From: a virus
Taxonomy: Duplodnaviria > Caudoviricetes
Virus record (IMG/VR): IMGVR_UViG_3300009873_000081
Coordinates: 39,995-103,994 of that record
Direction: 5' to 3' (one strand)
Length of the DNA stretch: 64,000 bases
This document shows, one piece after another, positions 1 to 64,000 of this stretch; positions within the stretch are counted from its first letter, which is position 1, and each line of letters opens with the position of its first letter. The notes beneath the pieces were generated by a model, which made no database searches, had not been told where the DNA came from, and saw only the letters and a list, made by a program, of their open reading frames with translations. The position numbers and the translations under genes are program-made.

Positions 1-663
1 GGTCTCTATCTCCTGCCCGTGCGTAGTGCGGCCTTCCCAATAAATTTCGTCATTATGACAATAAATACTTTGGTCGTTGGGAATTTGATCCCTAATCTTT
101 TTTGGTAAACTTGCAAAGAAATCAAGCGGCCTTAAAAGCTTGGTAACGATGATAACTGGCGCATCGTCAAATAAAGGATGAGCACCAGCAGCCTTATCAG
201 TAAAAACGTTGCGATAAGAAAGATCACGAAATCTTAGTTCTCCGCGTCCATAGTCAGCAATATTGTCCACATCGTTGAGAATCCAACCGATGCCGTGCTT
301 TTGCTGACGTGTTACTGTGCGCTCCATGAGCACGCTGCCCAAAGATTGATAAAAATGATAATCAAGAAAGTCATTCAGAACTTGCGCCAGTCCCACGTCT
401 TCCTTGCGAGTGCCATAGACAATACCTGTAGGCTTTTGAGCAATCATCATACTTATTCTGGTCAAAAGCAACGGGCGAAGCTTATTGAGCACAATGTCAC
501 TGCCGCCCCTCGCACGAAGCTTGTCCGACCACCCTTTCGTGTGTTGAGCACCAGCAACAGCCTTCTCATTCTTATCACGACCGCGCCGCCACTCCTGGCT
601 ATCAGTTTTGTATGCCTCGTAAGCATCCCAATCCATTTTTATTTGTTGGTCATTTACTGCCAT
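1..663 (-). CDS. Phage portal protein, N-terminal part (runs off window)
   Basis: Not in the ORF track. Manual translation from ATG at 663 gives MAVNDQQIKMDWDAYEAYK...IVLNKLRPLL...KEDVGLAQVLNDFL...HGIGWIL...NVFTD...FDDAPVIIVTK, open to base 1. Resembles P22-type portal N-termini and lies just downstream of TerL. Confidence 0.75.
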   Translation of the reverse strand, partial: MAVNDQQIKMDWDAYEAYKTDSQEWRRGRDKNEKAVAGAQHTKGWSDKLRARGGSDIVLNKLRPLLLTRISMMIAQKPTGIVYGTRKEDVGLAQVLNDFLDYHFYQSLGSVLMERTVTRQQKHGIGWILNDVDNIADYGRGELRFRDLSYRNVFTDKAAGAHPLFDDAPVIIVTKLLRPLDFFASLPKKIRDQIPNDQSIYCHNDEIYWEGRTTHGQEIET

Positions 664-666
664 AGC

Positions 667-1074
667 TTAATTCGCTTTATAAATATTCCAATCGTAACAA
701 CGATTAACCAATTGTCGATTTAAATTCTCGACAACTGAGCAAAACTTTTCCTCGTCTTTCAGCAGATCGAGCTTTCTTCGTCTTGCCCAGGTCAGCGCCG
801 CATGTGTGATCTCATGAGTAGTCACGCCTACGCCCAAATCTCTTTGCCAGAAAAAGACACATCCGCACAAACGCGGATTCTTGAATTTCTCCTGTGAGTT
901 TGCAAACGATACTACACAAGCTCGAAGCGATTTGCCCATTTGATTTCTTTCGATACCTGTGGCTCTTACAGCTTCGAGCATCGTCTTTTTTCTTTGAAAA
1001 ATCCAAACCAAAAAATAAAGCGACTTGTTTTCAGGGTAAATGCGAAATTTCCAAAATAAGTTGGAGTGTCGCAT
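667..1074 (-). CDS. Small HExxH (zincin-like) phage protein
   Basis: VTTHEITHAAL motif followed by DEE. Confidence 0.5.
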   Translation of the reverse strand: MRHSNLFWKFRIYPENKSLYFLVWIFQRKKTMLEAVRATGIERNQMGKSLRACVVSFANSQEKFKNPRLCGCVFFWQRDLGVGVTTHEITHAALTWARRRKLDLLKDEEKFCSVVENLNRQLVNRCYDWNIYKAN

Positions 1075-2739
1075 TTAATAAATCCCAAGTTCAGCAAAAT
1101 TTGTCGGCACAAAGCCCAAATCGTCGTCAGGCTCGTCGCGCTCGATTCTGAATTTTTCCAATCTTGTTAAGGCTCGAAACAAAGGCTCAGTACAAACGTG
1201 AGAATTTTCTTCACCAAATTGCAATGAATCGAGAAGGTGAGGCGATTTCATAGAGTCAAACAAACGACCTTCATGCTCGATTTCTTTCATTTCTGGCCTT
1301 ATGGCAATCTGTCCTAACGAAAGACGAGGGTTCAAACCAGCATAAATACGGCCTTTTTTGTCTGGCGGCTGGTACTTGATAAAGATTGGCGAAAACGGAT
1401 ATTTGGCAAAGAATGTATCACCAACAACTTTTTCGTTGGTCATAGGCGCGTAGATTCTGGCTCCGCCAATGGCCTCGATAACGACGCTATTATAGAAATA
1501 TTTTTTATGCAGCTCTAAAGCTCGATCTATAATTTTAGTTGGCGACATAAAATTGTAATCAAACTCTAAAATCCAAGTCATATTAAAAACAATCGGTTCT
1601 CCGATGTTCTCGATTCTTTTAAAAACTCTGCCACGAGCGACGGTCATCAAAACCCGCTCGTCAGCGTTGTCGCCTTCAGCAAAGGCAGGATCAATATAGA
1701 GAAAGGTATAAACCGGAATTGGATCGGGGTATTCGTCAGAGATCAAAACATTTTGCACACCTTCGTAGCGTTTGAACGTCATGTGGTGATAAACCCATCC
1801 TGTCAGTTCCTTAGTCAATTCCGGAATGATCACATTTTGACGCTCTGCCAGGAAAATACCTCTTTTACCTTCTTCAACAGCTTTCTTTGCCTGTGCTCTT
1901 AATCTCTCAGTTGGATGATAGCTTTCCCAGATACTAACGCCTTTGATTTCTTTTGGATCGTCAAGTAAATCAGGAGAGCCGTCAGGAAGCACCAGTGAGT
2001 GAAAGGAAGTTCCTTTGTATTTCTTATCCTTCATAATGTGGTCGAGCAAACAGCCGGGGCCAAGCAAATTTCCAATATACCTGACCTTGCCATAAGTTGA
2101 ATCTATTGCGTACTCAACTTCTCTCTCCCAGAAGGATTTATGCGACTCAAGCGTGGAAGGCTCACGCATGTCTGGTGAGTCTTCTACATCATCGCCTAGT
2201 ATCAAAGTATAACGCCAGCCCTTTTTCTGACCGGAACGCACACTACCTCCCAAACCGATTGAGCGCAGATAAACGCCGTTGGTCGGCGCAATCTCGTGCG
2301 CACTCCAAACCGATTCTCGGCTTTGTGGCCTAAGCTCACCATAAACTTCTAACAACTTTGGATTGCACTCAATATCAAATTTTAGATCGGCAAGCATGGC
2401 TTTGCCGGAATCCCCCACCTTACCGATAAGTAGAATATAAGGCTCAAGCTTATAGTAAATTCTATAGAGCGTATTAAAGCGAACGTGACTCGTTTTTGCG
2501 AGTTCGCGTGGGCTTGTACAGTAATAATATTGGTAGTTTAGGGCAAGAGAGTAATGAATGCCCCAGTGTGGAGGAGCAATATCCTGAGTTCGCATATAAA
2601 AATGCGGCTCGTTCTCAGGATCACCAAAGAAATACATCGACCAGGCAATAACACGCTTGGTCGTCTCGGTAGGATCGTTTGGCACTGGCGCGAACTCAGC
2701 TTTAATCGCTTCGCGCTGGCTTTTAGTCAAGCTGAACAA
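1075..2739 (-). CDS. terL: Terminase large subunit
   Basis: Walker A-like SPRELAKTS, Walker B ILGDDVED, coupling motif YIGN, RNase H-like nuclease motif YIDPA; near the portal gene. Confidence 0.9.
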   Translation of the reverse strand: MFSLTKSQREAIKAEFAPVPNDPTETTKRVIAWSMYFFGDPENEPHFYMRTQDIAPPHWGIHYSLALNYQYYYCTSPRELAKTSHVRFNTLYRIYYKLEPYILLIGKVGDSGKAMLADLKFDIECNPKLLEVYGELRPQSRESVWSAHEIAPTNGVYLRSIGLGGSVRSGQKKGWRYTLILGDDVEDSPDMREPSTLESHKSFWEREVEYAIDSTYGKVRYIGNLLGPGCLLDHIMKDKKYKGTSFHSLVLPDGSPDLLDDPKEIKGVSIWESYHPTERLRAQAKKAVEEGKRGIFLAERQNVIIPELTKELTGWVYHHMTFKRYEGVQNVLISDEYPDPIPVYTFLYIDPAFAEGDNADERVLMTVARGRVFKRIENIGEPIVFNMTWILEFDYNFMSPTKIIDRALELHKKYFYNSVVIEAIGGARIYAPMTNEKVVGDTFFAKYPFSPIFIKYQPPDKKGRIYAGLNPRLSLGQIAIRPEMKEIEHEGRLFDSMKSPHLLDSLQFGEENSHVCTEPLFRALTRLEKFRIERDEPDDDLGFVPTNFAELGIY

Positions 2740-2744
2740 ATCAT

Positions 2745-2880
2745 TGCTCTAAAACCGTCCTGGCGGTTGTATTCCTGGATACTATCAGTCTGCTGGTGAC
2801 GGTTTCCAGGATGTCCGTGCTTCGCGGCGTCCCGCTAACCAGCAGAGCTTTTATCCTACGCACCGCTATTTAGGTAGGAT
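2745..2880 (-). ncRNA. Candidate pseudoknotted RNA in the terL 5' leader
   Basis: Three crossing complementary pairs (TCTGCTGG/CCAGCAGA, TCCTGGA/TCCAGGA, AAACCGTC/GACGGTTT) plus an ATCCTAC/GTAGGAT hairpin. Confidence 0.4.
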
Positions 2881-2894
2881 TGGCTTTATCAAAT

Positions 2895-3536
2895 CTATGC
2901 ACTAAAAATAAAAGCGTGATTCTCGAAATTTTTTAAATTGCCAAACTGTCCGTGATTTTTGTAGTATTCGAGCTTGAAGCCCAAATCCTGCATTAAGCCT
3001 GTCAAGTCCTTGTCAGTAATGCCGTATTGCCAGATCGCCGTCGAATCGGGATTTCTTTCAATATCTTGATACGACGGATGCTTTTGATCGTGAGGTACAT
3101 TCCTGAAATATTCATCCATGCCCAAACCAAGCAGTCTTATCGAGCTTTCTGATTTGATCCACATCGGATTATAGATCAAAAAGGTCTTGACTTGTTTGGC
3201 ATAAAGCTTGATAACGCTTTTCCAATCCGGCTTTGCCTGATGCAACAATACGTCAAACATAAAGGCAACATCGGCATTGCCGATCTGTCCGGCGATTTTA
3301 GGCGTGGCAAAGTTCCCGCAAATGTCGTAAAGATTCTTTTGGCCGTTTTTTATCTGATAGAATTTTTCTGAAAAAGAGCTGTCAACGATATAAGCACACT
3401 CAGAATGATACTTGCCGAAAGCATAAAACGTGTAAGCCCCGTCTACGTTCCAATTGCCGCCCAGATCGACAAACGATTTCGGCTTCGGCTCCCGGCTAAA
3501 AGCCAGGTCGATCAATTCAAGCTTGTGCTGATTCAC
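2895..3536 (-). CDS. Class I SAM-dependent methyltransferase
   Basis: SFVDLGG motif I, then VD, and FMFDVLLHQ. Confidence 0.7.
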   Translation of the reverse strand: MNQHKLELIDLAFSREPKPKSFVDLGGNWNVDGAYTFYAFGKYHSECAYIVDSSFSEKFYQIKNGQKNLYDICGNFATPKIAGQIGNADVAFMFDVLLHQAKPDWKSVIKLYAKQVKTFLIYNPMWIKSESSIRLLGLGMDEYFRNVPHDQKHPSYQDIERNPDSTAIWQYGITDKDLTGLMQDLGFKLEYYKNHGQFGNLKNFENHAFIFSA

Positions 3537-4018
3537 TTTTTCTCAAATTGAAAGTAAGCGTAGCCGTCTGCGACCGTTCGGAGAGTCGGGACGTAGCCTA
3601 AACCAAGCAAACGGTCATATTGCTCGATCATCTTTTTGTTGTTGGGTGCTTCGGGATTTTTGAAGAGCACACCAGCATTTTCCAAATCGAGTAGAGCTAA
3701 TGGCATTTTTAGAAAGTCATAAGGTGAGAGTGGCTTTGGCTCTGATGTCTCGATTGTTCCGCCAATCTTTACATTTTGCAACGGTGTTGTCTTAGGCTGA
3801 TCTTCAATACCGCGTAAAATAGGTTGAGGAAGAGCCTGTTTGATCGTTGGCTCGACAACAGGATATGGATGCTTTGGGATGGGAGCGTCTTTTGGTTGCT
3901 CTTTTGGCTTGGATAAAATCTCAGAAAAGGTTTTTGCCGGACGTTTAGCAACAGCTTCCGGTTCAAGATTTTTCTTCGTTGCTTTGACATCAGGTTCCTT
4001 ACTTTTTGCCTTTGCCAT
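3533..4018 (-). CDS. Hypothetical Lys/Pro-rich protein
   Basis: 161-aa ORF overlapping both neighbours in the operon. Confidence 0.6.
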   Translation of the reverse strand: MAKAKSKEPDVKATKKNLEPEAVAKRPAKTFSEILSKPKEQPKDAPIPKHPYPVVEPTIKQALPQPILRGIEDQPKTTPLQNVKIGGTIETSEPKPLSPYDFLKMPLALLDLENAGVLFKNPEAPNNKKMIEQYDRLLGLGYVPTLRTVADGYAYFQFEKK

Positions 4019-4163
4019 AACCTTTTGCCTTCGTTGGAGTTTTACCGCCCGCCAGCAATCCCATTAAACCGCGTTGTGCCGAAGTCAGAGGCTTGCCATG
4101 CACTGTGCCGTCTTTTAAGATTCGCTTGGCCTTATATCTTGATAGCAATTTCTTCTTTGGCAC
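3999..4163 (-). CDS. Small basic protein (54 aa)
   Basis: Not in the track. AAGGAG then GTG gives MPKKKLLSRYKAKRILKDGTVHGKPLTSAQRGLMGLLAGGKTPTKAKGYGKGKK; its start lies inside the 3' end of the LAGLIDADG gene. Confidence 0.6.
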   Translation of the reverse strand: MPKKKLLSRYKAKRILKDGTVHGKPLTSAQRGLMGLLAGGKTPTKAKGYGKGKK

Positions 4164-5256
4164 TTTTCATCTCCTTTAGTCTTTTTTCAAAGAAATTTCT
4201 CTTATACAACTCAAAGCTAGACGGTAACTTATTACCATTAGAAAATTTGCAGTACCTATAGAACTTAATAGCTAACTCAGCTTGCTCTTTTTTAACCGTC
4301 ATTTGGCTTACTATACGCTTGAGAAAATCAGCAGCTTTTATGCCATGTAAGCTCCAAACAAATGTATTTGCTAAACGATTAAAATATAACTTTCCGCCGT
4401 TCTGCTTAGTCAATTGAAACAAATGTTTTATAGCTTCAAACTCTCGCATTTGCACAGTAACAACAAGATTATGATAAACAACCGAATTATAGTATCGTTT
4501 TGTACCGTAAATACCTATACATCCTTCGCCATCTACAATACCTGCGAGATAGGCTGAATCCTGTGGCACAGACCAATCAACATTCGGCAGATCAGTACTA
4601 CTTTTGAAATTATTAGCAAGTTTCAATTCTTTTATTGTATTCTCAAATTGATCTCGCCTACTTAGATCGTCATTAGTCACTAAGCTATTACAACGATAGA
4701 AATAGCATTCTTGATAGAAACTTATAGCAAATTCAGCCTGCTTTTTCTTAACCTTTAGAAAAGGCAAAATTCTCCTAAGAAAAACAAAAGCTTTTAAACC
4801 ATAGATATGCCAGCCGTATAGCATCCCGTTTTTTACGATTTTATTTTTTTGCTTAGATTTTTTCGTTTGTGTTAAAAACGCCAGTTGATTCACAGCACCG
4901 CTATTTGTCATTGTAACAGATACAAGCAATTGATGATATGTGGACTTTCTTACACCGAATGGCTTCTTTTTATACACGCCTATAGTGCCCTCGCTATCAA
5001 CTATACCTGCGCAGTATGCAGCATCGCTATCTGACATAGCGAACTTACTTTCGATATTTTCAACTTGTTTGCTTCTTAACTCAATTTTCTTTCGAGGCCT
5101 GTTTCTTATTCTTGATGCCTTTTTATCTGCATCGCAGCATAATCTGCATCTTCCTGTTCTACCATCAGAGTTCCTCTTATCAGGATAAAACTCTGTAAAG
5201 TTTTTACTAATTTTACAAAAATTACAAACTTTTGACATAGGCATACAACTATTCAA
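4132..5256 (-). CDS. Double-motif LAGLIDADG homing endonuclease with N-terminal Cys-rich zinc-finger-like region
   Basis: AYCAGIVDSEGTIG and AYLAGIVDGEGCIG motifs, each followed by KKxQAE.AI.FY; AT-rich relative to flanks. Confidence 0.9.
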   Translation of the reverse strand: MNSCMPMSKVCNFCKISKNFTEFYPDKRNSDGRTGRCRLCCDADKKASRIRNRPRKKIELRSKQVENIESKFAMSDSDAAYCAGIVDSEGTIGVYKKKPFGVRKSTYHQLLVSVTMTNSGAVNQLAFLTQTKKSKQKNKIVKNGMLYGWHIYGLKAFVFLRRILPFLKVKKKQAEFAISFYQECYFYRCNSLVTNDDLSRRDQFENTIKELKLANNFKSSTDLPNVDWSVPQDSAYLAGIVDGEGCIGIYGTKRYYNSVVYHNLVVTVQMREFEAIKHLFQLTKQNGGKLYFNRLANTFVWSLHGIKAADFLKRIVSQMTVKKEQAELAIKFYRYCKFSNGNKLPSSFELYKRNFFEKRLKEMKSAKEEIAIKI

Positions 5257-5262
5257 TCCTTT

Positions 5263-5310
5263 TCACTTCCCAGCTTTTGCTTTGGATGGGTATTTTCTTT
5301 TCTTAGCCAT
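5263..5310 (-). pseudogene. Orphaned original 5' end of the small basic protein gene
   Basis: AAGGAG RBS then MAKKRKYPSKAKAGK*, similar to the N-terminus of the 3999-4163 ORF. Confidence 0.5.
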
Positions 5311-6814
5311 TTGAAATCTCCTTTGCTCGATTCAGTGTTTCGCCGATCATATCTTCAAAATTAAGCGGCACTGGCTCAAACAAGCTTTCCGGCGCTGCAA
5401 CCGCAGGGCTTAGATTGTAACCTGAATCTTTGGCGCGTTTTGGCCATCGTGCCATTACGTTGGATTCAAATTCCGGCTCAACCTTATACCATTTGCCCTG
5501 CCACTTTAGATCGAGCTTGGGATCAGGCGCTTGGGTTTCTGTAGCATACTCCGAAAGCATGTACTCGATCCAGGACAAGCGGACTGCATTTTCCACCTGC
5601 GGCGGGCTTTTTCTTTGTTCCAGCGCGATATTGGGATGGTCTAATGCACTGGCTTCGATAACATGGCTGCTCTTCTCGAATGCGGCAATGAATTGCGCCT
5701 CTTTTACCGGACGATAGAAAGCCACAAATTTAACGTTTTCTCCGGCCAACACACTTTCCGCTTTTTTCCAAAACGCTTCCGGTATATCGTGAGCACGGTC
5801 AAAAACAATCAGCAAATTAGTCTCGCGTTTCGGCTCGAAAAGTGTAATGTCTTTGGCAGTCAAACCCTGCGCATAGTGACTATAATTCATCTCCATGCGC
5901 GGCGCTTTGGGAGAGAGTCCAAAACGTTCTCCTCTTTGCATTCTAATCTCAGCCCAAAGCTTGTCCACAAGCAAATCTTCGGTCGGGGCCACTGCCAAAA
6001 CTACTGAAGGCACAAAGGCATCGAAGAACCAATTGATTAGAACAGCCGCAATAAAGCTTGCGCCTTGATATTGACTGCCACGAAACAAAATTCGGTTATT
6101 TTTGTTTTTGACTACTGACTGCAAAAGCTCGCTTTGCTTTAGCGTTGGCCTTCTTTTTAGAACATCTCGCATATATTTGAGCGGTAGATCACGATAGCTT
6201 TTATAATCCCGACCAGCCTCTAAAAAAGCGAAAAGCCTGAAGCGGCTTTCTGGCGGCAGGCTCTTGTCTTCAAGAAGATGCGCAGCTAAAATCCGGTAAG
6301 CTGCCTTTGCCTCTTCAGTCAACGGCAGATCAACATTTTTGATTTCCTCGAATCGGGCTTCTTCTGTTCCATCAGGTAACTCGTCTTCGTTAGCATCGTC
6401 ATCAAGCAAAGCTTCGGTACTGATACCAACGCTATCGTGGTTTGGCATTAGCAGTCCGGCAAGATAAGCTTTATGCTCTGCCGGCAACCCTTCTACCATC
6501 AACAAAAAGGCGTCTTCTTTTGACATCTCAGACTGCGGCAGACCATAAAATCGGTTGAGTAGAATGTTGGCAGCAGCTACGCATTGACGATTTTCGGTAT
6601 TAGTCGCAACGTCATAAAGCGCGTCAATGACTCGCTTCAAGCGCGACATTTTTGATTTATACCTGTGGTCGGGCCTCTGCATATAAGCCCGACCAAACTC
6701 TGCCAAGCCAAAACCAATTTTGGAGCTTTTGTTATCTCCCGGATACCATTTATTTAAAAAATGATCAGCCGTTTTTGGCGCGGTATAAATTTTACCTGTT
6801 TCATAGTCGCTCAT
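5303..6814 (-). CDS. TerS-like N-terminus fused to a degenerate terminase-type ATPase domain
   Basis: N-terminal helical AAANILLNRFYGLP segment; C-terminal PTLKQ, RGSQYQGASF (decayed Walker A), VAPT, LLIVFDRA (decayed Walker B), AFYRP. Confidence 0.6.
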   Translation of the reverse strand: MSDYETGKIYTAPKTADHFLNKWYPGDNKSSKIGFGLAEFGRAYMQRPDHRYKSKMSRLKRVIDALYDVATNTENRQCVAAANILLNRFYGLPQSEMSKEDAFLLMVEGLPAEHKAYLAGLLMPNHDSVGISTEALLDDDANEDELPDGTEEARFEEIKNVDLPLTEEAKAAYRILAAHLLEDKSLPPESRFRLFAFLEAGRDYKSYRDLPLKYMRDVLKRRPTLKQSELLQSVVKNKNNRILFRGSQYQGASFIAAVLINWFFDAFVPSVVLAVAPTEDLLVDKLWAEIRMQRGERFGLSPKAPRMEMNYSHYAQGLTAKDITLFEPKRETNLLIVFDRAHDIPEAFWKKAESVLAGENVKFVAFYRPVKEAQFIAAFEKSSHVIEASALDHPNIALEQRKSPPQVENAVRLSWIEYMLSEYATETQAPDPKLDLKWQGKWYKVEPEFESNVMARWPKRAKDSGYNLSPAVAAPESLFEPVPLNFEDMIGETLNRAKEISNG

Positions 6815-6882
6815 ATTACACAAAGATAAACAATTACTTGAACTCTGTCAAGTAAAATCTACACAACAGAGGAAAATGGCGA

Positions 6883-7161
6883 TTATTTTGTTCGCCGGAA
6901 GGCAGTTTGAGGGCAGTGTACAGGCGAAAATTTCGGGATGACTTCGGCAGGTCTGCTCCAGTCTGAAACGAGTCCGCCAATTTTGACTCGCGCTCGAACA
7001 TCACATGGAGCGCCGTAGAGCACGACAAAATTCTTTTCAGACTCAACAGTTTTGAAAACTTGTTTGCCTACGGATGTTAATTGCTCGACTTCAAATATTG
7101 CATTTTCAACATCTGATCCCAAAACCAAGACGGGGCTGTATTGGTCAAGGTCGTAAGAAAT
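6883..7161 (-). pseudogene. 3' part of a gene interrupted by the TnpB cassette (Fn3-like)
   Basis: ISYDLDQY...VRARVKIGGLVSDWSRPA...; has no start codon of its own but joins in frame to 8580-8681. Confidence 0.65.
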
Positions 7162-7183
7162 GTGCAGAAAAGTGATAAAAATA

Positions 7184-8431
7184 TTAACACTTGACTTTTT
7201 GCGCAGTCGGACAGACCAGCGCTGGGCGACACACACGCCCTCTATCGGCTATCGGTATCACCGAATCGCCGAATGCTTTCCTTGCTATGCCGATGGCTCC
7301 GTTAACATCGGCGTTGATTGTAAATCCAAGCGAGGACTGGAAAAGTCCGCGCTTGATTCGCTTGCCGAGATAGTTCTCGAAATGTTGCATCGGTTCTTTG
7401 GCAAAATGATCGATCTTGGAAGTGTAGCTTTCCTCGCTCTCCATGACTGTGATACCGTACTCACGCGCCTTGTAGGAAATCATTCCTGCCAAACGAGCAT
7501 GCGGTATTTGCACGAAGTTTTGATTGTTGGATGAACCAAGATTGCTTTCTTGCTTCCAAAATTGATTTCGACCAATGACGATTGTGCCAATGCGATTCTC
7601 TATACAAAAATTTATGATGAATCTGCTGGTCTTGTGCAGGTAATCATTGACTTTGTTGTTGCGTTTCGAGTTTATGCTTTTTATCCTGTGCGAGCTTTTG
7701 GTTTTGATTATGGATTGCAGACGCGCTTTTTCTTTGTTGAAAGACTGGTTGATCGACTTGAGCGGTCTTCCGTTGATCAACGAACTTTCGGAAACGTTTG
7801 AGAACATGGCGGCAAGATTGTTCACGCCAAGATCAAGCGATACAAAGTTTTTCGCATCAACTTCGGCAGATTTTATTTCATCATCATACACTATGTCAAA
7901 GACGAATTTCTGGCTTTGCAATGTAATGCGAACCTGCCGAAATTTATTAGGTTTGATCTTTGTCTTGATCGGCTTTATTTCCTTCAATCCAAACTTATCA
8001 AGTTTAGGAAACTTTATTACGCCACTTTTCACTTGTACCTGCTGGCAAGTAAAAATGACGGTTCCGGTTTTGTTCTCACGAAGATATTTCGGGATTGACG
8101 GTTTGGCCTTGAATGATGATTGATTTTTTTTAAACGCTCTCAACGCTGCAAACCACGATGTAAATGAGCGGCAAGCCTGGATAACTACTTGTTGTGCGGT
8201 CTGTGCTGGTAAGGTGCGATACAATTCATGATTCTCGGAGACGAAAAAATTGATAAAATCTATCGCAGTGAAAACCGGCTCACGCCAAAATACTTTTTGC
8301 CGTTGGACAAAAATCACCGTGTTGTATAAAGCTTTTGAACGATTGGCAAGCTCAAAAATATTTTTGTCAAACGGTCTAACATGTCGTTCGACTTTTGATA
8401 TGAGATTTTCAGGTTTGTTCTTTCGTTTCAT
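7184..8431 (-). CDS. tnpB: RNA-guided endonuclease TnpB (IS200/IS605-related clade without zinc finger)
   Basis: RuvC motifs SLDLGVNN, IVIGRNQFWKQ, EESYTS, NADVNGA; start placed at MKRK after the leader terminator. Confidence 0.92.
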   Translation of the reverse strand: MKRKNKPENLISKVERHVRPFDKNIFELANRSKALYNTVIFVQRQKVFWREPVFTAIDFINFFVSENHELYRTLPAQTAQQVVIQACRSFTSWFAALRAFKKNQSSFKAKPSIPKYLRENKTGTVIFTCQQVQVKSGVIKFPKLDKFGLKEIKPIKTKIKPNKFRQVRITLQSQKFVFDIVYDDEIKSAEVDAKNFVSLDLGVNNLAAMFSNVSESSLINGRPLKSINQSFNKEKARLQSIIKTKSSHRIKSINSKRNNKVNDYLHKTSRFIINFCIENRIGTIVIGRNQFWKQESNLGSSNNQNFVQIPHARLAGMISYKAREYGITVMESEESYTSKIDHFAKEPMQHFENYLGKRIKRGLFQSSLGFTINADVNGAIGIARKAFGDSVIPIADRGRVCRPALVCPTAQKVKC

Positions 8432-8432
8432 G

Positions 8433-8550
8433 AAATAAAAAACCCTTGCAAGGTGCCATCGTGATTCACCGAAACGGTGGATTACGAAACCCGCAAGGGT
8501 CATTCGGTAAATCATGATGGCACTTTAAAAATATAAAATTTTTATGTCAA
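8433..8550 (-). promoter_or_regulatory. Promoter plus attenuator-like leader of tnpB
   Basis: TTGACA-17-TAAAGT; a long 5' stem competes with an ACCCTTGC/GCAAGGGT-polyT terminator. Confidence 0.6.
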
Positions 8551-8579
8551 AAGCAAACACTTTTATCAAATTTATGCAC

Positions 8580-8681
8580 TACAATCGTTTCGGGTGGGTT
8601 AAGATCAGTGCGGTTGCTTTCGAGAATTACAAGTGGGACGTGGGCAGCCAGAGTAAAGAGGAAGATAAAGAACTTGTCCAT
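8580..8681 (-). pseudogene. 5' part of the TnpB-interrupted gene
   Basis: AGGAG upstream; MDKFFIFLFTLAAHVPLVILESNRTDLNPPETIV with a hydrophobic signal-like start. Confidence 0.6.
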
Positions 8682-8780
8682 AAGTTGCTAAACGCTCCTA
8701 AAGTTGTATTATACAGTTCGTTTACCTCCCTCGATAGTCTTTAGGAGCAACTTCAGTGCCTAACGCCGTGCTGCTCAAGA

Positions 8781-8975
8781 TTAATCAGTTAATTCGTGCA
8801 AATCTGGTATTTTTTCCAAGCCTTTTTCAAGTTCCAATCTGACAATTTTATGCCCCATCAGCTTTAGAATGATCGCATCTGTTAACTTCAATTTGCCGAC
8901 ATAATACGAGGTTTTACCAACGTGAACAAACCCGCCTTCGACTAATTTTTGTTTTACACTTTCTTCTTCAGACAT
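8781..8975 (-). CDS. Hypothetical protein
   Basis: ORF overlapping the upstream gene. Confidence 0.5.
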   Translation of the reverse strand: MSEEESVKQKLVEGGFVHVGKTSYYVGKLKLTDAIILKLMGHKIVRLELEKGLEKIPDLHELTD

Positions 8976-9511
8976 AGCAAAATCGTGCGGTTAAAGTGAA
9001 TATAGCGCAGCAGCGGCCTTATACCTTTAAAACACCAATACCAGGGTACTGGGTTTATTCGGGTTTTAGCCTCGACTACAAAATTGGCTTTGTCGATCAA
9101 AGCCATTAACTCGTCTTCAGCAAATTCGTGAAAGTGACGAGGGCCACGTAGAAACCTCGGACGATCAATTGGCGTCGAGATAAACAATCTACCATTATTG
9201 GCAAGCAACTGACAAGCAGATTCCAGACAAACCAAAGGATTCATCGGGTGTTCGATGACCTCAAAGCAAAAAACATAATCAAACTTTCTGTCCAACGAAA
9301 ACTTGTAGTCGAGATCAAAATGGGTATTCTCAATAGAAAATCCTAACAAAGACTCCAACGATTCGGTGAGCTTGGTGCGATCACCCAAATCGAGAGCACT
9401 GCTACCTTCAAATGAAAAATTTTTTAACCATTGCAAAGTCAGCTTCCAGCGTTTTTCTACATCTTGCCTTAAGCCATACTCTTCATCAACACTATGCTTT
9501 AGATCGAGCAT
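8954..9511 (-). CDS. Class I SAM-dependent methyltransferase
   Basis: ALDLG, FDYVFCFEVIEH, GRLFISTP. Confidence 0.85.
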   Translation of the reverse strand: MLDLKHSVDEEYGLRQDVEKRWKLTLQWLKNFSFEGSSALDLGDRTKLTESLESLLGFSIENTHFDLDYKFSLDRKFDYVFCFEVIEHPMNPLVCLESACQLLANNGRLFISTPIDRPRFLRGPRHFHEFAEDELMALIDKANFVVEAKTRINPVPWYWCFKGIRPLLRYIHFNRTILLCLKKKV

Positions 9512-9517
9512 AGAATC

Positions 9518-10504
9518 TCAAAAAACGGTTTTTCGCATCAGACTTATTATATGGCCGCGATAGGCCAAGCTATTTAGGCAAGTTGAAAAGCAGGTTTCGC
9601 ATTTGGTTGCGTTTAGGATCATGCGCCGTGTTCCTAAATTACCTGTTATATCATCGCCAAATTCGTTTTGGCAAACATAAATTTTACCGTCTGCTGCCAT
9701 CACCACAGCCGCACCGTCTAAAAACGAACAGGGGGAAGCTCTTTTGCCAGTACACATTTGCTGTAAATGGTCTTGGTTTAAAGCTTTTGATTTTATATTT
9801 CCTGTTTTGCGTCGGTAAATCTCTTTAAGCTCGGCTTCGGTATCGTTAGCAAGCTGAAAAAGCTCTGCACGATTTCTTAAATCATCACGGTTGTAAGCTG
9901 GTGTTACGTTCCAAACAACGCCCAAATCTTTAGCTAAGGCTTCCAAGCGATTGATCTCGTCCGGTGTTTGAGTAGTAATAACGCTATTGATGGTCGTCTC
10001 AATATCGTATTTCTTGCTTAACTTTACACTTTCCACAGCCTTGTCAAAGGCTTTAGGAATACCACGAATCAGATCGTGACTTTCAATTCCGTCTAAGCTT
10101 ATTGCTACAACAAAGCGAATTCCTCGTAGATCACTGACCAACTTCAAATAATTCTCCAACCGATCCGGATAAAGACCAGATGTGTTCAAGTGTAATGTTT
10201 CAAGACTGAACATACCACAAACCATTGCTGCAAACTGTGGCAGATCGCTATAGAGTAAAGGCTCTCCTCCAGTAATACCTACGTAAGAAACGTCTCTCAG
10301 CAAGCGATCAGACAGATGTTTGTGCCACTCTCTTAGGTCAAGATCGGTAGACTTATTTTGCCAAATATTGCACATTTGGCACCTTAAGCTACAACGATCA
10401 ACCAAGTTTATCGTCAAAGCCAAAGGCTTTTTGCTTAATTTAGCGTACTGATAGCGAAGAATAGGCAGCATATCAAAATCCCAATCTATCGGCTTCCAGG
10501 TCAA
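9518..10504 (-). CDS. Radical SAM enzyme with C-terminal SPASM/twitch-like cysteines
   Basis: CSLRCQMC (CxxxCxxC), ITGGEPLL, ISLDG, C...DGKIYVC...CETC...C. Confidence 0.9.
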   Translation of the reverse strand: MTWKPIDWDFDMLPILRYQYAKLSKKPLALTINLVDRCSLRCQMCNIWQNKSTDLDLREWHKHLSDRLLRDVSYVGITGGEPLLYSDLPQFAAMVCGMFSLETLHLNTSGLYPDRLENYLKLVSDLRGIRFVVAISLDGIESHDLIRGIPKAFDKAVESVKLSKKYDIETTINSVITTQTPDEINRLEALAKDLGVVWNVTPAYNRDDLRNRAELFQLANDTEAELKEIYRRKTGNIKSKALNQDHLQQMCTGKRASPCSFLDGAAVVMAADGKIYVCQNEFGDDITGNLGTRRMILNATKCETCFSTCLNSLAYRGHIISLMRKTVF

Positions 10505-12391
10505 ATTCCTTCAAGCGTTTCTCTAACTGACTATGGCTAAAGCTCGTAGCGTCGAGGTCTTTGCCAAATTCGAGCAAATGAACAATCTCGTGTAACAGGC
10601 CATCGTCAGCAAGAAGATCACAGGCATCAATCAATTTAGCGTTGATCAAAGCGTTGCCAAGAAAACACAATGTATGAATGCACTCCACATATTTCTTTTG
10701 CCTAAAGAGCTTGGCAGTAATATTGATCCGGTCTCGTGCTACTGGCCGACTGCCTAAACTAATGATCTTCTCTTGAGTTCGTCGTTTGGCTAAAAGCCGT
10801 TTGGCAGTGTCTTTGTCTTTGGCAATGACGTAGCCGCCGAATTGGTTTCTGCCGACTGGATAGGATGTAAGAAAGTAAAGCATAGGCTACCAACTGTAAA
10901 TTAAGGCCTGTGTCCGACCTGGCTCACCAAAGATTCAACATCGTCGTAATTTAGCACTGGCAGTCCGAGCGCCTTCAAGTAAAGCTTTATATCTTCTTGC
11001 AGTTCTTTCACCGTCTCTCCGCTTGGACAGACTGGATCGACAGTAATGGCTCTTACTGAGCCGTCTTTGTTGTAGTAAGCTTCGTGAATGCCAAAATTCA
11101 CAAACTTAATAACAGCTAAACTCTTACGAGAATCAACTTGTTCATGCTTGACAACTCGATAGTTCCAACTCATATCAGCACCTGTAGATTAGCCAAGCTA
11201 TACAAACTAACAAACTGGCATAAGGCCAAATCTTAAGCTTAGCCAAGCCAAGCTGATGCAATTTTTGAATCCGATAGTCGTAAAGATTGAGCAACCCGCC
11301 CAGACAAATAAGCGCTAAAGGAAAAACAACCAACCAAGCCAAAATTGTTATGAACTTTTGCATCTGTTTATTCTCCGAGAAATTCTTGCCATCTTGTTGC
11401 GTTTTCGAGTTTTAGTCAAATAAGACACATTTCGTCTCGATCTGCCGTAGCCTTTTTTCGTTGCTTTTCTCATTGTTCGCTCTTGCTAGCTATCTTCGCT
11501 GTGTCACCCGAATAGGTAATGTCCCAACGCCTGAACAGATAAGGTGTTGGCCATACAGGTACAGGCATAGGAACAGGATACGGCTGCGGTATGATCGGAC
11601 TTGGGTTTTTTGCTCTCCACTCCTCAAGCAACTGCTTAACAGCAGTCAGATCAGACTTTGCGTTAATGCCTAAAGCAGCACCCAAGATTTGGTACAGTTC
11701 TTTGGCTTCTTCAAGATCGAGAGTAAACTCTTGATCTTTGATTTTCAGAATAACTACAGGTTTAGCTTCCATAAGATTATAACCCAGTTAAAATAGTAGT
11801 TCTGTTGAACCGACAGTAAAAGCAATGGCATCCTGTCTGAATTGTTTGCACATTCCTTTCGTTCATACTTTTACTCTGATAAAACGGTTTTCAGGTGGTT
11901 CGGTTCTTCTTAGCCGCATGCTACAACTATAGCAATAAGCTTCGTCCTCTGTAAGCATACCAAGATCATCTTCATCGCAACGAGGGCAGTTAGGCATTTT
12001 ACCAGCTTGGGATCAAGAGTTACTTAGACCCAAGCTGGTAAAATGATGTCGTAAGTTGGTTTCATACATCTTCGTTAAAAAGTTGACACGGACAATCACC
12101 AATCTGCTCGTTGATAAAAACCAAACAACCATTTTCAGTGTGGCTAAACCTCTTGTGACCACAAACACAAACTTCATCATCATGTCGATTATCCATTTGC
12201 TTTACGGCTTCAAGAGCTTCTTCAACGTTATAGCCTAACCAGTCTTCATTTCTTTGATCCGACGAGTACAACCAACCGCCACTTGGCCCACACATTTCCA
12301 GAGCTACACCTAAAGGCTCGTACCAAGCTTTAACGTTAGTATACCCTTTAGTTTCAAGAGCTTTCTTGATTTTCTCCGATCTGTATGACAT
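10473..12391 (-). other. Run of small hypothetical CDSs (10473-10883, 10901-11173, 11175-11363, 11470-11772, 12062-12391)
   Basis: Tightly packed co-oriented ORFs; no recognisable motifs. Confidence 0.55.
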
Positions 12392-12419
12392 GGTTGCTAT
12401 GGTTCAAGCTTTCCTTCAA

Positions 12420-12560
12420 CTCGTTACCTTTTAGCTGCCGGTGTATCGGCACCTGAAGTCTACACTTCAGTTCTTGCTTCTACGAGGGTTCTTACCGACA
12501 CTCACTCTCTGCAAGCGTTTAGGCTTTCGCCAAGTTCCGGTGTAACTCACCGTACTTCTT
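12420..12560 (-). ncRNA. Putative omega-RNA/right-end region of the second tnpB
   Basis: ACGCTTGCAGAGAG...GAAGCAAGAA overlapping the stop codon, followed by two hairpins, as is usual at tnpB 3' ends. Confidence 0.55.
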
Positions 12561-13622
12561 TAAGTTTAGAGCGGCATTCAAATCACGATCAATGGATAAA
12601 CCGCAATCGCAGGTGTAATTTCTATCCGAAAGAGTTAAATCTTCTTTAATTGAACCGCATTTTGAGCAAAGCTTACTTGATGGAAAAAATCTATCAGCCA
12701 CAATAACCTGCTTATTACGCCATTTGGCTTTGTATTCGACCTGCCGACGAATCTCACCAAATCCTATATCGTGAATAGCTCGCGCAAGTTTTTCATTTTT
12801 CAACATTCCTCGGACATTCAAGTTCTCAAGTACAATTGTGGAAAAATTACCTGTTATATAGTCTGATAGCCTGTGTGCAAAATCTCTTCGAGTGTTAGCT
12901 ATTCGCCAGTGCAAAACAGATAAACGTCCTGCTGATTTTATCTGGTTGTTACTACCTTTGGTTTTCTTAGAGTGTTGCCGTTGACGCTTTCTAAGTAATC
13001 GCAACTTCTTACCCAAAGGTCTAGGATTATCAAAAAATTTTCCACTTGATAATACAGCAGCATGCCTTAAGCCAAGATCAACACCAATAACTGCTTGGTT
13101 CTCACAAATTGTTGGTTTGATCTCGGTTTCAAGACATATTGCTACAAACCATCGTCTGCCTTCATAACTTACTGTAGTTGAAAGCAGTCTTCCGCTCCGT
13201 CGCATTGGTTTTGCCATTTTTACGAAACCAATTTTTGACAATCTAATCTTGGTGTCTTTAATATAGAAAGTTCCAGGGCCGTTATCAATTCTTGCTGATT
13301 GTTTTCCTGTTTTCTTTTTAAATCGAGGGTATTTGCCCAATCCCTTAAAAAACCTATCAAAGGCAACACCCAAATTTAAGATTGCCTCTTGCACAACACG
13401 TTTTGGTGATTCATACATCCACGGAAAGTACTCACCTTTGATCTCGTTAAGACCTTTGTTAAGCATTTTGACATTTGGCTTTTGACCGTCTCTACGAAGT
13501 GTTTGCCACATTTCTAAAGCCCAATTATAAGCAAAACGAGATGCTCCAACAGCTTGTTTAAGCTTTTCTTCTTGAAAGACGGTTGGATAAATACGAATCT
13601 TCTCTGCTGCATGAGTTTTCAT
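12519..13622 (-). CDS. tnpB: RNA-guided endonuclease TnpB (OrfB type with HTH and zinc ribbon)
   Basis: KIRIYPT...RFAYNWAL, GVDLG, IVLENLNV, PSSKLCSKCG...CDCG..IDRDLNAA. Confidence 0.95.
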   Translation of the reverse strand: MKTHAAEKIRIYPTVFQEEKLKQAVGASRFAYNWALEMWQTLRRDGQKPNVKMLNKGLNEIKGEYFPWMYESPKRVVQEAILNLGVAFDRFFKGLGKYPRFKKKTGKQSARIDNGPGTFYIKDTKIRLSKIGFVKMAKPMRRSGRLLSTTVSYEGRRWFVAICLETEIKPTICENQAVIGVDLGLRHAAVLSSGKFFDNPRPLGKKLRLLRKRQRQHSKKTKGSNNQIKSAGRLSVLHWRIANTRRDFAHRLSDYITGNFSTIVLENLNVRGMLKNEKLARAIHDIGFGEIRRQVEYKAKWRNKQVIVADRFFPSSKLCSKCGSIKEDLTLSDRNYTCDCGLSIDRDLNAALNLKKYGELHRNLAKA

Positions 13623-13987
13623 TGGATTTGCCTTCCTTCAACTCCACGTTCGATTCTGGCTTTAGTACGTTTGTTAAGCCATTCTAACGCCTTTTCCAAG
13701 TGATAATTAGCATAGCCATTTTCTGGACATTTAAATTGACCACTTTGGAAACCATTCAACCGATCAATCACGATTGCAATCAAATTTTCGTTTGTGCAAC
13801 CGTTGACTCCTGCCTCTTGAATTGCACCGTTTTGGAAACTAATCGAGGCAAAAGGCTTATGTCCTTCGCAAGGCACACGATCTTCAGTTGGATAGACTCG
13901 ATACTCATGACAAGCGCCACCTATTCCAGGTAGCCCTAAGCACAGGACTTGTGTACGACCAGGTTCACCGATTTCGACTTTTCTCAT
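13619..13987 (-). CDS. Tad1/Acb2-family nucleotide-signal sponge (anti-Thoeris/CBASS)
   Basis: GGACHEY...FQNG..EAGVNG..NENLIAIVIDRL..FQSGQFKCPEN..A..HLEKALEWLNKRT..R..RGVEG. Confidence 0.8.
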   Translation of the reverse strand: MRKVEIGEPGRTQVLCLGLPGIGGACHEYRVYPTEDRVPCEGHKPFASISFQNGAIQEAGVNGCTNENLIAIVIDRLNGFQSGQFKCPENGYANYHLEKALEWLNKRTKARIERGVEGRQIQ

Positions 13988-13999
13988 AAAGGTTCCTTT

Positions 14000-14533
14000 C
14001 TAAAAAGCGCTCTTTGAACATTGTTCGTTTAAAACAGGCAAGCGCCCTTCTGATTTCAAAGCATTAAGTATATGCCACACACTGGTTCTTGGTACTCTAT
14101 TTCCAAGTTCTTCGGTAATCTTTTCTATATAGCATGTTGACGGATTCGATCTCTTTTGAATCGCTTTTTCATAGGCTAAAAGAACAACAGTCTCTCTTTC
14201 CGTATTCAGCGGCACAGATGAAACAAGTGTTTTCAACTTAACTTTTGGTTGCTTCGGATTTGAGTACCGATGGCCCCCATGAGCTTTTAAAATATCAAAA
14301 GCCTGTCGTTCACTAAAATCAAACCATTCTCCTCTTACACATTTGCTATCCCAAATATCCTGGATTTCTTTCTCTTTCTCCACAGGATCGTCACATTCTA
14401 TAGCCCCAAATACTCTTAGTTCCCTCGGATTGCCAACTTGCAATTGTTGCAGCCTCAATTCAGCACTATCCGTTGTAGAACCTATCTTGAAAAAACTGTT
14501 CCGCTCATCCTGAATAAAATAAACAAATCCCAT
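14000..14533 (-). CDS. GIY-YIG nuclease (MUG113/T5orf172-like) with C-terminal HTH-like region
   Basis: VYFIQ...KIGST...RLQQLQVGNP...RGEWF. Confidence 0.85.
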   Translation of the reverse strand: MGFVYFIQDERNSFFKIGSTTDSAELRLQQLQVGNPRELRVFGAIECDDPVEKEKEIQDIWDSKCVRGEWFDFSERQAFDILKAHGGHRYSNPKQPKVKLKTLVSSVPLNTERETVVLLAYEKAIQKRSNPSTCYIEKITEELGNRVPRTSVWHILNALKSEGRLPVLNEQCSKSAF

Positions 14534-14582
14534 TTGTGTGTCCTATAAGATAGACATAGTAAAGACAACAACTTAGTTAAGC

Positions 14583-14668
14583 TGTCCGAAACTTTCGGAC
14601 AGAAGGTGTCCGAACTGTCCGAGAAAGTGTCTTAAGACTGTCCGATAGGGGTGTCCGAGCCTGTCCGA
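14583..14668. repeat. Cluster of TGTCCGA heptamers
   Basis: Direct copies at 14583, 14607, 14616, 14639, 14652, 14662; inverted copy at 14595. Confidence 0.8.
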
Positions 14669-15726
14669 TGCAAAAGAGACACAGAACCCTTAGAAGGGGA
14701 GACCAAGTCTTGAATTTCTCTTAGTTGTGCCTCCACCTGCCACTTTTTGACTCCAAACTTATCAGCGATCTCTCGAATAGAGATTTTCAAACTGCCTTTT
14801 GCTTTCATCTGACAGGCTTCTACCCAAGTCTCAGGCTCTGATATTACCTTAGCCTCGATCACTCTTGGCTGTGCAGCTTCTTGCACAGTTGGTTTAATCG
14901 GCACAGAGAAGCCGGCTTTAGCAGCAGCAAAGGTTTTTCTGTAGGTCAGGCTCTCCTCTTCAGTATAACCGTGTACCTCGCCTTTTAGCTTCGGGGCCTC
15001 AATATCCGGTTTATCTGCTACCTGCACTTGGGGCTTGAGCTTTTCCGGCTTTGTCACTTCTTCTACTTTCCAAAGTATTGTTCCCCAGTGATAGCCAAGC
15101 GGTGTGCAAGCAAAGAACATGAACGAGAGCATGAAAGCCTGTAACTCATTATCAAACTGCAACATTGCTCCATGATAGATCATAGTACAGGCTGTTAGTT
15201 GCGCAATATAAGCACAAGAGAGCAGTACATTTTTCCACTCGGTATGCACCAAAGTAGCGAAGAATGCCAGCATGATCGCCATAAGCGAAGCCGAAACTCC
15301 GAATTGAATGCCAGACAGTCTGCCAAAGAATGTATCAGCATCTTTTCGTCTCTGTGTAAACTCCGCTTTAACTAAAGCTTGATGCCGCTCAACCAAAGCA
15401 TAGTAAGGTTCCCAAACCCGGTCGATCTCTTTATCAGCCGCAGCAATTAGTTCTGAGTAAGGATTGAACAGGTCTTTAGCTCGCATCGCTCTTTGATTGA
15501 GTGTATCATAAACGGCCTTCGAGCGCTCAAAACTCAAGGCTCGGATTTCAGCCTTGCTTTTTTCTGCCTTCACGTCATTCTTTATTTGGATTGAGTCTAA
15601 TTTGGCTCTTTCTTCTTTAGCTAAATTGACTAAAACCCGCTCACCGTTAATGAACACTTGAAAAGAAAGCTCACCGGCGAAAAGCACAGTAAAACAAATT
15701 CCTATAAATATTCTTCTGAGAACCAT
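14632..15726 (-). CDS. Multi-pass membrane protein with coiled coil and C-terminal HTH
   Basis: About four hydrophobic segments; SIREIADKFGVKKWQV. Confidence 0.65.
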   Translation of the reverse strand: MVLRRIFIGICFTVLFAGELSFQVFINGERVLVNLAKEERAKLDSIQIKNDVKAEKSKAEIRALSFERSKAVYDTLNQRAMRAKDLFNPYSELIAAADKEIDRVWEPYYALVERHQALVKAEFTQRRKDADTFFGRLSGIQFGVSASLMAIMLAFFATLVHTEWKNVLLSCAYIAQLTACTMIYHGAMLQFDNELQAFMLSFMFFACTPLGYHWGTILWKVEEVTKPEKLKPQVQVADKPDIEAPKLKGEVHGYTEEESLTYRKTFAAAKAGFSVPIKPTVQEAAQPRVIEAKVISEPETWVEACQMKAKGSLKISIREIADKFGVKKWQVEAQLREIQDLVSPSKGSVSLLHRTGSDTPIGQS

Positions 15727-16307
15727 AGTTGCCGTAACTCATGTTGCTCCTAACCCACCGCACACCGTCCTATCCAACCCGTTTATTTAAAAAAGTCCGG
15801 ACAGCCTGTTTTGCTGTTAGATACGCACCTTTGGAGGAGCGGCTGCCCGGACTGCTTTCATATCAAGAGCGCTCACATCTCCATCTGGGAGAGCCTCGTG
15901 AGCGCTCAATCTTGATGCACTACTTCAACACAGGATTTGAAGCTTGGCATCGAATAAGGCGCCAGCGATTGTTACTTAAGGGTTACTGGGGAGACCAGAT
16001 TTAAGTAACAATCTGCACTGCTAGCCCAGTGCTTTAACTGGCATAATGCTGGTCTCGATTATTTTTAAAGTAAAGCTCCAAGCAAGCTTGCGTGTAACAT
16101 TTGCTTCGGGATGAGCTATAGTTAATTTGCCTGCCTGGAGCCGTTTTCTATTCATACCGATCAAACAAATATTCAAGCACGTCAGCCCAAGTCGCATCAG
16201 GATCGTCTTTCTTTTTCTCTTCAAGTAGAGCTTGCATCAAGTCCAATAGTTCGGACTCTGAAATCGTCATGATTTTGCCTTTGCGATCCCAAGAGAAAAA
16301 TTTGCCG

Positions 16308-16583
16308 TTATGTTTTATTTTCACTTTGCTCGTTTTCGATTGCAAAATACAGATTAAATGCCGAGTGCATAACATCAACACATTCTTGTTTGGCTAATTC
16401 CAATCTAAAGCGTGTATGTGCACTAACAACTTCACCAAGCTCCTCAATACACGATTTAACATGCCGAAATACGGCACCAGTATTAGTCGTCGTCTCAAAC
16501 CCGTCGTAAAGCTTGGCTTTGTCTATGATTCTTTTTCTAACAACAGCAAGTAAATTATCAATCTTCTCTTCTGGCGTCATCAC
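16308..16583 (-). CDS. MazG-like NTP pyrophosphohydrolase
   Basis: EELGEV...ECVDV acidic pattern. Confidence 0.6.
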   Translation of the reverse strand: MMTPEEKIDNLLAVVRKRIIDKAKLYDGFETTTNTGAVFRHVKSCIEELGEVVSAHTRFRLELAKQECVDVMHSAFNLYFAIENEQSENKT

Positions 16584-16628
16584 TATGGCCCTCCACCATT
16601 GGAGCCGCCGCCTGAATTTGTTTGCACG

Positions 16629-16748
16629 TTATTCTCCTGATTTCCAGATGTTTTTGTATTTCAAATAGCTCGATTCTTCTTCGCTATCGTCGTCAGCATC
16701 GTCGTCATCAACAGTATCCGACGATTCAATCAAAGTTTCATTTTCCAC
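16629..16748 (-). CDS. Tiny very acidic protein (39 aa)
   Basis: Not in the track. AAGGAG then GTG gives MENETLIESSDTVDDDDADDDSEEESSYLKYKNIWKSGE. Confidence 0.45.
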   Translation of the reverse strand: MENETLIESSDTVDDDDADDDSEEESSYLKYKNIWKSGE

Positions 16749-16935
16749 AGATCAACTCCTTTTTGTTGCGTCTGAACCAAACCCGCGCTGGATTCTTATT
16801 GGTTCCCTGCCAATAAATTTTATTATCAGCTCCACACGTGCCAATAAAACCAACTCGATTTTCAAACCAACTGCGCCACACAAACAATGCTGCTGGCAAA
16901 AGAATAGTGTATTGGGTCATAATCCAGTCTCATCT

Positions 16936-17130
16936 CTATAGTTCAACTCCTTGTGCCCTTAAAACATCTTCAAGCTTTTTAACTCGCTCAGTAAGAGACG
17001 GTTCTTTGATTCCAACAACTTCTATCAGCAAACAATTCACATATTCACTCAAATTACCGTTACTGAGTTTCTTGAGTTTGGCAACTAAAGGCTTATCCAA
17101 GCTCATAGCGATTACTTCTTTACGGGTCAT
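16936..17130 (-). CDS. Ribbon-helix-helix-like regulator
   Basis: EVIAMSLDKPLVAKLKKL...NLSEYVNCLL; first gene after the leftward promoter. Confidence 0.55.
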   Translation of the reverse strand: MTRKEVIAMSLDKPLVAKLKKLSNGNLSEYVNCLLIEVVGIKEPSLTERVKKLEDVLRAQGVEL

Positions 17131-17200
17131 CTAACATTACATTCGTTATTAAAAAATTTCGTTATTAAAAAATACAATATCAAACAAAACTCACGCTTAT

Positions 17201-17326
17201 AATATATTATAAGAAAACTATAAAGTCAAGCTTTTTCTTTTGCCTCTTTCGGCCTTATAGCACCCGTTAGATGTTTTTTAGAGAAAGAAAAAATCACTTG
17301 ACTTTTGGATTAAATTTGCTTAGATT
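17201..17326. promoter_or_regulatory. Divergent sigma70-type promoters separating the two arms
   Basis: Minus strand: TTGACT(17229)-17-TATATT. Plus strand: TTGACT(17298)-17-TAGATT. Confidence 0.8.
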
Positions 17327-17331
17327 GATTT

Positions 17332-17456
17332 TGTGCAGGCATAGCTCTCAACAAAAGTCCTTTCCTTCTTAGGAAAGATTCCATTAGCACAATAACAGCC
17401 CCGCGAGTTTTGTTGAGACCCTGCACAAGTTTCTGACTCGCGGGGTTTTTATTTTT
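17332..17456 (+). promoter_or_regulatory. Attenuator-like leader
   Basis: CCCCGCGAGT/ACTCGCGGGG-polyT terminator whose loop is complementary to the 5' leader (TGTGCAGG...TCTCAACAAAA). Confidence 0.65.
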
Positions 17457-17659
17457 GGCCGGTTAGAGAGAAGGAATATCGGCGTCAAACGGCGGCGCGT
17501 TACAGCCTGAGAATTTGCGGATGAACCGAAAGGACAAATGAAAGTCCGAGGCCTGTGGAATTCAGGCCAGTCTAAAAATGGATTGTAGGGAATCGCGTTT
17601 ATATCAGGCTTAACCAAGTTAAAAAACTTGGAACACGGGTTCGAGTCCTGTACCGGCCA
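17457..17659 (+). ncRNA. tRNA-like RNA with an enlarged central domain
   Basis: Acceptor stem GGCCGGT/ACCGGCC-A, T arm ACGGG-TTCGAGT-CCTGT, long variable-arm-like hairpin, about 120-nt insert. Confidence 0.6.
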
Positions 17660-17684
17660 CAAATCAGGCAGCGATGACCGAAAT

Positions 17685-17885
17685 ATGCAAAGACTCTCTT
17701 ACGACATCATCGGCAAAATGGCTGAGACCGAGTTGCCCAAACTTCTCTACCAAAACTACATTCTGCGCAAAGGCAACACACCTAATATTCAGTCTTTTGC
17801 CGACTACGTGCTGCGTTGTTGGGATAAGCATTATAATTTGACCATTAAGCCTGACGGCAAAGAATCCTTTGGCCATTTACGCTAA
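17685..17885 (+). CDS. Hypothetical protein
   Basis: ATG start inside track ORF 17628-17885, downstream of the tRNA-like RNA. Confidence 0.45.
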   Translation: MQRLSYDIIGKMAETELPKLLYQNYILRKGNTPNIQSFADYVLRCWDKHYNLTIKPDGKESFGHLR

Positions 17886-19125
17886 AAGCCACCTGCGGCA
17901 ACGGCATTTAAAAGCCGTACTCGAAGGTGAATACGGCAGAAAAAAGATCAACGTCCCGAAGAAAACCGGCGACGGCAAGGATCATTATTATCGCATCCTG
18001 GCTCCAAAGGGAAAACAAAGACAATGGGCGCGTTTTCTCTCCGACGATGAGTGGAAAGGCATCAGCGAACTTTTTCGTTATCCCACCTTGCGTTTGGTCA
18101 TTCAAGAATTAAAAAATCTTATCGGCGATCTTGGCGGTTGGGAAAAATCAGAAGAGACACAGCTTTCAAGCTGGTCAAACTCGACTCTATGGGACAAGGC
18201 CAATCGAAGCTTACTATTCGATCTCAAGTATTATTACAACAAAGCCAAAGCCGAGCGTGACGAAATCAAGAAAGAAAAACGCATCGACTCGACTTCAGCG
18301 CCCATACATCAACTGGCCAAGATCACTAATACTGATAGAAAAGTTATTTGCCGAATCAGGAAATTTCTGCTGTTGGCTTTTATCGGCAGCGGCGAGTTTC
18401 TGACTATTGGGGACAAAGATTTTTGGAATGCAGTAAAACGAGGGAAGCAGATTAGAAGTTCAGCTTTACAAAACCGTCCTCGGATGGATAAAGAGAAGAA
18501 CCCAAACTCCACCACGCCTAAAAGCGTGACATGCTCTTCAACCCTTGAGCGGAAAGCGGCGATGCCTCTAAAAAAGGTATTACTGGACGTTCCTCTTATC
18601 CGACACGAAGACGGTCTTGAATCAATCGAATCTGAAGACTTCTTAGACAGACTGGATCGAGCCATCATGCTCGACGCCAAGCTCCAGACGGTCGGCAGTA
18701 TCAAGATGTCGGCACTTCCAGCCCATCTTGACTTTGCTTTTACCCTGCCCGACCAGGAATTTAACGATCTAACCATAAAAGAAGTTGCGGAAGATTTCAA
18801 CTTCTCGATGGAAAAGACCGACTTAAGAGCGTTCTTGTGCGCTACTAACATGAGGCCAAGAAAGAAGAAAGCCATTAGAAGCTTTCCGGCTCCGGCCAGT
18901 CTCGAAGAAAACTTCAGATATGCTCGTACTTCCGTAGATGAATCCGATTTCCTGCCATACTACGATAACAGCGAATATTGGAGATCGAGAAACATCTTTA
19001 GAAGCGTAAGAAAACAAGAGCAAAAGATGGTAGAAAAGAAAGAACCTACAAGAGAAGAGAGAGAAAAATCTACTATCGGTCGGTTGATTCTTGCTATTGA
19101 CGGATTTAGCTCTGGACGTGTGTAG
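17869..19125 (+). CDS. Basic protein with HTH-like segment
   Basis: 418 aa; PIHQLAKITNTDRKVICRIRK. Confidence 0.6.
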   Translation: MAIYAKSHLRQRHLKAVLEGEYGRKKINVPKKTGDGKDHYYRILAPKGKQRQWARFLSDDEWKGISELFRYPTLRLVIQELKNLIGDLGGWEKSEETQLSSWSNSTLWDKANRSLLFDLKYYYNKAKAERDEIKKEKRIDSTSAPIHQLAKITNTDRKVICRIRKFLLLAFIGSGEFLTIGDKDFWNAVKRGKQIRSSALQNRPRMDKEKNPNSTTPKSVTCSSTLERKAAMPLKKVLLDVPLIRHEDGLESIESEDFLDRLDRAIMLDAKLQTVGSIKMSALPAHLDFAFTLPDQEFNDLTIKEVAEDFNFSMEKTDLRAFLCATNMRPRKKKAIRSFPAPASLEENFRYARTSVDESDFLPYYDNSEYWRSRNIFRSVRKQEQKMVEKKEPTREEREKSTIGRLILAIDGFSSGRV

Positions 19126-19224
19126 TATTAGTCCCTGCTGTTTCTGAGTTTATTTACTACTACACTATACAGATCATCATCGCCAATAAGGGCTTAGTGT
19201 CTTTAATTTTATAAAGTAAGGTAT

Positions 19225-21072
19225 ATGACAATCAAAAAATTCTTAACTCTTACAGACGGTCAATTACTTTACAATCTGCCGATAGACGTGGATTTGTCAG
19301 GAGTCATGTCAGCAAGACTAAACCAACAGGAGGTAAAGTTAAAAATTGTTTGGAGAATGGAAGGTAATGGCTACTTAGTTCCATACATTTTGTCACCTGT
19401 AGCCAATCCAAGCGAAGCTGATGAAATCGAAATTACCTATGAGACGACAGATTAATGCAAAGAAGCACAGTCATAGAATACCCTGGCGTCTACAAATTAG
19501 AAAAAGCCCGTCATCTCGAGCACATGCTTGACGAGATCGAAAAGTGCGTAGAGCCTTCATCCTTTGTCAAGCTGAGAAAACTGGTCAAAGAGAACAAAAC
19601 CGCTTACGATAGTTTGGCAATGTCAGGAAGATGGATGGTTGGAGCGCCGGAAGCTTTGCTCAGATTGATTTTGGAACTTACAGAAAATAACATAAACCCG
19701 TTGGCATTAACTGAAGCACAGGATCGAATTGAAAAAAGCTTGACTTTTTGATTTTATTTACGTATATTGAATTACAGTCAACGCAGTACAAAAATCAAAC
19801 AAGGAATTTTAACCATGAAAACTCAAGCCAAGCCTAATCTTAGTCCGTTGGGAACATGCAATCGTTGTAGTGATGTGGCTTATGTTCAACTCAAAAAAGG
19901 CATTTCACCTGGAGTTTGGACAGAACCCGAACTGCTTTGCAATGATTGCCTTGATAAAGATCGCAAGGCCATGCTTAAAGCCGCAGGCTGTGAAGAAGAA
20001 ACCATTGGAAATATAACTTTTGAATAATAGGAGAACAGCTTATGAGTTTCTTTGAACAAGAAGTGCAAGTTGAAACCAGAACCGAATCGGGTTTTTGGAC
20101 AAGCTTAAATTTTGCCACTGCTATTCCGATACCAGAGATAGTGCAGGAGTTTTTTGAACCGGCACCATGTGAATGCGGCATATCGAGTCCACCGACACAC
20201 ATAAATCTCATCACAGGAACACGCTTCTATGACGACGAAAGCCATGAGTGTGCAGGGTATCCTTGCTAACAACTTAAAAAATCAGATATGAACACGCTTT
20301 ATAAAATCACTCTGCTGCTTTTTTGCACACAAAGCTTTGCCCAAACCCGCTTTGTTGTTCGACCTGATGAAGTCGGGTTTGTCATGCTAAAATGCAAAAC
20401 CGATTCGCTTCAAATAAGCATTATGGATGTCTCGGGAGAGGAAAATCAGATTACTATTTTAGCCGTACCATACGTACTCAAAAGCAACTTCAACGAGGAT
20501 TCTTTGGAGCTTTGGTATCACATCTGTAAAGACGATACTGCCTTTTACAGCCAAATCACCAAAGCTCCAACAAATAGAAAGTTTTTGTCAAGCCTCAACG
20601 AAATTAAAAAGGGTCGAGCGCCTAAAGGCGACTTGCCTTTTGTCGCACAATCCCACTTATCTACAACCATCTTGAGATTTTCAATTGATCCAGGAAGAAA
20701 GTCCCGGTTTCAAGATGGCTCGACAGTTGGGGCTTATTTCGATATACAGACAGATAGCACTGGCAGCATAATTAAAATCTGGAAAAAGAAGCAGTAGGAG
20801 CTTTAGCCATGTCATTGATGAGGCGAAAATTCATTATTGCTATTGTTTGGCTGTTAGGCTCAGGTCTCTTGATTCTACCCTATTTTGTAGGAAAAGCCGC
20901 AAATGAAACTTTCTTGCATTTGTATCCCATAAGCTGGCCATTTCTCTACAGTATTGGCTTTGTTGTTTGTGGCTGTTTAGTTGTAAGTAACTTACTGCTA
21001 TTAGCATTATTTCCAATCAGTTCTGATATAGCCGACTATTTCGAGAAAAGATCAAATAAAAAACAAATATGA
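19225..21072 (+). other. Six small hypothetical CDSs (19225-19455, 19455-19751, about 19815-20027, 20042-20269, 20288-20797 with signal peptide, 20809-21072 membrane)
   Basis: Packed ORFs with RBSs; internal promoter TTGACT at 19740. Confidence 0.6.
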
Positions 21073-21680
21073 AAAATTTTTCTAAACTCAACGTACTCTT
21101 TTCTAAAGCTAAGCTCAACAAGCGCCCGTCACGAGGATTAGCCCAAAACACACTGTCTGAAATATAGACTTAGCTCAAGTCAAAACATCCAAAATCGTCC
21201 ACCAGCCCTTCGTCACCGTTCTTAAAAAAAATCCTAAAATTTTTTTCGATCTCTACGTACTGTTTTCTAAAATCCTAAAATTTTATTTTTCAAGCACGCA
21301 TAAGAGTGCTTGGAGTCCCACCGCCCACACCCCGGCCGGAGTGTCTTGCCATTCTCGCGCCTCTATAGGAGGGGGTGTATAGCGATATAGACAGAGAGCA
21401 AACGAAAGTACACAACAATTAGCCTTAGGTTACAGCCGATACGCTCGATCCTGTTGTCCCGGCCACTGCACAGTGTCTTGCCTCGAAAGCGGGCCTATAC
21501 CCCTCGCGTTTTTCTCTCCAGCCAAAAAGCATTCTTATTCACCGGGCCGGGCTGTACGATAGCCTTGTGGCTTCCTACAGTGACCGTACAGCAATGATCT
21601 GTTGCATTGACAGCCTTACCTATGCACAAGCTTGGGCAATAAAAAACCCTATGCTGTGTTAGCCATAGGGTTTTTTATTC
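21073..21680. other. Long non-coding region; candidate genome end, packaging site or origin
   Basis: No ORF in the track; an AT-rich repeated block then a GC-rich block; ends in a bidirectional terminator. Confidence 0.4.
21639..21678. terminator. Bidirectional intrinsic terminator
   Basis: AAAAAACCCTATG...CATAGGGTTTTTT. Confidence 0.8.
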
Positions 21681-21696
21681 ACTTTGAGACAAGCTT

Positions 21697-22089
21697 TTAT
21701 TCAAAGATCACACCGTTATAAGCTTGCATACTGTCCGCAAGTAAAAGAAAATCATAAATATGATCAAACTTCAACGCCGGCAAATTATCGGCAAAACGAT
21801 CATAGCTTTGCTTGTGTCGCTCGTACATTTCAAGCAATTCCGCTTTGTCAAACGTTGCTGTGCGCTTGTAATTGCGGATATTATTTTTTCTTTGCCAATT
21901 GCGACAATCGAGGTTATCCAATTGCACAAACTCAAACTCTTGTGTTTCCAGCGACTTGGTACTGTTATAGAGCATCATCATATAGCCGGATTCGACGCAT
22001 TCCGCAAGACTACAGTCTGTCCCAATAATTGCGTTGAAATTTTTGTTTCGCATTGTAAACTCCGTTGTCTTAAAAGTGAATAGCTTCAT
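21697..22089 (-). CDS. Hypothetical protein with its own promoter and terminator
   Basis: TTGCGC-17-TATACT at 22139-22111 upstream; terminator downstream. Confidence 0.6.
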   Translation of the reverse strand: MKLFTFKTTEFTMRNKNFNAIIGTDCSLAECVESGYMMMLYNSTKSLETQEFEFVQLDNLDCRNWQRKNNIRNYKRTATFDKAELLEMYERHKQSYDRFADNLPALKFDHIYDFLLLADSMQAYNGVIFE

Positions 22090-22361
22090 GAATTAAACTT
22101 ACACTTTTATAGTATACGCAAAAAATGCGAATTGCGCAAGCTAATTACGAAATCTTCACAAATAGCTTGCTCATGCTTGTTTTGCGGTATTTAGACGTAA
22201 CGACACAGCTAATATTTAATTATTATGTAGACGTTGTCTTGTTACATTCTTTTAATCAAAAAGATTAGACTTGATTTCCGCATTTTATTTACGTATATTG
22301 TATTACTTCTATGAAGTAACAAATAACAGAAGCAATCACTTAAACTTATGCGAGGCACAAA

Positions 22362-22616
22362 ATGGAAACTGTAAACGTTGCCACCCGCCCCCTGTCCGAA
22401 ATTGCTCGTGAAATTCGCCGAGATTGGAAGCAAGTCAATTTTGGCGCGGCGCCTTACTTGCAGGCAATGGCAAGCCTTAATGCCATTAGTGACACTTACG
22501 GTTTAGATGATGCTAAAAGCATCGTAATCTATTTTCTTGCTAATGCTTCAACTTGGCGCGGTGAAACGGCTAAGCGTATCAAGGCTGAATTGAAACGCAT
22601 GGCAAAAATCAAATAG
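22362..22616 (+). CDS. Conserved small early phage protein
   Basis: RPLSEIAREIRRDW...AAPYLQAM...YFLANASTWRGETAKRIKAELK, a pattern familiar from other phages. Confidence 0.75.
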   Translation: METVNVATRPLSEIAREIRRDWKQVNFGAAPYLQAMASLNAISDTYGLDDAKSIVIYFLANASTWRGETAKRIKAELKRMAKIK

Positions 22617-22636
22617 TCTTATTCGCGTCTCAAACT

Positions 22637-22677
22637 AATGCCCTTGTGATCTAAATTCGCAAGGGCATTTTTATTTT
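22637..22677 (+). terminator. Intrinsic terminator
   Basis: AATGCCCTTG...CAAGGGCATTTTT. Confidence 0.8.
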
Positions 22678-22808
22678 CCCACCTAAATTAAAGTTACATT
22701 CTTTTAATCATAAAAGGTAGACTTGACTTTACGCATTTATTTACGCATGTCTGTAATACTCTTCAGAGTATATAAATAACAGAAACACTTTACTTTGCGA
22801 GGTGAGTC

Positions 22809-23159
22809 ATGAATAAGCGTTTAGTCAACCTTATCGAATTGTCTGGGAATGTTCGCTTTTACGTACCTACTACAAACAACGTGAATCAGGCACAAGATAC
22901 AGCTTCCCACGTGGAAAAAGTCGAAAAACTTTTTTCCGCTTGGTTTGGCGGAGCAACGCAGTACGATGCTTTAGGTTGCTGGTCTTCACCTGCTGCTGGT
23001 CTGGTAAAGGAAAAAGTTATCATTGTGGAATCATTCTGCAATGAGCAAGCTTTACAAGCTAATATTGAAAGCGTTGTAGACCTTGCGGAGCGTGTCAAGC
23101 AAGAGTTATCGCAAGAGTCTATAGCGATTGAAGTCAATAACCGTTTGTATCTTGTTTAA
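22809..23159 (+). CDS. PII/ferredoxin-like fold protein (DUF3574-like or SAM lyase-like)
   Basis: FGGAT...G.W......E...V...QESI. Confidence 0.5.
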   Translation: MNKRLVNLIELSGNVRFYVPTTNNVNQAQDTASHVEKVEKLFSAWFGGATQYDALGCWSSPAAGLVKEKVIIVESFCNEQALQANIESVVDLAERVKQELSQESIAIEVNNRLYLV

Positions 23160-23205
23160 CCTTAACTCTGGACACAAGGAAGTGTCCTAACTTCACTTTG
23201 AGAAG

Positions 23206-23739
23206 ATGAAAAAGCTTATTGAATTAGCTTTAAGCAATCCTAATAGCCGTTTTTGGTATGCACAAGAGAAACGTTTCTTGAAACGCTATGCCAAAAAACG
23301 CAATTGGGATTTTTATCGTTTTTGTGACATTATCGCCATTACTTCGCCGCGAACACAATTGTCGCGTAATTGGAAGTTAGCTTGTAATTATATGGCTGGT
23401 GAAAACTTTTATACGCCAGCTTTGCCCTCGGTTATTTCAGGGTTGAAATATTACGAGCAGAGTGGTATTATCCGAGGGCCAAAAACAAGCCGTTTTTCTT
23501 TAGCCTTACAAGGTGATGAAAGTGCAATCGTTTTAGACATTTATATGGCGAGAATACTGCGTTTTGATTATGAAGCAATGTATCAACCTGAAAACTACTT
23601 GAGACTTTGCAGACGCATTGAGAAGCTTGCACAAGTTTTGGGCTATACGCCGGCGCAAACGCAAGCTTGCTTGTGGATCAATTATCTACAAGCTAACAAT
23701 CGTTCAAACGGATTAAGTTATTCACAACTTGAGCTATAG
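23206..23739 (+). CDS. Phage protein with HhH/DNA-glycosylase-like pattern
   Basis: AITSPR...N, GPKTSRF, IVLDIYM, TPAQTQACLW. Confidence 0.6.
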   Translation: MKKLIELALSNPNSRFWYAQEKRFLKRYAKKRNWDFYRFCDIIAITSPRTQLSRNWKLACNYMAGENFYTPALPSVISGLKYYEQSGIIRGPKTSRFSLALQGDESAIVLDIYMARILRFDYEAMYQPENYLRLCRRIEKLAQVLGYTPAQTQACLWINYLQANNRSNGLSYSQLEL

Positions 23740-26466
23740 GTGAGACTATGCGTACAATAACCGTTTATGTCACCGACAAGGATACTGGCTTAACTTACAA
23801 GGCATTCTCACGCCAGTATCGTGCTGATGAAGTGCTAAAGCACTTCTTTGGCTTGTTAGAAGCTTATGCCGCTTATGAGAAAGTGTTAGGCTGTTTTCAC
23901 ATTGAAATTGAATGAGAGGAACAAATATGAACCGAAAACAACAACTCGTTTGTTTTCTACTTAATGCGTATTGTTGCTTATATGGTGCGCAAGACACAAA
24001 CGACGTTACAGCAGACCAATACTATGAGCAAGTGTCCGCAAGACTTGAGACTTTGCCACTTGCTGAATTGGAAGCATCTTACAAGGTCACTCGTGAGACT
24101 CTGGGTTATTAAAATCTTGTTCTGTTGTTAACCCGCATAGCTTGTATAGTATGCGGGTTTTTTATTTAAGTTTATCAAAAACAAGTCTATAAGCCAAAAT
24201 CGCAGGTAATAGAATATCAAAATTTTATTGTTGAATGCTACCTGCATAGCTATTGTGTCATAATTCGCACTTGGACAGTTACAATACTTTCACAAGATTT
24301 TAGATAAAAAGACTTGACTTTTAGGAATTGTTTGCGTATATTGATTATACAGCAAACAAGTAGAAGCTGTGCTTGGTATACGGTAGAGTAGGATTTTTTC
24401 GCCGATTTTTGGCAAAAGAAAAAGGGATTTTAGCCTAACATACCAAGCACAGCTTAATTTGCAATCAACAAGAGAAGTGGAGTCAAAGCGAGGTGAGTTA
24501 TGAGCAAGGCAAAACAACTTCAGGAAGCGATGTTTCTCCAGTCAATCGGAGAATTTGAGGGAATTGTAGTAAGTGACACCAGCGAAGTGCCGGAGGGCTA
24601 TCGCGGTCAAGTTCTACATATCAATGATCACGGTAATGTAACTTTGTACAATGCTTTCAAAAATGGCAATTTGCATGAAGTTTACGCCATTGTCTAAGCT
24701 TCTGTCGAAAACTCCGCTTGTCTTACGGATTGCAGGCGGAGTTATATGCTAATTGGCTATTAGCATACTGAAGAGACAAGCCAAATGACCTTTATTTTTT
24801 ATTATGGTATAACCCAAATGTGAGGTGAATCATGGATTTAGTCCTAAAAATCAATTGCGATAATGCTGCATTTGCAGACAATGCCGAAGATGAGATTTCT
24901 CGCATACTGCATAATGCCGCAGATGAAATTGCATATCGTTTTGACTCTCCGCCGTTTGAAATTCCGTTGCACGATGTTAATGGCAACAAGGTAGGTACTT
25001 GTAAAATCGAATAGGTGAACTATGCCAACAAATAAACTTTCAGTAAAAGAAGCGCGACTTGAAATTCACTCGGCAATTGCAAGTCTAGACAAGTTGTTAA
25101 CTTGGGCTAAACTTAGTCCGCAAACAAGGGCTGACTTGACTCTTCAAGCCAATCAGCTTGAAAAGCAACTGCAACACAACGTAGATTTTAAGCCAACGGA
25201 GTAAAGCATGCCAAGAATAACTGCAAAAGAATGGGAAGCGCGTGCGAAACAAGCTGAGGCAGGAAACCATTTGCTTTTGCTTGGTTTGCAATGTGCTTTA
25301 GGCGGTGAGTTAGAGCAAATGGGCAGAGTGAAAACCAAAGACGGCGCAACGTATAAATTTGCTGTTGCTCGTTTGACTTCACCACACGGAGGCTTGTTTT
25401 TTACTTCTTTTTCCGCGTCTGGACAAAACACAAGCTTTACTGTCCAATATTTAGATGATGTTATTTTAGACCAACAGGACAAACCGTCAAGCGAGATTGC
25501 TCGAATCCGCTCTAAGGCCGTTGAAATTGCGCAGCTTATGCGCTATAAGCTGCTTGAGGCACAAAAGTAACGTTTTTTAACTTTAAAAGGAAACCCCATG
25601 AACTGGACACAATTGCACCAAAAAGAAGTCAACGCGCGTATTGCAAGGCGCCAAAAGCCTGTTGTGCGGGCTTCTCGCTTGCGTTTGAATGATCTTGGCA
25701 AAATTGCTACTGCTGAGACTCGTGCTGCATCGTTCAAACATTTTTGCAATCTTTTGTCAAGTTATCAGCAAAACAATTCACAGGAATTGAGAAAACAGAT
25801 TGTTAAAATGGCCACCAACTGGAATTTCATGTTGCCGGCTTGGTTTTAGAAACTTTCTCGCCTCGCTTAACCCGCTTGTGAGTCTGTCCAGTTGCGACAG
25901 TAGCAAGCGGGTTTTTTATTTTATTCCGTATTATGCCTGGATATTGCGTTGGGATTGTACTGTTGCTGTATCGTAATAAGCGTTTGTTGAATTTAGATCA
26001 TCGAAAGCAATTGATTAGCATTAGTTTAAGTGGTCTAAAAATATTTTAAAAAAAGACTTGACTTTTGAATGTTTTTTGATTATATTGATTATGTGATAAG
26101 CAATGAAGTAAGAATCACAAAACACTTTGAGAGTACCACCATGAAAAAATATCCGATCACTACACAAAGAGAGCTTCGCCGCCGATTCTGGCAAGAGCAT
26201 CCACAACTTGCTCATTTAAAACGCCGTACCGTTGATTTTGGCAACGGCAAGCAGCACGTTGCCGATGTACGTGTCGCCTGGTGCGACTGGCTGGATGCAA
26301 TGGCAAAATCGAACCAAATTTCACAAGCACTGCTGTACAAAGCAACACTTTAACACGAGTGTTTTCTCTACCTGATCTCACTAAGCTCCTGCTGTTTCAT
26401 CCAAAAGCCTTGTTTCAAGTATGGCCTGACCTGACAGCAGGAGCTAAACTTAAAACGGAGTCAAAT

Positions 26467-26778
26467 ATGAGTCAGCATACACCTGGCCCCTGGTCTGTGA
26501 TAGGATCAGGCGCAGGCCAAACACAAGTTTGTGGCCGCCGTAACGGACAAATTTGTGAGATCGCAAGTTATTTGTATGATGAAACAAATGAGCCAGAACT
26601 TGATGAGCTTGAAGCCAACGCCCGTTTGATCGCTGCCGCGCCTGAACTGCTTGAAGCTTTGAAAGAATTGCAATCCCAAATCCAGCAACATTTCAAACTG
26701 GATGTTAAAAAGCACTTCTCTTTAATGCTGGCCAATGTTGCTGCCAGCAAAGCAATTGACAAAGCCGAGAAAAGCTAA
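26467..26778 (+). CDS. HTPGPW-motif phage protein
   Basis: MSQHTPGPW...EANARLIAAAPELLEAL. Confidence 0.75.
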   Translation: MSQHTPGPWSVIGSGAGQTQVCGRRNGQICEIASYLYDETNEPELDELEANARLIAAAPELLEALKELQSQIQQHFKLDVKKHFSLMLANVAASKAIDKAEKS

Positions 26779-26824
26779 AGTCTCGCGTATGAGCATAATC
26801 GGCCTCAAGGTAGAGGCCAAAACT

Positions 26825-26892
26825 CGCCAGCATGTAAGTTGGCAGGCCGTGAATAAGCACGGTTGGCGGATCATACCCGCCTGTTGGCGCTA
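26825..26892 (+). ncRNA. Degenerate tRNA-like structure
   Basis: CGCCAGCA/TGTTGGCG outer stem, CCGTG/CACGG arm, GGCGG-ATCATAC-CCGCC T-arm-like hairpin. Confidence 0.35.
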
Positions 26893-27550
26893 ACTTTTGA
26901 AATAGCAAAATAACATTTTAGGCTATCTTTGCCTAAAGTTTCTTGTGCTACAAAATAAATTGTTGTTGCTTGCCAATAGCTAAACTGGCACTTTAAAGAT
27001 TCAAGTCTTAAAGCACTATTCCGGAACCACAGCACAAGGACGTGCTGCCGGGGTGCTTAAAACCAAAGATGGAGAAACTAAAATGCTTATCCTTCGCAAA
27101 AGTGAAAACTTCGACGCCTCCGAGACAATTGGAGTATTTGATGACGGTACGACAATGCCGCAGGCAGATCGCTTTGTGCGTAATTTAAATTTAGCTGCTG
27201 AGACTATTTCAGAGCTTGACAGCTTAGATTGTTTATCGCCAGCACAAAAAATAAAACTTGAGCACAATAAAAACTTTATAGAACGCAAAACCGGCGAAAA
27301 GCCGCGCGGCGGTAATATTAGATTCTCGTTTATCAGTGTACCTAAAATTTCACCAAAGGAGTGATGCAAAATGGACACTTTGTTTTATCTTCAAGCTGCC
27401 GGCATAGCGTTGTTTATTCTGTGCTTATTATGGGATGAAATCAAGCAAAAAAATTCTTGAGAAAAAGCTTGACTTTCAAGTTTTATTTACGTATATTGAT
27501 TATACAGTAAACAACGCAGTACATACAAAAACCAACTTTGAGAGGACAAC

Positions 27551-28372
27551 ATGAGACACTCACACCGTATCAAAGAAATTTTTCGGCCTGTTAAAAACTT
27601 GGCCGAAATCGCCACCCTGAATGCCGCCAGCGCATTTGGTGGAGTTTCCAACCGCTACAAGTTTATTCCCACTTCCGCGCCTTTAACTGTATTACAAGAT
27701 CACGGCTGGCAGCCTTACGCCTATGCCGAAGAGCGCGTCAAAAACCAAGACAAACACGGTTTTCAAAAACACGCCATCAAGCTTCGCCACCCGCAGTATT
27801 CCCGCGACAATCTGCAAAATGTGGGCGATACCACGCCTGAACTCATGCTGCTCAATTCGCATATTGGCAATGCGGCCTTTCAGCTTATCTTGTGTCTGTT
27901 TGAGAAAGTCTGCTCGAACGGCCTGATCGTAGAAAAAGAAAGCCTTGCGGATCAGCGGGTTAGGCATGTAGGCTATACCGACCAAGCCGTTGCGGACGCT
28001 TTGCAAGCAATTCTGCCCGCTGTGCCACAAACTTTAGCAGATGTTGAACGCTTTCGCAATATCAAGCTTCTACCCGAAGAAACTCAAGCACTTTCCCAAT
28101 CTGCAATAGAGTTAAGGTGGGACGGTGAAAAATTTGCCGTTGATCCTCGGCATGTAGCTTATGCGTATCGTTCAGCACAAAAAGAAGATAACCTTTGGAA
28201 CGTAACAAATCGCCTGCAAGAATCGCTTGTACGTGGAGGCGTATACGTACAAAACAAAGAAACCGGCGTAAGCACTCGCGCTCGTGCTATTGGTTCGCTG
28301 TCTGAAAGCAATCGCCTGAACAAAGCAATTTGGACGCTTGCCGAGAAAATGGCAGAGCTGAAATCCAACTGA
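27551..28372 (+). CDS. DUF932/DUF945-family protein
   Basis: RYKFIPT...FQKHAIKLR...LLNSH...KVCSNGLIV...H...NLWNV.N.LQESL.RGG; promoter at 27469. Confidence 0.85.
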   Translation: MRHSHRIKEIFRPVKNLAEIATLNAASAFGGVSNRYKFIPTSAPLTVLQDHGWQPYAYAEERVKNQDKHGFQKHAIKLRHPQYSRDNLQNVGDTTPELMLLNSHIGNAAFQLILCLFEKVCSNGLIVEKESLADQRVRHVGYTDQAVADALQAILPAVPQTLADVERFRNIKLLPEETQALSQSAIELRWDGEKFAVDPRHVAYAYRSAQKEDNLWNVTNRLQESLVRGGVYVQNKETGVSTRARAIGSLSESNRLNKAIWTLAEKMAELKSN

Positions 28373-28435
28373 CCTCTCAAAGTGACCACTGCCGCTTCGC
28401 CCGGAGGCGGCAGCGGGTTTAACCGGAGAAAAGCC

Positions 28436-31400
28436 ATGACAAGCGAACAAAATAAAGCCGTCTTAGAGCAACTTTTTGACGTGCGCTTGCAAGATGCTTT
28501 AAAAGCATCAAGTCCGGATGGTCTTCCAACAAATATGAAATCAACAGGCGGGTTAAGGACTAACAACATGAAACGGAAAAAACTTGACGCCGTCGATATG
28601 CTCAACGAGCACTTGGCCAACGAGCCTTTTTTACTGGTTGGCGTCGATCCTGGAGAAGAGGAAGCCGACAATTTCGATCCGTTAAGCTTGCTTAATGATG
28701 ATGAAGAGTTTAACATCTTCTTTTCCGATCTCACACCCGAAGCCCAAGCGCGTTACTTGCGCTGGCGCGAGACCAGTAAAGAAGATGAAAATTTTGAAAT
28801 TTCACCGTTGGTTATTTTATGTAAAGAAGAAAGCGAGACTTAAACATGACCAGCAAACTCACCCAGTTATTGAATCTTATTAAGCTGATAAAAAAGATTT
28901 TCTCGAGGAGAAACCATGCTTGACATTACACAGGGCCCCTGGAAAGCCAGCGACCGATGGGGTAATTTTGGCGATCACAACCGTGCCGAAACCGACGCTC
29001 CGCTTGGACAAGTTTCAAGATTTTCATATTCGATAGCCGACGAAAGCGGCTTCATCGTGGCGCACTGCAACGGGCCAAATGTCACCATGAGTGCCGAAAG
29101 AAGCGAAGCCAATGCCAAGCTCATTGCTGCCGCGCCGGAGATTTTTGAAGCGCTGGTCTATGCTGAGAAAGTCTTGCGGACAATTGCGGCAGGCGAAACC
29201 AATACACCTATCAAAGATGCGCGTGCCTGTGCTGATTTTGCGCTGCAAGCGTTAGTCAATACCGGATTGCCAGTTGAATAGTAGAACCAAGCTATGACCA
29301 AACCCAACCACAAAACCGGACGCTTTACCGTAGTGCCTTCACAAGATCGTTATGGCGCCTACGAAGTAAAAGAGGCGGCAGAAGAGCAGATGTATCAAAT
29401 AAGCCCCGAAGTATTTAGCAAAAACGACTCGGAGAACGCAAGGCTTTTTAGTGTTGCGCCGATCCTGCTCAAAATCCGCGCCGAAGCGGAAAAGCTGCTT
29501 TTGTCCTATCAAAACAAAGTTATTATCCCGCCCGACAGGATCGGATCACAGTGGGAGAAACTAAAACAACTTTTGGAGGCATCAAAATGAGTGCTTGGAT
29601 TCCAACCACAAAATCACTGCCAAGAGGCAGCTTGAAAGTCGAAATTCAACTGCCTGATGGCTCTGTCACTAAAGCCCAGATTGAAGATGTCGAATATGAC
29701 GAAACGATGTGGGTTTTGGACGATGGCAGAAAAGCGCATTTTGTCAATTACAGCGACGAAGATCGCAAGCGCTGGCAAGTTATCAACAAGCCAGACACCG
29801 ACACGCCAGTAGCCTGGAGAAGGATAAAGGAGCAATTAAAAATATGAAACCACGTCTTTCAACCATTGTCATGCTCGGACTGCTTGCCTTTCTTTTCGGC
29901 GTGGTGTTCGAGCTTTCAGCACAGGAGAAAAAAGTTAAAGAGATCGACCTGGGACAAATCAAAATCGAAGCGCCCAAAGAGCTTCAGCTGCTTGCCGACA
30001 GCGTCAAGGCGGCTGAAATCAAGATTCACATGGCCGAAATCAAGCTTGAAATTCTGTATTATCGAGAGTTGTTGCTCTCAATTGGCCACGCCAGAAAAAA
30101 ATATCAAGCTCGGCTGGACAGCTTGAATGCACAGATCAAGCGTCGGCAATAATTTATTTTGACTTGAGCCATGATGAATTACACCGTTTTTTCCAGAGTC
30201 GAATTGGAGCGAATGGCAAAAAGCCGCTTGGGTGACAGCCTGATTTTAAGTAATTGCGATGATTTGGCGCTTATGAAAGAGATCGCTGTTTATGATCTAC
30301 AGAATAAAAATATAGGGCGCAAACAAAAAAGCAAAATTCTCGCTGCCATCGACAACGCCGAAAACAAAAAAGAACTGGCAAAAATTCTGCTTGCATTGAC
30401 AGTTTAAATGCACAGAAAAACCAAGATAGAAGCTTTGAGATTATTCGAGTTAAGAATCAACCAGCTTCAAGATTAGAATGACACTTAAACTTTATCCCGA
30501 CTGGCTGCCGGAACTGCTGTTGCGAGAAGGCTGTAACATTCCGGCAGCCGACTATATGGCCGAGATCGGTGATTTTATCCGAAGCATGGCCGAACGCCGA
30601 ATCGAAGATAAGCCCGGCTTGGAGCTTTTGCTCAGAGAGTTTCCTGAACTGGACAGAAACGATTTTGCGAGGTTGATCCGATGGAAAATGGCACAAAGAT
30701 GACAAAGAGTAATTTCGGATTGTGGCTGGCGCTGGCGGGAATTTTAATAACGGCATTTTGCCTGGGGTGGAGAATCTTTAACTTATTTTGAAAGTAGATT
30801 TATGAAATTCGGAGATTTTAAAATAACCAAACCAAGCACTCTTACGGCTTTGATAAAAGGCGATATTCACAATGCCATCATTAGCGAAACCACTGGTGGC
30901 ATCGAAGCTCAGGAAGCAGCTGGACAAAGGAGTTTTGTCGCCAATGAAACACTGCCAATACAATGCCCACGCGCCGAACTCGAACAAATTGGCTTTGTTT
31001 TCGGAAAGCCAGTGGATGATTTGTTTGTCAGCGTTCAATTTCCCGCCGGTTGGCGCAAGCAGGCGACTGACCATAGCATGTGGTCAGATTTATTGGACGA
31101 AAAAGGCCGCAAGCGCGGCTCTATTTTCTACAAGGCCGCGTTTTATGACCGCGATGCTTTTATGCGCATAAATCGTCGTTATTCCACAGTGTGCACCTAT
31201 GACAACCCTCGCGTTGCCCAGATCAAAGACGGCGATACTATTATTTGGCAGTCGCAGCCGTATGCGGGAGAAAAGACGTTGAGCTTTGAAATCAGCGAAG
31301 AGCTTGGCGGCATTGCCGAGACCATGCTTACCGAGATGTTTCCTGATTGGAAAAATCCGCTGGCTTATTGGGATTAAATCATGAAAACCTTCTCTCTGGC

Positions 31401-33974
31401 GCTCGTTGCCGAAAAGTGCAACGAGCCAAAAGCTTACGAAGTGGTTTTTACTGCTTCGCACACACAAGCGCTCTCACTCAAAGAAGCGCAAGCCAAAGGC
31501 ATTACGCTGGCACGAGCGCTTTGGCCAGCAGCATACGGCTACAGAGAACACAAGGCCGGCGCTTGTGAGATTGCTAAAGAAAACACTTGACTTTGAGAAT
31601 TTTATTACGTATATTGAACTATGAAAATGACCAAAGACTGTATTATGCAAGTTATTCAAGCTTGCGGATACTTGTATCCCTATGCTGACTTTAGCATAGA
31701 TAGAAATGAAATTCTAATTGACTTCGCCACTGCATCTGATCCAAGCGCCTCGGTTGAAAGATTCGTTAAAGCAGGCATACCAAGAGAACAAATCAGAATG
31801 GCACTTATTATTCAAGCGAACGAGGAGTAACCAAAGGAAATATGTATGAAAAATCCCAGCGACTTCGCCAAGATATTTCCCTATAGCTCAGTTGCACGGA
31901 GCAACGAAACTGAGACAGTAGCGCGCAATATCATGGTTATTCTGTCGAGAACTGGCAATGTCTGGCGTGAACTGTCTTGGAAAGAATACACGGAACAACG
32001 TGACATAGATGGCAACTGGAGCCAGAGAGAAAAATTCTATTTTGACAAAGCTGTCGATTACTGCAAAAGCGCCGACACTGCCAAACTATTTAGTGGAGAG
32101 TGGAACCAAAAATGAAAACACGTCTTGAGCTTTTTCAGAAAGTCACAATTTCAGGCAAGCCCTACCGAGTGGTCAGCATCAAATATGGTGACGGTGATGT
32201 CACCTACAGAATGGCCGAAGAGAATAGCGATCTTGCAACTTTAGAGGTGACACAGGATAGAAATGGCACAATGGAAGCAATAACTGAAATTAAAAAGAGT
32301 GGGGCCAATGACAGCCCTTGAAACCGCCAAATGCTGCGGCACTTGCACAGGAGCCAACCAGCAAGCTCGGCCTAAGCCGGAAGATCATGCGCCGCACTAT
32401 ATGATCGCCAAAACCGAGCGCTGGTGCCAAAAGCACAATATTCCAACTGTTCGAGAAGCCGTATGTTGCGAGACAGTTGGTACAAAATGGATTGCAAGGC
32501 CAATCATTTTGACAAATTTTTGTTTGAGCAAAAGCCATGACACTCAACATCTCCGAACATGCTTTTAATCTGCTCACCTACATTTTGGAAGAGCTAACAG
32601 GCGAAGAATACGCGCATATAGACGAAAAAAACTGCGGCCTGCCAAGTTGTGTGTTTTGTGACGAAGTTTTTGTTGTTGGCCCCGACAAGATAAATCATGA
32701 CGAACATTGTCTAACAGCAAAAGCATTGGAACTTTTGAAAGAATTGAGTCGTGAAAATCGAGCTTAAAACCGATCACAACACGCTGCGAGAGTGCTGGTT
32801 GGCTATTATAGACGGTGAAGTCGTTGGTAAGATATTCAGAACACCCGCATCACGTTGGAACTATGAAGCCTTTACTTTACCACCTGATGTCAAATCGGTC
32901 AGAATAAACACGCTGGATGAAGCTATTAAATTTTTCAAAACACAAAAAGGAGAATAGAACCCGTGTTTTCAGTGAGACAAAAGAGAGAGATCGCCGAGCA
33001 AATCCAAAAAATTCTGCGAGAAACTAATCATCCTGAGCTACCAAAAGGCGAAATTAGCTTCTGCCTGCACGTTGACGGCGCGGAATCCTGGAGTTGGGCT
33101 GACATCGTAAACAACGGCTCAGTCGAAAAACCAGATGTAAACCTGCACAACGAATTGCAAGACCCGAAAAGTGAAATTGGAAAGTTTTCAAGAATTTCTA
33201 AAAACTAAGGAGAAAACAATGTCAAAAACCTACGGAGACCGATTTAAAGAGGCTTTAGCTTGTAATACTAAAGCCGAGGCCGACGAATGGCTGTTAAAAG
33301 AGATTGAGCTTTGCTATACCCTTGCTGAGATATGAGACAGTTAATTGAAATCGAATCTTACGAGCATGACTGACTAAACCCCCCAGCCAAGTACAGAAAG
33401 TATGCACAAATTTGTTAAAATCAAAAGAGCTTTTAACGGCTTTAGCATTGAATATGACTATCTACTGTTAGTAGATAATACAGTCAGTTTTTCTGACTAT
33501 TTAATGCACACAGCCGAACAAACCGGCCTGGATTATCTTGAGTTAAAAAGAAAGCCTCAAAATGGATGCCACTGGAGCCGTGTTCAAGAAGCCATCAGAC
33601 TCAAGCTTGAGCTTACCAAAGGCAGGAAAACAATATTAGACGATTTATCAATTGCCAACAGCGTATTTGTTGAAACCGCAACAAAGCTATACGCACAGTA
33701 TGGCGCATTTGTTGTCAATTCAAACGGCGGCATGTTTCCGTTGGACGGCAAATGTGAAATTTTAGAGACTGTCGAATCCGAGAAGCTGGTTTGGCCTTTT
33801 GGCAGGTTAAAAACCGAAGACAGAATTAAAATAACGCAGTGGCCGAACGGCACACACTGGTACGCTCGTGTGGATGGAGAAGACGTAGTCATGGATAACG
33901 AGCAGAAATGGAATACTTACAAAGAAGCTTACGATAAGGCCATACAGTATATCCAGCTTTATTCAAAAAATTAA
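28436..33974 (+). other. Run of about 17 small hypothetical CDSs, including a second GPW/ANAKLIAAAPE protein (28916-29281), 30802-31377 and 33402-33974
   Basis: Densely packed co-oriented ORFs; internal promoter at 31587. Confidence 0.6.
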
Positions 33975-33989
33975 AATAGAAGATTTAAC

Positions 33990-34212
33990 TTGAAATCGTC
34001 AAAAAACTTTCGTATATTGATGTCAGTCGTTTTTTGACAATCTCGTGGCAAGTAGTTCAGCCTGAACCAACTGAGCTTAATGCCTGTGGCACCAAATCCA
34101 TATCCCAACAGAATGAAATCGAGCAGTAACAATTTCGATAAAAGTGGTTTTGTAAACGAGCGCTTTCGGCTTTCTCACCATCGGGATATGGTAGTCGATA
34201 GCGCTTTTTTAT
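33990..34212 (+). promoter_or_regulatory. Promoter and structured attenuator-like leader
   Basis: TTGAAA-17-TATATT; a CCATATCCC/GGGATATGG stem competes with an AGCGCT...AGCGCT-polyT terminator. Confidence 0.6.
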
Positions 34213-34227
34213 TTTACCATACTATAA

Positions 34228-35328
34228 TTGGCTATCAATCCTAAAACCCATCGCTGGTACAAGAAAGTATCACGAGAAGAACGGCAAAAAGAAAGACACG
34301 AACGCCGTCTTTATCGACGCGAAATAAAACAAAAACCGCGTCAAGGTAAACGCAAGTACCCTAAAATAAATCGTAAAAGGTACGTAACGGAAGACGTGCG
34401 CCTGCTTATCATTGAAATGAGCAGAATACAAAGCTATAACCAGCGCTTGATAGTTTTAGAGAAACAATTAAGAAGCTTGGGAGGATTCAAAGCCAGATCG
34501 AAATGGGGTATAAATAAAGATAAAATAATCAAGCTGCATCAAGAACGCAATCAAGTTCAAAGCTCTATTTCCGAATACAAGAAGTACGCCCAGCTTAAAA
34601 ATGGCTACAATTGCAATCCGTATTATATTGCTAAAGCTTTAAAACTGGACGCAGCTATTGTTTATCGCGTTCAGCGAATGTTTGCCTGGACAGGAAATGT
34701 TATTTTCTGCCGGGACAGGCGAAACCATCTAAAGCCCGACGAGGCCAAAGAGAACCCATTGCCGAGAGAAGCAAAAGCACAAGCGGCCAATTCCGTTGAG
34801 AATAAGCAGGCGCTTTTGACCAAGACGGCAATGCTTAGAGCAAGAATAGCACCGAACCCTTGTGCTGCTCCCCATTCCGAAGAGACCAATTCATCCGGTC
34901 TGTACGACACTCCCCTCGCTCGCAAAGAAGGTTATCGCAACAACGCCGTATCAAAACGTCAGATCGACACCCAAGCAGTTTTGGCTAAAGCCGACTTTCT
35001 GCTAAATCACGATTATATCATCACTAACGAAGAGCTTCTTGAAAAAGAAATAAACTTCAATCCTGATGATTATTATCGTCAAACCACTGCCCACTATCAA
35101 AAAGTCTACCGAGGCTTTGGCAAGAATAAAAAGCCTGAGATCATCGAAGACTTTGATTGCCCTCCAGATTCCTACACCTATAAGCAACACGAAATGAGTT
35201 TAGGTATTCTGGAAAAAGACGGCATGAATTTAACAGAATTAGGCATGAAAGTCTATCATATTGATCCACCTAAGCCAAAAGAGTATTACGAGGCACTAAG
35301 CGCTCGTATGATCGCAATGGGTTTCTAA
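34228..35328 (+). CDS. Basic protein with HTH-like segment
   Basis: Arg/Lys-rich N-terminus; PYYIAKALKLDAAIVYRVQRMF. Confidence 0.6.
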   Translation: MAINPKTHRWYKKVSREERQKERHERRLYRREIKQKPRQGKRKYPKINRKRYVTEDVRLLIIEMSRIQSYNQRLIVLEKQLRSLGGFKARSKWGINKDKIIKLHQERNQVQSSISEYKKYAQLKNGYNCNPYYIAKALKLDAAIVYRVQRMFAWTGNVIFCRDRRNHLKPDEAKENPLPREAKAQAANSVENKQALLTKTAMLRARIAPNPCAAPHSEETNSSGLYDTPLARKEGYRNNAVSKRQIDTQAVLAKADFLLNHDYIITNEELLEKEINFNPDDYYRQTTAHYQKVYRGFGKNKKPEIIEDFDCPPDSYTYKQHEMSLGILEKDGMNLTELGMKVYHIDPPKPKEYYEALSARMIAMGF

Positions 35329-35465
35329 TCGGATCGCAGTAAGACGTTTTGAGCGTTTAAAACAACATCAAGATTGTCTCTCGGAAGCAAGTGATAGGTT
35401 ATAATAATCTATCTACTCTTCGGAGGGATAAATAGGGTTGTATTCTCTAAACTGAATTATAACTT

Positions 35466-37310
35466 ATGCAACTGCAAGACAAAATAGAAATTCTGATTAC
35501 CAACTTTCAAAGAAAGCATGGTTATCCTCCAACTACTGTGCTTTTACCTGAAATCGAAGAAAACAAGATCATGGGCTTGGTTGTGAAGCAAGGCCCAAAA
35601 TTAGCGGTAGGCCTCGGCACTAAGCTTTTATTTTGGGATGATAGCCAAAATAAAGATTTCAAGCTCAAGCCGGTTGTTATAGTAAAGTCTTGGCAGGAAG
35701 TCTTAAATGATTATGACAACGACAAAGCGTCTTTATCTGTGCTATTAAGCAAAGTGGTCGAATTTGAAATGGAGCAAAGGCTGGCACAGTAATTTTCTAA
35801 AACCGGAGAAATCTTATGAACTTATTTGAAGATTTTGTTGAAGAAAACACAACCTATGAAATATCCTGCTCTTGTTGCGGATCAACCTACAACGATTTGC
35901 TAAGTGCAGATGAAGCTATTAAAATTGCTGTTGAAAAAGGATGGCAAGTAGTAGATGAGAAACTTTATTGTAATGATTGCTTAGAAGATGAGTAAGGTTT
36001 TATGAACGATATTTTCAGACCAAAACACAATCCTGCTCAATCTCTTTACGATGTCTTTCAAACCGAAGCCGAGAAACGTCCTAAAAGAGAGCTTGAAGAA
36101 TGGCAGAGAAAAGAAGTTATGGCAGTCTACGAAGAAGCCTTGCGCTGGCATGAAAGAAATCCTGAGAAGTACAAAGAGATCACTGTTGCCGATGTGCAAG
36201 ATGCACAAAGGCAAGCTTGGGGACACGTAGACTACGGAGCAAAATGGGCATACGCTGTGGTTGAGAGAATGCGTTATTAAACTTAAAGGCGAGTTAACTA
36301 TGTCCAAAGTTCTCAAAAATGGCGGTGTTGTTTCCGATCCTGCTGGTGATGTTTTGTTTTCTTATGGTGCCAACCGTTGGAAATACCTGACTCCTGACGA
36401 GGCATTAGAAGCCTGTAATGGTAGTTGGGATTTGGTTAGCCAAGTCGATGCTTTGGTTGACGAAATATTCCAAGAACGCCAGGATAGCAGAGATGATCGA
36501 GCGCGGACTTGTGACAAAAGAAAAATAAAATAAGACTTGACTTTCTCAAATTTATTGCTTATATTAGAATCATGCAAAACAACGAAAAAATAGAAAGCCG
36601 CATTCAGACGCTGCACGTTATTTTCTGCGATTACTGCGGTACTTACGAGCATACCGACGCCGAGCGCCCAGCCTCAAAGCTGGCTGAGAAAATTTTAAGT
36701 CTCGGCTGGACAATTAACGAGCGCGGCGCGATTAAATGCGGGCCGTGCAATTGGAAAGAGCGCCACAGAGAATAAGGAAACATTATGAAATTGTTTGTTT
36801 TGTTTGGTCAGCGTCAAGAAAGGTATGCCGGCCAATTTGGTATTGAAGCTCTGGATTGCCAGACCGAATACGAGGTAGACGATAATCCAGAGCTTCTGCA
36901 TAAGAAAAAGGAATGGCACCAAACACACGGCGATTTTGCGGCTCTGGAAATTGTTGAGCTTGATGTTGATGAAAAAGCGGTTGAAGCAATTTTATCTCCT
37001 GCGCATCAAGCGATCACAGCAAAAGTCAAAGCAAATGGATAATCCTGAAAGAAACTTAGCTGCTTATTTCCTGACAGCGCCCGAAGGCTCAGAATACTCG
37101 ATTGAAAGCCTTGAGCCTGCCGACATTGTCGCCATTCTTAATGTGCTTGGCATGGCTTATCAAAAACATCACTGTGGTAATGATAGTATCGGTTGGAACG
37201 AGCTTTCCGACCAAATTCATTTAGTAATATGCCGTGTGGTTGGAACTCGAATCTATCAAAAGTGGTCGGCAGATTGTGAAGTGAAAGAAAGCTATGCCAA
37301 CATTACATAA
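35466..37310 (+). other. Small hypothetical CDSs, including Cys-pair zinc-ribbon-like proteins
   Basis: ORFs 35466, 36002, about 36300, 36572, 36785, about 37035; promoter at 36537. Confidence 0.55.
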
Positions 37311-37623
37311 TCTCAAAAACGGTACTCCTGACTTTGGCCTAAAAGCTGTTTACATAGGCCGCAAGTCGTCAGGAATGCACTACGGCAACCCATATTCGCA
37401 TTTACCTTTGCACCGAACAAAAGCGGCTGTGCAAGTTAAAACTCTACAGGAAGCCATCAATAAATTTCGTGATTGGCTGGATGGCAAGATCGACCAAGAC
37501 TTGGAGCCAGAGCGCCGCCAGTGGATTTTGTCGCATTTGGACGAATTACGCCAAGCTGATGTGCTGCTGTGTTTTTGCAGTCCGGAGCCTTGTCATGGCG
37601 ATGTTTATTTGGAGAAATTGTAA
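37294..37623 (+). CDS. DUF4326-family protein
   Basis: VYIGR...GNPY...LLCFCSPEPCHGDV. Confidence 0.85.
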   Translation: MPTLHNLKNGTPDFGLKAVYIGRKSSGMHYGNPYSHLPLHRTKAAVQVKTLQEAINKFRDWLDGKIDQDLEPERRQWILSHLDELRQADVLLCFCSPEPCHGDVYLEKL

Positions 37624-37865
37624 TGATCTGGACATCTACAATAGCTGCGTCTGGAATCGAATATGCCGAGATTCCAGGCTATATATTCAGCCTGGACGAT
37701 TGGGGTAGTTTTGTCAATGTCGATGTCTGCTTCTGGCCGCCACAAGGTTTTAAGCCGCTGCAAGAAGCTACAGCCGGCAGCGTGCCCGAAGCCAAAGAGT
37801 GGGCGGAGCGAGTCGCAAAAACACTTGGAAAATAGTTTGGAAAATAATTTAGAAAGGAGCTTTTT

Positions 37866-38423
37866 ATGCAGTCTAAAACCAAGTATTACGTCATTGGGTC
37901 GATTGTTTTAATTGTCCTTGTTGCTATAACTTATTTTGCTGTTCGTATTTCTTATTCAAATACTGAAGTACGCCAGCGCAATTTGGTTATGGCACAGCAA
38001 GAAACCTGCAAGGCTTTTTTTGATAAAATGTGGAAGGTTTTGCAGCAGAAAGCTCAAGTCTCGAATGAATACAAAAACGCTTTTAAGGAAATCTATCCTG
38101 GACTTATTGCTGGCCGCTATTCCAATGACAAAGGCGGCAGCCAAATGTTAATGAAATGGGTAACAGAGGCTAACCCCAACTTTGATATTTCGCTTTACAA
38201 AGAACTGTCCAGCGCTATTGAAAGCGAACGCACAGCCTTTTTCTATGAGCAAAAGAAACTCATATCAATGCAAAACGAACACAAGAACCAGCTTCAGACT
38301 TTTCCTGGCACGTGGTTTCTTTCTGGCCGTCAAGTTGTAGAAATTGCAGTTATTACGTCTGATGTGACTGCGACGGCTTATGAATCCAAACAAGAGAACA
38401 ATGTTAGCCTTTTTAACCAATAA
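37866..38423 (+). CDS. LemA-like membrane-anchored helical protein
   Basis: N-terminal TM segment; EANPNFD...LYKEL...IESER...TFPG. Confidence 0.6.
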   Translation: MQSKTKYYVIGSIVLIVLVAITYFAVRISYSNTEVRQRNLVMAQQETCKAFFDKMWKVLQQKAQVSNEYKNAFKEIYPGLIAGRYSNDKGGSQMLMKWVTEANPNFDISLYKELSSAIESERTAFFYEQKKLISMQNEHKNQLQTFPGTWFLSGRQVVEIAVITSDVTATAYESKQENNVSLFNQ

Positions 38424-38428
38424 GCATC

Positions 38429-39565
38429 ATGCTAATTTACTTAGCTTTACTTTTTCCGATTGTTACTGCTGTTTTGCTTCTGGCGTTCTATCGCAAATAT
38501 TTGGTTTGGTGGGAAATTTCGATACCGTTTGTAGCCTCGCTTGTAGTCGTAATAATAACTAAGTGGGCTTCCGAAACTTCGCAAGTGCGGGATACTGAGT
38601 ATTGGGGCAGTCTAGTTACTCAGGCTGAATATTATGAAGATTGGAATGAGCGTGTATCTTGCCGACATGATAGGTATTGTACCAGAACAGTTACAGACTC
38701 ACAAGGTCAAACAAGAACAGAAAGCTATGTATGTGGTAAAGAGCATAGCTATGATGTAGACTACCACCCTGCTGAATGGTTGATGTTGACAGATTGTAAA
38801 GAGCGCTTTAGCATTGAACAAAGCTACTATTATAAGCTTGTGGAGCAATTTGGTAACGAAAACTTTGTTGAGCTTAATCGCGATTATCATTCCGATGACG
38901 GTGATAAATATATTTCGGTTTGGAATGGAGAAGAAAGCTCTGCTCGACCTGTGGTTACGCTACATACCTATGAAAATCGGGTTCAAGCTTCTAAAAGCGT
39001 TTTTAACTACGAGGCTGTTTCTGATTCTGACAAAGCTTTTTATACTTTGTTTGACTATCCAAATCCGAAGGGCTATTCTTGCAACTCTATCTTAGGTGCT
39101 GATTATCCTGATGCTGAAAAGAAACTGCGCTATCTAAATGGTTACTTGGGGCCAAAGAAGCAACTGCGAATCTGGGTTCTGGTATTTAAAAATCAGCCGC
39201 GTAACGCAGGTTTGGCGCAGGAAGCTTATTGGAAGGGTGGTAACAAGAATGAATTCGTAGTTTGTATTGGCATAACTGATTCAAACAGAGTCGCATGGTC
39301 TCATGTTTTTTCCTGGTCAGAAGTTTTTGATTTAAAAGCGGATGCAAAGAATTTTGTTGAATCACAAGCCAAACTTGATCTGTCTACGATAGCTATTTGG
39401 CTTGAGCGTAACTTGCAGAATCGCTTTGTGCGCAAGCAGTTTGCAGAGTTTTCTTATCTGACAGTAGAGCCTTCAGGGTTTGCAATAGCTTCGGGCTTTG
39501 TTATTGTGCTGTTGTCTTGTGTCGGCACCGGTATTTTTGTTGTAAAAAACGGTATCGAAAAATAA
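38429..39565 (+). CDS. Membrane protein (two N-terminal TMs, one C-terminal TM), likely partner of the LemA-like gene
   Basis: Hydrophobic termini; YWKGGNKNEFVVCIG. Confidence 0.7.
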   Translation: MLIYLALLFPIVTAVLLLAFYRKYLVWWEISIPFVASLVVVIITKWASETSQVRDTEYWGSLVTQAEYYEDWNERVSCRHDRYCTRTVTDSQGQTRTESYVCGKEHSYDVDYHPAEWLMLTDCKERFSIEQSYYYKLVEQFGNENFVELNRDYHSDDGDKYISVWNGEESSARPVVTLHTYENRVQASKSVFNYEAVSDSDKAFYTLFDYPNPKGYSCNSILGADYPDAEKKLRYLNGYLGPKKQLRIWVLVFKNQPRNAGLAQEAYWKGGNKNEFVVCIGITDSNRVAWSHVFSWSEVFDLKADAKNFVESQAKLDLSTIAIWLERNLQNRFVRKQFAEFSYLTVEPSGFAIASGFVIVLLSCVGTGIFVVKNGIEK

Positions 39566-39612
39566 ATTAGAAAAGACTTGACTCTTAGAAAAAGTTTACG
39601 TATATTAGAATC

Positions 39613-40233
39613 ATGGAAACGACAAAACCAAATTTCGCTAATGGCCTGGTTATCGCTTATGTGACGAGCTTTGAGTTCGGACTGCCACACTTGGCTGAAG
39701 TAAAGATCAAATCTGAAACAGACGCATCCTATCTTGGCGTAGAAATGCTCCAAGACGGGCTGTGCAATCTTGGCCTCTTTTACCGAGTATCAAAACGCTT
39801 GTCTAAAAACGATCGGCATGCAAAGGTTTTTTCAACTGCTAAAGCTGCGCTTGATTATCTTTATGGACAAACGCTGGAAGTTGCAAAAGCAGCCGACGAA
39901 CAAATGCAGCTTGTTAAGCTTGCAATGGAGCAAGCTAAAAATTTGTAAGGATGTGCAGGAATGAACAAAGCGTCAATCAAATCAAAAGATATTTATTTTG
40001 CAATTATTGGCAATCATACTAAAGAAGTAACCGGTGTTTGCACAGGTGAATCCTTGCTTGATGTGTGCAAGGAGGATCATTGTCCGGATTTTGTCGAGAT
40101 TACTAAAGAGCAGTTTGATGATTTTGGTGACAATGGTATTGTGCTATCAGAAAATTTGAAAAGGTATACATCTAAAATTGTAATGAGAGTTAAATTGACA
40201 CCGATACGAGCAAGTCGCCCAAAGCATACGTGA
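39613..40233 (+). other. Two hypothetical CDSs (39613-39948, 39961-40233)
   Basis: Follow the promoter at 39578. Confidence 0.55.
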
Positions 40234-40268
40234 TTGCCAAAGCAAGAGAAACCAAAAGGAGAATTAAA

Positions 40269-40964
40269 ATGTTGACCAAAGACGACTTTATTTTTATCGA
40301 GGGCGGCACTTTTCAAATGGGCAGCCCTGAAACCGAGATTGATCGCTTTAGTGACGAGACTTTGCACCAAGTCACGGTTGCCGATTTTTACCTCGGCAAA
40401 ACGCCCGTCACCCAAAAACAATGGCGCGAGATCATGGGCGGCAATCCCTCCCATTTTAAAAATTGCGATGATTGCCCGGTTGAAACCGTAAGCTGGTACG
40501 AGGCGCAGGCCTTCATTGATAAGCTGAATACAAAAACCGGCATGAAATTCCGCTTGCCGACTGAAGCCGAATGGGAATACGCCGCGCGTGGCGGGCGTAA
40601 ATCTACCGCCTCAAATTTGTATGCCGGCAGCAACAATTTGGATGAAGTGGGATGGTATGATAAAAATTCAAACGGCAAGACTCATCCGGTTGCCGCAAAA
40701 AAGCCGAATGAATTGGGCCTGTACGACATGAGCAGCAATGTTTATGAGTGGTGTCAGGATTGGTATGACGAAAAATATTATGGTGAATGCCAAAAGAAAG
40801 GAACGGTGGAAAATCCTACGGGGCCGGAAAGCGGTTCGCGCCGGGTGGTGCGCGGCGGCAGTTGGTACTACGACGCGCGGTATTGCCGCTCCGCTTATCG
40901 CAACAGGATCAATCCTGCCTACTGCGGCGTCAACATTGGCTTCCGCCTGGTGTTCGTCCCGTAG
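40269..40964 (+). CDS. Formylglycine-generating enzyme (FGE-sulfatase, C-type lectin fold) domain protein
   Basis: GGTFQMGS, PVTQ, RLPTEAEWEYAARGG, PNELGLYDM, RVVRGGSW, IGFRL. Confidence 0.93.
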   Translation: MLTKDDFIFIEGGTFQMGSPETEIDRFSDETLHQVTVADFYLGKTPVTQKQWREIMGGNPSHFKNCDDCPVETVSWYEAQAFIDKLNTKTGMKFRLPTEAEWEYAARGGRKSTASNLYAGSNNLDEVGWYDKNSNGKTHPVAAKKPNELGLYDMSSNVYEWCQDWYDEKYYGECQKKGTVENPTGPESGSRRVVRGGSWYYDARYCRSAYRNRINPAYCGVNIGFRLVFVP

Positions 40965-41055
40965 TCCCAGAAAGGATTAGATATGGCGTCTCTAAACAGA
41001 ATCAAGCTTTGAATGATCAGATTGAGAAAAAATTTACTGAAAGGACAAAACCAAA

Positions 41056-41358
41056 ATGAACGATCTTATTCTTGCAAACCAGCCTGAGACCATTGTACAG
41101 GCTGTCGATCCTACCCAAGCTCGAAACGTGCTACACTTGACGCTTACTCCTGAATTGGGTGGTGATAGAACGTTTAACTTTGCAGACTTGGACTTGGATC
41201 GAGGTATTGAATCTACTCAAGAGCAAGTTTTCAATGCGCTCGACCGAGCTTTATCAGATGATGGCATTCGATTACCGCGAGGCAGCTATGTTGTTCAGCC
41301 TAATGCTACCTCTAACAGTCTGTCGGTTTTTCCAAAATCTGGATTTGGTAACATCTAA
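41056..41358 (+). CDS. Ubiquitin-like (beta-grasp) protein candidate
   Basis: 100 aa with a beta-beta-alpha-beta-beta pattern, ending VFPKSGFG-NI; shares an operon with E1 and JAB genes. Confidence 0.55.
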   Translation: MNDLILANQPETIVQAVDPTQARNVLHLTLTPELGGDRTFNFADLDLDRGIESTQEQVFNALDRALSDDGIRLPRGSYVVQPNATSNSLSVFPKSGFGNI

Positions 41359-41389
41359 CTTTTTCACAAACTTGAGTTAAGGAGAACTT

Positions 41390-42916
41390 GTGGATAATCT
41401 CAACACACTGCCTGAGCAAACCGATCAGCAACGTCTTGTCGCTTACAAGGCGATCATAGCCGCCTGCACACATACTTTCAGTAAAAACAAGCTGCAAGTA
41501 GACAAGATGAAAGACGCGCTCAGGGCTTTTTATCCGCTGGCTAAGACCGATCCGCTCTTTGCTTGCAAGTTAGCAGCTTGGAGCGCTTCGGACAAGAATG
41601 AGTCACGTGATCTGAAGCTGATTAGTATTTACACGAATAGCCTGTCAGACGCCGATGGAAGTTTATTCACTATTGGCGGTACGATCCGTAAGCCCAACTT
41701 ACGGCAGGTCTCGGCAGCGCTCTTATCGAGCTTGAATCCCAAAGAACTCTTTCGCTTGGCTTATCTTCGTAAGCTCAAGTGGTCGCCCAACGGCCAGATC
41801 GAAGCGCAGCATTTTCCCAACAGCTTGCGGACAGCGATCCGGCAATATTTGGAGTCGTTGCCTGCCTCGGCACTTAAAGCTCATGTTAAAGCCGGCTTCT
41901 CGCGGCATTTGATCTCGACGTTTCGATTGGTTCATGCACAGCCTACAGCACAACAAGCTATAATCTTGCGCTGGCAACAGCAGGAAAAACGCGGTCTGAA
42001 TGTCGAAGTTGCAGCAGCAGAGAATCCGTTTAAAGGCTTGTCCGACAAGAAGATTGCCCAAAAGATCGTAAACGAAAAATTCAAGTTTCGCCAGGCGCTG
42101 TCGCTGCTCGAAAAAGAGCCAAACTTAACTGTCTTGGAAGCTTTGCTTGAAGTTGGCAGTCCGAACGAGCTTTTGGTACAAACCAGCCTGTTCGACAAGG
42201 GCGGCCTTCTGGCTGTACCTGAGCTTGCTGAGAAGTTCTATGCCAAGCTTGCTCAAGCTAAAAGCGCTGACCGTCTCGATACGATCAAATTTGAGACGAC
42301 CGAGGGGGTGAAAGAAAGACTGGCTGAGTCTCGTGCCAAGAGTCGGCAGGCTCAGTTCGGGCAGTTGGATGGTGAGCTTTGGATGGATGTTGACAAATCA
42401 GGCTCGATGAAAATTGCTATTGATCAGGCCAAAGAAAGTGCCGCTACGGTTTGCGAAATTGTCGGCGCTGAAAACTTCTTTTGGGGCTTGATCGGCTCAG
42501 GCGGTACAGTACTGACTGATAAGCCGACAACCAAAGAAAAGGCCATGTCAATTCTCTACTTGCACCAGGCCAACGATAGTAATACCGACTGCTTCGCCAA
42601 TCTGCGTGGTGCGATGCAAAAACGGAATATCAAATACTGGATGATCCTGACTGACGGTGGACATAATCTCGGCTCAACCGACTTGTCAAAGATGAAAAAA
42701 CCGGATGCGGCCATTATTGTCAAGCTTGGCAATTACACGCATGACCTGGAAGGCCACTTGCAGAAAAATAAAATTCCGTTTGCGGCGCATGATCCGAGCA
42801 TTTTGAAATCCAGCAATCTGGTTGTGCAAAGCCTCAAAGCGATTTTGAAGGGCGAGACGGCGATCATCGAAGAAATAATGTCAACAAATTTGGCGCGTTA
42901 CGGAGTCAATCTGTGA
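41390..42916 (+). CDS. Ro60/Rsr-like TROVE plus vWA protein
   Basis: Helical N-terminal region with DPLFACKLAAW...RD; MIDAS DKSGSM and ILTDG; adjacent Y-RNA-like array. Confidence 0.7.
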   Translation: MDNLNTLPEQTDQQRLVAYKAIIAACTHTFSKNKLQVDKMKDALRAFYPLAKTDPLFACKLAAWSASDKNESRDLKLISIYTNSLSDADGSLFTIGGTIRKPNLRQVSAALLSSLNPKELFRLAYLRKLKWSPNGQIEAQHFPNSLRTAIRQYLESLPASALKAHVKAGFSRHLISTFRLVHAQPTAQQAIILRWQQQEKRGLNVEVAAAENPFKGLSDKKIAQKIVNEKFKFRQALSLLEKEPNLTVLEALLEVGSPNELLVQTSLFDKGGLLAVPELAEKFYAKLAQAKSADRLDTIKFETTEGVKERLAESRAKSRQAQFGQLDGELWMDVDKSGSMKIAIDQAKESAATVCEIVGAENFFWGLIGSGGTVLTDKPTTKEKAMSILYLHQANDSNTDCFANLRGAMQKRNIKYWMILTDGGHNLGSTDLSKMKKPDAAIIVKLGNYTHDLEGHLQKNKIPFAAHDPSILKSSNLVVQSLKAILKGETAIIEEIMSTNLARYGVNL

Positions 42917-43674
42917 GCCACAGTAGAATTAAGCTTTGTCCTGTTGTAGCTGGACGAGCCTACAGCGACGAGTCAGTATTTTCTCTGAGTAAACCAGACG
43001 GCTGGCACGAAGTAGATGTGTTGAATCGAGAGTATATTCGTGCCAGCCGAATGCAGGACTTGTTGACTTACAAAGCGCCGGTCAAAGCTTACTTCTTACG
43101 TGGTCAACTGGTGCCAAAAAGCTTCGATGTTACCAAGCGTTTTGAAGTTTCGCTGAAAGAATATCTGCTTGGCAAAGACCAAACGTTTCAGGACTTCGAT
43201 GTTTTGGCTTTTTGTAAAATTCGCAACAAAGTGTTTTTAGTAAGAAAAGAAGCTTCTGACGGCGCTTTGTTCTTGCCCAAGATGAAACTGGTCAACGGCG
43301 AGAAGTTGGAAAGCGCCAAAGGGCTATCACCTGAACAAGTTTACCTTCTCGGCTGCTATGCGATGATCTTGGCCGAGCAGAAAGCCAAGTTGGAAGCTGA
43401 GAACTTGCCGAATCGAATAAAACGTGTGTTTAGCTTAACTGGTGCGAAGCTGGTTGAGTTTAAAACAGCAGCTAAAGGCTTGATCGAAATTTCGTGGCAA
43501 TATTTACAACACACATTTCTTTCAACAGTTTACGAAAAGGATTTGCGCGTTCTATCATCTGGTTTTTGTTTAGCAGGAAGTGATAGCAAACAGACTCTTG
43601 CGTCTTTGCCTTGTATAGCTAAAGAGGCTATCGAAGACGATAAGTTATATATAACTCGTCATGTAAATAGTTAG
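42913..43674 (+). CDS. E2-like conjugating enzyme candidate
   Basis: C-terminal alpha/beta domain with SSGFCLAGSD...TLASLP; sits between Ubl/Ro and JAB/E1 genes. Confidence 0.45.
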   Translation: MSHSRIKLCPVVAGRAYSDESVFSLSKPDGWHEVDVLNREYIRASRMQDLLTYKAPVKAYFLRGQLVPKSFDVTKRFEVSLKEYLLGKDQTFQDFDVLAFCKIRNKVFLVRKEASDGALFLPKMKLVNGEKLESAKGLSPEQVYLLGCYAMILAEQKAKLEAENLPNRIKRVFSLTGAKLVEFKTAAKGLIEISWQYLQHTFLSTVYEKDLRVLSSGFCLAGSDSKQTLASLPCIAKEAIEDDKLYITRHVNS

Positions 43675-43682
43675 ATAAGAAA

Positions 43683-44582
43683 ATGAAAGAAGAATGGGCA
43701 TTTATAAGAGGTTTTAAAAATAAGTACGATGTTTCTACTTTCGGTCGAGTTCGATCTATTGGGCGTATAATAACGTCTGGAAGAAGCTACAAGAATTTTA
43801 GAGCAACAAAGACATTTATAATGAAGTTGAAACTGAGAAATGACGGTTATTTGTCAGTTTCTTTATGTCGAAATGGCAGCCGTAAAAGTTATGCTGTGCA
43901 TCGTTTAGTTGCTAAAGCTTTTATTCCTAATCCGTCAAACAAATCACAAGTTAATCATAAGGATGGAGTAAGATCAAATTGTCGAGTAAATAATCTGGAA
44001 TGGTCTACTGTTTCGGAAAATCATAAACATTCCTTTGCCAAGCTAAATAGAAAGAAGCCTCAAGTTTGGCTTGGAAAAAAGGGTTTTGATAATTTTAATA
44101 GCAAAGCTGTTTTACAATTTACACTGGACAATAAGTTCGTAGCATTGCATGGTAGTGCTATGCTTGCAGCAAGTGCAGTCGGTTGTTCTTCTCATTCGCG
44201 TATTGCAAAAGTATGTCGAGACCAAAACGGAACGACATCAAGGAATCACAGATGGATATACGAGTCTGACTATTTGCAAGGTTTCGGAATAGAAGCAGAG
44301 TCGAAAAAGAAGAAGAATAAACGGTCTATTCATTATACAGGCTTTATTGCAGAACCTTTTAATAGCTTGTTTTGCTCTAAAATTTCAGCAAAGATTATAA
44401 AAAGAGGCAATCATTCTTATGCCGTGAATGAAGTTGATTGTAAGCTTTGTTTATCAAAATTAGGATCGGACAATCGCCAAACCTTAGCCAGCCTGCCAAA
44501 TGTAGTCAAGCAGGCGGTAGACGGACATAAGCTGGTTATAACTCGTCATGTTGGCGATGATAACGGAGACGATGGCGAATGA
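43683..44582 (+). CDS. NUMOD4-HNH homing endonuclease fused to a duplicated C-terminus of the upstream gene
   Basis: WAFI.GF...YDVSTFGRVRS, VHRLVAKAFIPNP...VNHKDG..N..NNLEW...EN; ends GSDNRQTLASLP...LVITRH. Confidence 0.9.
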   Translation: MKEEWAFIRGFKNKYDVSTFGRVRSIGRIITSGRSYKNFRATKTFIMKLKLRNDGYLSVSLCRNGSRKSYAVHRLVAKAFIPNPSNKSQVNHKDGVRSNCRVNNLEWSTVSENHKHSFAKLNRKKPQVWLGKKGFDNFNSKAVLQFTLDNKFVALHGSAMLAASAVGCSSHSRIAKVCRDQNGTTSRNHRWIYESDYLQGFGIEAESKKKKNKRSIHYTGFIAEPFNSLFCSKISAKIIKRGNHSYAVNEVDCKLCLSKLGSDNRQTLASLPNVVKQAVDGHKLVITRHVGDDNGDDGE

Positions 44583-44983
44583 AAGAAGTATTCCTGCTTA
44601 AATCAGCAAGAGAAGTTGTTTTTATCGACGGTACTGCAAGCTCTGTTTTAAAAAACGGAGATTTTTTTAGAATCCGAGATTTTATAAAAGAAGCTGATCG
44701 CCGGTACGGGAAAAAAGCGTACACTTTAATGTTGCATTCTCATCCCAATGGTTTTGAAAACCTGTCACAAGCCGATGTTGATACGATGATTGGCCTAAGA
44801 TTGGGACTGGACAGAAATTTCATTTGTGGTATTGTAACCGAACGGATTGTAAAATTGTTTCGAGTGAAGCTGTGGAATAAGCAAGTTTATATTCAGAATT
44901 TGGATTGGTTGGATAGAGTGGTGACTAAATTATTGCTGAGAAATCTAATCAACGAATTGAGAGACAAGTCTAACTACTTATGA
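44579..44983 (+). CDS. JAB/MPN metallopeptidase (deubiquitinase-like)
   Basis: N-terminal Glu and HSHP...LSQAD JAMM motif. Confidence 0.85.
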   Translation: MKEVFLLKSAREVVFIDGTASSVLKNGDFFRIRDFIKEADRRYGKKAYTLMLHSHPNGFENLSQADVDTMIGLRLGLDRNFICGIVTERIVKLFRVKLWNKQVYIQNLDWLDRVVTKLLLRNLINELRDKSNYL

Positions 44984-45573
44984 ACAAAACCGTAACAATT
45001 TTTGGTCTGGGTGCGATTGGCTCCAATCTTGGCTATAACTTATTCCAGGCAGAGCCACGTCTTATCATAAACGGTATTGATAAAGATATTGTCGAGCAAC
45101 GCAACCTCGGCAACCAAATCTATTCGCAGCCGTTTGTTGGCCAAAGCAAAGTCGATGCCTTTGTGGCCGAGCTTTACATGCGAACGCAGAGTATGCCGAA
45201 AGGCAAGTTTATCAAGGCCGAATTGGGCAAGGACAGATTGAGTTTAGACGGACTGTTCGTAGATGCTTTTGACAATTTCAAATCGAGAGATATTTTGCAT
45301 CAAATTGCAAAATCTCGCAATGTCGAGTCTGAAATCGTTCATCTTGGCTTTGGAGTTATCGACAAATCTTTGTTCGGCACAATCCAGTGGAATGGCAGTT
45401 TTCAAACAGGACAAACCGACGCTCCAGGGCAAGACGTATGCCAAATCCCCGATGCAACGTGGTGGATCAAGGGAGCCGTTGCGATCATGACGCTAAACGT
45501 GCTGAATTTCTTGCGCAAGGGCGAGGTAAAGAATCTGGTTATCAAACCCGATCTTTCCACCAAAAATTTATAA
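44980..45573 (+). CDS. ThiF/E1-like adenylyltransferase
   Basis: GLGAIGS, IDKDIVEQRNLGNQ, GQSKV, VDAFDN...R, Cys in QDVC. Confidence 0.9.
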   Translation: MNKTVTIFGLGAIGSNLGYNLFQAEPRLIINGIDKDIVEQRNLGNQIYSQPFVGQSKVDAFVAELYMRTQSMPKGKFIKAELGKDRLSLDGLFVDAFDNFKSRDILHQIAKSRNVESEIVHLGFGVIDKSLFGTIQWNGSFQTGQTDAPGQDVCQIPDATWWIKGAVAIMTLNVLNFLRKGEVKNLVIKPDLSTKNL

Positions 45574-45581
45574 GAAAAAGC

Positions 45582-45610
45582 TTGATTTTTAATTGTTCTT
45601 TGCTTATATT
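45582..45610 (+). promoter_or_regulatory. Promoter for the ncRNA array
   Basis: TTGATT-17-TATATT. Confidence 0.75.
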
Positions 45611-45650
45611 AGATCAGCGATAGTAATTGTTCTTTGATGATGAAAAAAGC

Positions 45651-45780
45651 GCCAGCCACGCTGATGAAGTTTGTCTACATGGATCGCCCAATTGGTAGGG
45701 CATATCACTGTTAATGATAATGTTGCGGGTTCAAGTCCCGTTCCAAATGCAGTTTGACAATATTCGCTTGTGTGGCTGGT
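45651..45780 (+). ncRNA. Y-RNA-like unit 1, containing tRNA-Asn(GUU)-like D, anticodon and T arms
   Basis: CCAGCCAC-GCTGA...CTTGT-GTGGCTGG closing stem; GCCC/GGGC D arm, TATCA-CTGTTAA-TGATA, GCGGG-TTCAAGT-CCCGT. Confidence 0.75.
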
Positions 45781-45794
45781 TTTAGATTTGAAAA

Positions 45795-45928
45795 GCCTTT
45801 TGCGCTGATGTCAAGTTTTTACACGGACTCGAAATCCGAAGCTCTCTCCCCAAAACTGTCTCAAATGATCGGGATGGTTCTGGGGAGAGCAACAAGCAGT
45901 ACAAAAACTTTACGCTTGTGCAAAAGGC
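45795..45928 (+). ncRNA. Y-RNA-like unit 2
   Basis: GCCTTTTGC-GCTGA...CTTGT-GCAAAAGGC; CGGA-CTCGAAA-TCCG anticodon-like hairpin; long CTCCCCA/TGGGGAG hairpin. Confidence 0.7.
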
Positions 45929-45941
45929 CATCTCGAAAAAA

Positions 45942-46086
45942 AGTCCTTTCACGCTGATGCAAGTAGCCTACATGGTGCTTGGGTTCGAGTCCCAACGGAA
46001 GCTTCGGCTTTTGTAGCTCAGTTGGCAGAGCAAGTGTTTTCGGAACACTGTTAAAGTGAAAGCTATTAGCCCTTGTGTGCAGGACT
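45942..46086 (+). ncRNA. Y-RNA-like unit 3 with a circularly permuted tRNA module (YrlA-like)
   Basis: Order is T arm (TTGGG-TTCGAGT-CCCAA), acceptor-like stem capped by TTCG, then D arm (TAGCTCAGTTGGCAGAGC). Confidence 0.8.
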
Positions 46087-46095
46087 CCCCGATAT

Positions 46096-46256
46096 AAGCA
46101 GTATACGCTGATACTTCAGTTTCTACACGGATAAGTCGCCGGCCTAATAAGCCGGTTATCTTCGTTCAAATCGAAGGTTTCCCGCAAAAAGAATAGATTA
46201 AAAAACGGGAAACTTGACTAATGCAGTTTGAAACTATGTGCTTGTGTATGCTGCTT
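46096..46256 (+). ncRNA. Y-RNA-like unit 4
   Basis: AAGCAGTATAC-GCTGA...CTTGT-GTATGCTGCTT; CCGGC-CTAATAA-GCCGG; T arm CTTCG-TTCAAAT-CGAAG. Confidence 0.72.
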
Positions 46257-46278
46257 TTTATTTTTAGGAGATTTTAAT

Positions 46279-46707
46279 TTGCTAATAAAGCATGGTCATC
46301 GTGCAATTTATAAAAATTGCGATGTTTGTGGTGTTCTATTTTTAGCCAGAGCAGACAGTCTAAGTAGACGAGGAGAGCGATTTTGTTCAAGAAAATGCGG
46401 TTGTAAGATTGGTGTTGCGTTGTTGTCTAAGTTAGACCGAGCAAAAGAAAAGAATGGTAATTGGAAAGGCGGTTTAAGCAAAAACCATTATCACTATAAA
46501 AAATTGCAAGTAAAACGCTATCCTGAAAAAGTAAATGCACGTGAGAGTGTTCACAGGGCAGTAAGATCGGGAAGACTAATAAAGCAACCTTGCAAAGTTT
46601 GTGGTGAGTCAAAAGTCTTTGCACATCATGTCGATTATTCCAAGCCTCTTGAAGTCGAATGGTTGTGTAGAAAACACCACCGAGAAGTTCACAATAATAG
46701 GCACTAA
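46279..46707 (+). CDS. Zinc-finger/HNH-like endonuclease
   Basis: CDVCG...FCSRKC, NGNWKGG, CKVCG...AHHVDYSKPLEVEWLC..HH; start moved to the TTG after AGGAG. Confidence 0.75.
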   Translation: MLIKHGHRAIYKNCDVCGVLFLARADSLSRRGERFCSRKCGCKIGVALLSKLDRAKEKNGNWKGGLSKNHYHYKKLQVKRYPEKVNARESVHRAVRSGRLIKQPCKVCGESKVFAHHVDYSKPLEVEWLCRKHHREVHNNRH

Positions 46708-46708
46708 A

Positions 46709-47290
46709 ATGCAAAAGGTAGGATTTAACAAAATCGACTTGCTTAAGTTTGGCAACGAAATTCAAACAGTCGGTTCGATCCTGTCTGACTCGAAGAATAT
46801 CTATCTGCTCGAATACCCTGCTGCCAGCTTTGACGGCAAAGAAGTTAAGCAGATCGTACTCTCTGAAACCGAATGGCAAACGCTGCTGAATCAACTCGAC
46901 TCCTGCCAGACCGAAGTGAGTTGGGATGGCAAGAAAGCGCTTTTTCGTAAATGCCAGCGCGTGATCGACAATTTCGTTTGCTGGAAAGTTTACAAGCGCG
47001 ACAACTACACCTGCCGTTACTGTGGACGCGACGCTGTGCCGCTGACGGTCGATCACGTTATTCTGTGGGAAGAGGGTGGCCAGTCGGTGGAAGAAAATCT
47101 TATCACCTGCTGCAAGCCCTGCAACCGTGAACGCGGCAAGATGCAGTACGATGAATGGCTAATTTCGCCTTTCTACGAAAAGTCCATGCGTAGTCTTTCG
47201 GCAGATGTTCAAGAACAGAACTTACAAGTCGTCAGCAGATTGGATTATCTCCGCACTTTGAAGGGGCCAGTGCGGAGCAAAAGAAAATGA
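46709..47290 (+). CDS. HNH endonuclease (McrA-like)
   Basis: RDNYTCRYCG...TVDHV...GG...NLITCCKPCN. Confidence 0.85.
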   Translation: MQKVGFNKIDLLKFGNEIQTVGSILSDSKNIYLLEYPAASFDGKEVKQIVLSETEWQTLLNQLDSCQTEVSWDGKKALFRKCQRVIDNFVCWKVYKRDNYTCRYCGRDAVPLTVDHVILWEEGGQSVEENLITCCKPCNRERGKMQYDEWLISPFYEKSMRSLSADVQEQNLQVVSRLDYLRTLKGPVRSKRK

Positions 47291-47341
47291 CATTTTGTAA
47301 ATAAGGCTTGACTTTGTCGATTTTATTACGTATATTGTGTA

Positions 47342-47447
47342 GGCAGGCTCTTTGTCCAATGGCGTCCGGTGTAGGATTGCTGCTTTGCATAAACCGGTTT
47401 CAATCCGGAGAATGAAGCGAGCTTACTTGACCGGATAAGAGCCTGCT
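47342..47447 (+). ncRNA. Stand-alone stem-closed small RNA
   Basis: Promoter TTGACT(47308)-17-TATATT; GCAGGCTCTT/AAGAGCCTGC terminal stem. Confidence 0.55.
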
Positions 47448-47476
47448 GAATTTATATCGAGCGATCAGCAAGATAA

Positions 47477-48594
47477 ATGGTGATTCAGACGAAGATTGAG
47501 ATGCTTGAGATTTGCTTCAAGCACAGGTTCGGCAGGCTGCCCGAAGTTCTGTTTGCGCCGGAACCGAAGCGAGAAAGCAAATACGAGCCTAAAGACGCTT
47601 ACAAGCCCAAGTTTCTAAAGTCTGATCGTCTCTCGGTACAGGGCTACGGCTGGCAACTGTTCTGGGATGTGCCTGAGCCAATAATGCTCGACCTGCTGGC
47701 AAAAGAAAAAGCCGAAGCCCGATTTAAGGAAGCGCTTGAGGAGATAAGAAAACAATGCAAGTCAAATACCAAATCATCAAAACCGAGATTCAGAGCAAGA
47801 CCAGGCTTTGGATCATTAAAAACCAACGGTACAGAACATCAACTCGAAAGAATAGTAAAAGCTTGGGAAGCAACAGACCAAGAGCCTTACAGCCAGTTTG
47901 ACCGCGGCGAATACACTGAGATCGAGTACGAGAAGATCGGCGGCATGACACCGCGGCATGACACCGAAGGGCGTGTTCTTGGATAACAAATTTGCGCCGT
48001 TCTCGCAAATGAAACTCGATGTAGACAACAGAATTTATATCAAAAACTGGCTCTATGAAAAGGAGTTTTCTTAGATGTCTCGCTCAATCAATCAAAAGCC
48101 TTCCGGCTACAACACGCCAAAGCTGATCTTGAAAGCTTCTACTAAACGCCGCAATCGGCAGTATACTCGCGCTTATTTGCACAGCGTCAAAACTGGTGTA
48201 GTGCCTAAAAAATAAATTCCAGCGTACAAACGCTGTGACGATCTGTGGAATTACGACTAAGATGAAAAGCATAATGAACTTGGCTTTTGCTGAAATGGTT
48301 GTAAAGAAACTCAAAGCACAAGGCATAGAAGCTCATATTTATAATGTTGCTCAAACCGGCTCGATCTATATTCGTTTTGCCAGAAAAGAATTTTGCTCTC
48401 TAAGGATAGGTGATCATGATGGAAGAGAAAAGTACAAGTATAAATTTAACCTGCGGAGTGACATCGAAAACTTTTACGAAGAGATCGACAAAAATATCAG
48501 ACGGTACTATTATCCGTTTAGTGACGTTGACGAGCTAGTGCAGTCGATCAGACGCTTTCAAGAAAGCCGAAAAGACTATCATTATGAAAGTTGA
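47477..48594 (+). other. Hypothetical CDSs (47477-47986, about 48262-48594)
   Basis: Co-oriented ORFs. Confidence 0.5.
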
Positions 48595-49177
48595 AATTAA
48601 AAGTAAAAACCGTGTTTACGATGGCTTCTTCAAAATAGATGAAGTTGCAGTTGAACACGAGCGTTTCGACGGCTCCAAGCAAACAATTAAAAGACTGTGT
48701 TTCGAGCGCGGCGATGCGGTTGCTGCTGTAGTGCTTGATCCTAAAACCAACGAGCTTTTGTTTACCGAGCAATTTCGCTATCCGGCTTATTCTCGCAGTG
48801 GTGAATCAACAATAGTTGAGCTTGTAGCTGGAATGGTCAAGCCGGAAGAAGAATCCAGCAAGACGCTGGAGCGAGAGATTGTCGAGGAACTCGGCTATGA
48901 GATTGATAATTCAACTTATCTTGGCACGTACTTTCTTTCTCCTGGTGGCTCGTCTGAACGTGTTTTCTTGTATTTTGTTAAGCTTGGCGATAAGATTGGC
49001 AACGGTGGTGGTTTATTGGAAGAAAACGAAGATATAAGAATCATTCGTATCCCGGTAGACGAGCTTGTGCAGGAAAGCAAGTGGAGCTTAGGTTTGACTC
49101 CGTCTATTGCTAAGTACAATTTTGACGATGCCAAGACTCAACTTGGTTTGATGCTATCACAAAAGCTTTGGTCATGA
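48584..49177 (+). CDS. Nudix hydrolase, ADP-ribose pyrophosphatase-like
   Basis: ERGDAVA, EQFRYP, ELVAG...REIVEELG, SPGGSSE, GGGL..ENEDI, DAKT. Confidence 0.9.
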   Translation: MKVEIKSKNRVYDGFFKIDEVAVEHERFDGSKQTIKRLCFERGDAVAAVVLDPKTNELLFTEQFRYPAYSRSGESTIVELVAGMVKPEEESSKTLEREIVEELGYEIDNSTYLGTYFLSPGGSSERVFLYFVKLGDKIGNGGGLLEENEDIRIIRIPVDELVQESKWSLGLTPSIAKYNFDDAKTQLGLMLSQKLWS

Positions 49178-49270
49178 GCTTATCGAATGGGCTTGGAGTT
49201 TCAATAGGTATTACATCAAATGGTCTTTATGACATGAACAAAACAGTTTCAAGGGGTTTGGACAAAACGG

Positions 49271-49735
49271 TTGGTTTTTAATCTTATGATCGAACTAAAA
49301 GCAAACATCTGGGACAAACAGTTCGACGGCTGCTGGCGTGTGATTCCTATCAATTGCCAAGTAAATTCAAAAGGCGAATTGATTATGGGAGCAGGACTGG
49401 CCAGAGAAGCAAAAAATCGTTATTCCACACTGCCTGAGTATTGGGGCAGACAATACAAAGATGGCTACACCGGACTCGATCCTTATAGTCCAAATGATGC
49501 AATAAAATTGCTGGCATTCCCAACAAAAGACCACTGGAAGGACGATTCGGACATTCGGCTTATAGCCATAAATTTGAAATCGCTTTATGGACTTTATCAG
49601 GCTGGCTATCTTGAGAAAATTGTTTGTCCTCGTCTCGGTTGTGGTCTTGGAAAGCTTGATTGGGACACGCAGGTTAAACCGTTGGTTGAGAAATATTTCG
49701 GTGATGATCCCAACTTTATTGTGGTGAATTTATAA
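49271..49735 (+). CDS. Macrodomain (ADP-ribose processing) protein
   Basis: INC...MGAGLA, FPTKDHW, PRLGCGLGKLDW. Confidence 0.88.
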   Translation: MVFNLMIELKANIWDKQFDGCWRVIPINCQVNSKGELIMGAGLAREAKNRYSTLPEYWGRQYKDGYTGLDPYSPNDAIKLLAFPTKDHWKDDSDIRLIAINLKSLYGLYQAGYLEKIVCPRLGCGLGKLDWDTQVKPLVEKYFGDDPNFIVVNL

Positions 49736-49850
49736 TATGAAGAAGATTAAGCTGTCTGGAATCGTACAGAGAAAGTTGTGCCAAACCAAAGCAAAAATAG
49801 AAAATTTCTCTCTTGAATCTCATCAAGAGTTTTGCTAAATTGACTCTGTA

Positions 49851-49941
49851 GAAAAAGAAAAACGCCCAGTGAATCATCTGGGCGTCAAAGGAAGGACAAA
49901 GGTTACAAAAGAATATACGCATATTTTGGCTTAAAGTTCAA
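49851..49941 (-). ncRNA. Candidate small RNA of about 55 nt with promoter and terminator
   Basis: TTGAAC-18-TATATT, pyrimidine-rich body, ACGCCCAG/CTGGGCGT-polyT hairpin. Confidence 0.5.
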
Positions 49942-50122
49942 GTAAAATATGCTAAAATTCTGTCCTGCCTGATTTTTCTCGCCTGTATTGTGTAGAAGGG
50001 TGGTTGTGATCGCCTCTTTGTCATTAAGCAATTCTGTGAATATTACATCGCATCCGCGTGAAGCTAAGACGCGAAAGCACAAAACTGTGCTCCGTTTGCA
50101 CAGCATCTTTGGCAGTTTTATC

Positions 50123-50572
50123 ATGACGGAAACCAGCAAAAAACATGCGTTGGCTTTTGATTTGAAGCAAGCGCTGACCAATCTTGATTTTTCCCACTCA
50201 CACAGTGATAAAGTTTTGGGAGAATTCGCCAACTGGATTCTGGTGACGTATTTTGACTATGTCGAAGTTGCCTTGCTGAAGGATGCTGTTTTAGGACTGG
50301 CCAAGCTGGAAAAATCCGAAAAGCCTCTGACCATCGTTGAGCTTTTGGAGAAGTCCTTAGTTGTTGCTTTGGAAAGTAGCAAGACCTGGGATCAGCTTTT
50401 AGGATGGACGGCGGCCAAGCTTGCAGATGGAGCCAACACGGATTCGCTTGATGATCGTTTGCTTACTACAGTCAGGAACTTACCTCAGCATGAACGAGCA
50501 AAACTAATCAGGACGGTCAAATATGGTCAAGAACGATCTGCAATACGTAGACACGGCACTTTGGGGATATAG
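50123..50572 (+). CDS. Hypothetical helical protein
   Basis: ATG-started part (MTETSKK...) of track ORF 49988-50572. Confidence 0.5.
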   Translation: MTETSKKHALAFDLKQALTNLDFSHSHSDKVLGEFANWILVTYFDYVEVALLKDAVLGLAKLEKSEKPLTIVELLEKSLVVALESSKTWDQLLGWTAAKLADGANTDSLDDRLLTTVRNLPQHERAKLIRTVKYGQERSAIRRHGTLGI

Positions 50573-52736
50573 AAGCAGGAACAATCCGAAACGCCTCTCA
50601 TGGTTGGTTAATTACCTCAACACCTTAAGCCTCGGCAACGCCCAAAATCTCGAAAACGTTTTTATCGGCCAATACCTTTTTGGTGCAGACTTTCTTTCGC
50701 ACGTCGAAAAAGAAAAATCAATTTCAGGCTACAAGGGTTTGCACATCTCGCCTTTTATTATGACCGATACGGATGAAAAAGGCAGTGTCTTGGATAGCGT
50801 GGCAAAAGTCAAAGACCTGATCGAGCACTTTGATAGCTTTGGATTGACACTATTTGAAAACATGCTGATCAGATTGACCGGACACAAGGGCTTTAATTTG
50901 ATCATACCGGCAGGAACCATTGGCTATGAGCCACGAGAAGATTTTTCTGACGTAGTTTACCGATTTGTCGAACTGCTCTTGCCAAACGAAGGAAAAACCA
51001 GAGGCTGGCTCAACTGGCATAGATCGGAAGATTCAGATTACGCCAGAGAAGCCAACAAGTTAAAACACACTGATTCGAGCATTTACGAAAAAAGCAAACT
51101 TTATCGTTTGCCATGCACAAAGAATGCACCAAAATCTCCGGAAGAAAACGATGGACAACCTTACGGATTCTGTCTTTACCTGGACAAAAATGAAACCGAA
51201 GCCGTTTTTAACAATCCCAAAGAAATCTTTGATATATGGAGCCAGCCCAATGGACGAGGAGTAACCAAAGAATATTTAGATGGCAGCCATTTTTGGACTT
51301 ACAAACCCGTTCCCAAGTTGCAGGAGCTTTGGGAAAGAGCTATTGAGCTTGCCAAAACCAAACCAACCTATCATTTAGTCACTGGATCAAAAGGCAGTTT
51401 TAATCCGCTTGGCGCTTTAGCTCCTCGTTGTATAAAAAAAGCCTGGGATGTTATTAACAACGGTGGATTAGGCGTTGACAAAGACGGCAAAACGGTTGAT
51501 CTTCTGGCCGGACGTTGCAATGATACTTTTGAGGCGATTTTGCCTTATGTCTACCGTATGTTTCCAGATGAAGATTTCTTCTGTGCTGCAATTAGACGAC
51601 TCAACTCCAAGCTTGAGAAGCCGATGTCCAGCAGTTCGGTAGATGGTATGCTGGCGACGTTTTTGAAGAACAAGTATGGCTTCTCTTGTGGCAACGACTC
51701 TGGACGTGGAAAGCTCCTGCAAAGCTTCTGTGGCGGTTATTGCAGCAAGGAAAAGCGAACCTGGGTCTACGGCCACGAAGCTTATGACAAGATGAACAAA
51801 TTCTGGCTACAAGGCGACAGCCCTGTGACTACCGGCATGAGATTCTGGGATGAAATGTTTCGAGGGCATCTACCGGGACAAGTTGTTTGCTTTCAGAGTT
51901 TGCCGGGGGTCGGTAAAACCAGTTTCAACGGCAGAATCTTTCGTCATCAAGTGCCGATTGGGAAGCAGCATGATAAGATTTGTGTGTTCTCAACACCTGA
52001 AGAAAATCACGAAATCATTCAAACTTATCTCTCGATGCAACAGGGCGAAATGACCCTTTCACGCTTAAAAGAGGAGATAAAACGAGATGGAAGAGCTAAC
52101 GGAAAAATTCAGGATTTCAACGAAAAGTACGGCAGAGACTACGTGCTTGACTATATTAGGGGAAAAACGCCCAAAGCCATACGTGAGAATTTGGAGCAAA
52201 TCAGGCAAAACAGTGGCAAGAATTTCTTCTCTATCATATTGGATAGCGTCACTTTCATCAAACCCGACAACGACAACTTGCAAGGCGCAGCCAGAGCCGA
52301 GTCGGTAGCCAATGCGATGGAAGATATTGCTGCTGAATTTAATACGACGTTGTTTATTTCCATTCATTTGCCAAAATTTGAAGCCTACAATAGTTTTGGC
52401 AAAAAACGTAAACAACGGCTTACTGATGGCCGTCCGAGCCTGGTAGGAGCCAAAGGCACAGTCGATTGGGCTGGCTTAGTCAGTCATTTGGCTTCGATCT
52501 ATACCAGAGGCGACCGCGTTGTAATGTTGGCACCGGAAAAAGGAAGGCTTAGAGATGACGGCAGACCGTTACCACATCCTCAGCCCTACTTGCGATCAGG
52601 TCACTATATGTTATACTCACTTGAAGAAGCTGCACAGCTTTATGGTGATAGAGTCAATGATGTCTTTGGCGTGGACAGTTACGAATTAGAGACCATTGCA
52701 GAACATGGCGATCATGAGTTGGAGAGTCAGGAATGA
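50523..52736 (+). CDS. Primase-helicase (AEP-type primase plus SF4/DnaB-like helicase)
   Basis: DTD, TGHKGF, RLP primase motifs; PGVGKT Walker A, IILDS, SIH. Confidence 0.8.
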   Translation: MVKNDLQYVDTALWGYRSRNNPKRLSWLVNYLNTLSLGNAQNLENVFIGQYLFGADFLSHVEKEKSISGYKGLHISPFIMTDTDEKGSVLDSVAKVKDLIEHFDSFGLTLFENMLIRLTGHKGFNLIIPAGTIGYEPREDFSDVVYRFVELLLPNEGKTRGWLNWHRSEDSDYAREANKLKHTDSSIYEKSKLYRLPCTKNAPKSPEENDGQPYGFCLYLDKNETEAVFNNPKEIFDIWSQPNGRGVTKEYLDGSHFWTYKPVPKLQELWERAIELAKTKPTYHLVTGSKGSFNPLGALAPRCIKKAWDVINNGGLGVDKDGKTVDLLAGRCNDTFEAILPYVYRMFPDEDFFCAAIRRLNSKLEKPMSSSSVDGMLATFLKNKYGFSCGNDSGRGKLLQSFCGGYCSKEKRTWVYGHEAYDKMNKFWLQGDSPVTTGMRFWDEMFRGHLPGQVVCFQSLPGVGKTSFNGRIFRHQVPIGKQHDKICVFSTPEENHEIIQTYLSMQQGEMTLSRLKEEIKRDGRANGKIQDFNEKYGRDYVLDYIRGKTPKAIRENLEQIRQNSGKNFFSIILDSVTFIKPDNDNLQGAARAESVANAMEDIAAEFNTTLFISIHLPKFEAYNSFGKKRKQRLTDGRPSLVGAKGTVDWAGLVSHLASIYTRGDRVVMLAPEKGRLRDDGRPLPHPQPYLRSGHYMLYSLEEAAQLYGDRVNDVFGVDSYELETIAEHGDHELESQE

Positions 52737-54382
52737 TACAGTTACGAACACCACTCTACGAAGTCAACAGGCTGAAGCAAACTGTCGATCCTGACTTCTT
52801 AAAGATTGCCAACAAACCGTGCAACCGTTGTGATCTGTCGCCAGTCAGAAACAAAGCTTGTAAGCAGCCGGTTCCTCCAGTTGGTAATTTGGAAACAGCC
52901 AAGATGCTTATTTTGATGCAAAACCCTGGCGACACTGAGAATTCTCACGGAATTCCGGCCTGTGGGCCAGCACGTACCTTTATCAACGAATTTCTAAAGC
53001 GTGGCTTGACCTTTGACGATTTTGTTCTGGCTAATGCCCTGTGGTGTTACACTGAAAGAGGCCAAAAGATTGGTGCTCGTCATGTCAATGCTTGTCGTTA
53101 CAACTTGTCTTATCTTTTGACTAAAGGACATTTTGATTTAGTCGTTCCAGTTGGCGACTATGCTCTGAAAATGATCGAAGGACAAGACGCTCGGCTTGAT
53201 CTTCGTGCTGGCAATCCTGGTCATGTCACTTGGTTTCCTGACCAAAATCAAAAAGGTGATCCAGTATTCAAGAAGTGCGAGTTTGACGATTTTCCGATTT
53301 ATCATCCTACTCATATCGACTACCTGGAAAGCGATTATGGCAGAGTTCGGGCACGACAAGATATGTTCAGTCATATCGACTATATAGTTGCCCAATATAA
53401 AAACATCAAGACTGGCAAAAAATTAGAACTGCCTTATAAGCATTTTACCGCAAGGACTGAAGAGGAGAGCCACAAATGGATTGACTGGTTGGCCGAGAAT
53501 GCCGAATGGCTGGCTATCGACTTTGAGACCTGGCAACTGACCCATACACCACAAGGCATCTTCTTTTCATGCTCATGGGCACCCTGGCACTCAATTGGGT
53601 TCTGGCTTTATCAATGTGTCGATCTGCCCGAAGATAAATATTACATGATGAAAGGAAATAAAAATTCCAAGTTTGAGATGAAATGGGAGCTAAAAGACTG
53701 GCATAACGAGGGGTCAGCCAAAAGAATCATGGCGCACTTTAATGATGCAATCATACAAAAGAAAAACCGGCCTTACATTTTCGGCCAGCACGTGCAGATT
53801 GAAATGTCCTGCTTGGATTACTTCGGCATCAAGCTCAAGCCCAAGTTTGACGATTATTCCAAACCAGGGGCAATAATTTTTGATACTATGGTCGGTCTTA
53901 GAACGGTGATGCAGACACAAAGCGTCTCGATGAAAGTCTTGATGCAGAAGTCCATGCCGCTTGAAGCTTCACAAAAGGACTGGGTTGATGATGTATTGAC
54001 CGAAAATGAAGTGTTTTGTACTGGCTACGGTTTGTTAGCCAGGAAACCTGAGCGGCCTGATGACGAGTTAATCAAAATCGGATTGCAATACAACGATTGG
54101 CAAAGCATGGTTAGAGAAAAAGGACTGACACCAGCCAAAGCGCGAGATGCGTGTCCGCTCTCTCAAGCCGACCTTGCGGACATCGACAAGTATTGGCTCG
54201 AACGTCCGGCTATGCTCAGACACAGGCTTTTGGAGCATCGTTGTAAGCTTGATACAGACATTACAGGGCGTTTGCAAGATGCTTATTGGAAGTTGGCTTT
54301 GTCTGGTCAAGCTTTGGAAAATCTTAATTCAATCAATTTGACAAGAATGGAACAACTGCAAGGAGTGAACGAAGATGATTGA
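52733..54382 (+). CDS. Uracil-DNA glycosylase family 4-like domain plus 3'-5' exonuclease (N-terminal half of a split SPO1-type DNA polymerase)
   Basis: CNRCDL, QNPG..E...G.P.CGPA, NAL.C, VG..A, IYHP; exonuclease motifs AIDFET, FDTM, LDTDIT. Confidence 0.8.
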   Translation: MIQLRTPLYEVNRLKQTVDPDFLKIANKPCNRCDLSPVRNKACKQPVPPVGNLETAKMLILMQNPGDTENSHGIPACGPARTFINEFLKRGLTFDDFVLANALWCYTERGQKIGARHVNACRYNLSYLLTKGHFDLVVPVGDYALKMIEGQDARLDLRAGNPGHVTWFPDQNQKGDPVFKKCEFDDFPIYHPTHIDYLESDYGRVRARQDMFSHIDYIVAQYKNIKTGKKLELPYKHFTARTEEESHKWIDWLAENAEWLAIDFETWQLTHTPQGIFFSCSWAPWHSIGFWLYQCVDLPEDKYYMMKGNKNSKFEMKWELKDWHNEGSAKRIMAHFNDAIIQKKNRPYIFGQHVQIEMSCLDYFGIKLKPKFDDYSKPGAIIFDTMVGLRTVMQTQSVSMKVLMQKSMPLEASQKDWVDDVLTENEVFCTGYGLLARKPERPDDELIKIGLQYNDWQSMVREKGLTPAKARDACPLSQADLADIDKYWLERPAMLRHRLLEHRCKLDTDITGRLQDAYWKLALSGQALENLNSINLTRMEQLQGVNEDD

Positions 54383-54689
54383 TCTAAAACGTTATATCGA
54401 AAACCACATAGATTGGTCTGAACAAACTTTTGGCAATGGGCAGAGGACTATTGGAATAACAAAGCACATTGCTAAAGAGCTTGAAGAAATAAAAGCTAAA
54501 CCAGATGATATTGAAGAATGGATTGATGTTATTATTTTAGCAATTGACGGAGCTTGGCGAGCAGGTTGGAGTGCTGAAGATATTGTTGACAATCTTGTTT
54601 TAAAACAAAAAATAAATATAAGTCGTGATTGGCCTCCAGTTGGAACCGTATCAGAAGATCAACCATCAGAACACTTGAAAAATTTATGA
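54375..54689 (+). CDS. DUF550-like dATP/dGTP pyrophosphohydrolase domain protein
   Basis: WSEQTFG...HIAKELEEI...EEWIDVIILAIDGAWRAG...KQ.IN..RDWP. Confidence 0.85.
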   Translation: MIDLKRYIENHIDWSEQTFGNGQRTIGITKHIAKELEEIKAKPDDIEEWIDVIILAIDGAWRAGWSAEDIVDNLVLKQKINISRDWPPVGTVSEDQPSEHLKNL

Positions 54690-56326
54690 TACCAGTCCCT
54701 CCAAATGTCACACAGGCTAATATTGACTTGCAGAACGTGAGTCAACGCTTGGTTCCAATTTTGTGGCGCTGTCATAAATATGGTTTTCCGATTGGCAGTG
54801 CAGACTTGAGTGACAACGTCTTTGCCTTCAAAGCCGAAGCCTGGCAAAAGCGCTTGGCTGATCTCAAGACCAAGCTGTTTGACTTTGTTGGCAAGCCGTT
54901 CAATCTGGATAATCATCATCCTACCAGCAAGAACGGTGTTCGGCACTTTCTCTATGCCAAAAAAGAACAAGGTGGTCTTGGTCTTGAGCCAGTGAAAGTT
55001 CATGGGAAAATCTGCTCAAATAAATACGCTGTTTGCAAACTGCATTACGATATTCAGCAAAACAAAGAAGAAGAGCTTAATCGAATCTTTAAGACCTTGA
55101 TTGAGATTCGGATGCTTCAGCATCGTTATCGTTTTGCCACTGCCCGAATGCTCCTCTTTGAGTCCTGCAAGCGTTGTGACGATGACACTAAGTTCAAGTG
55201 TCTTTATTGCGGAGGCACAGGACACGGCAAAGTTTTGGGCTTCGATCCAAAATATTGCTCAGAAAAGAACGGCTGGATTTATTTGCATCCTTATTTCATC
55301 CAAACACAAATTACACTTCGGGTTGGTTGTGTCGATCCCAACTTGGAACAAGTGCCAAGAAATAACGAAGAATACGGCATTGACGTAAGAGATCAATATT
55401 GCACTGAGCCTGATGAAACCTTCGTTTTTGTCGATGGAGCTAAAACCGAACGACTCTTTGCAGCGATTCGGTTCAATGATCCGGTTATGCTGGACGAAGT
55501 TCGACGAGGACACGCAGCAGTAGCAGAATTTGGCGAGCAAATCTTTGGCGTACCAGCCAACCAAATTACTAAAAATAGCGTTGAATATGCTACTACAAAA
55601 ACCCTGGTCTACGCAACTCAGCTTGGCGGTCAGGGTGATACTGTCCACAGAAAGTTCATGGAGAACTATCGCTACTTCGATCCCGAATATTGCCAGGAGA
55701 TGGTAGACAAATGCCAAAAACGTTATGAAGCTTACTACACTAATGCCAAAGAAGAGGGCTGGAAAGCCTTGAATGACGGCTATTGGGTAACATATCATGG
55801 TCAGAGATTCTTGTGTGAAAAACCTTATAACCTTGATGGCTACAGCCATTGGAAATGGATTAAAAGTCCACGAGCACAACAAGAGTGGGATCGCTTCATG
55901 CGGTTTTTTATGGCCAGTCATATTCAGGGGCCGGCTACGGGATTTCACATTCAAAAGGCAGCGCTTGAATCTCAGGACGCTATTGACCGAATGCTAAACC
56001 CAAATTGGGACGAATCGAGAATCGAGAATGGCAAGCCAGAGATCGCACAGATTTGCTTACTTAAACACGATGAAATTAGCGTAAGATGCAAAAAAACAAT
56101 AGCTTATGAGATAGAAAGAATTATAGCAAAAGCTATAACAAATTTAGAAGATGTTGGGCCTTATCTTAAGGGTACTGTGTTGCCTGATCTAAGATTTGAT
56201 CTAAAATCGGAATCGGAGAGACAAATACAATGGGGTGTACACCCTGATCCCCAATGGCAAACAATGACAAAGGAGAAAAACAGTGAACACTACTACAACA
56301 GTAATGGCTTCAGGTTCAAATCGTAG
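54686..56326 (+). CDS. Family A DNA polymerase, catalytic half (divergent)
   Basis: TLRV...PNLEQVP, motif A VDGAKTE, motif B K...Y...G, IQG, motif C HDEI. Confidence 0.8.
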   Translation: MIPVPPNVTQANIDLQNVSQRLVPILWRCHKYGFPIGSADLSDNVFAFKAEAWQKRLADLKTKLFDFVGKPFNLDNHHPTSKNGVRHFLYAKKEQGGLGLEPVKVHGKICSNKYAVCKLHYDIQQNKEEELNRIFKTLIEIRMLQHRYRFATARMLLFESCKRCDDDTKFKCLYCGGTGHGKVLGFDPKYCSEKNGWIYLHPYFIQTQITLRVGCVDPNLEQVPRNNEEYGIDVRDQYCTEPDETFVFVDGAKTERLFAAIRFNDPVMLDEVRRGHAAVAEFGEQIFGVPANQITKNSVEYATTKTLVYATQLGGQGDTVHRKFMENYRYFDPEYCQEMVDKCQKRYEAYYTNAKEEGWKALNDGYWVTYHGQRFLCEKPYNLDGYSHWKWIKSPRAQQEWDRFMRFFMASHIQGPATGFHIQKAALESQDAIDRMLNPNWDESRIENGKPEIAQICLLKHDEISVRCKKTIAYEIERIIAKAITNLEDVGPYLKGTVLPDLRFDLKSESERQIQWGVHPDPQWQTMTKEKNSEHYYNSNGFRFKS

Positions 56327-57077
56327 ACAAACGGTTATAGCAGATCAAAGAGGTGTTGAAGTAAGAAGAATAATCGGTTTTAGGAATCATTATATTAGTA
56401 GAGATGGCATTCCTTACTCTTTTTATAATAGAAAACTGAGAAAACTTACTTCGTTTATAAATAAACATGGCTATGTACAGATTGGCATAGGTGAAAGCAA
56501 AAGTATCAAAGCCATGAGATTACACCGTTGTGTTTTGTTGGCATTCTCAGGCAGACCAAAAAAGGGCCAAGTTGCTCGTCATTTGGATGGTAACAAATTG
56601 AATAATCATATTGAAAATTTGGTTTGGGGAACTCATAAAGAAAATCGTGCTGATATGGTTCGACATGGAACTGTATTAAATGGAGAAAAACACTGGAAAG
56701 TTCGTTTGAATGAATTGCAAGTTAGAATAATCAGGAGGTGTAAAAGTCTATCTGCAAAATTCATTGGAAGTATTTTTGATGTCAACCGAGAAACAATTTA
56801 CTCAATTTGGAATGGCTCAAATTGGGACTGTTTGCCTGAGTCAAACAATAAGCGGGCTAATGCGCTGACAGCTATTTCGACAGTTTATAGAAAGCTAAAC
56901 TTTGCTCAATACCGTATTATGCTAAGATGCAGACATCTGCCAACCAATTTCTTGTGCAGAATTTTCTCGGTTAGTGATTTTACTGTGTTAAAGTTCAAAA
57001 ACAATAAGATTAGCTACAAGAGATGCAAGTGGCATAACAAGACTCTTGGTCAGTATGTTCGTGATCTCGTTGTTTAG
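56283..57077 (+). CDS. HNH homing endonuclease
   Basis: LHRCVLLAF.G......ARHLDGNKLNNHIENLVWGTHKENRAD; AT-rich. Confidence 0.88.
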   Translation: MNTTTTVMASGSNRRQTVIADQRGVEVRRIIGFRNHYISRDGIPYSFYNRKLRKLTSFINKHGYVQIGIGESKSIKAMRLHRCVLLAFSGRPKKGQVARHLDGNKLNNHIENLVWGTHKENRADMVRHGTVLNGEKHWKVRLNELQVRIIRRCKSLSAKFIGSIFDVNRETIYSIWNGSNWDCLPESNNKRANALTAISTVYRKLNFAQYRIMLRCRHLPTNFLCRIFSVSDFTVLKFKNNKISYKRCKWHNKTLGQYVRDLVV

Positions 57078-57167
57078 CATTTTTGAGTGTGATGAAAACT
57101 TAACAAATATGTGCTTGACTTTTCAGTTTTAATTGCTTATATTAGAAGTGTAATGGATGAAGAGTAA

Positions 57168-57273
57168 GCAAGCTTGGCTGCGGCGAGTAATCGAGATCAA
57201 CTGACCGCGATCCTACGACGCTATTTGTCAGACGGTCTAAAAAAATAATCTTCTAGTAGCCAGCCAAGCTTGC
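57168..57273 (+). ncRNA. Stem-closed RNA or structured leader
   Basis: Promoter TTGACT(57115)-17-TATATT; perfect 13-bp GCAAGCTTGGCTG/CAGCCAAGCTTGC stem. Confidence 0.45.
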
Positions 57274-57303
57274 GATTTTTAACTTGAGTTAAGGAGAGCT
57301 AAA

Positions 57304-59066
57304 ATGTACTCATCTAAAGGCGTTCCAAAACCGCACATCAACGCTGACGGTTCTTGTTCTTATATCTGGATGGATTTATACAAGCCATCTGGTAAGTGGG
57401 AATACGGAGGTGTTGTCTATGTCGGCGACGTTAAGCCCTGGCAAGACAGCGATTTGTTGATGGATGCAATTAGAGCGAACCAGGACATTGTTGTCGATAG
57501 CGCACTCGTTGGCAAGCACGGCGAGTATTGGACAATTGTTGTCGATGATCTGGTTAGCTTGGCCAAGTTGCCTGAATACAAGTTTCTCTGGAAACGCATT
57601 ATGCAAATTGGTAGAGATGAGTAAAAAAGTAAAATTCTCGCATTATGCCGTCAAAGATGGGAAAGCATAGATAGCATTGCTGAACAGGTCTTTCCTAAAT
57701 TTAAGCTTATGAAGGATGAGTTGGAACGCAGAGAATTAGAAGCTTGGTTAAAGGAGATAAAAACAGATGGTTGACAATCTCGATCTTGATTTTGGCCTGC
57801 CGAAAGAACCAAAGCAAAAACCATATCCTGCATCCAGCTTTCCGGTTCCAAAGCTGACAGAAGATTCTGGAAAAGACTACTTGCCAGAACACATATTCGG
57901 AGCATTTGGCGACAAGCGATTTACGCTGCCTGATTTTGTCAAACCTGATGAAGTTGCCCAAGCCACGACAACACTCAGTATTTTGCTTGGCGACCGAAAC
58001 AAGCTCGATAAAATTCTTGAAAAAGAAAGAGAATGGACGACTATTCAGCGCCACAAATTTGCTGACATTCTCGACCAGATGGACAGAAAAGACGCGCATG
58101 ATTCTTTGAATTGGCTGTTGGCGACTTTTGGTGATTTGACTAATCCGGCCAGTTCACTTGATTTGCAAGGAAAAATCTTGCAATGGCCACATTTGGGAGA
58201 GCAGTTCATCGGAGCAAAGGCCGTTGGCTTTTTGTTGCTCAAAGCGCTTAACCGTGAAAAAGAAACTATAGAAAAAGAACTGCTCAAATTTGAGGCGGAA
58301 ACCCAGGCCGCCGCCGCAAAGGATACTTTTGAGAAACTGGTTGCCATTAAAATCTCAAGCCCAGGTGAAAAAGACAAAAATGTAGCTCCATCCAGTGTGC
58401 CTATGTCAGACGGCAACACAGAGAAAGGTCGAATCCGTCTTTATGGACAGAAGCTCGATGAATTTGACGAACGGCTGAAAGAAGTCGGTGAGCAGATCGA
58501 CTACGTGAGCCAGATGGCTGTAGCTATAGCTGATACTTACAACTTGTTGCTGCATGTTTCGATTCAAAATCAGGGATTGAGAAAAAATAACATTCAGCAA
58601 GGTGCTTAATGTTTAATGAATCAAAGTTTTGTTCAAAATGTAGACACACTAAGGAGCCTAACCAATGATAGAATATAAAATAAAAATGATGCTGCCTGAA
58701 GGATGGTCAACTGCTGATCTTCAGGAATACATAAAAACTGCCATCGGGTTTGCTGGTGGATGGTTTCATCCTGATCATCCGTTTTTTAGCTTGAGAAGTT
58801 CTGATGTTCATATCGAAGAGGTCAAGCGTGTGCCAGAAAAGATCAATGGCGAACCTTATATTTTAGATGTCTGCTTGGACATTCACACTCAGAACTCAGG
58901 CTCACTTGAAAGACAGCCTGATTATGAAGAAACCATTGCTTTTCTAAAGCAAAAGCTACTTTCATGGAAGCCCTCGCCTGATTTTACTCGTGATTTTGAC
59001 GATGCTGTGAAAAATCTTATTGCTACGACTTTGAAGGAGTCAGAGATCAGAAACAAGATTATTTAG
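57304..59066 (+). other. Hypothetical CDSs (57304-57624, 57767-58609 coiled coil, 58665-59066)
   Basis: Each has an AGGAG-type RBS. Confidence 0.65.
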
Positions 59067-59116
59067 GACTTTTATCAATTACTTATTATCAATTTATTTA
59101 TCAAGGAGATTTATCT

Positions 59117-60664
59117 ATGCCAGTTACTTCAACCCACGATTTTTTGGAACAGAACTTTGAAGCGCCGGATTGGGGCACCAGAGACACTGGAGCCAGCGCC
59201 TTTCCCTATCCGCGAAAAAAAGACATCACCAGCAATCTCTCTAAAGTGCTGTCTTGGACGTTCGAGTTCAGGCCGTTCTCAAAGATATTTCCGGTCTATC
59301 GTTTTCGCTATCCTACCTGGGTGGAAATTCAGGAAAATAACGAAAAACGACTGATCCCAAGTTCCAAAGTCATTAACCTGTCCAAGCCGATCTATTTGAA
59401 CTTGGATGACGGCAAATGGCAATGGAACATTCACAAAGACGAAGAAGCTGAAGGCCGAACTTCTGGAGAGCTTCAGATGCTTAAGTTCTTTGCAGAAATT
59501 TTTGAGCCTGAATATGAGCGCATCGTTCATAAATTCAAGGATAAATTGGACGATAAGGCTCTTGCTGAAAAGGTTGGGAGCTACAAACCGGACAAATTCG
59601 GCCCGGACTCGAAAATTTATGGCTCTTTCGTCATCGTCAACGAAAAGGTTCAGGCGCTCGACATCAAGGCCACGAGCTTTAATCCCCAAGCCCAAAAGAA
59701 CTTTCGCAAGACTTTGGACTTTGAGAACGGCATTCGTCAGTATCTCGAAATGACCAAAGACGCCAAAGTAGTTTGGCCGTTTCTTTTGACCAGCTTTATC
59801 TTCACGGCGCTCGAATCCAGCCAAAAGAACACCGATGGCTCGGTACGGATTGCCTACGAACCCAAGCCGATGGGCGTTGGTGATGACATGCCGGAACTGG
59901 ACAAACTTTTCGTCTGCCAATTGAACAAGCGTGGTGAGCTTATCACTCCGCTTATGGTTCATCCTGCTGATGCCAGAGAAGTGGCCAAATACCTGGCTGA
60001 AGTTCGCAATCCCAATCTTAAACCTGAAGAAGCCCGTACCATCGAACGGCCAAAGTTTCGTCAGTATCCCGATCAAGACAGCGGCCACGTTGTTTTCATC
60101 AACCAGGGTATTGGCAAACCTGAAGGCGTCTCGATTGATCTTTGGAAGGGCAGCCGTAAGGATTACTTTTCGCCTAACGTTCTGAAAGAGTTGGCAACCG
60201 AGAAGAACCTGTTTAACTACAAGCCTAGCGACGCGCTTTCCATCTTCGGCGGCTTCAAGATCACAGTTAATGGTGAATGGATTCCAATTGCTGAAAAAGA
60301 CCTAAAAGCCAATTATGCTGGCCAGCGTGAAGGCAAGCACTTCATGAAGTATCAAGACAAAGACGTTGAAGTGACCTATCACTTTGGACATCTTCAGGAA
60401 AACCCGCTTGACCCCGACTTGCCAACGTCTGAAGTCAAAGAAACTCCTATTTATTCTGACGATGTTCGCAAGCGCATTCGGCAGGCTGCCGATCTTTACA
60501 ACATTCCGATCTGGGGCGGCTATCAGAAATCGGATGATCCTTTTGCCTTTCTAAAAGATAGCAAAACTGTCGTTCAAGCTGTAAGGGAAGAGACTGAAGA
60601 AGAGTTCAATCCTGAGCAGCCGGTTCCAAGTAAGAAACTGGTTCCTGAGTTTGCTTCAGTTTAA
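59117..60664 (+). CDS. Large hypothetical replication-region protein (possibly ssDNA-binding)
   Basis: Strong RBS, acidic C-terminal tail, location between the polymerase and SbcCD genes; function inferred only. Confidence 0.45.
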   Translation: MPVTSTHDFLEQNFEAPDWGTRDTGASAFPYPRKKDITSNLSKVLSWTFEFRPFSKIFPVYRFRYPTWVEIQENNEKRLIPSSKVINLSKPIYLNLDDGKWQWNIHKDEEAEGRTSGELQMLKFFAEIFEPEYERIVHKFKDKLDDKALAEKVGSYKPDKFGPDSKIYGSFVIVNEKVQALDIKATSFNPQAQKNFRKTLDFENGIRQYLEMTKDAKVVWPFLLTSFIFTALESSQKNTDGSVRIAYEPKPMGVGDDMPELDKLFVCQLNKRGELITPLMVHPADAREVAKYLAEVRNPNLKPEEARTIERPKFRQYPDQDSGHVVFINQGIGKPEGVSIDLWKGSRKDYFSPNVLKELATEKNLFNYKPSDALSIFGGFKITVNGEWIPIAEKDLKANYAGQREGKHFMKYQDKDVEVTYHFGHLQENPLDPDLPTSEVKETPIYSDDVRKRIRQAADLYNIPIWGGYQKSDDPFAFLKDSKTVVQAVREETEEEFNPEQPVPSKKLVPEFASV

Positions 60665-60811
60665 CTTTTGACCCCTCGCAAGAGCCGCCAGCCGAGTCTC
60701 TCTTACTCCGGACAAAGCTGGCGGTGATTTTAAAAAATGGGTTAAAAAAGACTTGACTTTTGATAAAAATTTACTTATATTAGATTATGGAAATTAAATA
60801 AGGATAAACCA

Positions 60812-61520
60812 ATGACACCGAAAAAAATCTATAACAAAATCGAGCAAAATGCCGAATATATTTTGATCCCTGGCGGCAGTTATAAATTTTCGGTGGCCAG
60901 AAAAACGACGCAAGTGCCGGATTTGTATTTCGCCAAATATAAGGAAAAAAACATGATCACACCAACAAAAAACTACATCGAACCACAAAATCCACTCGTG
61001 GGCAATCGTGTACCCTGTCCATTTGGCTGCACTCATCAACATCTGGTTGTAGCAGGCCGCCAAATCGTGCAAGACGCATTGCAACGGCCAGAATATCAAT
61101 TCACTGGCGAACGGACATCAATCTGCGGCAGCCTCGCAAGCGCGACAAAACAAAAGGCCTGCCGGATTGTTTGGGCTTCCGGCAGACTGTTGACCGAATC
61201 CGAAGCCAATGAGCTTTACAAGCTTTGGCAAGCCGAAATTTTCAGAGAGGCGGCAGAGTATGGCGCTCATTAAAAAGTTGTCTATTGGCAAAATTGATTT
61301 CGATTCGTCTGGCCAGGTGGATGGCATTGACGCCATAACTGGCGTGCCTCCGATTCAAGAGCTTAAAATATACATCGAGCGTTCTGGCAAAGACCTAACC
61401 ATACTGCCGACTGAAAAAATCTCCGGAAAATCTGTCAGGCTGCCGTTGAGACTGGCTGGCAAACTGCTTAGGCTGGTAAAAGACTTCGATAAAATTGGAA
61501 GAAAGGCTGTGGACTTATGA
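60812..61520 (+). other. FGE-like fragment fused to a hypothetical ORF (60812-61273) and a further small ORF (about 61260-61520)
   Basis: YILIPGGSYKF...VPDLYFAKY, then an internal RBS and ATG at 60953. Confidence 0.5.
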
Positions 61521-61561
61521 AAATACTTTTTGTACTTTCCATGTCGTGGTTGGAGATATAA

Positions 61562-62551
61562 ATGAGCATAGTTATTTTTTCTGATACTCATTTCGATAGT
61601 GGCGATCCTTATAAGCTAAGTCAGCACAAAGAAAATGCTTTAAGGATCGCACTCGAATATGTGATAAAAAACGATCTCGGTGTTCATGCAGGCGATCTTT
61701 TTCATAGAAGGAATCCTAATACTGATATTTTAATTTGGGTTTCAAGAATATTTTCTGATGTCTTAGGCAATAGAATAAAAGACTTCATTACGTTAGTTGG
61801 TAATCATGGCGACAACGAGCGCGAGTTCAGCCCAATGGAGGTATTTGCCAACGGCGCAAAGTGTTACGGTGCTGCCATGACTTTCATCGGCAGCAAGTCT
61901 TATCCTTACGACACCATCCTTTTCAGAGGATGGCTTTCTAATAGTTTTGAAGGACTGAATAAAACTCCTGATGTCAAATATCTCATCACTCACGCCCGCG
62001 TCAAAGAGTGGGTGTTTGGCTCAAGCGAAAAAGCCTTTGCAAAATCGGAGCTTTTAAATCTCGGCTTCGATAGAATACTTTTGGGAGATAACCACAAGGC
62101 CAGAGACGAGGGAGTTTTAGTATCGGTAGGCTCGCTTTGTCCTAAGGACTTTGCTGATCGAGACGTAGTAGCGGGATTTGTCGTTTTCGATCCCGACCAC
62201 AACGAGTACAAGCGTGTGACGATTCCAGACTATCCTATCTTTCGGATAGTTGAGATTTATGAGCACGTCGAATTTGAGCCAAATCCTGAATACATCAAAG
62301 CCAACATTATCCGATTGAAATTTATCGGAAGTCCTAAATTCGTCCAAGACAAGTCAAATCAAAAACTGTGGCTGCAAAAGATTTGGGCGATGCAGCCGTA
62401 TCACGTGGACGAGCGGCCTGAGATATTTCAAATCAACCCTGAGCTTGCGCTGAACAGAGCGGAAGAAATTCCGATTGAAGAAGAGATAAAACAAGCTGCA
62501 AAGGCTCAGGATTGGTCACAAGGGTCGCTTAACGTTGCTTTAGGGTGCTGA
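61562..62551 (+). CDS. SbcD/Mre11-like metallophosphoesterase nuclease
   Basis: FSDTH, AGDLF, VGNH, ITH, LGDNH, VGS. Confidence 0.88.
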   Translation: MSIVIFSDTHFDSGDPYKLSQHKENALRIALEYVIKNDLGVHAGDLFHRRNPNTDILIWVSRIFSDVLGNRIKDFITLVGNHGDNEREFSPMEVFANGAKCYGAAMTFIGSKSYPYDTILFRGWLSNSFEGLNKTPDVKYLITHARVKEWVFGSSEKAFAKSELLNLGFDRILLGDNHKARDEGVLVSVGSLCPKDFADRDVVAGFVVFDPDHNEYKRVTIPDYPIFRIVEIYEHVEFEPNPEYIKANIIRLKFIGSPKFVQDKSNQKLWLQKIWAMQPYHVDERPEIFQINPELALNRAEEIPIEEEIKQAAKAQDWSQGSLNVALGC

Positions 62552-62552
62552 G

Positions 62553-62747
62553 ATGAAAGATAGAACAATCTACGCTGAAAAGTATAAAAAACGTAGTATG
62601 TTGGTAAGAAAGGACAGACTGCCCAAAAAGTTGCCAATGTTTAATGATAATGTGAAGATCGAAGAAATAGAAATTACTGAATTCGGCAAGCTCGAAAGAG
62701 ATGGCAAAGAGTTTGAGTACGCTATCTGTAAAATACTTGTTTCCTAA
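62553..62747 (+). CDS. Hypothetical protein
   Basis: Fills the gap between the SbcD-like and SbcC-like genes. Confidence 0.45.
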   Translation: MKDRTIYAEKYKKRSMLVRKDRLPKKLPMFNDNVKIEEIEITEFGKLERDGKEFEYAICKILVS

Positions 62748-64000
62748 TGCAATACACTCTCCAAATAGACGGTCAGTTCTGCTCTTTGCAAGATCGAGAG
62801 TTTGAGTTCCCATCTGGGATGACGATTGTCAGCGGCAAAAACGGGAGCGGCAAAAGCTCATTGCTTCGCGCCCTGACATTAGCTATCACAGATAAAAGCT
62901 TGGGCGACCGAGGCAACCAGGGTAGCCGTCCAGATACCTACTACACACTCAAGCTTGCCAATGGTGTGTTTGAAACCGAATCTGGGCGTACTGAAAAAGA
63001 AGGCCTTATTTTTACCGGAAGCTACCCAAACGGAGAGTTAAAAGGCGAACGGCAAGAAAACATAAATAAATTCTTGGGCTGGCTTGAGATTAAGCCAGGG
63101 TCGGCGTTTGATACGTTGCTTGAAAGGATTCAGTTTAGCGAAGCCAGCCCAAGCATATTTACATTGACACAAAAGAAGTTGCTGGAAAGCGTGACCAGCA
63201 GCTTGTCCGACCGCACGAGGCAGTACCAAGTCAAATTTAACAACATCAAGATCGAACGCGACAGGATAGCAGCAGAATTAAAAACTGCAAGGCAACGAGC
63301 GCAAGATTTATCAGGCTCAGAGTTTGTTTCTACAGATGAGCTTGAAGAAAAGATCGTGCTCGAATCGGCAAAAATCAACAACAGGCCAGAACCGTTTAAA
63401 ATACCTTATCTGCAAAAGCAGATAGAAGAGCAGAGAATCGAGCTTAAGCAATCAAATCAAAAGTTCGATGCACTTTGTCTGCAAGCGCAGAAAAGAATCG
63501 ACGCGCTCAAAACCAAACTTGTAGATAAACAACTTGACGAAAAAGAAATAAAAAACACTCGTGATAAAGTTTTTCGAGAACTTTCAGTTTTAGATTCTGA
63601 GATTCAAAAACTCCGCGCCAGCCTGATAAAGCCTTTATATTGTCCGGAATGCAATACCGCTTTGGTCTTGGCTGGACAAACGCTAAAAATAGTAGCGATG
63701 GAATCTTTGGCAGAGCTACAACAACAGATCAAAGAAAAATCCGAAGCTAAAGCACAACTGGGAGCAAAAGAGAACGATTTAAACTATAAGCTCGATTTGC
63801 TTGAAGAAAAGAAAGAGCTTGACCGCCTGTTGACTGGATTAGAAAAGGCACATATCGAGCATCAAGCCAAAGGTGAGGAGATCACTGAAAAAATCAACAA
63901 ACTCGGAGCCACGTTAAAAGACGCTATCGAAGCCGAGCCGTTCTGGAAGCGCGTAGACGAACTGCAAAAAGAATTGGCAGTTATCAAGAGCAACAACAAA
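62747..64000 (+). CDS. SbcC/Rad50-like ATPase (runs off window)
   Basis: Not in the track. MQYTLQIDGQFCS...IVSGKNGSGKSS Walker A, long coiled coil, CPEC zinc hook near 63641. Confidence 0.88.
   Translation, partial: MQYTLQIDGQFCSLQDREFEFPSGMTIVSGKNGSGKSSLLRALTLAITDKSLGDRGNQGSRPDTYYTLKLANGVFETESGRTEKEGLIFTGSYPNGELKGERQENINKFLGWLEIKPGSAFDTLLERIQFSEASPSIFTLTQKKLLESVTSSLSDRTRQYQVKFNNIKIERDRIAAELKTARQRAQDLSGSEFVSTDELEEKIVLESAKINNRPEPFKIPYLQKQIEEQRIELKQSNQKFDALCLQAQKRIDALKTKLVDKQLDEKEIKNTRDKVFRELSVLDSEIQKLRASLIKPLYCPECNTALVLAGQTLKIVAMESLAELQQQIKEKSEAKAQLGAKENDLNYKLDLLEEKKELDRLLTGLEKAHIEHQAKGEEITEKINKLGATLKDAIEAEPFWKRVDELQKELAVIKSNNK

What the first reader, a model, noticed from the sequence alone, without database searches (positions are those of the whole stretch)
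5303..6814. Second terminase-like gene: TerS-like region fused to a catalytically decayed ATPase
Seen: terminase ATPase landmarks occur in order, but Walker A lacks Lys (GSQYQGAS), Walker B reads FDRA instead of xDEA, the GNP motif reads YRP, and no nuclease domain follows. The frame is intact over about 500 aa and has its own promoter. An intact TerL lies at 1075-2739. Inference: an exapted pseudo-ATPase acting as the small subunit, as a motor regulator, or as a decoy for terminase-sensing defences such as Avs.
Basis: partly seen in the sequence, partly recalled or inferred. Interest (0 to 1): 0.72.

Follow-up and report, generated by a model that had tools for sequence, protein, structure and literature searches.

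The report
Dead terminase-ATPase copy beside real terL
Just upstream of its working DNA-packaging enzyme, this uncultured short-tailed phage keeps a half-length copy of a different packaging enzyme. The copy has lost every ATP-burning residue and its DNA-cutting half, yet selection preserves it in six related phage lineages. In this one record a 17-base deletion has welded it to the small gene in front of it.

Summary
The motif observations hold. The ORF at 5303-6814 (minus strand) carries a terminase large-subunit (TerL) ATPase domain with the Walker A Lys, Walker B Glu and C-motif Asn replaced, and no nuclease domain.

The 500-aa "fusion" is specific to this record. An otherwise identical assembly (0 mismatches in 14.3 kb) has 17 more bases at position 6337 and encodes two overlapping genes: a 162-aa protein (A162) and a 347-aa pseudo-TerL (psTerL). 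All relatives have a stand-alone 338-352-aa psTerL.

psTerL derives from a P22/Sf6-type TerL family. Its nearest intact members (41-56% identity, 545-900 aa) are the only TerL of their phages. psTerL ends at the first strand of the lost nuclease domain.

Six lineages keep it. Non-synonymous divergence is far below saturated synonymous divergence (pN/pS 0.11-0.32), similar to the real TerL and portal. So the decay is not recent.

psTerL always sits in the packaging operon, ahead of two small conserved genes and an unrelated, intact TerL. Sister lineages with that same TerL lack it nearby, so it is an accessory.

The most likely role is a non-catalytic binding subunit or regulator. A role as an immune decoy or as a poison subunit is not excluded. 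That A162 is a small terminase (TerS) rests mainly on gene position.

This scan has noted dead TerL-ATPase copies before, in other, unrelated phages.

The parts
5303..6337 (-). psTerL part. It corresponds to residues 4-347 of the stand-alone 347-aa pseudo-TerL: the N-terminal helical region plus the TerL ATPase domain. It is catalytically dead and ends at the first strand of the lost nuclease domain.
6338..6814 (-). A162 part. It corresponds to residues 1-159 of a 162-aa, all-helical protein that is a separate gene in the sister assembly. It is a candidate small terminase of the ancestral TerL.
6337..6338 (.). Junction of the 17-bp deletion, between two CAAA repeats. The deletion removes the TGA stop of A162 and the overlapping TTG start of psTerL, and puts the two frames in register.
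6056..6079 (-). Walker A remnant GSQYQGAS. The family-invariant Lys is Ala here.
5792..5815 (-). Walker B remnant LLIVFDRA. The Asp is kept; the catalytic Glu is Arg.
5708..5719 (-). C-motif remnant FYRP. The family-invariant Asn is Arg.
5933..5962 (-). Retained family-conserved arginines in the stretch KLWAEIRMQR (R135 and R138 of the 347-aa protein). They are candidate trans-acting arginine fingers.
   Evidence: searches show conservation; the role is inferred from P74-26 TerL R139, cf. 4znj
6823..6851 (-). Promoter-like site TTGACA-17-TATCTT just upstream of the A162 start. It is a consensus match only.
4132..5256 (-). Homing-endonuclease-like gene (HNH plus a weak LAGLIDADG match). It is inserted between psTerL and the small gene s54, which directly follows psTerL in relatives.
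3999..4163 (-). s54, a conserved ~50-aa gene. In relatives it overlaps or abuts the psTerL stop.
3533..4018 (-). m161, a conserved gene. In every relative with this TerL type it lies between s54 and the TerL gene (directly upstream of TerL in L005 and L013), with or without psTerL. It is a candidate partner of the real TerL.
1075..2739 (-). The real, intact TerL. It belongs to a different family and has no detectable similarity to psTerL or its intact relatives.

Best explanation
What it is (shown). The ORF is two genes welded together by a 17-bp deletion.
- The upstream gene (A162, 162 aa) is the usual neighbour of a P22/Sf6-type TerL family.
- The downstream gene (psTerL, 347 aa) is the first ~345 residues of such a TerL. 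It is cut at the first strand of the nuclease domain and has lost every residue needed to bind and hydrolyse ATP.
- psTerL sits at the head of the packaging operon of a phage whose working TerL, portal and capsid belong to a different, self-sufficient module. It looks like the 5' remnant of a terminase left by a module swap.
- It has since been kept by purifying selection in six lineages.

How it most likely works (inferred). psTerL is a non-catalytic binding protein made together with the terminase. It keeps the folded ATPase core, the N-terminal helices and the conserved arginines, which in real TerLs contact the small subunit and neighbouring subunits. Through these it would dock A162 and/or the real terminase or DNA, and so tune the start of packaging without burning ATP. 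The natural in-frame fusion with A162 fits the idea that the two proteins act together.
For: Origin:
- psTerL is 41-56% identical to full-length TerLs with intact K/E/N motifs, and these are the only TerL of their phages, directly upstream of the portal.
- The family profile hits the P22/Sf6-type TerL nuclease domains in the PDB.
- Dead forms and these intact TerLs form a clade with 98/95 support.

Loss of catalysis:
- K96, G172, E184 and N212 are invariant in 106 intact relatives and are all replaced here.
- The ends of the two dead clades align with each other, and a single origin is not rejected (p-AU 0.535).

Fold: the model has pLDDT 90.3, and its top PDB matches are TerL ATPase domains.

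Selection:
- Synonymous sites are saturated (pS 0.75-0.83) while pN is 0.087-0.26, giving pN/pS 0.11-0.32. The real TerL gives 0.20-0.24 and the portal 0.19-0.23 for the same genome pairs.
- The frames are intact in six lineages.

Operon:
- The A162 stop overlaps the psTerL start in L002 and L005.
- s54 overlaps or abuts the psTerL stop in L005, L007 and L013.
- m161 and the real TerL then follow.

A162: an A162 homologue lies upstream of the intact TerL in L004.

Fusion: the 17-bp indel is the only difference in 14,346 bp.
Against: - No interaction was tested.
- Close relatives with the same real TerL, portal and capsid type (L012, L014) have no psTerL within 3.7-7 kb upstream. It is therefore not needed for that terminase to work.
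- A162 is absent next to psTerL in L003, L007 and L013, and it evolves fast (pN/pS 0.72). psTerL therefore cannot depend on it everywhere.
- The real TerL is of an unrelated sequence family, so a direct mixed ring is not obviously possible.
- The TerS identity of A162 has no family or fold support.
- The viability of the fused variant is unknown.
Confidence: 0.45

Rival explanations
1. Immune decoy or shield. psTerL mimics the TerL ATPase fold that bacterial sensors (Avs1-3, Upx) recognise. It would occupy those sensors without letting them assemble, or protect the real TerL from them.
For: - The accessory, lineage-variable distribution is typical of counter-defence genes.
- The gene keeps the fold while destroying the ATP site.
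- The same genome carries an Acb2/Tad1-type sponge gene.
Against: - There is no direct evidence.
- In the cited paper, the ATPase-like proteins tested with Avs2 activate it and do not block it.
- Upx binds an unfolded ATPase core regardless of catalytic residues, so a dead copy could just as well be an extra trigger.
- The gene sits inside the late packaging operon, not among early anti-defence genes.
Confidence: 0.2
2. Relic of recombination with no protein function of its own. It would be kept only because it carries signals (promoter, coupled translation, a pac site) for the genes behind it.
For: - It is the 5' part of a TerL cut at a domain border, at the boundary between two modules of different ancestry.
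- All catalytic residues are gone.
- Sister lineages do without it.
Against: - Constraint is at the protein level, not the DNA level. Synonymous sites are saturated while pN is as low as in the real TerL.
- The frame is intact and the length is the same (338-352 aa) in six lineages, across a divergence of 62% identity in the real TerL.
- The model is confidently folded.
Confidence: 0.15
3. Weapon against competing phages. psTerL (with A162) would be a dominant-negative subunit that enters or titrates the terminase of co-infecting phages that use the intact P0007/P0012-type TerL, and so stalls their packaging.
For: - psTerL is 41-56% identical to the working TerL of such phages and keeps family-conserved arginines and surface motifs while lacking catalysis.
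- In L002 and L005 it is paired with a homologue of the small gene that lies upstream of the intact TerL in L004.
- Its distribution is accessory.
Against: - This is purely inferential.
- No co-occurrence data were obtained.
- The long stem branch of the window's clade (0.79 changes per site) moves it away from the presumed targets.
Confidence: 0.08

Closest known systems
P22/Sf6-type large terminase (gp2); nearest members here are uncultured-phage TerLs P0007 (545 aa) and P0012 (900 aa)
   Same: Clear sequence homology over the whole N-terminal region and ATPase domain (41-56% identity), and the same fold. The family profile reaches the Sf6 gp2 and 8dkr nuclease domains.
   Different: psTerL has no nuclease domain. 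The Walker A Lys, Walker B Glu and C-motif Asn, and the conserved G and H of the FQGxH loop, are replaced. It is not the phage's packaging enzyme.
T4 vs.8, a stand-alone TerL-ATPase-like protein of T4-like phages (PMC13601566)
   Same: A separate gene encoding only a TerL-ATPase-like domain, in a phage that also has a complete TerL. Its function is unknown.
   Different: vs.8 keeps its Walker A and B motifs and derives from the T4-type TerL. psTerL is catalytically dead, derives from a P22/Sf6-type TerL foreign to its own phage's TerL, and lies in the packaging operon.
Dead TerL-ATPase paralogues noted earlier in this scan (Rak2-like jumbo phages' 'truncated large terminase'; PacB paralogues of P1/D6 phage-plasmids)
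   Same: Half-length, nuclease-less, catalytically dead TerL ATPase copies. Those in the jumbo phages lie next to the real terL and are reported as kept by selection (scan notes; not checked here).
   Different: A different TerL family and a different phage group. No sequence match to psTerL appeared in the phage collection. Here the copy is unrelated to the resident TerL, so it is not a local duplicate.
Small terminase subunits / DUF5681 proteins (relevant to the A162 part only)
   Same: About 160 aa, helical, encoded directly upstream of and overlapping a TerL-type gene. There is a language-model likeness to DUF5681 clusters, and a DUF5681 gene occupies the equivalent place in L014.
   Different: No HMM match to any TerS or DUF5681 model, no usable fold model, and no BLAST match to the L014 DUF5681 protein.

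Membership tests
Terminase large subunit (functional TerL) | ASCE/RecA-like TerL ATPase fold with sequence homology to TerLs | tested here: met
   1344 homologues at E<=0.001, mostly ~500-aa TerLs. The AF2 model matches P74-26, D6E, HK97, Sf6 and T4 TerL ATPase domains.
Terminase large subunit (functional TerL) | Walker A lysine | tested here: not met
   Ala in the window's clade and Ser in the L005/L013 clade. It is Lys in 106 of 106 intact relatives.
Terminase large subunit (functional TerL) | Walker B catalytic glutamate | tested here: not met
   Arg (window's clade) or Asn (L005/L013 clade). It is Glu in 106 of 106 intact relatives.
Terminase large subunit (functional TerL) | C (coupling) motif Asn-Pro | tested here: not met
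   Arg-Pro in the window's clade. The L005/L013 clade keeps Asn-Pro.
Terminase large subunit (functional TerL) | C-terminal RNase H-like nuclease domain | tested here: not met
   The protein stops at the first nuclease strand, and the catalytic Asp column is Thr. No nuclease remnant is found downstream.
Small terminase subunit (A162 part) | Small gene directly upstream of, and coupled to, a TerL-type gene | tested here: met
   The stop and start overlap in L002 and L005, and a homologue lies upstream of the intact TerL in L004.
Small terminase subunit (A162 part) | Match to a TerS family model or TerS fold (DNA-binding N-terminus, oligomerisation core) | tested here: inconclusive
   No Pfam, PHROG or NCBIfam hit. 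The AF2 model has pLDDT 50 and gives only generic helical matches. The language-model likeness to DUF5681 scores 0.93.
vs.8-like stand-alone TerL-ATPase paralogues | Stand-alone ATPase-only protein with conserved Walker A and B motifs | tested here: not met
   It is stand-alone in relatives, but both Walker motifs are dead. The vs.8 features are taken from PMC13601566.
Anti-defence decoy of terminase sensors | Binds Avs/Upx and blocks their activation | not testable with these tools
   This needs co-expression or binding assays. Only the published recognition rules could be compared.

The most novel reading that the evidence does not exclude
psTerL is a purpose-kept molecular mimic of the terminase motor domain. 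By presenting the TerL ATPase fold without an ATP site, it would either blind terminase-sensing immune receptors (Avs1-3, Upx) or poison the packaging motors of rival phages. Dead TerL-ATPase copies have also been noted in unrelated phages. That would make 'dead terminase copies' a general, convergently evolved class of phage conflict proteins.
Probability: 0.25. Interest if true: 0.85.

Novelty: new variant of a known kind. Interest (0 to 1): 0.55.

Why it matters
TerL is the most conserved protein of tailed phages and a main target of bacterial pattern-recognition immunity. This gene is a selection-maintained copy that keeps the fold but not the chemistry, and it comes from a TerL family foreign to the phage's own enzyme. 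That makes it a clean natural case of a viral pseudoenzyme.

It gives a defined set of proteins (psTerL, A162, s54, m161, the real TerL) on which two questions can be tested: whether non-catalytic terminase domains regulate packaging, and whether they interfere with terminase sensing.

It also documents a module swap with its breakpoint inside terL, and a natural fusion allele that hints at a physical A162-psTerL partnership.

Tried and rejected
Searches that gave nothing:
- Pfam, NCBIfam and PHROGs gave no useful family for psTerL, A162, s54, m161 or m213. The only hit was phrog_5902, of unknown function, for psTerL.
- PDB sequence searches found nothing with the 9-sequence profile or with the real TerL alone. 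The A162 profile gave only chance hits.
- The AF2 model of A162 was poor (pLDDT 50), and its fold search gave only generic helical bundles.
- The ESM Atlas gave no usable hit for m161.
- The word-index search with A162 found nothing.
- IMG/VR held only two distant relatives of psTerL, at 36% and 23% identity. The JGI metagenome scan found none.
- Literature searches for pseudo-terminase, second or truncated terminase, terminase pseudoenzyme, and 'truncated large terminase' found no description of such a protein.
- No RNA holder was listed for this stretch, and only assembled contigs (no raw reads) could be laid. Expression and allele frequencies of the 17-bp indel are therefore unknown.
- A first IQ-TREE run on 51 sequences timed out. 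It was replaced by FastTree and an 18-row careful tree.

Ideas rejected:
- The nuclease half is not encoded downstream and split off by the homing endonuclease. No similarity to the nuclease domains of three full-length relatives was found anywhere in window 1-9000.
- psTerL is not a duplicate of the resident TerL. There is no detectable similarity.
- The decay is not recent.
- Conservation is not due to a DNA element such as a pac site spanning the gene, because synonymous sites are saturated. A short site cannot be excluded.
- The u90/u96 genes that replace A162 in L003 and L007 are not diverged A162 copies (hhalign probability 0.9%).
- A programmed -1 frameshift making the fusion in the two-gene form is unlikely. 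I saw no slippery heptamer at the overlap (sequence).

Full report
**1. What is at the coordinates**

The finding is a minus-strand ORF. Its stop is at 5303-5305 and its ATG at 6814-6812. The ORF lister extends it to a TTG at 6823, giving 506 aa.

The window is the right-hand 64 kb of a 103,994-bp IMG/VR virus record rated 79% complete.

Read right to left on the minus strand, the neighbourhood is:
- a TnpB element (7184-8515);
- this ORF;
- an HNH/LAGLIDADG-like homing endonuclease gene (4132-5256);
- three small ORFs: s54 (3999-4163), m161 (3533-4018) and m213 (2895-3536);
- a TerL (1075-2739; phrog_38, E 1.7e-34);
- a 135-aa ORF;
- a P22-type portal.

**2.

The motifs GSQYQGAS, LLIVFDRA and FYRP are at 6056-6079, 5792-5815 and 5708-5719.

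A full-library HMMER search found 1344 homologues, almost all ~500-aa TerLs; some ~900-aa hits carry intein-sized inserts. Aligned with the 150 best:
- The three motif columns are K, E and N in 148 of 156 aligned sequences.
- Only the window's clade (P0003-P0006) and P0008 lack both the Lys and the Glu.
- Against 106 intact relatives, the four fully invariant columns (K96, G172, E184, N212 of the 347-aa protein) are all changed in the window's clade, and so is H174 (94% conserved).
- R135, R138, G161, F170, D183, P213 and the HPN motif at 237-239 are kept.

The protein ends where relatives begin their nuclease domain. The family's IGxDxA strand reads IGETLN here, so the catalytic Asp column is Thr. 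tblastn with three full-length relatives finds no nuclease remnant in the first 9 kb of the window.

An AF2 model built on 111 sequences is confident (pLDDT 90.3, pTM 0.83). Its best PDB matches are the TerL ATPase domains of P74-26 (E 1e-7), D6E, HK97, PhiV-1, Sf6 and T4. The family profile also reaches the Sf6 gp2 and 8dkr nuclease domains, so the parent family is P22/Sf6-type TerL.

**3. The 'fusion' is one allele**

The database's own gene for this protein is 347 aa, and all close homologues are 338-347 aa.

A Logan contig from an activated-sludge run (L002) matches the window over 14,346 bp with 0 mismatches and a single gap. That gap is 17 extra bases at window position 6337.

With those bases present there are two genes:
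- a 162-aa gene (A162), ending in TGA;
- the 347-aa psTerL, starting at a TTG that overlaps that stop, in the -1 frame.

The deletion lies between two CAAA repeats. It removes both the stop and the start, and brings the frames into register. Only assembled contigs could be laid, so I cannot say whether both alleles coexist in one population. A 4-bp microhomology deletion looks more like a real variant than an assembler error; this is an inference.

The N-terminal 159 residues have their own stand-alone homologues: P0027 (167 aa), P0047 (158 aa) and the 182-aa gene of L005.

**4. Where psTerL comes from**

The nearest intact relatives are P0007 (545 aa) and P0012 (900 aa, with an insert of about 300 aa in its nuclease half). 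They have intact K/E/N motifs and a nuclease domain. Each is the only TerL of its contig and lies just upstream of a P22-type portal. In L004 a homologue of A162 lies about 750 bp upstream of that TerL.

By contrast, the following all show the same layout: the window and L002, plus L003, L005, L006, L007 and L013. The layout is psTerL (338-352 aa, dead motifs), then s54, then m161, then a TerL of the window's type (62-72% identical among them), then a ~684-aa portal. L007's short contig ends before the TerL gene, and m213 lies before the TerL in the window but after it in L013.

That TerL has no detectable similarity to psTerL or to P0007. Apart from the A162-psTerL pair, almost nothing in the genome matches L004.

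The two dead clades differ in how the catalytic residues were replaced:
- Window type: Ala, Arg, Arg.
- L005/L013 type: Ser, Asn, with the Asn of the C-motif kept.

Both clades end at the same aligned position with similar tails. In a careful tree, the dead forms plus P0007, P0012 and P0014 form a well-supported clade (98/95). A single origin of the dead forms is not rejected (p-AU 0.535). The window's clade sits on a long stem of 0.79 changes per site.

The simplest reading is one recombination with a breakpoint at the start of the nuclease domain. This joined an A162-TerL(5') unit to a foreign s54-m161-TerL-portal module. The direction of the event is not resolved.

**5. It is kept by selection, but it is optional**

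| Gene | Genome pair | pS | pN | pN/pS |
|---|---|---|---|---|
| psTerL | L006-L007 | 0.78 | 0.087 | 0.11 |
| psTerL | L002-L003 | 0.75 | 0.178 | 0.24 |
| psTerL | L005-L013 | 0.82 | 0.262 | 0.32 |
| real TerL | L002-L003 and L005-L013 | 0.79, 0.93 | 0.188 in both | 0.20-0.24 |
| portal | L002-L003 and L005-L013 | 0.82, 0.85 | 0.155, 0.199 | 0.19-0.23 |
| A162 | L002-L005 | 0.74 | 0.532 | 0.72 |

Synonymous sites are saturated in all psTerL pairs, so these ratios are upper bounds on the true dN/dS. Within the window's clade psTerL diverges as slowly as the real TerL (71/65% against 72/70% identity). Between the two dead clades it diverges much faster (40% against 63%). That pattern fits a burst of change after the loss of catalysis, followed by constraint. 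A162 is far less constrained.

L012 and L014 have the same TerL type (59-66% identity), portal and m161. L014 also has the SU10-type capsid gene; L012's short contig ends before it. Neither has a psTerL within 3.7 or 7 kb upstream. L014 has a DUF5681 gene where A162 and psTerL would be.

The TerL tree is an unresolved three-way split: two psTerL-bearing groups and this psTerL-less group. One origin is not rejected (p-AU 0.48). psTerL is therefore an accessory to a self-sufficient packaging module.

A162 is adjacent to psTerL only in L002 and L005. L003, L007 and L013 have other small genes there.

**6. How it most likely works**

Shown: the protein is folded, catalytically dead, selected, and expressed from the packaging operon in tight coupling with its neighbours.

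Inferred: it acts by binding. I rank the possibilities as follows.
- a) A non-catalytic accessory of the terminase that docks A162 and/or the real terminase or DNA. This fits the operon position, the retained N-terminal helices and arginines, and the natural fusion allele.
- b) A mimic that interferes with terminase-sensing immunity.
- c) A functionless relic.
- d) A poison subunit against rival phages that use the intact relative TerL.

Published work bears on (b). It shows that the TerL ATPase domain alone is what Avs2 and Upx sense. Avs2 contacts the ATP in the terminase site. T4 vs.8 is a stand-alone TerL-ATPase-like protein with intact Walker motifs that enters the same pocket and activates Avs2 (PMC13601566). 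A copy without an ATP site could therefore either evade or block such sensors. Nothing here tests that.

**7. Comparison and novelty**

psTerL is homologous to P22/Sf6-type TerL but fails four of five defining features, so it is not a TerL in function.

The closest described analogue is T4 vs.8, which differs in keeping its catalytic motifs and in deriving from its own phage's TerL type.

Earlier notes of this scan report dead TerL-ATPase copies in Rak2-like jumbo phages and in P1/D6 phage-plasmids. I did not check them. psTerL gave no sequence match to such phages, so this would be an independent origin. I found no paper describing a catalytically dead terminase paralogue.

I rate it a new variant of a known kind. 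Interest is moderate to high for the conserved pseudoenzyme and low for the 'fusion' as such.

Noticed in passing
window 6883-8681: The TnpB element (7184-8515) splits a small gene. The N-terminal 41 aa of the L003 125-aa gene match 8559-8681, and the C-terminal part of its L007 homologue matches 6940-7167, on either side of TnpB. This agrees with an earlier scan note.
   Followed up: partly
window 4132-5256: A homing-endonuclease-like gene (phrog_5046 HNH at E 7e-35, with a weak LAGLIDADG match) sits exactly where s54 abuts psTerL in relatives. L003 has two other small ORFs there, and L005, L006, L007 and L013 have none. It looks like a recent insertion.
   Followed up: partly
L009:5416-8118 (P0012), and several ~900-aa hits: Many intact relatives of this TerL family carry inserts of 300-400 aa. 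Some lie right after the Walker A GK (for example P0157, where the insert starts with Cys) and some after Walker B. P0012's insert lies in the nuclease half. They look like inteins.
   Followed up: no
L013:5580-6224 versus window 2895-3536: The m213 gene lies upstream of the real TerL in the window but downstream of it in L013 (49% identity). This is a small rearrangement inside the packaging operon.
   Followed up: no
L014:5564-6040: In a psTerL-less relative, a 158-aa DUF5681 protein with the GQSGNPKGRP motif overlaps the small gene that precedes m161 and the TerL. It is the likely small terminase of this TerL type. It does not BLAST to A162.
   Followed up: partly
window 13619-13987 and 12519-13622: An Acb2/Tad1-hairpin family gene lies directly upstream of a second TnpB.
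   Followed up: no

Follow-up and report, generated by a model that had tools for sequence, protein, structure and literature searches.

The IS607 family of insertion sequences, named members of which are IS607 (from Helicobacter pylori), IS1535, ISC1926 and ISXfa1, encodes a serine-recombinase TnpA together with TnpB. Elements of this family generate no target duplication and possess imperfect inverted repeats near their ends as well as phased subterminal repeats (PMC6188088), and footprint-free insertion is produced by their serine transposases (PMC6188088; PMC10711439). The reRNA of IS607 and TnpBs of the Ealt type have also been described (PMC10711439), and the arrangement found in Ealt and RuvC-II-rearranged (RIIr) TnpBs was defined in PMC10711439 and PMC10691335. 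The Glu-to-Gly rearranged clades have been judged active, that is, catalytically competent (PMC10691335).

The window analysed here, a 64-kb stretch of a 104-kb IMG/VR phage record (79% complete), contains a tnpB cassette that is present once in the record. Our comparison suggests, with a probability of roughly 0.7, that this cassette is a non-autonomous (tnpA-less) insertion sequence of the IS607 family that carries tnpB and a guide-RNA scaffold between its ends and is moved in trans. The family assignment is drawn from the TnpB lineage, the right-end terminus and the footprint of the insertion taken together, and the element is read as a non-autonomous derivative because only tnpB lies between its ends and the phage record holds no Resolvase gene. 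Like IS607, the cassette belongs to a clade with an HTH + Resolvase TnpA upstream of tnpB, lacks a target duplication, and has an imperfect inverted repeat near its ends, what look by eye like short phased repeats within them, and a predicted guide-RNA scaffold at the tnpB 3' end that spans the right end. Unlike IS607, it has no tnpA, its inverted repeat is long (34 nt) and begins 1-2 nt from the termini, and it resides in a phage, one of whose genes it interrupts. In addition, IS607 and ISC1926 use a GG crossover, whereas the ends and target of the window element finish in xT (GT/AT). The missing serine TnpA in the phage record, the xT in place of GG and the long branch of the window TnpB in a quick tree count against the IS607 reading, as do the failure of the arm searches to find an autonomous element with these ends, the lack of a comparable repeat in L268/L269 and the single, diverged empty allele.

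The first-pass annotation had proposed either a new TnpB element mobilised by a recombinase in trans or an element acting at the RNA level, on the premise that IS200/IS605 elements lack terminal inverted repeats and need TnpA, a comparison from which IS607 was omitted. Its recombinase in trans was essentially right, as the clade is linked to a serine TnpA, but the element is not of a new kind. What appeared to be a novel element is thus probably accounted for by a known family, as neither a new kind of element nor an RNA intron. The element, its gene and the two parts of the interrupted phage gene are arranged as follows.

7160..8580 (equally 7161-8581), minus strand: whole inserted element, 1,421 bp, both junctions aligned with the empty allele (L002:184-558)
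7184..8431, minus strand: tnpB, 415 aa; ATG at 8431-8429, stop at 7186-7184
8581..8681, minus strand: 5' part of the interrupted gene, 33 codons and two bases, with a hydrophobic N-terminus
6883..7159, minus strand: 3' part of the interrupted gene, one base and 91 codons, followed by the stop codon

The limits of the element were established from an empty allele, independently of the inverted repeat. A search that used the split ORF's C-terminal half as its query returned one relative, a 124-aa protein (P0001) that is 89% identical across the whole query and whose gene lies uninterrupted on a phage contig of 33.8 kb that also bears portal and capsid genes; the search of related phages for an uninterrupted allele, suggested in the first-pass annotation, thereby succeeded. 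On the tnpB strand (a slash marks the junction) the empty allele reads ...AAACAATTGT/TTCTTACGAT..., the filled left junction ...ACGATTGT/AGTGCAT... and the filled right junction ...CTGCACAT/TTCTTACGAC.... A single T is ambiguous between the limits 7160-8580 and 7161-8581, and the target-site duplication is 0 bases. The empty allele therefore bears out the earlier remark that no clear target duplication is visible, one shared T being all that the junctions have in common. Neither an IS630-like TA duplication nor a GG crossover fits these junctions. Removal of the cassette does restore a gene, as had been claimed, although the limits then proposed (7162-8579) were 1-2 nt short on each side. Consequently, the 126-aa joined ORF described earlier (...ETIV-I-SYDL...) is in frame but contains an extra Ile that is absent from the natural allele, whereas the ORF joined at the natural limits is 125 aa long and aligns without a gap to P0001 at the joint. 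For the window element a single empty allele was found, and the phage that carries it is diverged (dS about 0.6). A blastn search of GenBank phages with positions 6700-8900 gave no match, and neither did single-protein locus searches of IMG/VR with the split gene and with TnpB.

The insertion lies in codon 34 of the small phage gene, with tnpB in the orientation of the gene. An ORF check confirmed that both gene halves are free of stop codons, and the 5' part, as present, reads into the left end of the element and stops at 8547. Between the filled and empty alleles, dS is 0.59 and dN/dS is 0.13, which indicates that the interrupted gene evolved under constraint, and its intact halves are compatible with a recent insertion. 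A low dN/dS is expected anyway after a recent insertion, and these observations alone do not separate recent insertion from continued function. The split gene matches no family in PHROGs or Pfam, and an AlphaFold model of P0001 (pLDDT 42.7, too low for a fold call) consists of an N-terminal helix followed by strands only, and gives no confirmation of the Fn3-like end proposed in the first-pass annotation.

The encoded TnpB contains the OrfB_IS605 (3.9e-22) and Cas12f1-like_TNB (4.3e-10) domains of Pfam, and the identical 415-aa protein is on record (P0003). Its homologues number in the thousands at 43-49% identity, more than 500 of them in IMG/VR phage contigs. In an alignment of 26 TnpB homologues, the RuvC-I Asp (SxDLG; SLDLG in the window) and the RuvC-III Asp (NADVNGA) are invariant, these residues being D201 and D376, and E334/E335 are nearly invariant. 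The canonical RuvC-II Glu position is occupied by an invariant Gly (IVIGRNQFWKQ in the window; IIGxNKxWKQ in the alignment). An alternative Glu lies in the motif EESYTSKID, where it is nearly invariant, six residues before the lost first Cys position of the zinc finger. None of the four zinc-finger Cys is present in the clade, the first position being Asp. The window TnpB thus resembles the RIIr clades of Altae-Tran et al. 2023 (PMC10691335) and the Ealt + D-Phi-G clade (PMC10711439) in the RuvC-II Glu-to-Gly change, and the Ealt/RIIr TnpBs in the motifs DLG (RuvC-I) and NADxN (RuvC-III) and in a conserved Glu that precedes the zinc-finger position by six residues. It is distinct from the Ealt/RIIr TnpBs in that its clade has lost all four zinc-finger cysteines. 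The clade of the window TnpB is large, resides mostly in phages and has a rearranged RuvC site; the catalytic set of the window TnpB, a predicted nuclease, is rearranged but complete.

The link of this clade to a serine transposase is provided by its autonomous members. A scan of bacterial and archaeal genomes led to a 205-aa ORF in Helicobacter mehlei (L277:715-1332) that overlaps a clade tnpB and in which Pfam recognises HTH_17 and Resolvase domains, the architecture of the IS607 TnpA. In at least 13 relatives, tblastn with this protein revealed a complete serine TnpA immediately upstream of tnpB; several truncated remnants were found as well. The TnpA-bearing relatives include the best genome matches of the window TnpB (L267-L270; 46-48% identity), the phage loci L020 and L029, and Helicobacter pylori contigs of 2.0-2.6 kb whose TnpB is 41% identical and which presumably represent IS607. 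In a quick maximum-likelihood tree, where it sits on a long branch, the window TnpB is sister to the L268/L269 group (SH-aLRT 94). This group contains TnpA-bearing, remnant-bearing and solo elements, and the TnpBs of solo L019 and TnpA-bearing L029 are almost identical, which indicates that solo cassettes arise repeatedly from autonomous IS607-type elements. Neither Y1 transposase nor Resolvase genes occur in the phage record (79% complete), and no Y1_Tnp was found in ten neighbour ORFs of solo relatives.

The termini point in the same direction. The right-end terminus falls 20-45 nt past the tnpB stop codon in the window and in the relatives, and reads as follows (the slash marks the end of the element).

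Window element: GCACAT/
L096: TAACAT/
Large phage subfamily: TAACGT/ or TAACAT/
Autonomous L268/L269: TATAACGT/, with five different flanks within the group
L267: AATAACGT/
L029: TAACGT/

Left flanks end in T, usually preceded by A or G, and share no 4-5-nt target motif. At a second site, that of L047, the empty sequence is AATAT/GCAAAC in 70 alleles from other phage genomes and the filled sequence is AATAT/AGTTGAAT...TAACGT/GCAAAC, so that this site, like that of the window element, shows no duplication and one shared T. The junction dinucleotides of the window element are GT on the left and AT on the right; only the T is common and GG is absent. Such junctions would agree with a 2-bp crossover solely where a first-position mismatch can be accepted. 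The two junctions both carry GT in L269 and, probably, AT in L096. L096 has taken the place of the final three codons of a gene, and an empty-site pattern search for it returned no match. In another subfamily, many relatives sit exactly on start codons, and other relatives are intergenic or at gene ends. Near-identical relative cassettes occur at many different flanks, with sharp and conserved ends.

Within the element, the following features of the two ends were distinguished.

8546..8579, minus strand: left-end inverted-repeat arm, GTGCATAAATTTGATAAAAGTG..., beginning 1-2 nt inside the element end
7162..7195, minus strand: right-end inverted-repeat arm, overlapping the tnpB stop codon
8450..8526, minus strand: left-end hairpin, arms of 24 nt with 88% complementarity; CCTTGCAAGG and a run of T come next, immediately ahead of the tnpB start codon
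8522..8550, minus strand: sigma-70-like promoter match TTGACA-17-TAAAGT within the left end, directed towards tnpB; a match to the consensus only
8581..8585, minus strand: left flank ATTGT, candidate target/TAM position; relatives have only the final T in common, mostly after A or G

The inverted repeat reported earlier (34 nt, 25/34 matches) is borne out: its arms at 7162-7195 and 8546-8579 are 74% complementary and form the longest inverted repeat within 6800-8800. When the two terminal 40-mers, with ends taken from the empty allele, were shuffled with their composition preserved, 1 of 200,000 shuffles reached 25/34. Apart from the right-end arm, no other 34-mer on either strand of the 64-kb window has 22 or more matches to the left-end arm. 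By eye, the left-end arm is built of phased units of about 10 nt that resemble GTGNNNAAAA, and the units of the arms read GTGCAGAAAA GTGATAAAAA. The left-end motif recurs in another element: the left end of L096, which lies in a different phage and whose TnpB is 46% identical to that of the window, begins TAGTGCAGAAAAGTGATAAAAATATTAA, is identical at its start to the reverse complement of the right-end arm (27/27), and is also close to the window left-end arm. From one element to the next it is thus the sequence of the arms that is kept, and the arms do not covary. In addition, the units seen by eye resemble the helically phased TnpA motifs of IS1535, and the arms are accordingly predicted to be recombinase-binding sites. 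Most likely, then, the inverted arms would be inverted sets of phased TnpA-binding repeats and not an RNA stem.

A search of sequencing runs gave one match, an activated-sludge sample that may be the source and is available as contigs; RNA runs were absent from the listing, and joint sequences were not observed. A further element was found on a 2.1-kb contig from the same activated-sludge sample; only its ends (corresponding to 8528-8581 and 7167-7197) resemble those of the window, and its flanks differ. A degenerate 20-mer of the inverted-repeat arm was also used as a query against IMG/VR and metagenome contigs. It gave 10 matches in IMG/VR, where tnpB adjoins only L087 (the same locus as L096), and 97 reported matches in metagenome contigs, with no tnpB nearby at the fetched loci. 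Of the other tnpB loci with the same ends that the first-pass annotation had proposed to seek, L096 and the activated-sludge contig were thus recovered, but these arm searches of IMG/VR and the metagenome contigs found no autonomous element with the particular ends of the window. The nearest autonomous relatives (L268/L269) have no comparable long terminal inverted repeat. A generic scan of left/right end complementarity in 78 relatives gave 9.8 for cognate and 9.5 for non-cognate pairs; as cognate pairs score no higher, long terminal complementarity is not a rule across the clade. The left-end hairpin corresponds to an insertion of about 80 nt that is absent from the L096 left end, which argues that it is neither a core part of the element nor an end structure of the Y1 type.

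The 3' region of tnpB contains the elements expected of a guide RNA.

7160..7340, minus strand: predicted guide-RNA (omega/reRNA) scaffold, tnpB 3' end and right end; 5' limit approximate
7140..7159, minus strand: predicted guide, TTCTTACGACCTTGACCAAT, the flank just 3' of the right end, positioned from TnpB biology (PMC10711439)

Two stems, 7268-7272/7245-7249 and 7236-7240/7224-7228, are kept in 22-25 of 25 non-redundant relatives, and in both stems most pairs show several compensatory pair types across these relatives. The predicted fold of the window sequence itself contains both. Conserved covarying stems at the tnpB 3' end are what a guide-RNA scaffold should show, and a search of Rfam (cmscan, positions 6000-9500, both strands, E<=1) matched no known omega-RNA family. 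The predicted guide is identical to the empty allele (L002) at 19 of 20 positions, where it adjoins ...ATTGT, and its predicted target is TTCTTACGA(C/T)CTTGACCAAT. Given this match, uninterrupted copies of the gene in a co-infecting phage should be open to cutting by the element and to its copying-in by repair, a mode that has been discussed as non-restorative homing (PMC13565253). The natural pair of filled and empty alleles, whose junctions are exact and for which both guide and target are predicted, offers a direct test of RNA-guided homing between co-infecting phages in a TnpB clade with a relocated Glu and no zinc finger.

In the mechanism that we propose, the element would have entered codon 34 as double-stranded DNA. 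The exchange would have been conservative and have left no footprint, as is usual for the serine transposases of IS607, and the site used has T as its last letter (the target has GT, the right end of the element AT). The serine recombinase may have been supplied in trans by the host or by a co-infecting element. TnpB would then probably load RNA derived from its own 3' end and about 20 nt of flanking phage DNA, and the guided nuclease could cut insertion-free copies of the gene during co-infection, whereupon repair would copy the element in.

Several other readings share part of this evidence. A solo tnpB element of the IS200/IS605 type (IS1341-like), moving as single-stranded DNA through a Y1 HUH TnpA that cleaves 3' of a short T-ending motif at both ends, would likewise leave no target duplication; the left flank and the right end both finish in (A/G)T, the left end of the window element has a strong hairpin, and solo tnpB elements are common in that family (PMC10691335). 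The window element indeed resembles the solo tnpB elements of the IS1341 group and the ISDra2 TnpB homing system in having tnpB only and no duplication, in its predicted guide from the right flank and in the predicted cutting of empty sites. Such an origin is nevertheless unlikely, as the autonomous members of the clade carry serine TnpA and Y1_Tnp is lacking both from the ten solo-relative neighbour ORFs and from the phage record. Furthermore, the left hairpin is missing from L096 and the right end has no hairpin to match it; unlike IS200/IS605, the clade shows no Y1 partner, no conserved subterminal hairpins and no 4-5-nt target motif in its left flanks. Decidedly unlikely, too, is a pure homing cassette whose sole mobility is TnpB-guided cutting and recombination between co-infecting phages, with no transposase in its current spread. 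The 19/20 guide match to the empty allele and a phage record free of transposase genes agree with this reading, and its concept has been published as non-restorative homing (PMC13565253). Homing, however, does not explain arrival at new sites, and the near-identical cassettes at many flanks with sharp conserved ends, as well as the related element elsewhere in the same activated-sludge sample, speak against it.

The inverted ends themselves invite explanations at the level of RNA. In coding-strand RNA, 25 Watson-Crick and 4 G-U pairs are possible from the sequence, in agreement with the 29/34 pairing noted before. It could be imagined that the arms act beyond recombinase binding, pairing in read-through transcripts so that processing of the stem cuts out the tnpB/guide-RNA unit or rejoins the host message without a ribozyme core; we regard this as highly improbable. 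Hardly credible is the stronger proposal, also put forward in the first-pass annotation, that the element as a whole works on RNA, its complementary ends closing a stem that permits splicing, processing or ribosomal bypass and so keeps the host protein in production. The intact gene halves and the dN/dS of 0.13 against the empty allele might be cited in its favour, but so low a value is expected for a recent insertion in any case. Positions 6000-9500 contain, on both strands, no group I or group II intron and no Rfam family at E<=1, consistent with the earlier remark that no group I core is visible. In this respect the element differs from the IStrons (CdISt1 and IS607-type IStrons), which it resembles in carrying tnpB and in lying within a gene in the gene's own orientation; cmscan (6000-9500, E<=1) detected no core of a group I intron. 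Moreover, the arms do not covary but are conserved in sequence, the promoter-like site of the element is located downstream of the left-end arm, and the insertion has an empty allele at the DNA level. Relatives at intergenic sites, gene ends and start codons have no need of in-frame excision, and the splicing or bypass option is thus left unsupported. A DNA-level explanation of the inverted ends is that a TnpB module was captured between the inverted repeats of a DDE cut-and-paste transposon and is moved by a DDE transposase in trans. The 34-nt terminal inverted repeat is real, and solo tnpB genes flanked by inverted ends and associated with DDE transposases (DDE-1 to DDE-6) have been published (PMC10691335). 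This origin is very unlikely for the window element: it lacks the target duplication of those elements, its empty allele and the L047 site alike show one shared T only, and its right-end terminus agrees with that of serine-TnpA elements. A sister phage subfamily with GGCA...TGCC ends does have perfect 8-bp duplications (L011, L045 and L062). The ...GTGCCAT ends of subfamily B were considered as the end type of the window element and rejected, as the 8-bp duplications assign the AT to the target. In phages, the same TnpB clade occurs with at least two types of ends: IS607-like ones, which lack a duplication, and DDE-like ones, accompanied by 8-bp duplications. The presence of inverted ends is not enough to identify a new carrier of TnpB.

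Many elements of the subfamily whose sequence ends in ...TAACGT at the right-hand junction are located within start codons, with the ATG of the target replaced by GTG.

L006-L085: elements of this subfamily, related to the window TnpB (example, L047:2404-3745)
L197-L266: empty alleles of the L047 site

Among 37 distinct insertions, 24 have a GTG, composed of the last two bases of the element (GT) and the first flank base (G), in-frame with an ORF of at least 60 codons downstream, as compared with 3/74 of the control frames. At the same junction position, the empty alleles of the L047 site carry ATG, and both observations point to such a start-codon exchange. In 57 of the 70 empty alleles, AATTATCGTGCAAAC is found in place of AATATGCAAAC, and these variants retain a CGTG resembling that at the right-end junction of the element and could thus represent either excision footprints or an older allele.

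Ends of a different type are carried by a sister subfamily in the same TnpB clade.

L009, L011, L042, L045, L056, L059, L060, L062: sister subfamily with ends GGCA...TGCC

Its short inverted ends (GGCAC/GTGCC) are DDE-type and sit on the same nuclease lineage as the window TnpB. Perfect 8-bp target duplications flank the elements in L011, L045 and L062. All of the flanking 8-mers start with AT.

The left end of the window element contains a hairpin that occurs once in the window.

8450-8526, minus strand: hairpin with a 24-bp stem, followed by CCTTGCAAGG and a T-run directly before the tnpB ATG

This hairpin is an insertion of ~80 nt relative to the left end of L096, a related element in another phage. 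A 2,149-bp contig (record 2) of the activated-sludge run X1 carries a second element, about 1.3 kb long; its ends resemble window 8528-8581 and 7167-7197, its interior is diverged, and its flanks are different (left flank, ...TTCATCA|T). By eye, two relatives, at L274:~2330-2420 and L029:~1785-1810 (the latter a phage locus with a serine TnpA), apparently lie directly beyond the 3' ends of tRNA genes (…GGTTCGA…CCA).

This region of the window is abundant in selfish nucleases.

4132-5256: HNH endonuclease gene
12519-13622, minus strand: second solo tnpB, 367 aa, with HTH_OrfB_IS605

The second tnpB looks unrelated to the first, and is adjoined by an Acb2/Tad1-like gene and a T5orf172-domain gene. 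At window 6337, inside ORF 5303-6823, 17 additional bases are present in the same-sample Logan contig, which is probably why its gene calls split this ORF into 162 + 347 aa.

What the first reader, a model, noticed from the sequence alone, without database searches (positions are those of the whole stretch)
41056..46256. Phage operon coupling a Ro60/TROVE protein and Y-like RNAs to a ubiquitin-like conjugation set
Seen in sequence: contiguous, mostly overlapping genes for a 100-aa protein ending FG-NI, a helical plus vWA protein (DKSGS, TDG), a protein with SGFCL, a JAMM peptidase (HSHP-x7-S-x2-D) and a ThiF/E1 enzyme, followed by four structured RNAs. Established: Ro60/Rsr proteins are TROVE-vWA rings that bind Y RNAs encoded next to them, and E1/E2/JAB/Ubl sets conjugate proteins. 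Inference: JAB removes NI to expose Gly, E1 activates the Ubl, the SGFCL protein acts as E2, and the Ro-Y RNP supplies substrate specificity like an RNA-guided E3. This could be a counter-defence or RNA-repair-linked system. I know of no characterised phage example, though I cannot exclude earlier bioinformatic mention.
Basis: partly seen in the sequence, partly recalled or inferred. Interest (0 to 1): 0.95.

Follow-up and report, generated by a model that had tools for sequence, protein, structure and literature searches.

The report
Ro60–Y RNA cassette with ubiquitin-like module
This phage carries a conserved gene set that ties a Ro60-type RNA-binding ring protein and its own tRNA-mimicking small RNAs to a small ubiquitin-like protein with its activating enzyme, trimming protease and a new cysteine protein, a link between RNA surveillance and protein tagging that I found in no paper I could search.

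Summary
At 41056-46252 (+) lie six genes and four structured RNAs.

- **Ro60:** the model (pLDDT 90) aligns full length to Ro60 structures (Z 14-16).
- **Conservation:** local HMMs find the five core genes together in about 19 of 20 related loci, in phage contigs and bacterial chromosomes.
- **Fusion:** in seven homologues the small protein is fused in frame to Ro60, with the conserved ...AG at the junction.
- **RNAs:** they form a Y-RNA-like family with a covarying closing helix, a CUUG motif and tRNA-like modules.

The cysteine protein models as OB-like domains plus an RWD/UBC-like domain. The match is weak (Z about 5), so "E2" is plausible but not shown. The beta-grasp fold of the small protein was not tested. 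The "RNA-guided E3" idea is untested.

This scan has met the same system before on other DNA (31 notes, at least 26 genomes). I found no published description.

The parts
41056..41358 (+). Small ubiquitin-like protein (100 aa). P93 is invariant, and G98 is followed by N-I.
   Evidence: The family of 17 shares ...(I/V)xPKSxAG at the C-terminus. Seven end exactly at the Gly. It is fused to Ro60 in 7 homologues. There are no Pfam, PHROG or NCBIfam hits. The fold was not tested.
41390..42916 (+). Divergent Ro60/TROVE helical ring plus vWA domain (508 aa). The MIDAS residues are D335, S337, S339, T399 and D422.
   Evidence: The family profile hits human and Xenopus Ro60 in the PDB at E 2e-7 and 7e-6. 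The AF2 model has pLDDT 89.9. Foldseek's best 12 listed matches (all with E under 0.001) are Ro60/TROVE. VIA gives Z 14.3-16.2 over 405-429 residues. The MIDAS residues are invariant in 44 homologues. The Pfam TROVE model does not match.
42913..43674 (+). Cysteine protein 'E2L' (253 aa), the candidate E2. It has an OB-like N-terminal domain, a helical hairpin, and an RWD/UBC-like C-terminal domain with invariant Cys219.
   Evidence: The AF2 model has pLDDT 95.7. The VIA-wide C-domain matches are FANCL DRWD at Z 5.2 and 5.0, Ctf19-Mcm21 RWD at 5.0, the Cap2 E2 domain at 4.3 and BRCC45 at 4.3. The N-domain matches Mpa OB at 5.8 and RNase R at 5.0. W195, G217 and C219 are invariant in 71 sequences. 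The family has 703 cluster representatives.
43683..44582 (+). Inserted NUMOD4/HNH homing endonuclease (299 aa). It is not part of the core system. Its last 45 residues are the displaced native 3' end of the E2L gene.
   Evidence: Pfam and PHROG hits. Residues 255-299 are 76% identical to the C-terminus of the E2L homologue P0057. L001 has the same operon without this insert.
44579..44983 (+). JAB/JAMM metallopeptidase (134 aa) with E3, H53, H55, S63 and D66.
   Evidence: The motif is conserved in 18 homologues. The database hits are weak: Pfam Prok-JAB E 0.18 and PADLOC JAB E 0.004.
44980..45573 (+). Minimal ThiF-type E1 (197 aa). It has GxGxxG at 9-14, D34, D36, N42, Q46, K57, D98 and R103, plus invariant Cys154.
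   Evidence: Pfam ThiF scores 36.4 bits, above the cut-off. NCBIfam ThiF and MoeB models and the E1 part of PADLOC E1-E2 models also hit. Invariant residues are listed.
45653..45778 (+). Y-like RNA unit 1. It has a 9-bp closing helix, a UGA/CUU internal loop, an upper stem and an embedded tRNA-Asn(GUU)-like body at 45677-45750.
45797..45926 (+). Y-like RNA unit 2. It has the same scaffold and carries hairpin modules.
   Evidence: Folding z-score -5.7.
45943..46085 (+). Y-like RNA unit 3, YrlA-like. Its modules run T-arm, hairpin, D-arm, anticodon-like arm.
   Evidence: Rfam YrlA scores 28.2 bits, E 1e-3, below gathering. The module order is conserved, with compensatory changes, in L001, L009 and L017.
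46100..46252 (+). Y-like RNA unit 4. It has the same scaffold, three internal hairpins and a U-rich tract after the closing helix.
   Evidence: Folding z-score -4.0.

Best explanation
This is one functional cassette, carried mostly by phages and also chromosomal in some large-genome bacteria. A Ro60-like ring protein with its own Y-like, tRNA-mimicking RNAs works together with a dedicated ubiquitin-like modifier pathway.

Proposed mechanism, with the status of each step:
1. The small protein is made with a short tail (N-I here), or in relatives as a Ubl-Ro60 fusion. The JAMM peptidase cuts after the conserved Gly (inferred).
2. The minimal ThiF-type E1 adenylates that Gly and takes it onto its invariant Cys154 (inferred from intact motifs).
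3. The Ubl passes to the invariant Cys219 of the OB plus RWD/UBC-like protein, which acts as a non-canonical E2 (inferred, weakest step).
4. The Ubl is attached to Ro60 itself or to a protein held on the Ro-Y RNA particle. The JAMM peptidase can reverse this (speculative).

The evidence shows the identity of Ro60, E1 and JAB, the Y-like RNAs, and the evolutionary coupling of all parts. Any chemistry, the target and the biological role are not shown.
For: - **Ro60 fold.** Foldseek's best 12 listed matches are all Ro60. VIA gives Z 14.3-16.2 over more than 400 residues, covering both the ring and the vWA domain. The sequence profile hits Ro60 at E 2e-7. The MIDAS residues are invariant.
- **Gene coupling.** Local HMMs find Ubl, Ro, E2L, JAB and E1 together in about 19 of 20 loci with enough flank. 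These include 18 IMG/VR contigs, a Logan phage contig and a bacterial contig.
- **Chromosomal copies.** The E2L family is single-copy in 40 of 201 sampled genomes of one bacterial phylum. In one of them Ro-E2L-JAB and a family E1 lie about 6.6 kb apart on one contig. A candidate Ubl reading frame sits next to the E1; the Ubl profile did not detect it.
- **Fusion.** Seven Ro homologues of 600-616 aa are in-frame Ubl-Ro fusions with ...PNSTAG at the junction. One was checked in DNA. It has no separate Ubl gene, and E2L, JAB and E1 lie downstream.
- **Ubl C-terminus.** The Gly is conserved. It is terminal in 7 of 17 homologues and extended in the rest.
- **E1.** The nucleotide-binding and catalytic residues and a Cys are invariant.
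- **JAB.** The E...HxH...S..D motif is conserved.
- **E2L.** The model is confident. The invariant Cys sits in the loop after strand 4 of an alpha-beta4-alpha domain that matches RWD, UEV and Cap2-E2 domains at Z 4.3-5.2.
- **E1-Ubl co-fold.** The tool's verdict was weak support. The score was 0.38 (runs 0.34, 0.38, 0.65) and the best of 3 controls scored 0.00. The mark was reached by 58 of 80 solved complexes and 2 of 110 mismatched pairs. At 0.60 or under, only 7 of those 80 reached it, and so did both mismatches. The runs agree in at least 67% of contacts and the partner pLDDT is at least 81. ThiF-family carrier complexes are solved, so a pass may reflect likeness only.
- **RNAs.** Twenty-two Y-like units in 8 loci have 9-bp closing helices with 4-6 pair types per position. 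Over all 25 units listed, three of them mis-registered, cognate arms pair at a mean of 8.2 of 9 positions, against 4.7 for non-cognate arms. The units lie inside or beside the cassette.
Against: - The beta-grasp fold of the small protein was not tested.
  - Its profile shows no similarity to ThiS/MoaD (hhalign probability 0.2%).
  - It shows no similarity to any PDB chain.
- The structural matches for E2L are below the level the tool calls trustworthy (Z under 8).
  - Foldseek finds nothing for E2L in PDB or BFVD.
  - No Pfam or PDB sequence link to any E2 exists.
  - I saw no HPN motif by eye in the alignments.
- No E3, no target and no acceptor residue is known.
- The Ubl ends in a single Gly (FG or AG), not GG.
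- The Pfam TROVE, Prok-JAB and Rfam YrlA models all fall below their thresholds.
Confidence: 0.6

Rival explanations
1. Sulfur-carrier pathway. The small protein is a ThiS/MoaD/TtuB/Urm1-type carrier. The E1 adenylates its C-terminal Gly, which is then thiocarboxylated, with the E2L cysteine as persulfide relay. The sulfur is used to thiolate tRNAs or the tRNA-like RNAs held by Ro60.
For: - The E1's best family matches are ThiF/MoeB-type adenylyltransferases.
- The E1 is minimal in size (197 aa).
- The context is rich in tRNA and tRNA-like RNAs.
- JAMM trimming of carrier tails is known from CysO/Mec and QbsE/QbsD (my own knowledge).
- Thermus TtuB serves both as sulfur carrier and as conjugated modifier (my own knowledge).
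Against: - None of the genes I scanned with Pfam between the cassette genes encodes a PP-loop thiouridine synthetase, a rhodanese or a cysteine desulfurase. Gene lists for other loci show none either.
- The C-terminus is a single Gly.
- There is no profile similarity to ThiS/MoaD.
- Ubl-Ro60 fusions and JAB genes in loci whose Ubl already ends in Gly fit a conjugation and deconjugation cycle better.
Confidence: 0.13
2. E2-less modifier system, as in archaeal SAMP/UbaA/HvJAMM1. The E1 alone activates and transfers the Ubl. The cysteine protein is not an E2 but an RNA- or Ro-binding adaptor. It uses its OB-like domains, and its Cys has another role.
For: - The N-terminal half of E2L resembles OB folds of Mpa, RNase R, eIF1A and eIF5A.
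- The E2-like matches are weak, and no sequence link to E2 families exists.
Against: - The Cys is invariant in 71 diverse sequences, within a conserved G-x-C motif.
- The Cys sits where E2 and RWD-type enzymes carry their catalytic Cys in the model.
- The C-terminal domain alone recurs in longer proteins next to ThiF and JAB-sized genes.
- The homing endonuclease targets exactly this codon region, as such elements do with essential conserved sites.
Confidence: 0.15
3. The Ubl C-terminus is joined to RNA rather than to protein. The E1-made acyl-adenylate, chemically like an aminoacyl-adenylate, is passed to a tRNA-like RNA held on Ro60.
For: This rests only on analogy and context. ThiF-family enzymes such as MccB make peptide-nucleotide links (my own knowledge). 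Every locus pairs the pathway with tRNA-mimic RNAs.
Against: - The Y-like units have closed terminal helices and no free CCA-type end.
- Invariant cysteines in E1 and E2L argue for a thioester relay.
- No precedent exists.
Confidence: 0.05
4. Two unrelated modules, a phage Ro60-Y RNA locus and a Ubl operon, happen to be neighbours.
For: Phage genomes pack unrelated genes tightly. Ro60-Y RNA loci exist without Ubl genes, for example in Thermus phage phiLo (PMC12135203).
Against: - The genes co-occur in about 19 of 20 distant loci at 31-67% Ro identity.
- Ro is encoded between Ubl and E2L.
- In-frame Ubl-Ro fusions exist.
- The set is kept in bacterial chromosomes.
Confidence: 0.02

Closest known systems
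Bacterial and phage Ro60 (Rsr) with Y RNAs: Salmonella/Mycobacterium YrlA (Rfam RF02553; PMC4201824), Deinococcus Rsr (PDB 2NVO), Thermus phage phiLo Ro60 with Yrl1/Yrl2 (PDB 9KOP, 9L5Y; PMC12135203)
   Same: - A ring of helical repeats plus a vWA domain with an intact MIDAS site.
- Small RNAs encoded beside the gene, each with a long closing helix, a conserved bulge or internal loop with CUUG on the 3' strand, and a tRNA-like module.
- Unit 3 has the YrlA order of arms.
   Different: - The protein is too divergent for the Pfam TROVE model.
- The RNAs fall far below the YrlA gathering score. They share their own motif, YUACA(A/U)G(C/G), after the upper stem.
- There are four to six different units per locus.
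- In some relatives the Ro-binding helix is placed as an extra arm inside a full tRNA.
- The locus always carries Ubl, E1, JAB and the cysteine protein, which no described Ro60 locus does.
Prokaryotic Ubl-E1-E2-JAB operons (Iyer, Burroughs and Aravind 2006, PMC1779556; Bil systems; CBASS Cap2/Cap3)
   Same: - A small protein with an exposed or trimmable C-terminal Gly.
- A ThiF-type E1 with a catalytic Cys.
- A JAMM peptidase.
- A separate protein with an invariant Cys in a UBC/RWD-like domain.
   Different: - The E1 is minimal (197 aa) and not fused to an E2.
- The candidate E2 is a new family with OB-like domains. I saw no HPN motif in it by eye.
- None of the loci I inspected has a cyclase, and I recognised no effector or tail-fibre target in them.
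- The pathway is welded to an RNA-binding ring protein and RNAs, and sits mostly in phage genomes rather than in defence islands.
Ubiquitin-fusion precursors of eukaryotes (ubiquitin fused to ribosomal proteins; my own knowledge)
   Same: In seven homologues the Ubl is made as an N-terminal fusion to its partner protein. The conserved Gly is at the junction, and a dedicated peptidase gene lies nearby.
   Different: The partner is Ro60, and the peptidase is a JAMM enzyme encoded in the same cassette. Cleavage has not been shown.
Thermus TtuB/TtuC/TtuA and archaeal SAMP/UbaA/HvJAMM1 (my own knowledge)
   Same: A Ubl with a minimal MoeB/ThiF-type E1 and a JAMM peptidase, linked to tRNA biology.
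   Different: Those systems have no E2-like protein and need a PP-loop thiolase, which the cassette genes I scanned do not include. They have no Ro60 or Y RNAs.

Membership tests
Ro60/TROVE (Rsr) | Ring of helical repeats followed by a vWA domain | tested here: met
   The AF2 model has pLDDT 89.9. Foldseek's best 12 listed matches are Ro60. VIA gives Z 14.3-16.2 with 405-429 residues aligned over residues 13-502.
Ro60/TROVE (Rsr) | MIDAS motif DxSxS...T...D in the vWA domain | tested here: met
   D335, S337, S339, T399 and D422 are invariant in 44 homologues.
Ro60/TROVE (Rsr) | Match to the curated Pfam TROVE model PF05731 | tested here: not met
   hmmscan gives no hit, and neither does a search of the whole virus record. 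The family profile does reach Ro60 chains in the PDB at E 2e-7, so this is a distant relative outside the curated model.
Ro60/TROVE (Rsr) | Binds Y RNAs encoded nearby | not testable with these tools
   Y-like RNAs are adjacent in every locus examined. Binding needs an experiment.
Y RNA / YrlA (RF02553) | Rfam gathering score (69 bits) | tested here: not met
   Window unit 3 scores 28.2 bits and L009:5829-5933 scores 29.1 bits.
Y RNA / YrlA (RF02553) | Closing helix of the 5' and 3' ends, with a conserved bulge or loop and CUUG, supported by covariation | tested here: met
   Twenty-two units were scored. Cognate arms pair at a mean of 8.2 of 9 positions, against 4.7 for non-cognate arms. Positions 1-5 show 4-6 pair types.
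Y RNA / YrlA (RF02553) | tRNA-like module (T-arm and D-arm) | tested here: met
   Rfam tRNA matches lie inside the units. The T, D and anticodon-like arms are conserved, and 12 of 21 pairs show changes on both sides.
ThiF/E1 adenylating enzymes | Pfam PF00899 above its cut-off, with GxGxxG and the catalytic Arg, Lys and Asp | tested here: met
   36.4 bits against a cut-off of 28.1. G9, G11, G14, D34, D36, N42, Q46, K57 and D98 are invariant, and R103 is nearly so.
ThiF/E1 adenylating enzymes | Catalytic cysteine for a thioester or persulfide | tested here: met
   Cys154 is invariant in 16 homologues. Its role is inferred.
JAB/JAMM peptidases | E ... HxH-x7-S-x2-D metal site | tested here: met
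   E3, H53, H55, S63 and D66 are conserved in the 18-sequence alignment.
JAB/JAMM peptidases | Pfam Prok-JAB gathering score | tested here: not met
   12.1 bits against 25. The PADLOC JAB models give E 0.004-0.04.
Ubiquitin-like beta-grasp modifiers | Beta-grasp fold | not tested
The ESM Atlas's own model is of low confidence (pLDDT 0.64), and its neighbours are uninformative.
Ubiquitin-like beta-grasp modifiers | Conserved C-terminal Gly that is exposed or exposable | tested here: met
   The Gly is nearly invariant. It is terminal in 7 of 17 homologues and extended by 1-4 or more residues in the rest. It sits at the junction in Ubl-Ro fusions.
ThiS/MoaD sulfur carriers | Profile similarity to PF02597 members | tested here: inconclusive
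   hhalign of the Ubl alignment against 24 ThiS/MoaD sequences gives probability 0.2%. Beta-grasp families often lack sequence similarity, so this does not settle membership.
E2 / UBC-RWD superfamily | UBC/RWD-like alpha-beta4-alpha fold | tested here: inconclusive
   The C-domain (residues 163-244) matches FANCL DRWD at Z 5.2 (rmsd 3.4, 79 aligned) and Ctf19-Mcm21 at Z 5.0. It matches the Cap2 E2 domain at Z 4.3 (76 aligned) and BRCC45 at Z 4.3. These values are within the tool's noise range.
E2 / UBC-RWD superfamily | Catalytic Cys in the loop after strand 4 | tested here: met
   Cys219 follows strand 212-215 in the model. It is invariant in 71 sequences.
E2 / UBC-RWD superfamily | HPN motif or a match to UQ_con / Prok-E2 models | tested here: inconclusive
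   No Pfam family matches 71 members at E 0.1 or better. No E2 is hit in PDB profile searches. I saw no HPN by eye in the alignments. As far as I know, many non-canonical E2s also lack HPN.
CBASS Cap2/Cap3 and Bil systems | Fused E1-E2 (Cap2) with a CD-NTase, or BilABCD family membership | tested here: not met
   PADLOC E1-E2 models match only the E1 portion (best E 3.8e-6). No PADLOC model matches the Ro or E2L protein, and the Ubl gives only a weak AbiEi hit at E 0.003. No cyclase gene lies in the locus.

The most novel reading that the evidence does not exclude
The Ro60 ring and its set of interchangeable tRNA-mimic RNAs act as an RNA-programmed substrate selector for a ubiquitin-like tagging machine. 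Each Y-like RNA would recruit a different tRNA-binding protein, such as an anticodon nuclease, a modification enzyme or an exoribonuclease. The OB plus RWD-like cysteine protein would then tag that protein with the Ubl. This would be the first RNA-guided protein-modification system.
Probability: 0.2. Interest if true: 0.95.

Novelty: new variant of a known kind. Interest (0 to 1): 0.8.

Why it matters
Ro60-Y RNA particles are conserved from bacteria to humans and are a major autoantigen, yet what their vWA/MIDAS domain and their tRNA-like RNAs do is still open. Prokaryotic ubiquitin-like systems are now known as defence and counter-defence tools, but none is tied to an RNA particle.

Here comparative genomics, including in-frame Ubl-Ro60 fusions, shows that a Ro60 relative works with a dedicated Ubl, E1, peptidase and cysteine protein. 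That gives a tractable bacterial and phage model for asking two questions. How is Ro60 regulated or used as a platform? Can protein tagging be directed by RNA?

The system also adds a large new protein family (703 cluster representatives) with a probable non-canonical E2 domain, and a new family of Y-like RNAs.

Tried and rejected
- **DNA similarity:** megablast of the region against GenBank phages found no match.
- **Family libraries:** Pfam, PHROGs, NCBIfam and PADLOC gave nothing above their cut-offs or E 0.001 for the Ubl, Ro or E2L proteins.
- **PDB by sequence:** the single-sequence search with Ro found nothing. PDB profile searches with the Ubl, full E2L and the E2L C-domain gave only chance hits.
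- **E2L fold searches:** Foldseek found nothing at E 0.001 or better in PDB or BFVD. The ESM Atlas shape search was uninformative.
- **Protein atlas:** feature searches for the Ubl and the E2L C-domain were uninformative, with no alignment-backed hit. The Ubl's best scores were 0.93-0.94 to unnamed clusters, and the E2L C-domain's were under 0.8.
- **ThiS/MoaD comparison:** hhalign of the Ubl family against ThiS/MoaD gave probability 0.2%, the same as unrelated controls.
- **Prok-E2_B comparison:** collecting Prok-E2_B sequences for a profile comparison gave only 3 hits in 151 genomes, so I dropped it.
- **Promoters and terminators:** consensus sites were not above shuffled background.
- **Expression:** no RNA holder was listed. 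The only full holder is a DNA run from activated sludge that may be the source sample. I did not lay reads.
- **Generic CUUG-helix pattern search:** it had a high background (64 hits on the + strand, 55 on the - strand, about 20 in shuffles). Only the stricter, manually verified units were used.
- **Literature:** five searches found no paper linking TROVE/Ro60 with ThiF, JAB or a Ubl. The Burroughs and Aravind 2016 RNA-repair paper was not held under the PMC id I recalled for it, so earlier bioinformatic mention cannot be excluded.
- **Window RNA at 17457-17659:** I saw no Y-type motif in it.

Full report
**What is there.** The window is the 3' 64 kb of a 103,994-bp IMG/VR virus record. The one DNA run that holds the whole stretch is from activated sludge and may be the source sample. 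On the + strand, 41056-45573 holds six tightly packed genes.
- A 100-aa protein ending ...PKSGFGNI.
- A 508-aa protein with DKSGS and TDG.
- A 253-aa protein with SGFCL.
- A 299-aa NUMOD4/HNH endonuclease.
- A 134-aa protein with HSHP-x7-S-x2-D.
- A 197-aa ThiF-family protein (Pfam 36.4 bits against a cut-off of 28.1).

Four structured RNAs follow at 45653-46252.

**The 508-aa protein is a Ro60.** No curated family matches it, and the Pfam TROVE model finds nothing in the whole record. About 50 metagenomic homologues exist.
- Their profile reaches human and Xenopus Ro60 in the PDB at E 2e-7 and 7e-6. The profile's weaker, sub-threshold stretches to the Ro60 ring lie in the same order as the vWA match.
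- The AlphaFold model built from 44 sequences has pLDDT 89.9.
- Foldseek's best 12 listed PDB matches are all Ro60/TROVE structures. They include Thermus phage phiLo, human, Xenopus and Deinococcus.
- VIA-align gives Z 14.3-16.2 with 405-429 residues aligned over residues 13-502. Plain vWA domains align only about 150 residues.
- The MIDAS residues D335, S337, S339, T399 and D422 are invariant.

**The RNAs are Y-RNA-like.** Each of the four units is closed by a different 9-bp helix (5 + 5 bp in unit 3). All four share CGCUGAU(G/A) on the 5' side, (C/G)CUUGUG on the 3' side and a CUACA(U/C)GG motif after the upper stem.
- Unit 1 encloses a tRNA-Asn-like body.
- Unit 3 gives a weak YrlA match of 28 bits, below gathering.
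- A 60%-identical operon on a 97-kb contig (L001) has four equivalent units with different closing helices.
- More distant loci carry units of the form NNNNGUUC-C ... YUUACAAGC ... ACUUGAACNNNN. That is the classic bulged Ro-binding helix.
- These units lie between or beside the cassette genes. L062 has six in the 1.2-kb gap between Ro and E2L.
- Over all 25 units listed, three of them mis-registered, cognate arms form 8.2 of 9 pairs on average, against 4.7 for non-cognate arms. The 22 correctly registered units have 7-9 of 9, mostly 9. Positions 1-5 show 4-6 pair types.
- The YrlA-like unit keeps its T-arm, D-arm and anticodon-like arm in four loci. Twelve of 21 pairs change on both sides.
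- In some relatives the same helix is inserted as an extra arm into an otherwise complete tRNA, for example L003:5886-6042.

**The genes belong together.** I built local HMMs from the window's five proteins. They find Ubl, Ro, E2L, JAB and E1 in nearly every related locus that has enough flank. These loci are 18 IMG/VR contigs, L001 and the bacterial-looking L003. The order is usually the same, but variable inserts separate the genes.
- Many of the inserts are HNH homing endonucleases. Others are Band-7, LemA/TPM, a MoxR-like AAA+ protein with DUF2201, or RNase T genes.
- The strongest evidence is a set of fusions. Seven Ro homologues of 600-616 aa begin with the Ubl domain, joined at ...PNSTAG to the Ro domain.
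- I checked one fusion in DNA (L062). It has no separate Ubl gene, and E2L, JAB and E1 lie downstream.
- The E2L family is large, with 703 representatives at 50% identity.
- E2L is single-copy in 40 of 201 sampled genomes of one bacterial phylum, mostly genomes of 9-12 Mb.
- In one such genome, Ro-E2L-JAB and an E1 of this family lie about 6.6 kb apart on one contig. The frame beside that E1 ends ...RPKVPFGAC and may be a Ubl, but the Ubl profile did not detect it.

**The ubiquitin-like module.**
- *Ubl.* The small-protein family ends in a conserved ...(I/V)xPKSxAG. Seven of 17 members stop exactly at the Gly. The others add 1-4 residues or a long tail.
- *JAB.* The JAB family keeps E...HxH...S..D. 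JAB genes occur even where the Ubl already ends in Gly. That suggests deconjugation as well as trimming.
- *E1.* The E1 family keeps GxGxxG, D34, D36, N42, Q46, K57, D98, R103 and an invariant Cys154.
- *E1-Ubl co-fold.* The tool's verdict was weak support.
  - The score was 0.38 (runs 0.34, 0.38, 0.65), and the best of three controls scored 0.00.
  - The mark was reached by 58 of 80 solved complexes and 2 of 110 mismatches.
  - At 0.60 or under, only 7 of the 80 reached it, and so did both mismatches.
  - The runs agree in at least 67% of contacts, and the partner pLDDT is at least 81.
  - Because ThiF-carrier complexes are solved, the pass may reflect likeness only.
- *Untested.* I could not fold the Ubl alone, so beta-grasp remains untested. 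hhalign against ThiS/MoaD was negative.

**The cysteine protein.** Its model is very confident, with pLDDT 95.7. It has three parts.
- A beta-rich N-terminal part resembles the OB domains of Mpa (Z 5.8), RNase R, eIF1A and eIF5A.
- Two long helices follow.
- A C-terminal alpha-beta4-alpha domain carries the invariant Cys219 in the loop after the last strand.

The C-terminal domain matches RWD, UEV and E2 domains at Z 4.3-5.2. These are FANCL, Ctf19-Mcm21, Knl1, BRCC45 and the E2 domain of CBASS Cap2. The values lie inside the tool's noise range. No sequence method links the family to any E2. I therefore treat "E2" as the best guess, not a finding.

The C-terminal domain alone also occurs in longer proteins next to ThiF and JAB-sized genes.

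**Mechanism and rivals.** The most likely reading is a Ubl conjugation pathway physically and functionally tied to the Ro60-Y RNA particle. JAB trims the Ubl, E1 adenylates it and forms a thioester, and the Ubl passes to E2L Cys219. The target would be Ro60 itself or a protein brought to it by the tRNA-mimic RNAs.
- A sulfur-carrier pathway for RNA thiolation is the main rival. It lacks a thiolase, a rhodanese or a desulfurase among the genes scanned. It also fits the fusions less well.
- An E2-less pathway, with the cysteine protein as an RNA adaptor, cannot be excluded.
- Attachment of the Ubl to RNA is a remote possibility.
- Chance adjacency is excluded by the fusions and the conserved linkage.

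**Comparison with the literature.** Phage Ro60 with Y-like RNAs is known from mycobacteriophages, CcrColossus, phage G and phiLo (PMC4201824, PMC12135203). TROVE proteins in jumbo phages are mentioned as RNA-repair platforms (PMC7824862). A preprint on Asgard viruses lists a Ro60 and three ThiF genes in one virus but does not connect them (10.1101/2021.07.29.454249). Five full-text searches found no paper linking Ro60/TROVE to a Ubl, E1 or JAB. One key paper was not held under the PMC id I recalled.

This scan has noted the same system before on other DNA, in 31 notes from at least 26 genomes. Those are AI notes and not independent evidence. My own tests agree with them on the gene set, the fusions and the distribution.

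**Verdict.** This is a real, conserved and apparently undescribed coupling of two known kinds of system. Its chemistry, its target and its role in phage infection remain to be shown.

Noticed in passing
window 43560-44582: The HNH homing endonuclease sits just after the codon region for the invariant Cys of the E2L gene. The upstream gene now ends in a diverged replacement tail. The endonuclease ORF ends in frame with the displaced native tail, whose residues 255-299 are 76% identical to the homologue P0057. This looks like intron-less homing with a carried, recoded gene end.
   Followed up: partly
L007:5332-5922, L008:3189-3905, L009:11018-11623, L012:5266-5907, L015:4499-5230, L017:9311-9895, L062:10988-11581: HNH endonuclease genes are inserted between the cassette genes in many independent loci. 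The cassette is a hot spot for homing elements.
   Followed up: partly
L003:5886-6042; also L009:1617-1752, L012:4331-4469, L007:4552-4701 and 4850-4985, L020:10322-10452: These are full-length tRNA matches of 131-157 nt. In L003 the extra about 85 nt is a hairpin carrying the Ro-binding helix (ACUUGAACUC ... GGAGUUCC) and the CUACAAGCA motif at the variable-arm position. It is a tRNA-Y RNA chimera. The other listed cases were not inspected.
   Followed up: partly
window 17457-17659: A 203-nt RNA with tRNA-like ends and a large multi-hairpin insert folds well (z -4.45). I saw no Y-type motif in it, and its relation to the cassette is unknown.
   Followed up: partly
window 46228-46707 and 46601-47290: Two more endonuclease genes lie directly after the RNA array, matching phrog_2340 and Pfam HNH. 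The first ORF's annotated TTG start overlaps the 3' end of RNA unit 4, so its true start is probably later.
   Followed up: no
L007:9035-9859, L016:8936-9790, L062:5307-6518; L007:7583-8780: Band-7/SPFH genes, and a LemA plus TPM pair, recur inside or beside the cassette in several loci. They may be accessory partners.
   Followed up: no
window 40230-40964: An FGE-sulfatase-type (formylglycine-generating enzyme-like) gene lies directly upstream of the cassette (Pfam E 6e-51). This is unusual in a phage.
   Followed up: no
L023:7141-7524: In the chromosomal copy of a 10.4-Mb bacterium, the JAB protein itself ends in ...SPAAG.
   Followed up: no
L003:3843-6460: The bacterial-looking locus has an array of 11 or more tRNA genes, interleaved with Y-like units, directly upstream of the cassette. 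L015 has 19 tRNA genes around its cassette.
   Followed up: partly

What the first reader, a model, noticed from the sequence alone, without database searches (positions are those of the whole stretch)
45651..46256. Array of four Y-RNA-like units with a shared scaffold and different tRNA-mimic payloads
Seen: each unit has a different closing helix (covariation) but the same motifs, C-GCTGAT...TACAYGG...CTTGTG; three of the four also have GCAGT. GCUGA/CUUGU parallels the bulged Ro-binding helix of Y RNAs (UCCGA/CUUGA). Payloads differ: unit 1 is a tRNA-Asn body without a full acceptor stem, unit 3 is a permuted T-acceptor-D module as in YrlA, and units 2 and 4 are partial. The array has its own promoter. 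Standard annotation would call these pseudo-tRNAs or miss them.
Basis: partly seen in the sequence, partly recalled or inferred. Interest (0 to 1): 0.88.

Follow-up and report, generated by a model that had tools for sequence, protein, structure and literature searches.

The report
Four Y-RNA-like genes beside phage Ro60
An uncultured phage carries four back-to-back small RNA genes that share one conserved stem "handle" resembling the Ro60-binding site of Y RNAs, each displaying a different tRNA look-alike, downstream of a very diverged Ro60-type ring protein. This is a new branch of the known Ro60/Y RNA partnership, not four broken tRNA genes.

Summary
Four tandem + strand units (45651-45780, 45795-45928, 45943-46085, 46096-46256) share closing helix P1, a conserved internal loop (5' CGC-UGA-UG / 3' CG-CUU-GUG), helix P2 and the box UACAYGG. 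Each carries a different insert. The composite motif occurs 4 times in 64 kb, against 0.003 expected.

Both helices covary strongly across 16 units from four related phages. The four insert types are each conserved across three of these phages:
- A: whole tRNA body.
- B: long hairpin.
- C: permuted YrlA-like tRNA.
- D: anticodon arm, T arm and hairpin.

The 41390 protein has no Pfam TROVE match. Its family profile hits human Ro60 (E 5e-7), and its model matches every solved Ro60 over its full length (Z 14-16).

In 12 of 18 distant viral loci of this protein family, a model built from the 16 units finds handle RNAs on the gene's strand. In nine they lie beside the gene. Their handle (5' GUUC-C-A / 3' ACUU-GAAC) is close to the canonical Y RNA helix.

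Best reading: Y-RNA-like partners of a diverged phage Ro60. This is a new variant of a known kind and is absent from Rfam. Binding, processing and function are untested. The scan has noted similar arrays on other DNA.

The parts
45582..45610 (+). Promoter-like site (TTGATT, 17 nt, TATATT) 9 nt after the ThiF-like gene ends
   Evidence: Consensus scan (weak alone: 3 sites found against 2.1 expected). The -35/-10 layout recurs upstream of the arrays in L019, L022, L023 and L025.
45628..45637 (+). Conserved leader box TGTTCTTTGA, 14 nt before unit 1
   Evidence: Nine of its ten bases are invariant in five aligned relatives (TG, TCTTTGA). It is not enriched elsewhere in the window. Role unknown.
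45651..45780 (+). Unit 1, type A: handle plus a whole tRNA-like body (D arm, anticodon arm with loop CUGUUAA, T arm). The acceptor stem has 5 of 7 pairs and there is no CCA.
   Evidence: cmsearch 72.6 bits.
45795..45928 (+). Unit 2, type B: handle plus a 4-bp hairpin with a 7-nt loop and a long hairpin with the conserved stem CUCUCCCCA/UGGGGAGAG
   Evidence: Fold z-score -7.3. Conserved with covariation in L019 and L022. cmsearch 88.7 bits.
45943..46085 (+). Unit 3, type C: handle plus a permuted tRNA mimic (T arm, 8-bp hairpin closed by UUCG, D arm with GG, short extra hairpin)
   Evidence: Rfam YrlA 28.2 bits and tRNA 31 bits. Covariation in 5 orthologues. cmsearch 91 bits.
46096..46256 (+). 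Unit 4, type D: handle plus an anticodon-arm-like hairpin (loop CUAAUAA), a T arm (loop UUCAAAU) and a 7-8 bp hairpin with a large loop
   Evidence: cmsearch 71.4 bits.
46255..46265 (+). U-rich tail running on from the last P1 helix; likely end of the transcript
   Evidence: Read directly. The last units of the L019, L022 and L023 arrays are also followed by T runs. The terminator scan did not call it.
41390..42916 (+). Ro60-like protein (508 aa): helical repeat ring plus a vWA domain with an invariant MIDAS motif (D335, S337, S339, T399, D422)
   Evidence: No Pfam or PHROG hit. The profile of 51 homologues hits human Ro60 at E 5e-7 and Xenopus Ro60 at 5.5e-5. The AF2 model has pLDDT 89.6. The best Foldseek matches, down to E 2.6e-4, are all Ro60 structures. 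VIA Z is 14-16 over 403-427 residues.
42913..43674 (+). Conserved neighbour p253 (invariant AGxCxxGxD), fold unassigned
   Evidence: Found next to the Ro-like gene in most relatives. Alignment A9. Model pLDDT 87. No significant fold match.
44579..45573 (+). Conserved neighbours: JAB/JAMM-like gene (44579-44983, motif HSHP-x7-S-x2-D) and ThiF/E1-like gene (44980-45573), directly upstream of the array
   Evidence: Pfam ThiF E 4e-9. Weak JAB hits and a JAMM motif in the translation. ThiF is kept in distant loci.

Best explanation
The four units are non-coding RNAs of the Y RNA type, most likely the partner RNAs of the phage's diverged Ro60-like ring protein.

Shown: each RNA closes its 5' and 3' ends into helix P1. 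An invariant C-G, G.U, C-G stack caps P1 and leads into a conserved internal loop (5' UGA / 3' CUU). The loop can be drawn like the bulged Ro-binding helix of Y RNAs: C-G, bulged U, G.U, A-U. Helix P2 and the box UACAYGG follow, then a variable module. The four module types are each conserved as a class in related phages.

Inferred:
- The array is transcribed from its own promoter as one precursor that ends at the U run after unit 4.
- The precursor is cut in the AU-rich spacers.
- The Ro60-like ring binds the common handle.
- The modules then present a tRNA shape (whole, permuted or partial) to other factors. The module acts as a tether, gate or bait, as Y RNA tethers Rsr to PNPase in Deinococcus. 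Candidate factors are host tRNA-binding enzymes, exoribonucleases or tRNA-cleaving defence nucleases.
For: - Real structured RNA. In 16 units from four related phages (this window, L019, L022, L023/L025), 86.6% of handle cells pair, against 32-48% when the partner is slid. Compensatory changes occur in 17 of 22 pairs. No shuffle out of 500 reached the observed score.
- Strand. The invariant G.U pairs fit only the + strand.
- Non-coding. Gene callers found no gene in the equivalent gaps of L019 and L022.
- Insert types A-D are each conserved with covariation across the window phage, L019 and L022; A and C also recur in L023.
- The protein is Ro60-like.
- Linkage. A model built from the 16 units finds 17 more hits (E below 0.05) in 12 of 18 distant viral loci of the protein family, all on the gene's strand. 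A motif-and-helix scan adds L007, and in nine loci the units lie beside the gene: upstream in L002, L003, L005, L006, L007, L009, L010 and L012, and between Ro and p253 in L013. In the window clade the array lies downstream. Linkage therefore survives rearrangement.
- Those 17 hits pair at 89%, with compensatory changes in 22 of 22 pairs (this alignment was fitted to the model).
- Distant handles read 5' GUUC-C-A / 3' ACUU-GAAC with a covarying top pair. This is close to the vertebrate GGUCCGA motif quoted by Chen 2014.
- Unit 3 gives a YrlA match at E 8e-4.
- Precedent exists for phage Ro60 with Y-like RNAs (PMC4201824, PMC12135203).
Against: - No unit reaches the Rfam YrlA gathering score (28.2 against 69), and nothing matches RF00019.
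- The bacterial motif GNCGAAN0-1G is not present as such; the handle reads CGCUGAUG.
- The proposed G14.U194 pair holds in only 10 of 16 units, with one C-G compensation, and is broken in six (alignment A2).
- In this window the array lies 2.7 kb from the Ro-like gene, with four genes between them. p253 and the ThiF-like protein are equally conserved neighbours, so the handle could be read by one of them instead.
- In distant loci the embedded tRNA bodies have 6-7 of 7 acceptor pairs, and in four loci an encoded NCCA. That would also fit releasable tRNAs.
- There are no expression or binding data.
Confidence: 0.7

Rival explanations
1. The units are processing cassettes. The handle is a leader-trailer structure from which RNase P, RNase Z or a phage nuclease releases tRNAs or tRNA-like pieces. 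Unit 1 would supply the phage's only tRNA (Asn).
For: Unit 1 scores 55.9 bits as a tRNA, with a canonical anticodon loop and G at the discriminator position. It is the only tRNA call in the 104-kb record. In distant loci the embedded bodies have 6-7 of 7 acceptor pairs, and in L001, L002, L006 and L016 an encoded ACCA or GCCA; in most of them the tRNA +1 follows the conserved UUACA box within a few nucleotides. M. smegmatis YrlA is cut by RNase P and receives CCA in vivo (PMC4201824).
Against: Units 2, 3 and 4 cannot give a chargeable tRNA. Unit 3's acceptor-like stem is closed by a tetraloop, and unit 2 has neither a T arm nor a D arm. They nevertheless carry the same handle under the same constraint. 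In the window clade the acceptor stem has 5-6 of 7 pairs and no CCA. The 5' acceptor strand is the conserved box UACAYGG in all four unit types, which is not expected of ordinary tRNA genes.
Confidence: 0.12
2. The RNAs are decoys or sponges that act without Ro60. Their anticodon-type loops and tRNA shapes soak up host tRNA-cleaving defence nucleases or tRNA-modifying enzymes, and the handle only stabilises them.
For: Units 1, 2 and 4 each carry a 7-nt loop with U at position 2 and A at positions 6 and 7. Between L019 and L022 the type D arm keeps an identical stem while 4 of 7 loop bases differ. In type A the triplet alone changes, CAU against GUU. Embedded anticodons vary widely among relatives: Asn, Met, Lys, Tyr, Leu.
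Against: This does not explain why the handle sequence is conserved and resembles a Ro site. It also does not explain why the RNAs keep their linkage to the Ro-like gene through rearrangements. Type C has no anticodon-like 7-nt loop. No nuclease target is known. This reading partly overlaps the best explanation, as its effector step.
Confidence: 0.1
3. The handle is read by another conserved neighbour (p253 or the ThiF/E1-like enzyme), not by the Ro-like protein. One example would be substrates of an RNA modification carried out by a ubiquitin-like/E1 sulfur relay.
For: p253 and the ThiF-like gene accompany the Ro-like gene in most loci. In this window the array directly follows the ThiF-like gene. 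E1-like enzymes with small beta-grasp carriers thiolate tRNA in known pathways (Urm1-Uba4, TtuB-TtuC; established knowledge, not tested here).
Against: In most distant loci the RNAs abut the Ro-like gene, not the ThiF-like gene. The handle resembles Ro-binding helices. p253 has no recognisable RNA-binding or sulfurtransferase fold.
Confidence: 0.05
4. The region is not RNA genes at all, but DNA-level repeats, terminators or degenerate tRNA pseudogenes without function.
For: Standard tools see only one tRNA here.
Against: The helices differ in sequence but keep pairing, with G.U pairs on one strand only. The same four classes persist at 50-66% protein identity between phages. No DNA repeat family is involved.
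Confidence: 0.03

Closest known systems
Bacterial and phage Y RNAs with Ro60/Rsr: Salmonella and Mycobacterium YrlA/YrlB (Rfam RF02553), Deinococcus Yrn1/Yrn2 (Chen et al. 2014, PMC4201824)
   Same: The RNAs are encoded in a cluster with a Ro60-type gene, and several RNAs occur per locus. The 5' and 3' ends form a long stem with a conserved motif. At least one RNA carries a tRNA-like domain. Unit 3 has the YrlA order T arm, hairpin, D arm. Unit 1 has the unpermuted order that Chen et al. describe for Yrn1.
   Different: The handle reads CGC-UGA-UG / CG-CUU-GUG rather than GNCGAAN0-1G. Unit 3 scores 28 bits against a YrlA gathering score of 69. There is an extra conserved box, UACAYGG. Four distinct classes are conserved together. 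The protein lies outside Pfam TROVE. There is no RtcB in the 104-kb record, which is about 79% complete; the neighbours are JAB and ThiF/E1-like genes instead.
Thermus phage phiLo Ro60 with Yrl1/Yrl2 (PMC12135203; PDB 9KOP, 9L5Y)
   Same: This is a phage-encoded Ro60 with Y-like RNAs encoded next to it. 9KOP is the best structural match of the 41390 model (Foldseek E 6e-8; VIA Z 16.1, rmsd 5.8 A, 409 residues aligned).
   Different: Sequence identity is only 14-16%. phiLo has two RNAs with a CGAA motif upstream of the gene, and no tRNA-body or permuted-tRNA payloads are reported in the passages read.
Metazoan Y RNAs (Ro60-binding bulged helix, 5' GGUC-C-GA / 3' UU-GAC)
   Same: The arrangement is the same: a C-G pair, a single bulged pyrimidine, then G.U and A-U, with 3' CUUG. 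Distant relatives of this family read 5' GUUC-C-A / 3' ACUU-GAAC. Humans also have four paralogous RNAs sharing one handle.
   Different: The bulged base is U, not C. The G.U pair is not kept in all units. The modules are tRNA mimics rather than pyrimidine-rich loops. The vertebrate 3' strand is quoted from memory, not from a tool.
Escherichia phage Bas63 gp130, a Ro60-fold protein upstream of annotated tRNA genes that counters the ppl defence (PMC11482910)
   Same: It is a Ro60-like phage protein recognised by structure, sitting beside tRNA-like genes that the authors suspect are Y RNAs.
   Different: No sequence relation was detectable here: tblastn of P0001 against 50,697 phage records found one weak hit in an uncultured phage. 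The Bas63 RNAs were not examined.

Membership tests
Y RNA (Ro60-associated ncRNA, including YrlA/Yrn1) | Encoded next to a Ro60 orthologue | tested here: met
   The Ro60-fold gene at 41390-42916 lies on the same strand, 2.7 kb upstream. Handle RNAs occur on the gene's strand in 12 of 18 distant viral loci of the protein family (13 with the motif scan), and beside the gene in nine.
Y RNA (Ro60-associated ncRNA, including YrlA/Yrn1) | 5' and 3' ends pair into a long stem | tested here: met
   P1 and P2 pair in 86.6% of cells, with compensatory changes in 17 of 22 pairs.
Y RNA (Ro60-associated ncRNA, including YrlA/Yrn1) | Conserved Ro-binding motif (GGUCCGA bulged helix, or bacterial GNCGAAN0-1G) | tested here: inconclusive
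   The handle CGC-U-GA-UG / CUU-G can be drawn as the bulged helix, and A15-U193 pairs in 15 of 16 units. G14.U194 holds in only 10 of 16. The literal motifs are absent in this window. Distant relatives are closer (GUUC-C-A / ACUUGAAC; L012 has UCGAAGG).
Y RNA (Ro60-associated ncRNA, including YrlA/Yrn1) | Match to Rfam RF02553 (YrlA) or RF00019 (Y_RNA) at the gathering score | tested here: not met
   The best match is unit 3 to YrlA, 28.2 bits against 69. There is no Y_RNA match at E up to 10. The distant array in L007 also gives only tRNA hits.
Y RNA (Ro60-associated ncRNA, including YrlA/Yrn1) | At least one RNA of the locus has a tRNA-like domain (T arm and D arm) | tested here: met
   Units 1 and 3 have both arms, with GG in the D loop and UUC in the T loop. 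Unit 4 has a T arm only.
Y RNA (Ro60-associated ncRNA, including YrlA/Yrn1) | Bound and stabilised by Ro60 | not testable with these tools
   Needs RIP, EMSA or co-expression.
Ro60 / TROVE protein (for the 41390 gene) | Pfam TROVE (PF05731) match | tested here: not met
   No Pfam family at E up to 0.01. The six-frame search of the whole record for PF05731 found nothing.
Ro60 / TROVE protein (for the 41390 gene) | Helical-repeat ring plus C-terminal vWA domain with MIDAS | tested here: met
   The AF2 model has pLDDT 89.6. Full-length matches to all solved Ro60 structures give Z 14-16. DxSxS, T and D are invariant in 51 homologues. The profile hits Ro60 chains at E 5e-7.
Functional tRNA (for unit 1) | Seven-pair acceptor stem with a processable 5' end and a 3' end bearing or accepting CCA | tested here: not met
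   5 of 7 pairs (C2/A71 and A3/A70 mismatched), followed by G-CAG, not CCA. The 5' strand is the handle box shared by all four units.
Dictyostelid Class I RNA (short stem plus 11-nt motif; PMC7919456) | Conserved 11-nt motif next to the 5' stem strand | tested here: inconclusive
   The distant relatives' box CUUACAAGCAA resembles the motif, whose invariant positions 3, 6, 9, 10 and 11 are T, C, C, A, A in the paper. The full motif is recalled from memory. The window's box CUACAYGG shares only UACA. No Class I RNA family appeared among the eight Rfam matches at E up to 10.

The most novel reading that the evidence does not exclude
The four RNA classes may be adaptors of a composite machine. In it, a Ro60-like ring, loaded with whole, permuted or partial tRNA mimics, works with the conserved neighbours: a small 100-aa protein, p253 with an invariant cysteine, a JAMM peptidase and a ThiF/E1-like enzyme. 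One possibility is that the neighbours tag proteins that the tRNA baits capture. Another is that they modify the RNAs through an E1-driven sulfur relay. Either way, the anticodon-type loops would be swapped between phages to follow host tRNA-targeting defences.
Probability: 0.2. Interest if true: 0.85.

Novelty: new variant of a known kind. Interest (0 to 1): 0.64.

Why it matters
Ro60 and Y RNAs are conserved from bacteria to humans, yet what the variable part of a Y RNA does is known in very few cases. Here one phage clade keeps four distinct classes on one handle: a whole tRNA body, a permuted tRNA, an anticodon arm with a T arm, and a long hairpin. This gives a natural series for asking what each module recruits. 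The protein branch is invisible to Pfam TROVE and the RNAs are invisible to Rfam, so standard annotation reports one odd tRNA-Asn and hypothetical proteins. Phage Ro60/Y RNA systems are therefore probably under-counted. The fixed neighbourhood with JAB and E1-like genes instead of RtcB suggests a different downstream activity from the bacterial RNA-repair operon.

Tried and rejected
- blastn of the array against 50,697 GenBank phage records found no match. tblastn of the protein found one weak hit in an uncultured 595-kb phage.
- An RNA-first search of IMG/VR with CGCTGATG-N9-10-TACAYGG returned 120 or more single matches, roughly as chance predicts for 15 fixed bases, so it was uninformative. 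Adding the 3' CTTGTG gave no match outside the window's own record. The window-clade handle is therefore rare in IMG/VR; close relatives came only from Logan/ENA assemblies.
- The GTDB genome scan gave only three short MAG contigs, so no host could be assigned.
- GCAGT as a family motif was rejected, because it is absent from the relatives' units.
- The leader box TGTTCTTTGA as a phage-wide promoter motif was rejected, because it is not enriched in the window.
- The p253 fold gave Foldseek best E 0.13 and a wide search best Z 5.6. Weak RWD/UBC-like rows (FANCL central domain, Z 4.7-5.0) are below the noise level, so the E2-like idea is neither shown nor excluded.
- RtcB was not found in the 104-kb record, which is about 79% complete.
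- Two reviews on bacterial Y RNAs could not be read because they are not held.

Full report
**Setting**

The window is bases 39995-103994 of a 104-kb IMG/VR virus record estimated at 79% complete. It has about 43% G+C. HNH endonuclease genes are present, and ARAGORN finds one tRNA in the whole record.

**The observation**

The region 45651-46256 holds four head-to-tail units on the + strand. In 300 dinucleotide shuffles the mean was 0.003 matches. Each unit begins and ends with its own 10-13 bp closing helix.

Single-sequence folds give the same layout for all four units, with z-scores of -2.3 to -7.3. The layout is:
- helix P1;
- a three-by-three internal loop, 5' UGA / 3' CUU;
- helix P2;
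- a multi-helix insert.

**Relatives and covariation**

The 41390 protein has 51 homologues, all from metagenomes and none with a Pfam domain. Contigs of the closest ones (66, 60 and 52% identity) were fetched as L022, L019 and L023/L025. They show the same gene order: Ro-like, a 251-258 aa protein, a JAB-like protein of about 130 aa, a ThiF-like protein of about 200 aa, then a gene-free gap of 340-690 bp.

Those gaps hold the same kind of unit: four in L019, four in L022 (in a different order) and two each in L023 and L025. Sixteen units were aligned with MAFFT, without fitting to any structure. On that alignment:
- the P1 and P2 pairs are standard pairs in 86.6% of cells, against 32-48% when the 3' partner is slid by 1-3 columns;
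- 17 of 22 pairs show compensatory changes;
- none of 500 shuffles reaches the observed covariation.

Three pairs under the loop are invariant or nearly so: C-G and C-G in all 16 units, and G.U in 15 of 16. U.G above the loop holds in 14 of 16 units, and the next pair switches between G-C and A-U. The G.U pairs fit the + strand only. This is a structured RNA, not a DNA repeat.

**Four classes**

The inserts fall into four types. Types A-D are each present in the window phage, L019 and L022; types A and C also occur in L023, and type C in L025. Each type has its own covariation.

- Type A (unit 1) is a complete tRNA body: D arm, anticodon arm with a canonical 7-nt loop, and T arm. Rfam scores it at 55.9 bits as tRNA-Asn(GUU). 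Its acceptor stem has only 5 of 7 pairs, no CCA follows, and its 5' strand is the conserved box UACAUGG. The L019 orthologue carries CAU instead of GUU, with otherwise similar arms.
- Type B (unit 2) has a 4-bp hairpin with a 7-nt loop and a long hairpin whose stem CUCUCCCCA/UGGGGAGAG is invariant in three phages.
- Type C (unit 3) runs T arm, an 8-bp hairpin closed by UUCG, D arm, then a short hairpin. This is a circularly permuted tRNA that cannot be charged. It gives the only YrlA match: 28.2 bits, E 8e-4 for 801 bases, against a gathering score of 69.
- Type D (unit 4) has an anticodon-arm-like hairpin, a T arm and a 7-8 bp hairpin with a large loop. Between L019 and L022 the arm's stem is identical while 4 of 7 loop bases differ.

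**The protein**

Pfam, PHROGs and a six-frame TROVE search find nothing in the 508-aa product of 41390-42916. Several other results identify it as a Ro60 relative:
- A profile of its 51 homologues has human and Xenopus Ro60 as its top PDB hits (E 5e-7 and 5.5e-5, collinear).
- The AlphaFold model (pLDDT 89.6) has Ro60 structures as all its best Foldseek matches, down to E 2.6e-4. They include Thermus phage phiLo, human, Xenopus and Deinococcus Rsr, all aligned over full length.
- VIA-align gives Z 14-16 over 403-427 residues, above the rows that match the vWA domain alone.
- The MIDAS residues are invariant.

It is a diverged Ro60.

**Linkage beyond the clade**

A covariance model of the 16 units was run on 18 IMG/VR loci and one further assembly contig (L026), which encode homologues at 31-50% identity. 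It gave 17 further hits at E below 0.05, in 12 of the 18 viral loci. All are on the strand of the Ro-like gene. They pair at 89%, with compensatory changes in all 22 pairs, although that alignment is fitted to the model.

A separate motif-and-helix scan shows arrays of two to four units beside the gene:
- directly upstream of the gene in L002, L003, L006, L007 and L009;
- between the Ro-like gene and p253 in L013.

The model hits and the scan add units just upstream of the gene in L005, L010 and L012. The RNA-protein linkage therefore survives rearrangement.

In these loci the handle reads 5' GUUC-C-A / 3' ACUU-GAAC, with the top pair covarying (U-A or C-G), and L012 has UCGAAGG. This is close to the vertebrate GGUCCGA helix quoted by Chen et al.. 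It bridges to the window's 5' CGC-U-GA / 3' UU-GUG. The second box is UUACAAGC there and CUACAYGG here.

Several of these units enclose ARAGORN tRNA calls (Lys, Tyr, Asn, Leu). Their acceptor stems have 6-7 of 7 pairs, and in four cases an encoded NCCA follows. This keeps a tRNA-release reading alive for type A.

**Transcription signals**

A promoter-like TTGATT-17-TATATT lies at 45582-45610. An equivalent layout and an invariant leader box (TG-TCTTTGA) precede the arrays of four relatives. The box is not a general motif of this phage. In the window, L019, L022 and L023 the array ends with a T run after the last P1. Spacers between units are 12-15 nt; two of the three are AU-rich. Processing at the spacers is inferred only.

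**What is known**

Likely Y RNAs sit beside Ro60 genes in more than 250 bacteria and phages, at least one per species with a tRNA-like domain. Deinococcus, Salmonella and M. smegmatis each have two or more (PMC4201824). Thermus phage phiLo Ro60 binds two phage Y-like RNAs and host PNPase (PMC12135203). A Ro60-fold protein of coliphage Bas63 next to tRNA genes counters a defence system (PMC11482910). Some jumbo phages carry TROVE proteins (PMC7824862).

I found no paper on this protein branch, on this handle, or on a Ro60 link to JAB and E1-like genes. Rfam holds no family that reaches threshold on these RNAs. The record has no RtcB.

Notes of this scan report similar handle-RNA arrays beside Ro60-like genes on other DNA. 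I treated those as leads only.

**Verdict**

The RNAs are best read as a diverged, four-class family of Y-like RNAs serving a cryptic phage Ro60. Still inferred:
- binding to the Ro-like protein;
- cutting of a precursor into unit-length RNAs;
- the role of the tRNA-shaped modules (tether, bait or releasable tRNA).

I class it as a new variant of a known kind.

Noticed in passing
window 41056-45573: The Ro-like gene sits in a conserved module with a 100-aa protein (ends ...SGFGNI), p253 (invariant AGxCxxGxD), a JAMM-motif protein (HSHP-x7-S-x2-D) and a ThiF/E1-like protein with weak matches to CBASS E1-E2 models. Ro-like, p253 and ThiF co-occur in most of the 18 distant viral loci as well. The fold of p253 stays unassigned.
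   Followed up: partly
window 43683-44582: An HNH/NUMOD4 endonuclease gene lies between p253 and the JAB-like gene. It is absent from L019, L022, L023 and L025, where the two genes abut, so it looks like a recent insertion of a homing element.
   Followed up: partly
L001 15268-15341, L002 7874-7952, L006 736-811, L016 13167-13243: In distant relatives the tRNA bodies embedded in the handle have near-complete acceptor stems and an encoded ACCA or GCCA inside the RNA; in L001, L002 and L006 the conserved UUACA box lies directly before or overlapping position +1, in L016 it lies 5 nt upstream. The window clade has lost both the full stem and the CCA.
   Followed up: partly
L025 3691-3763 versus L023 9831-9993: Two closely related contigs carry the same type A handle, but in L025 the whole tRNA body is missing, leaving a 53-nt mini unit (handle only). 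This suggests the payload can be lost or exchanged as a cassette.
   Followed up: no
L005, L013, L003 handle boxes (e.g. L013 9836-9955): The box CUUACAAGCAA after P2 in distant units resembles the 11-nt motif of dictyostelid Class I RNAs (PMC7919456 gives its invariant positions; the full motif is recalled from memory). The window's own box shares only UACA.
   Followed up: partly
window 46279-47290: Two endonuclease genes follow the array: a phrog_2340-type gene that probably starts at the TTG at 46279 after AGGAG, and an HNH gene at 46601-47290. HNH genes also follow the arrays in L019 and L022.
   Followed up: no
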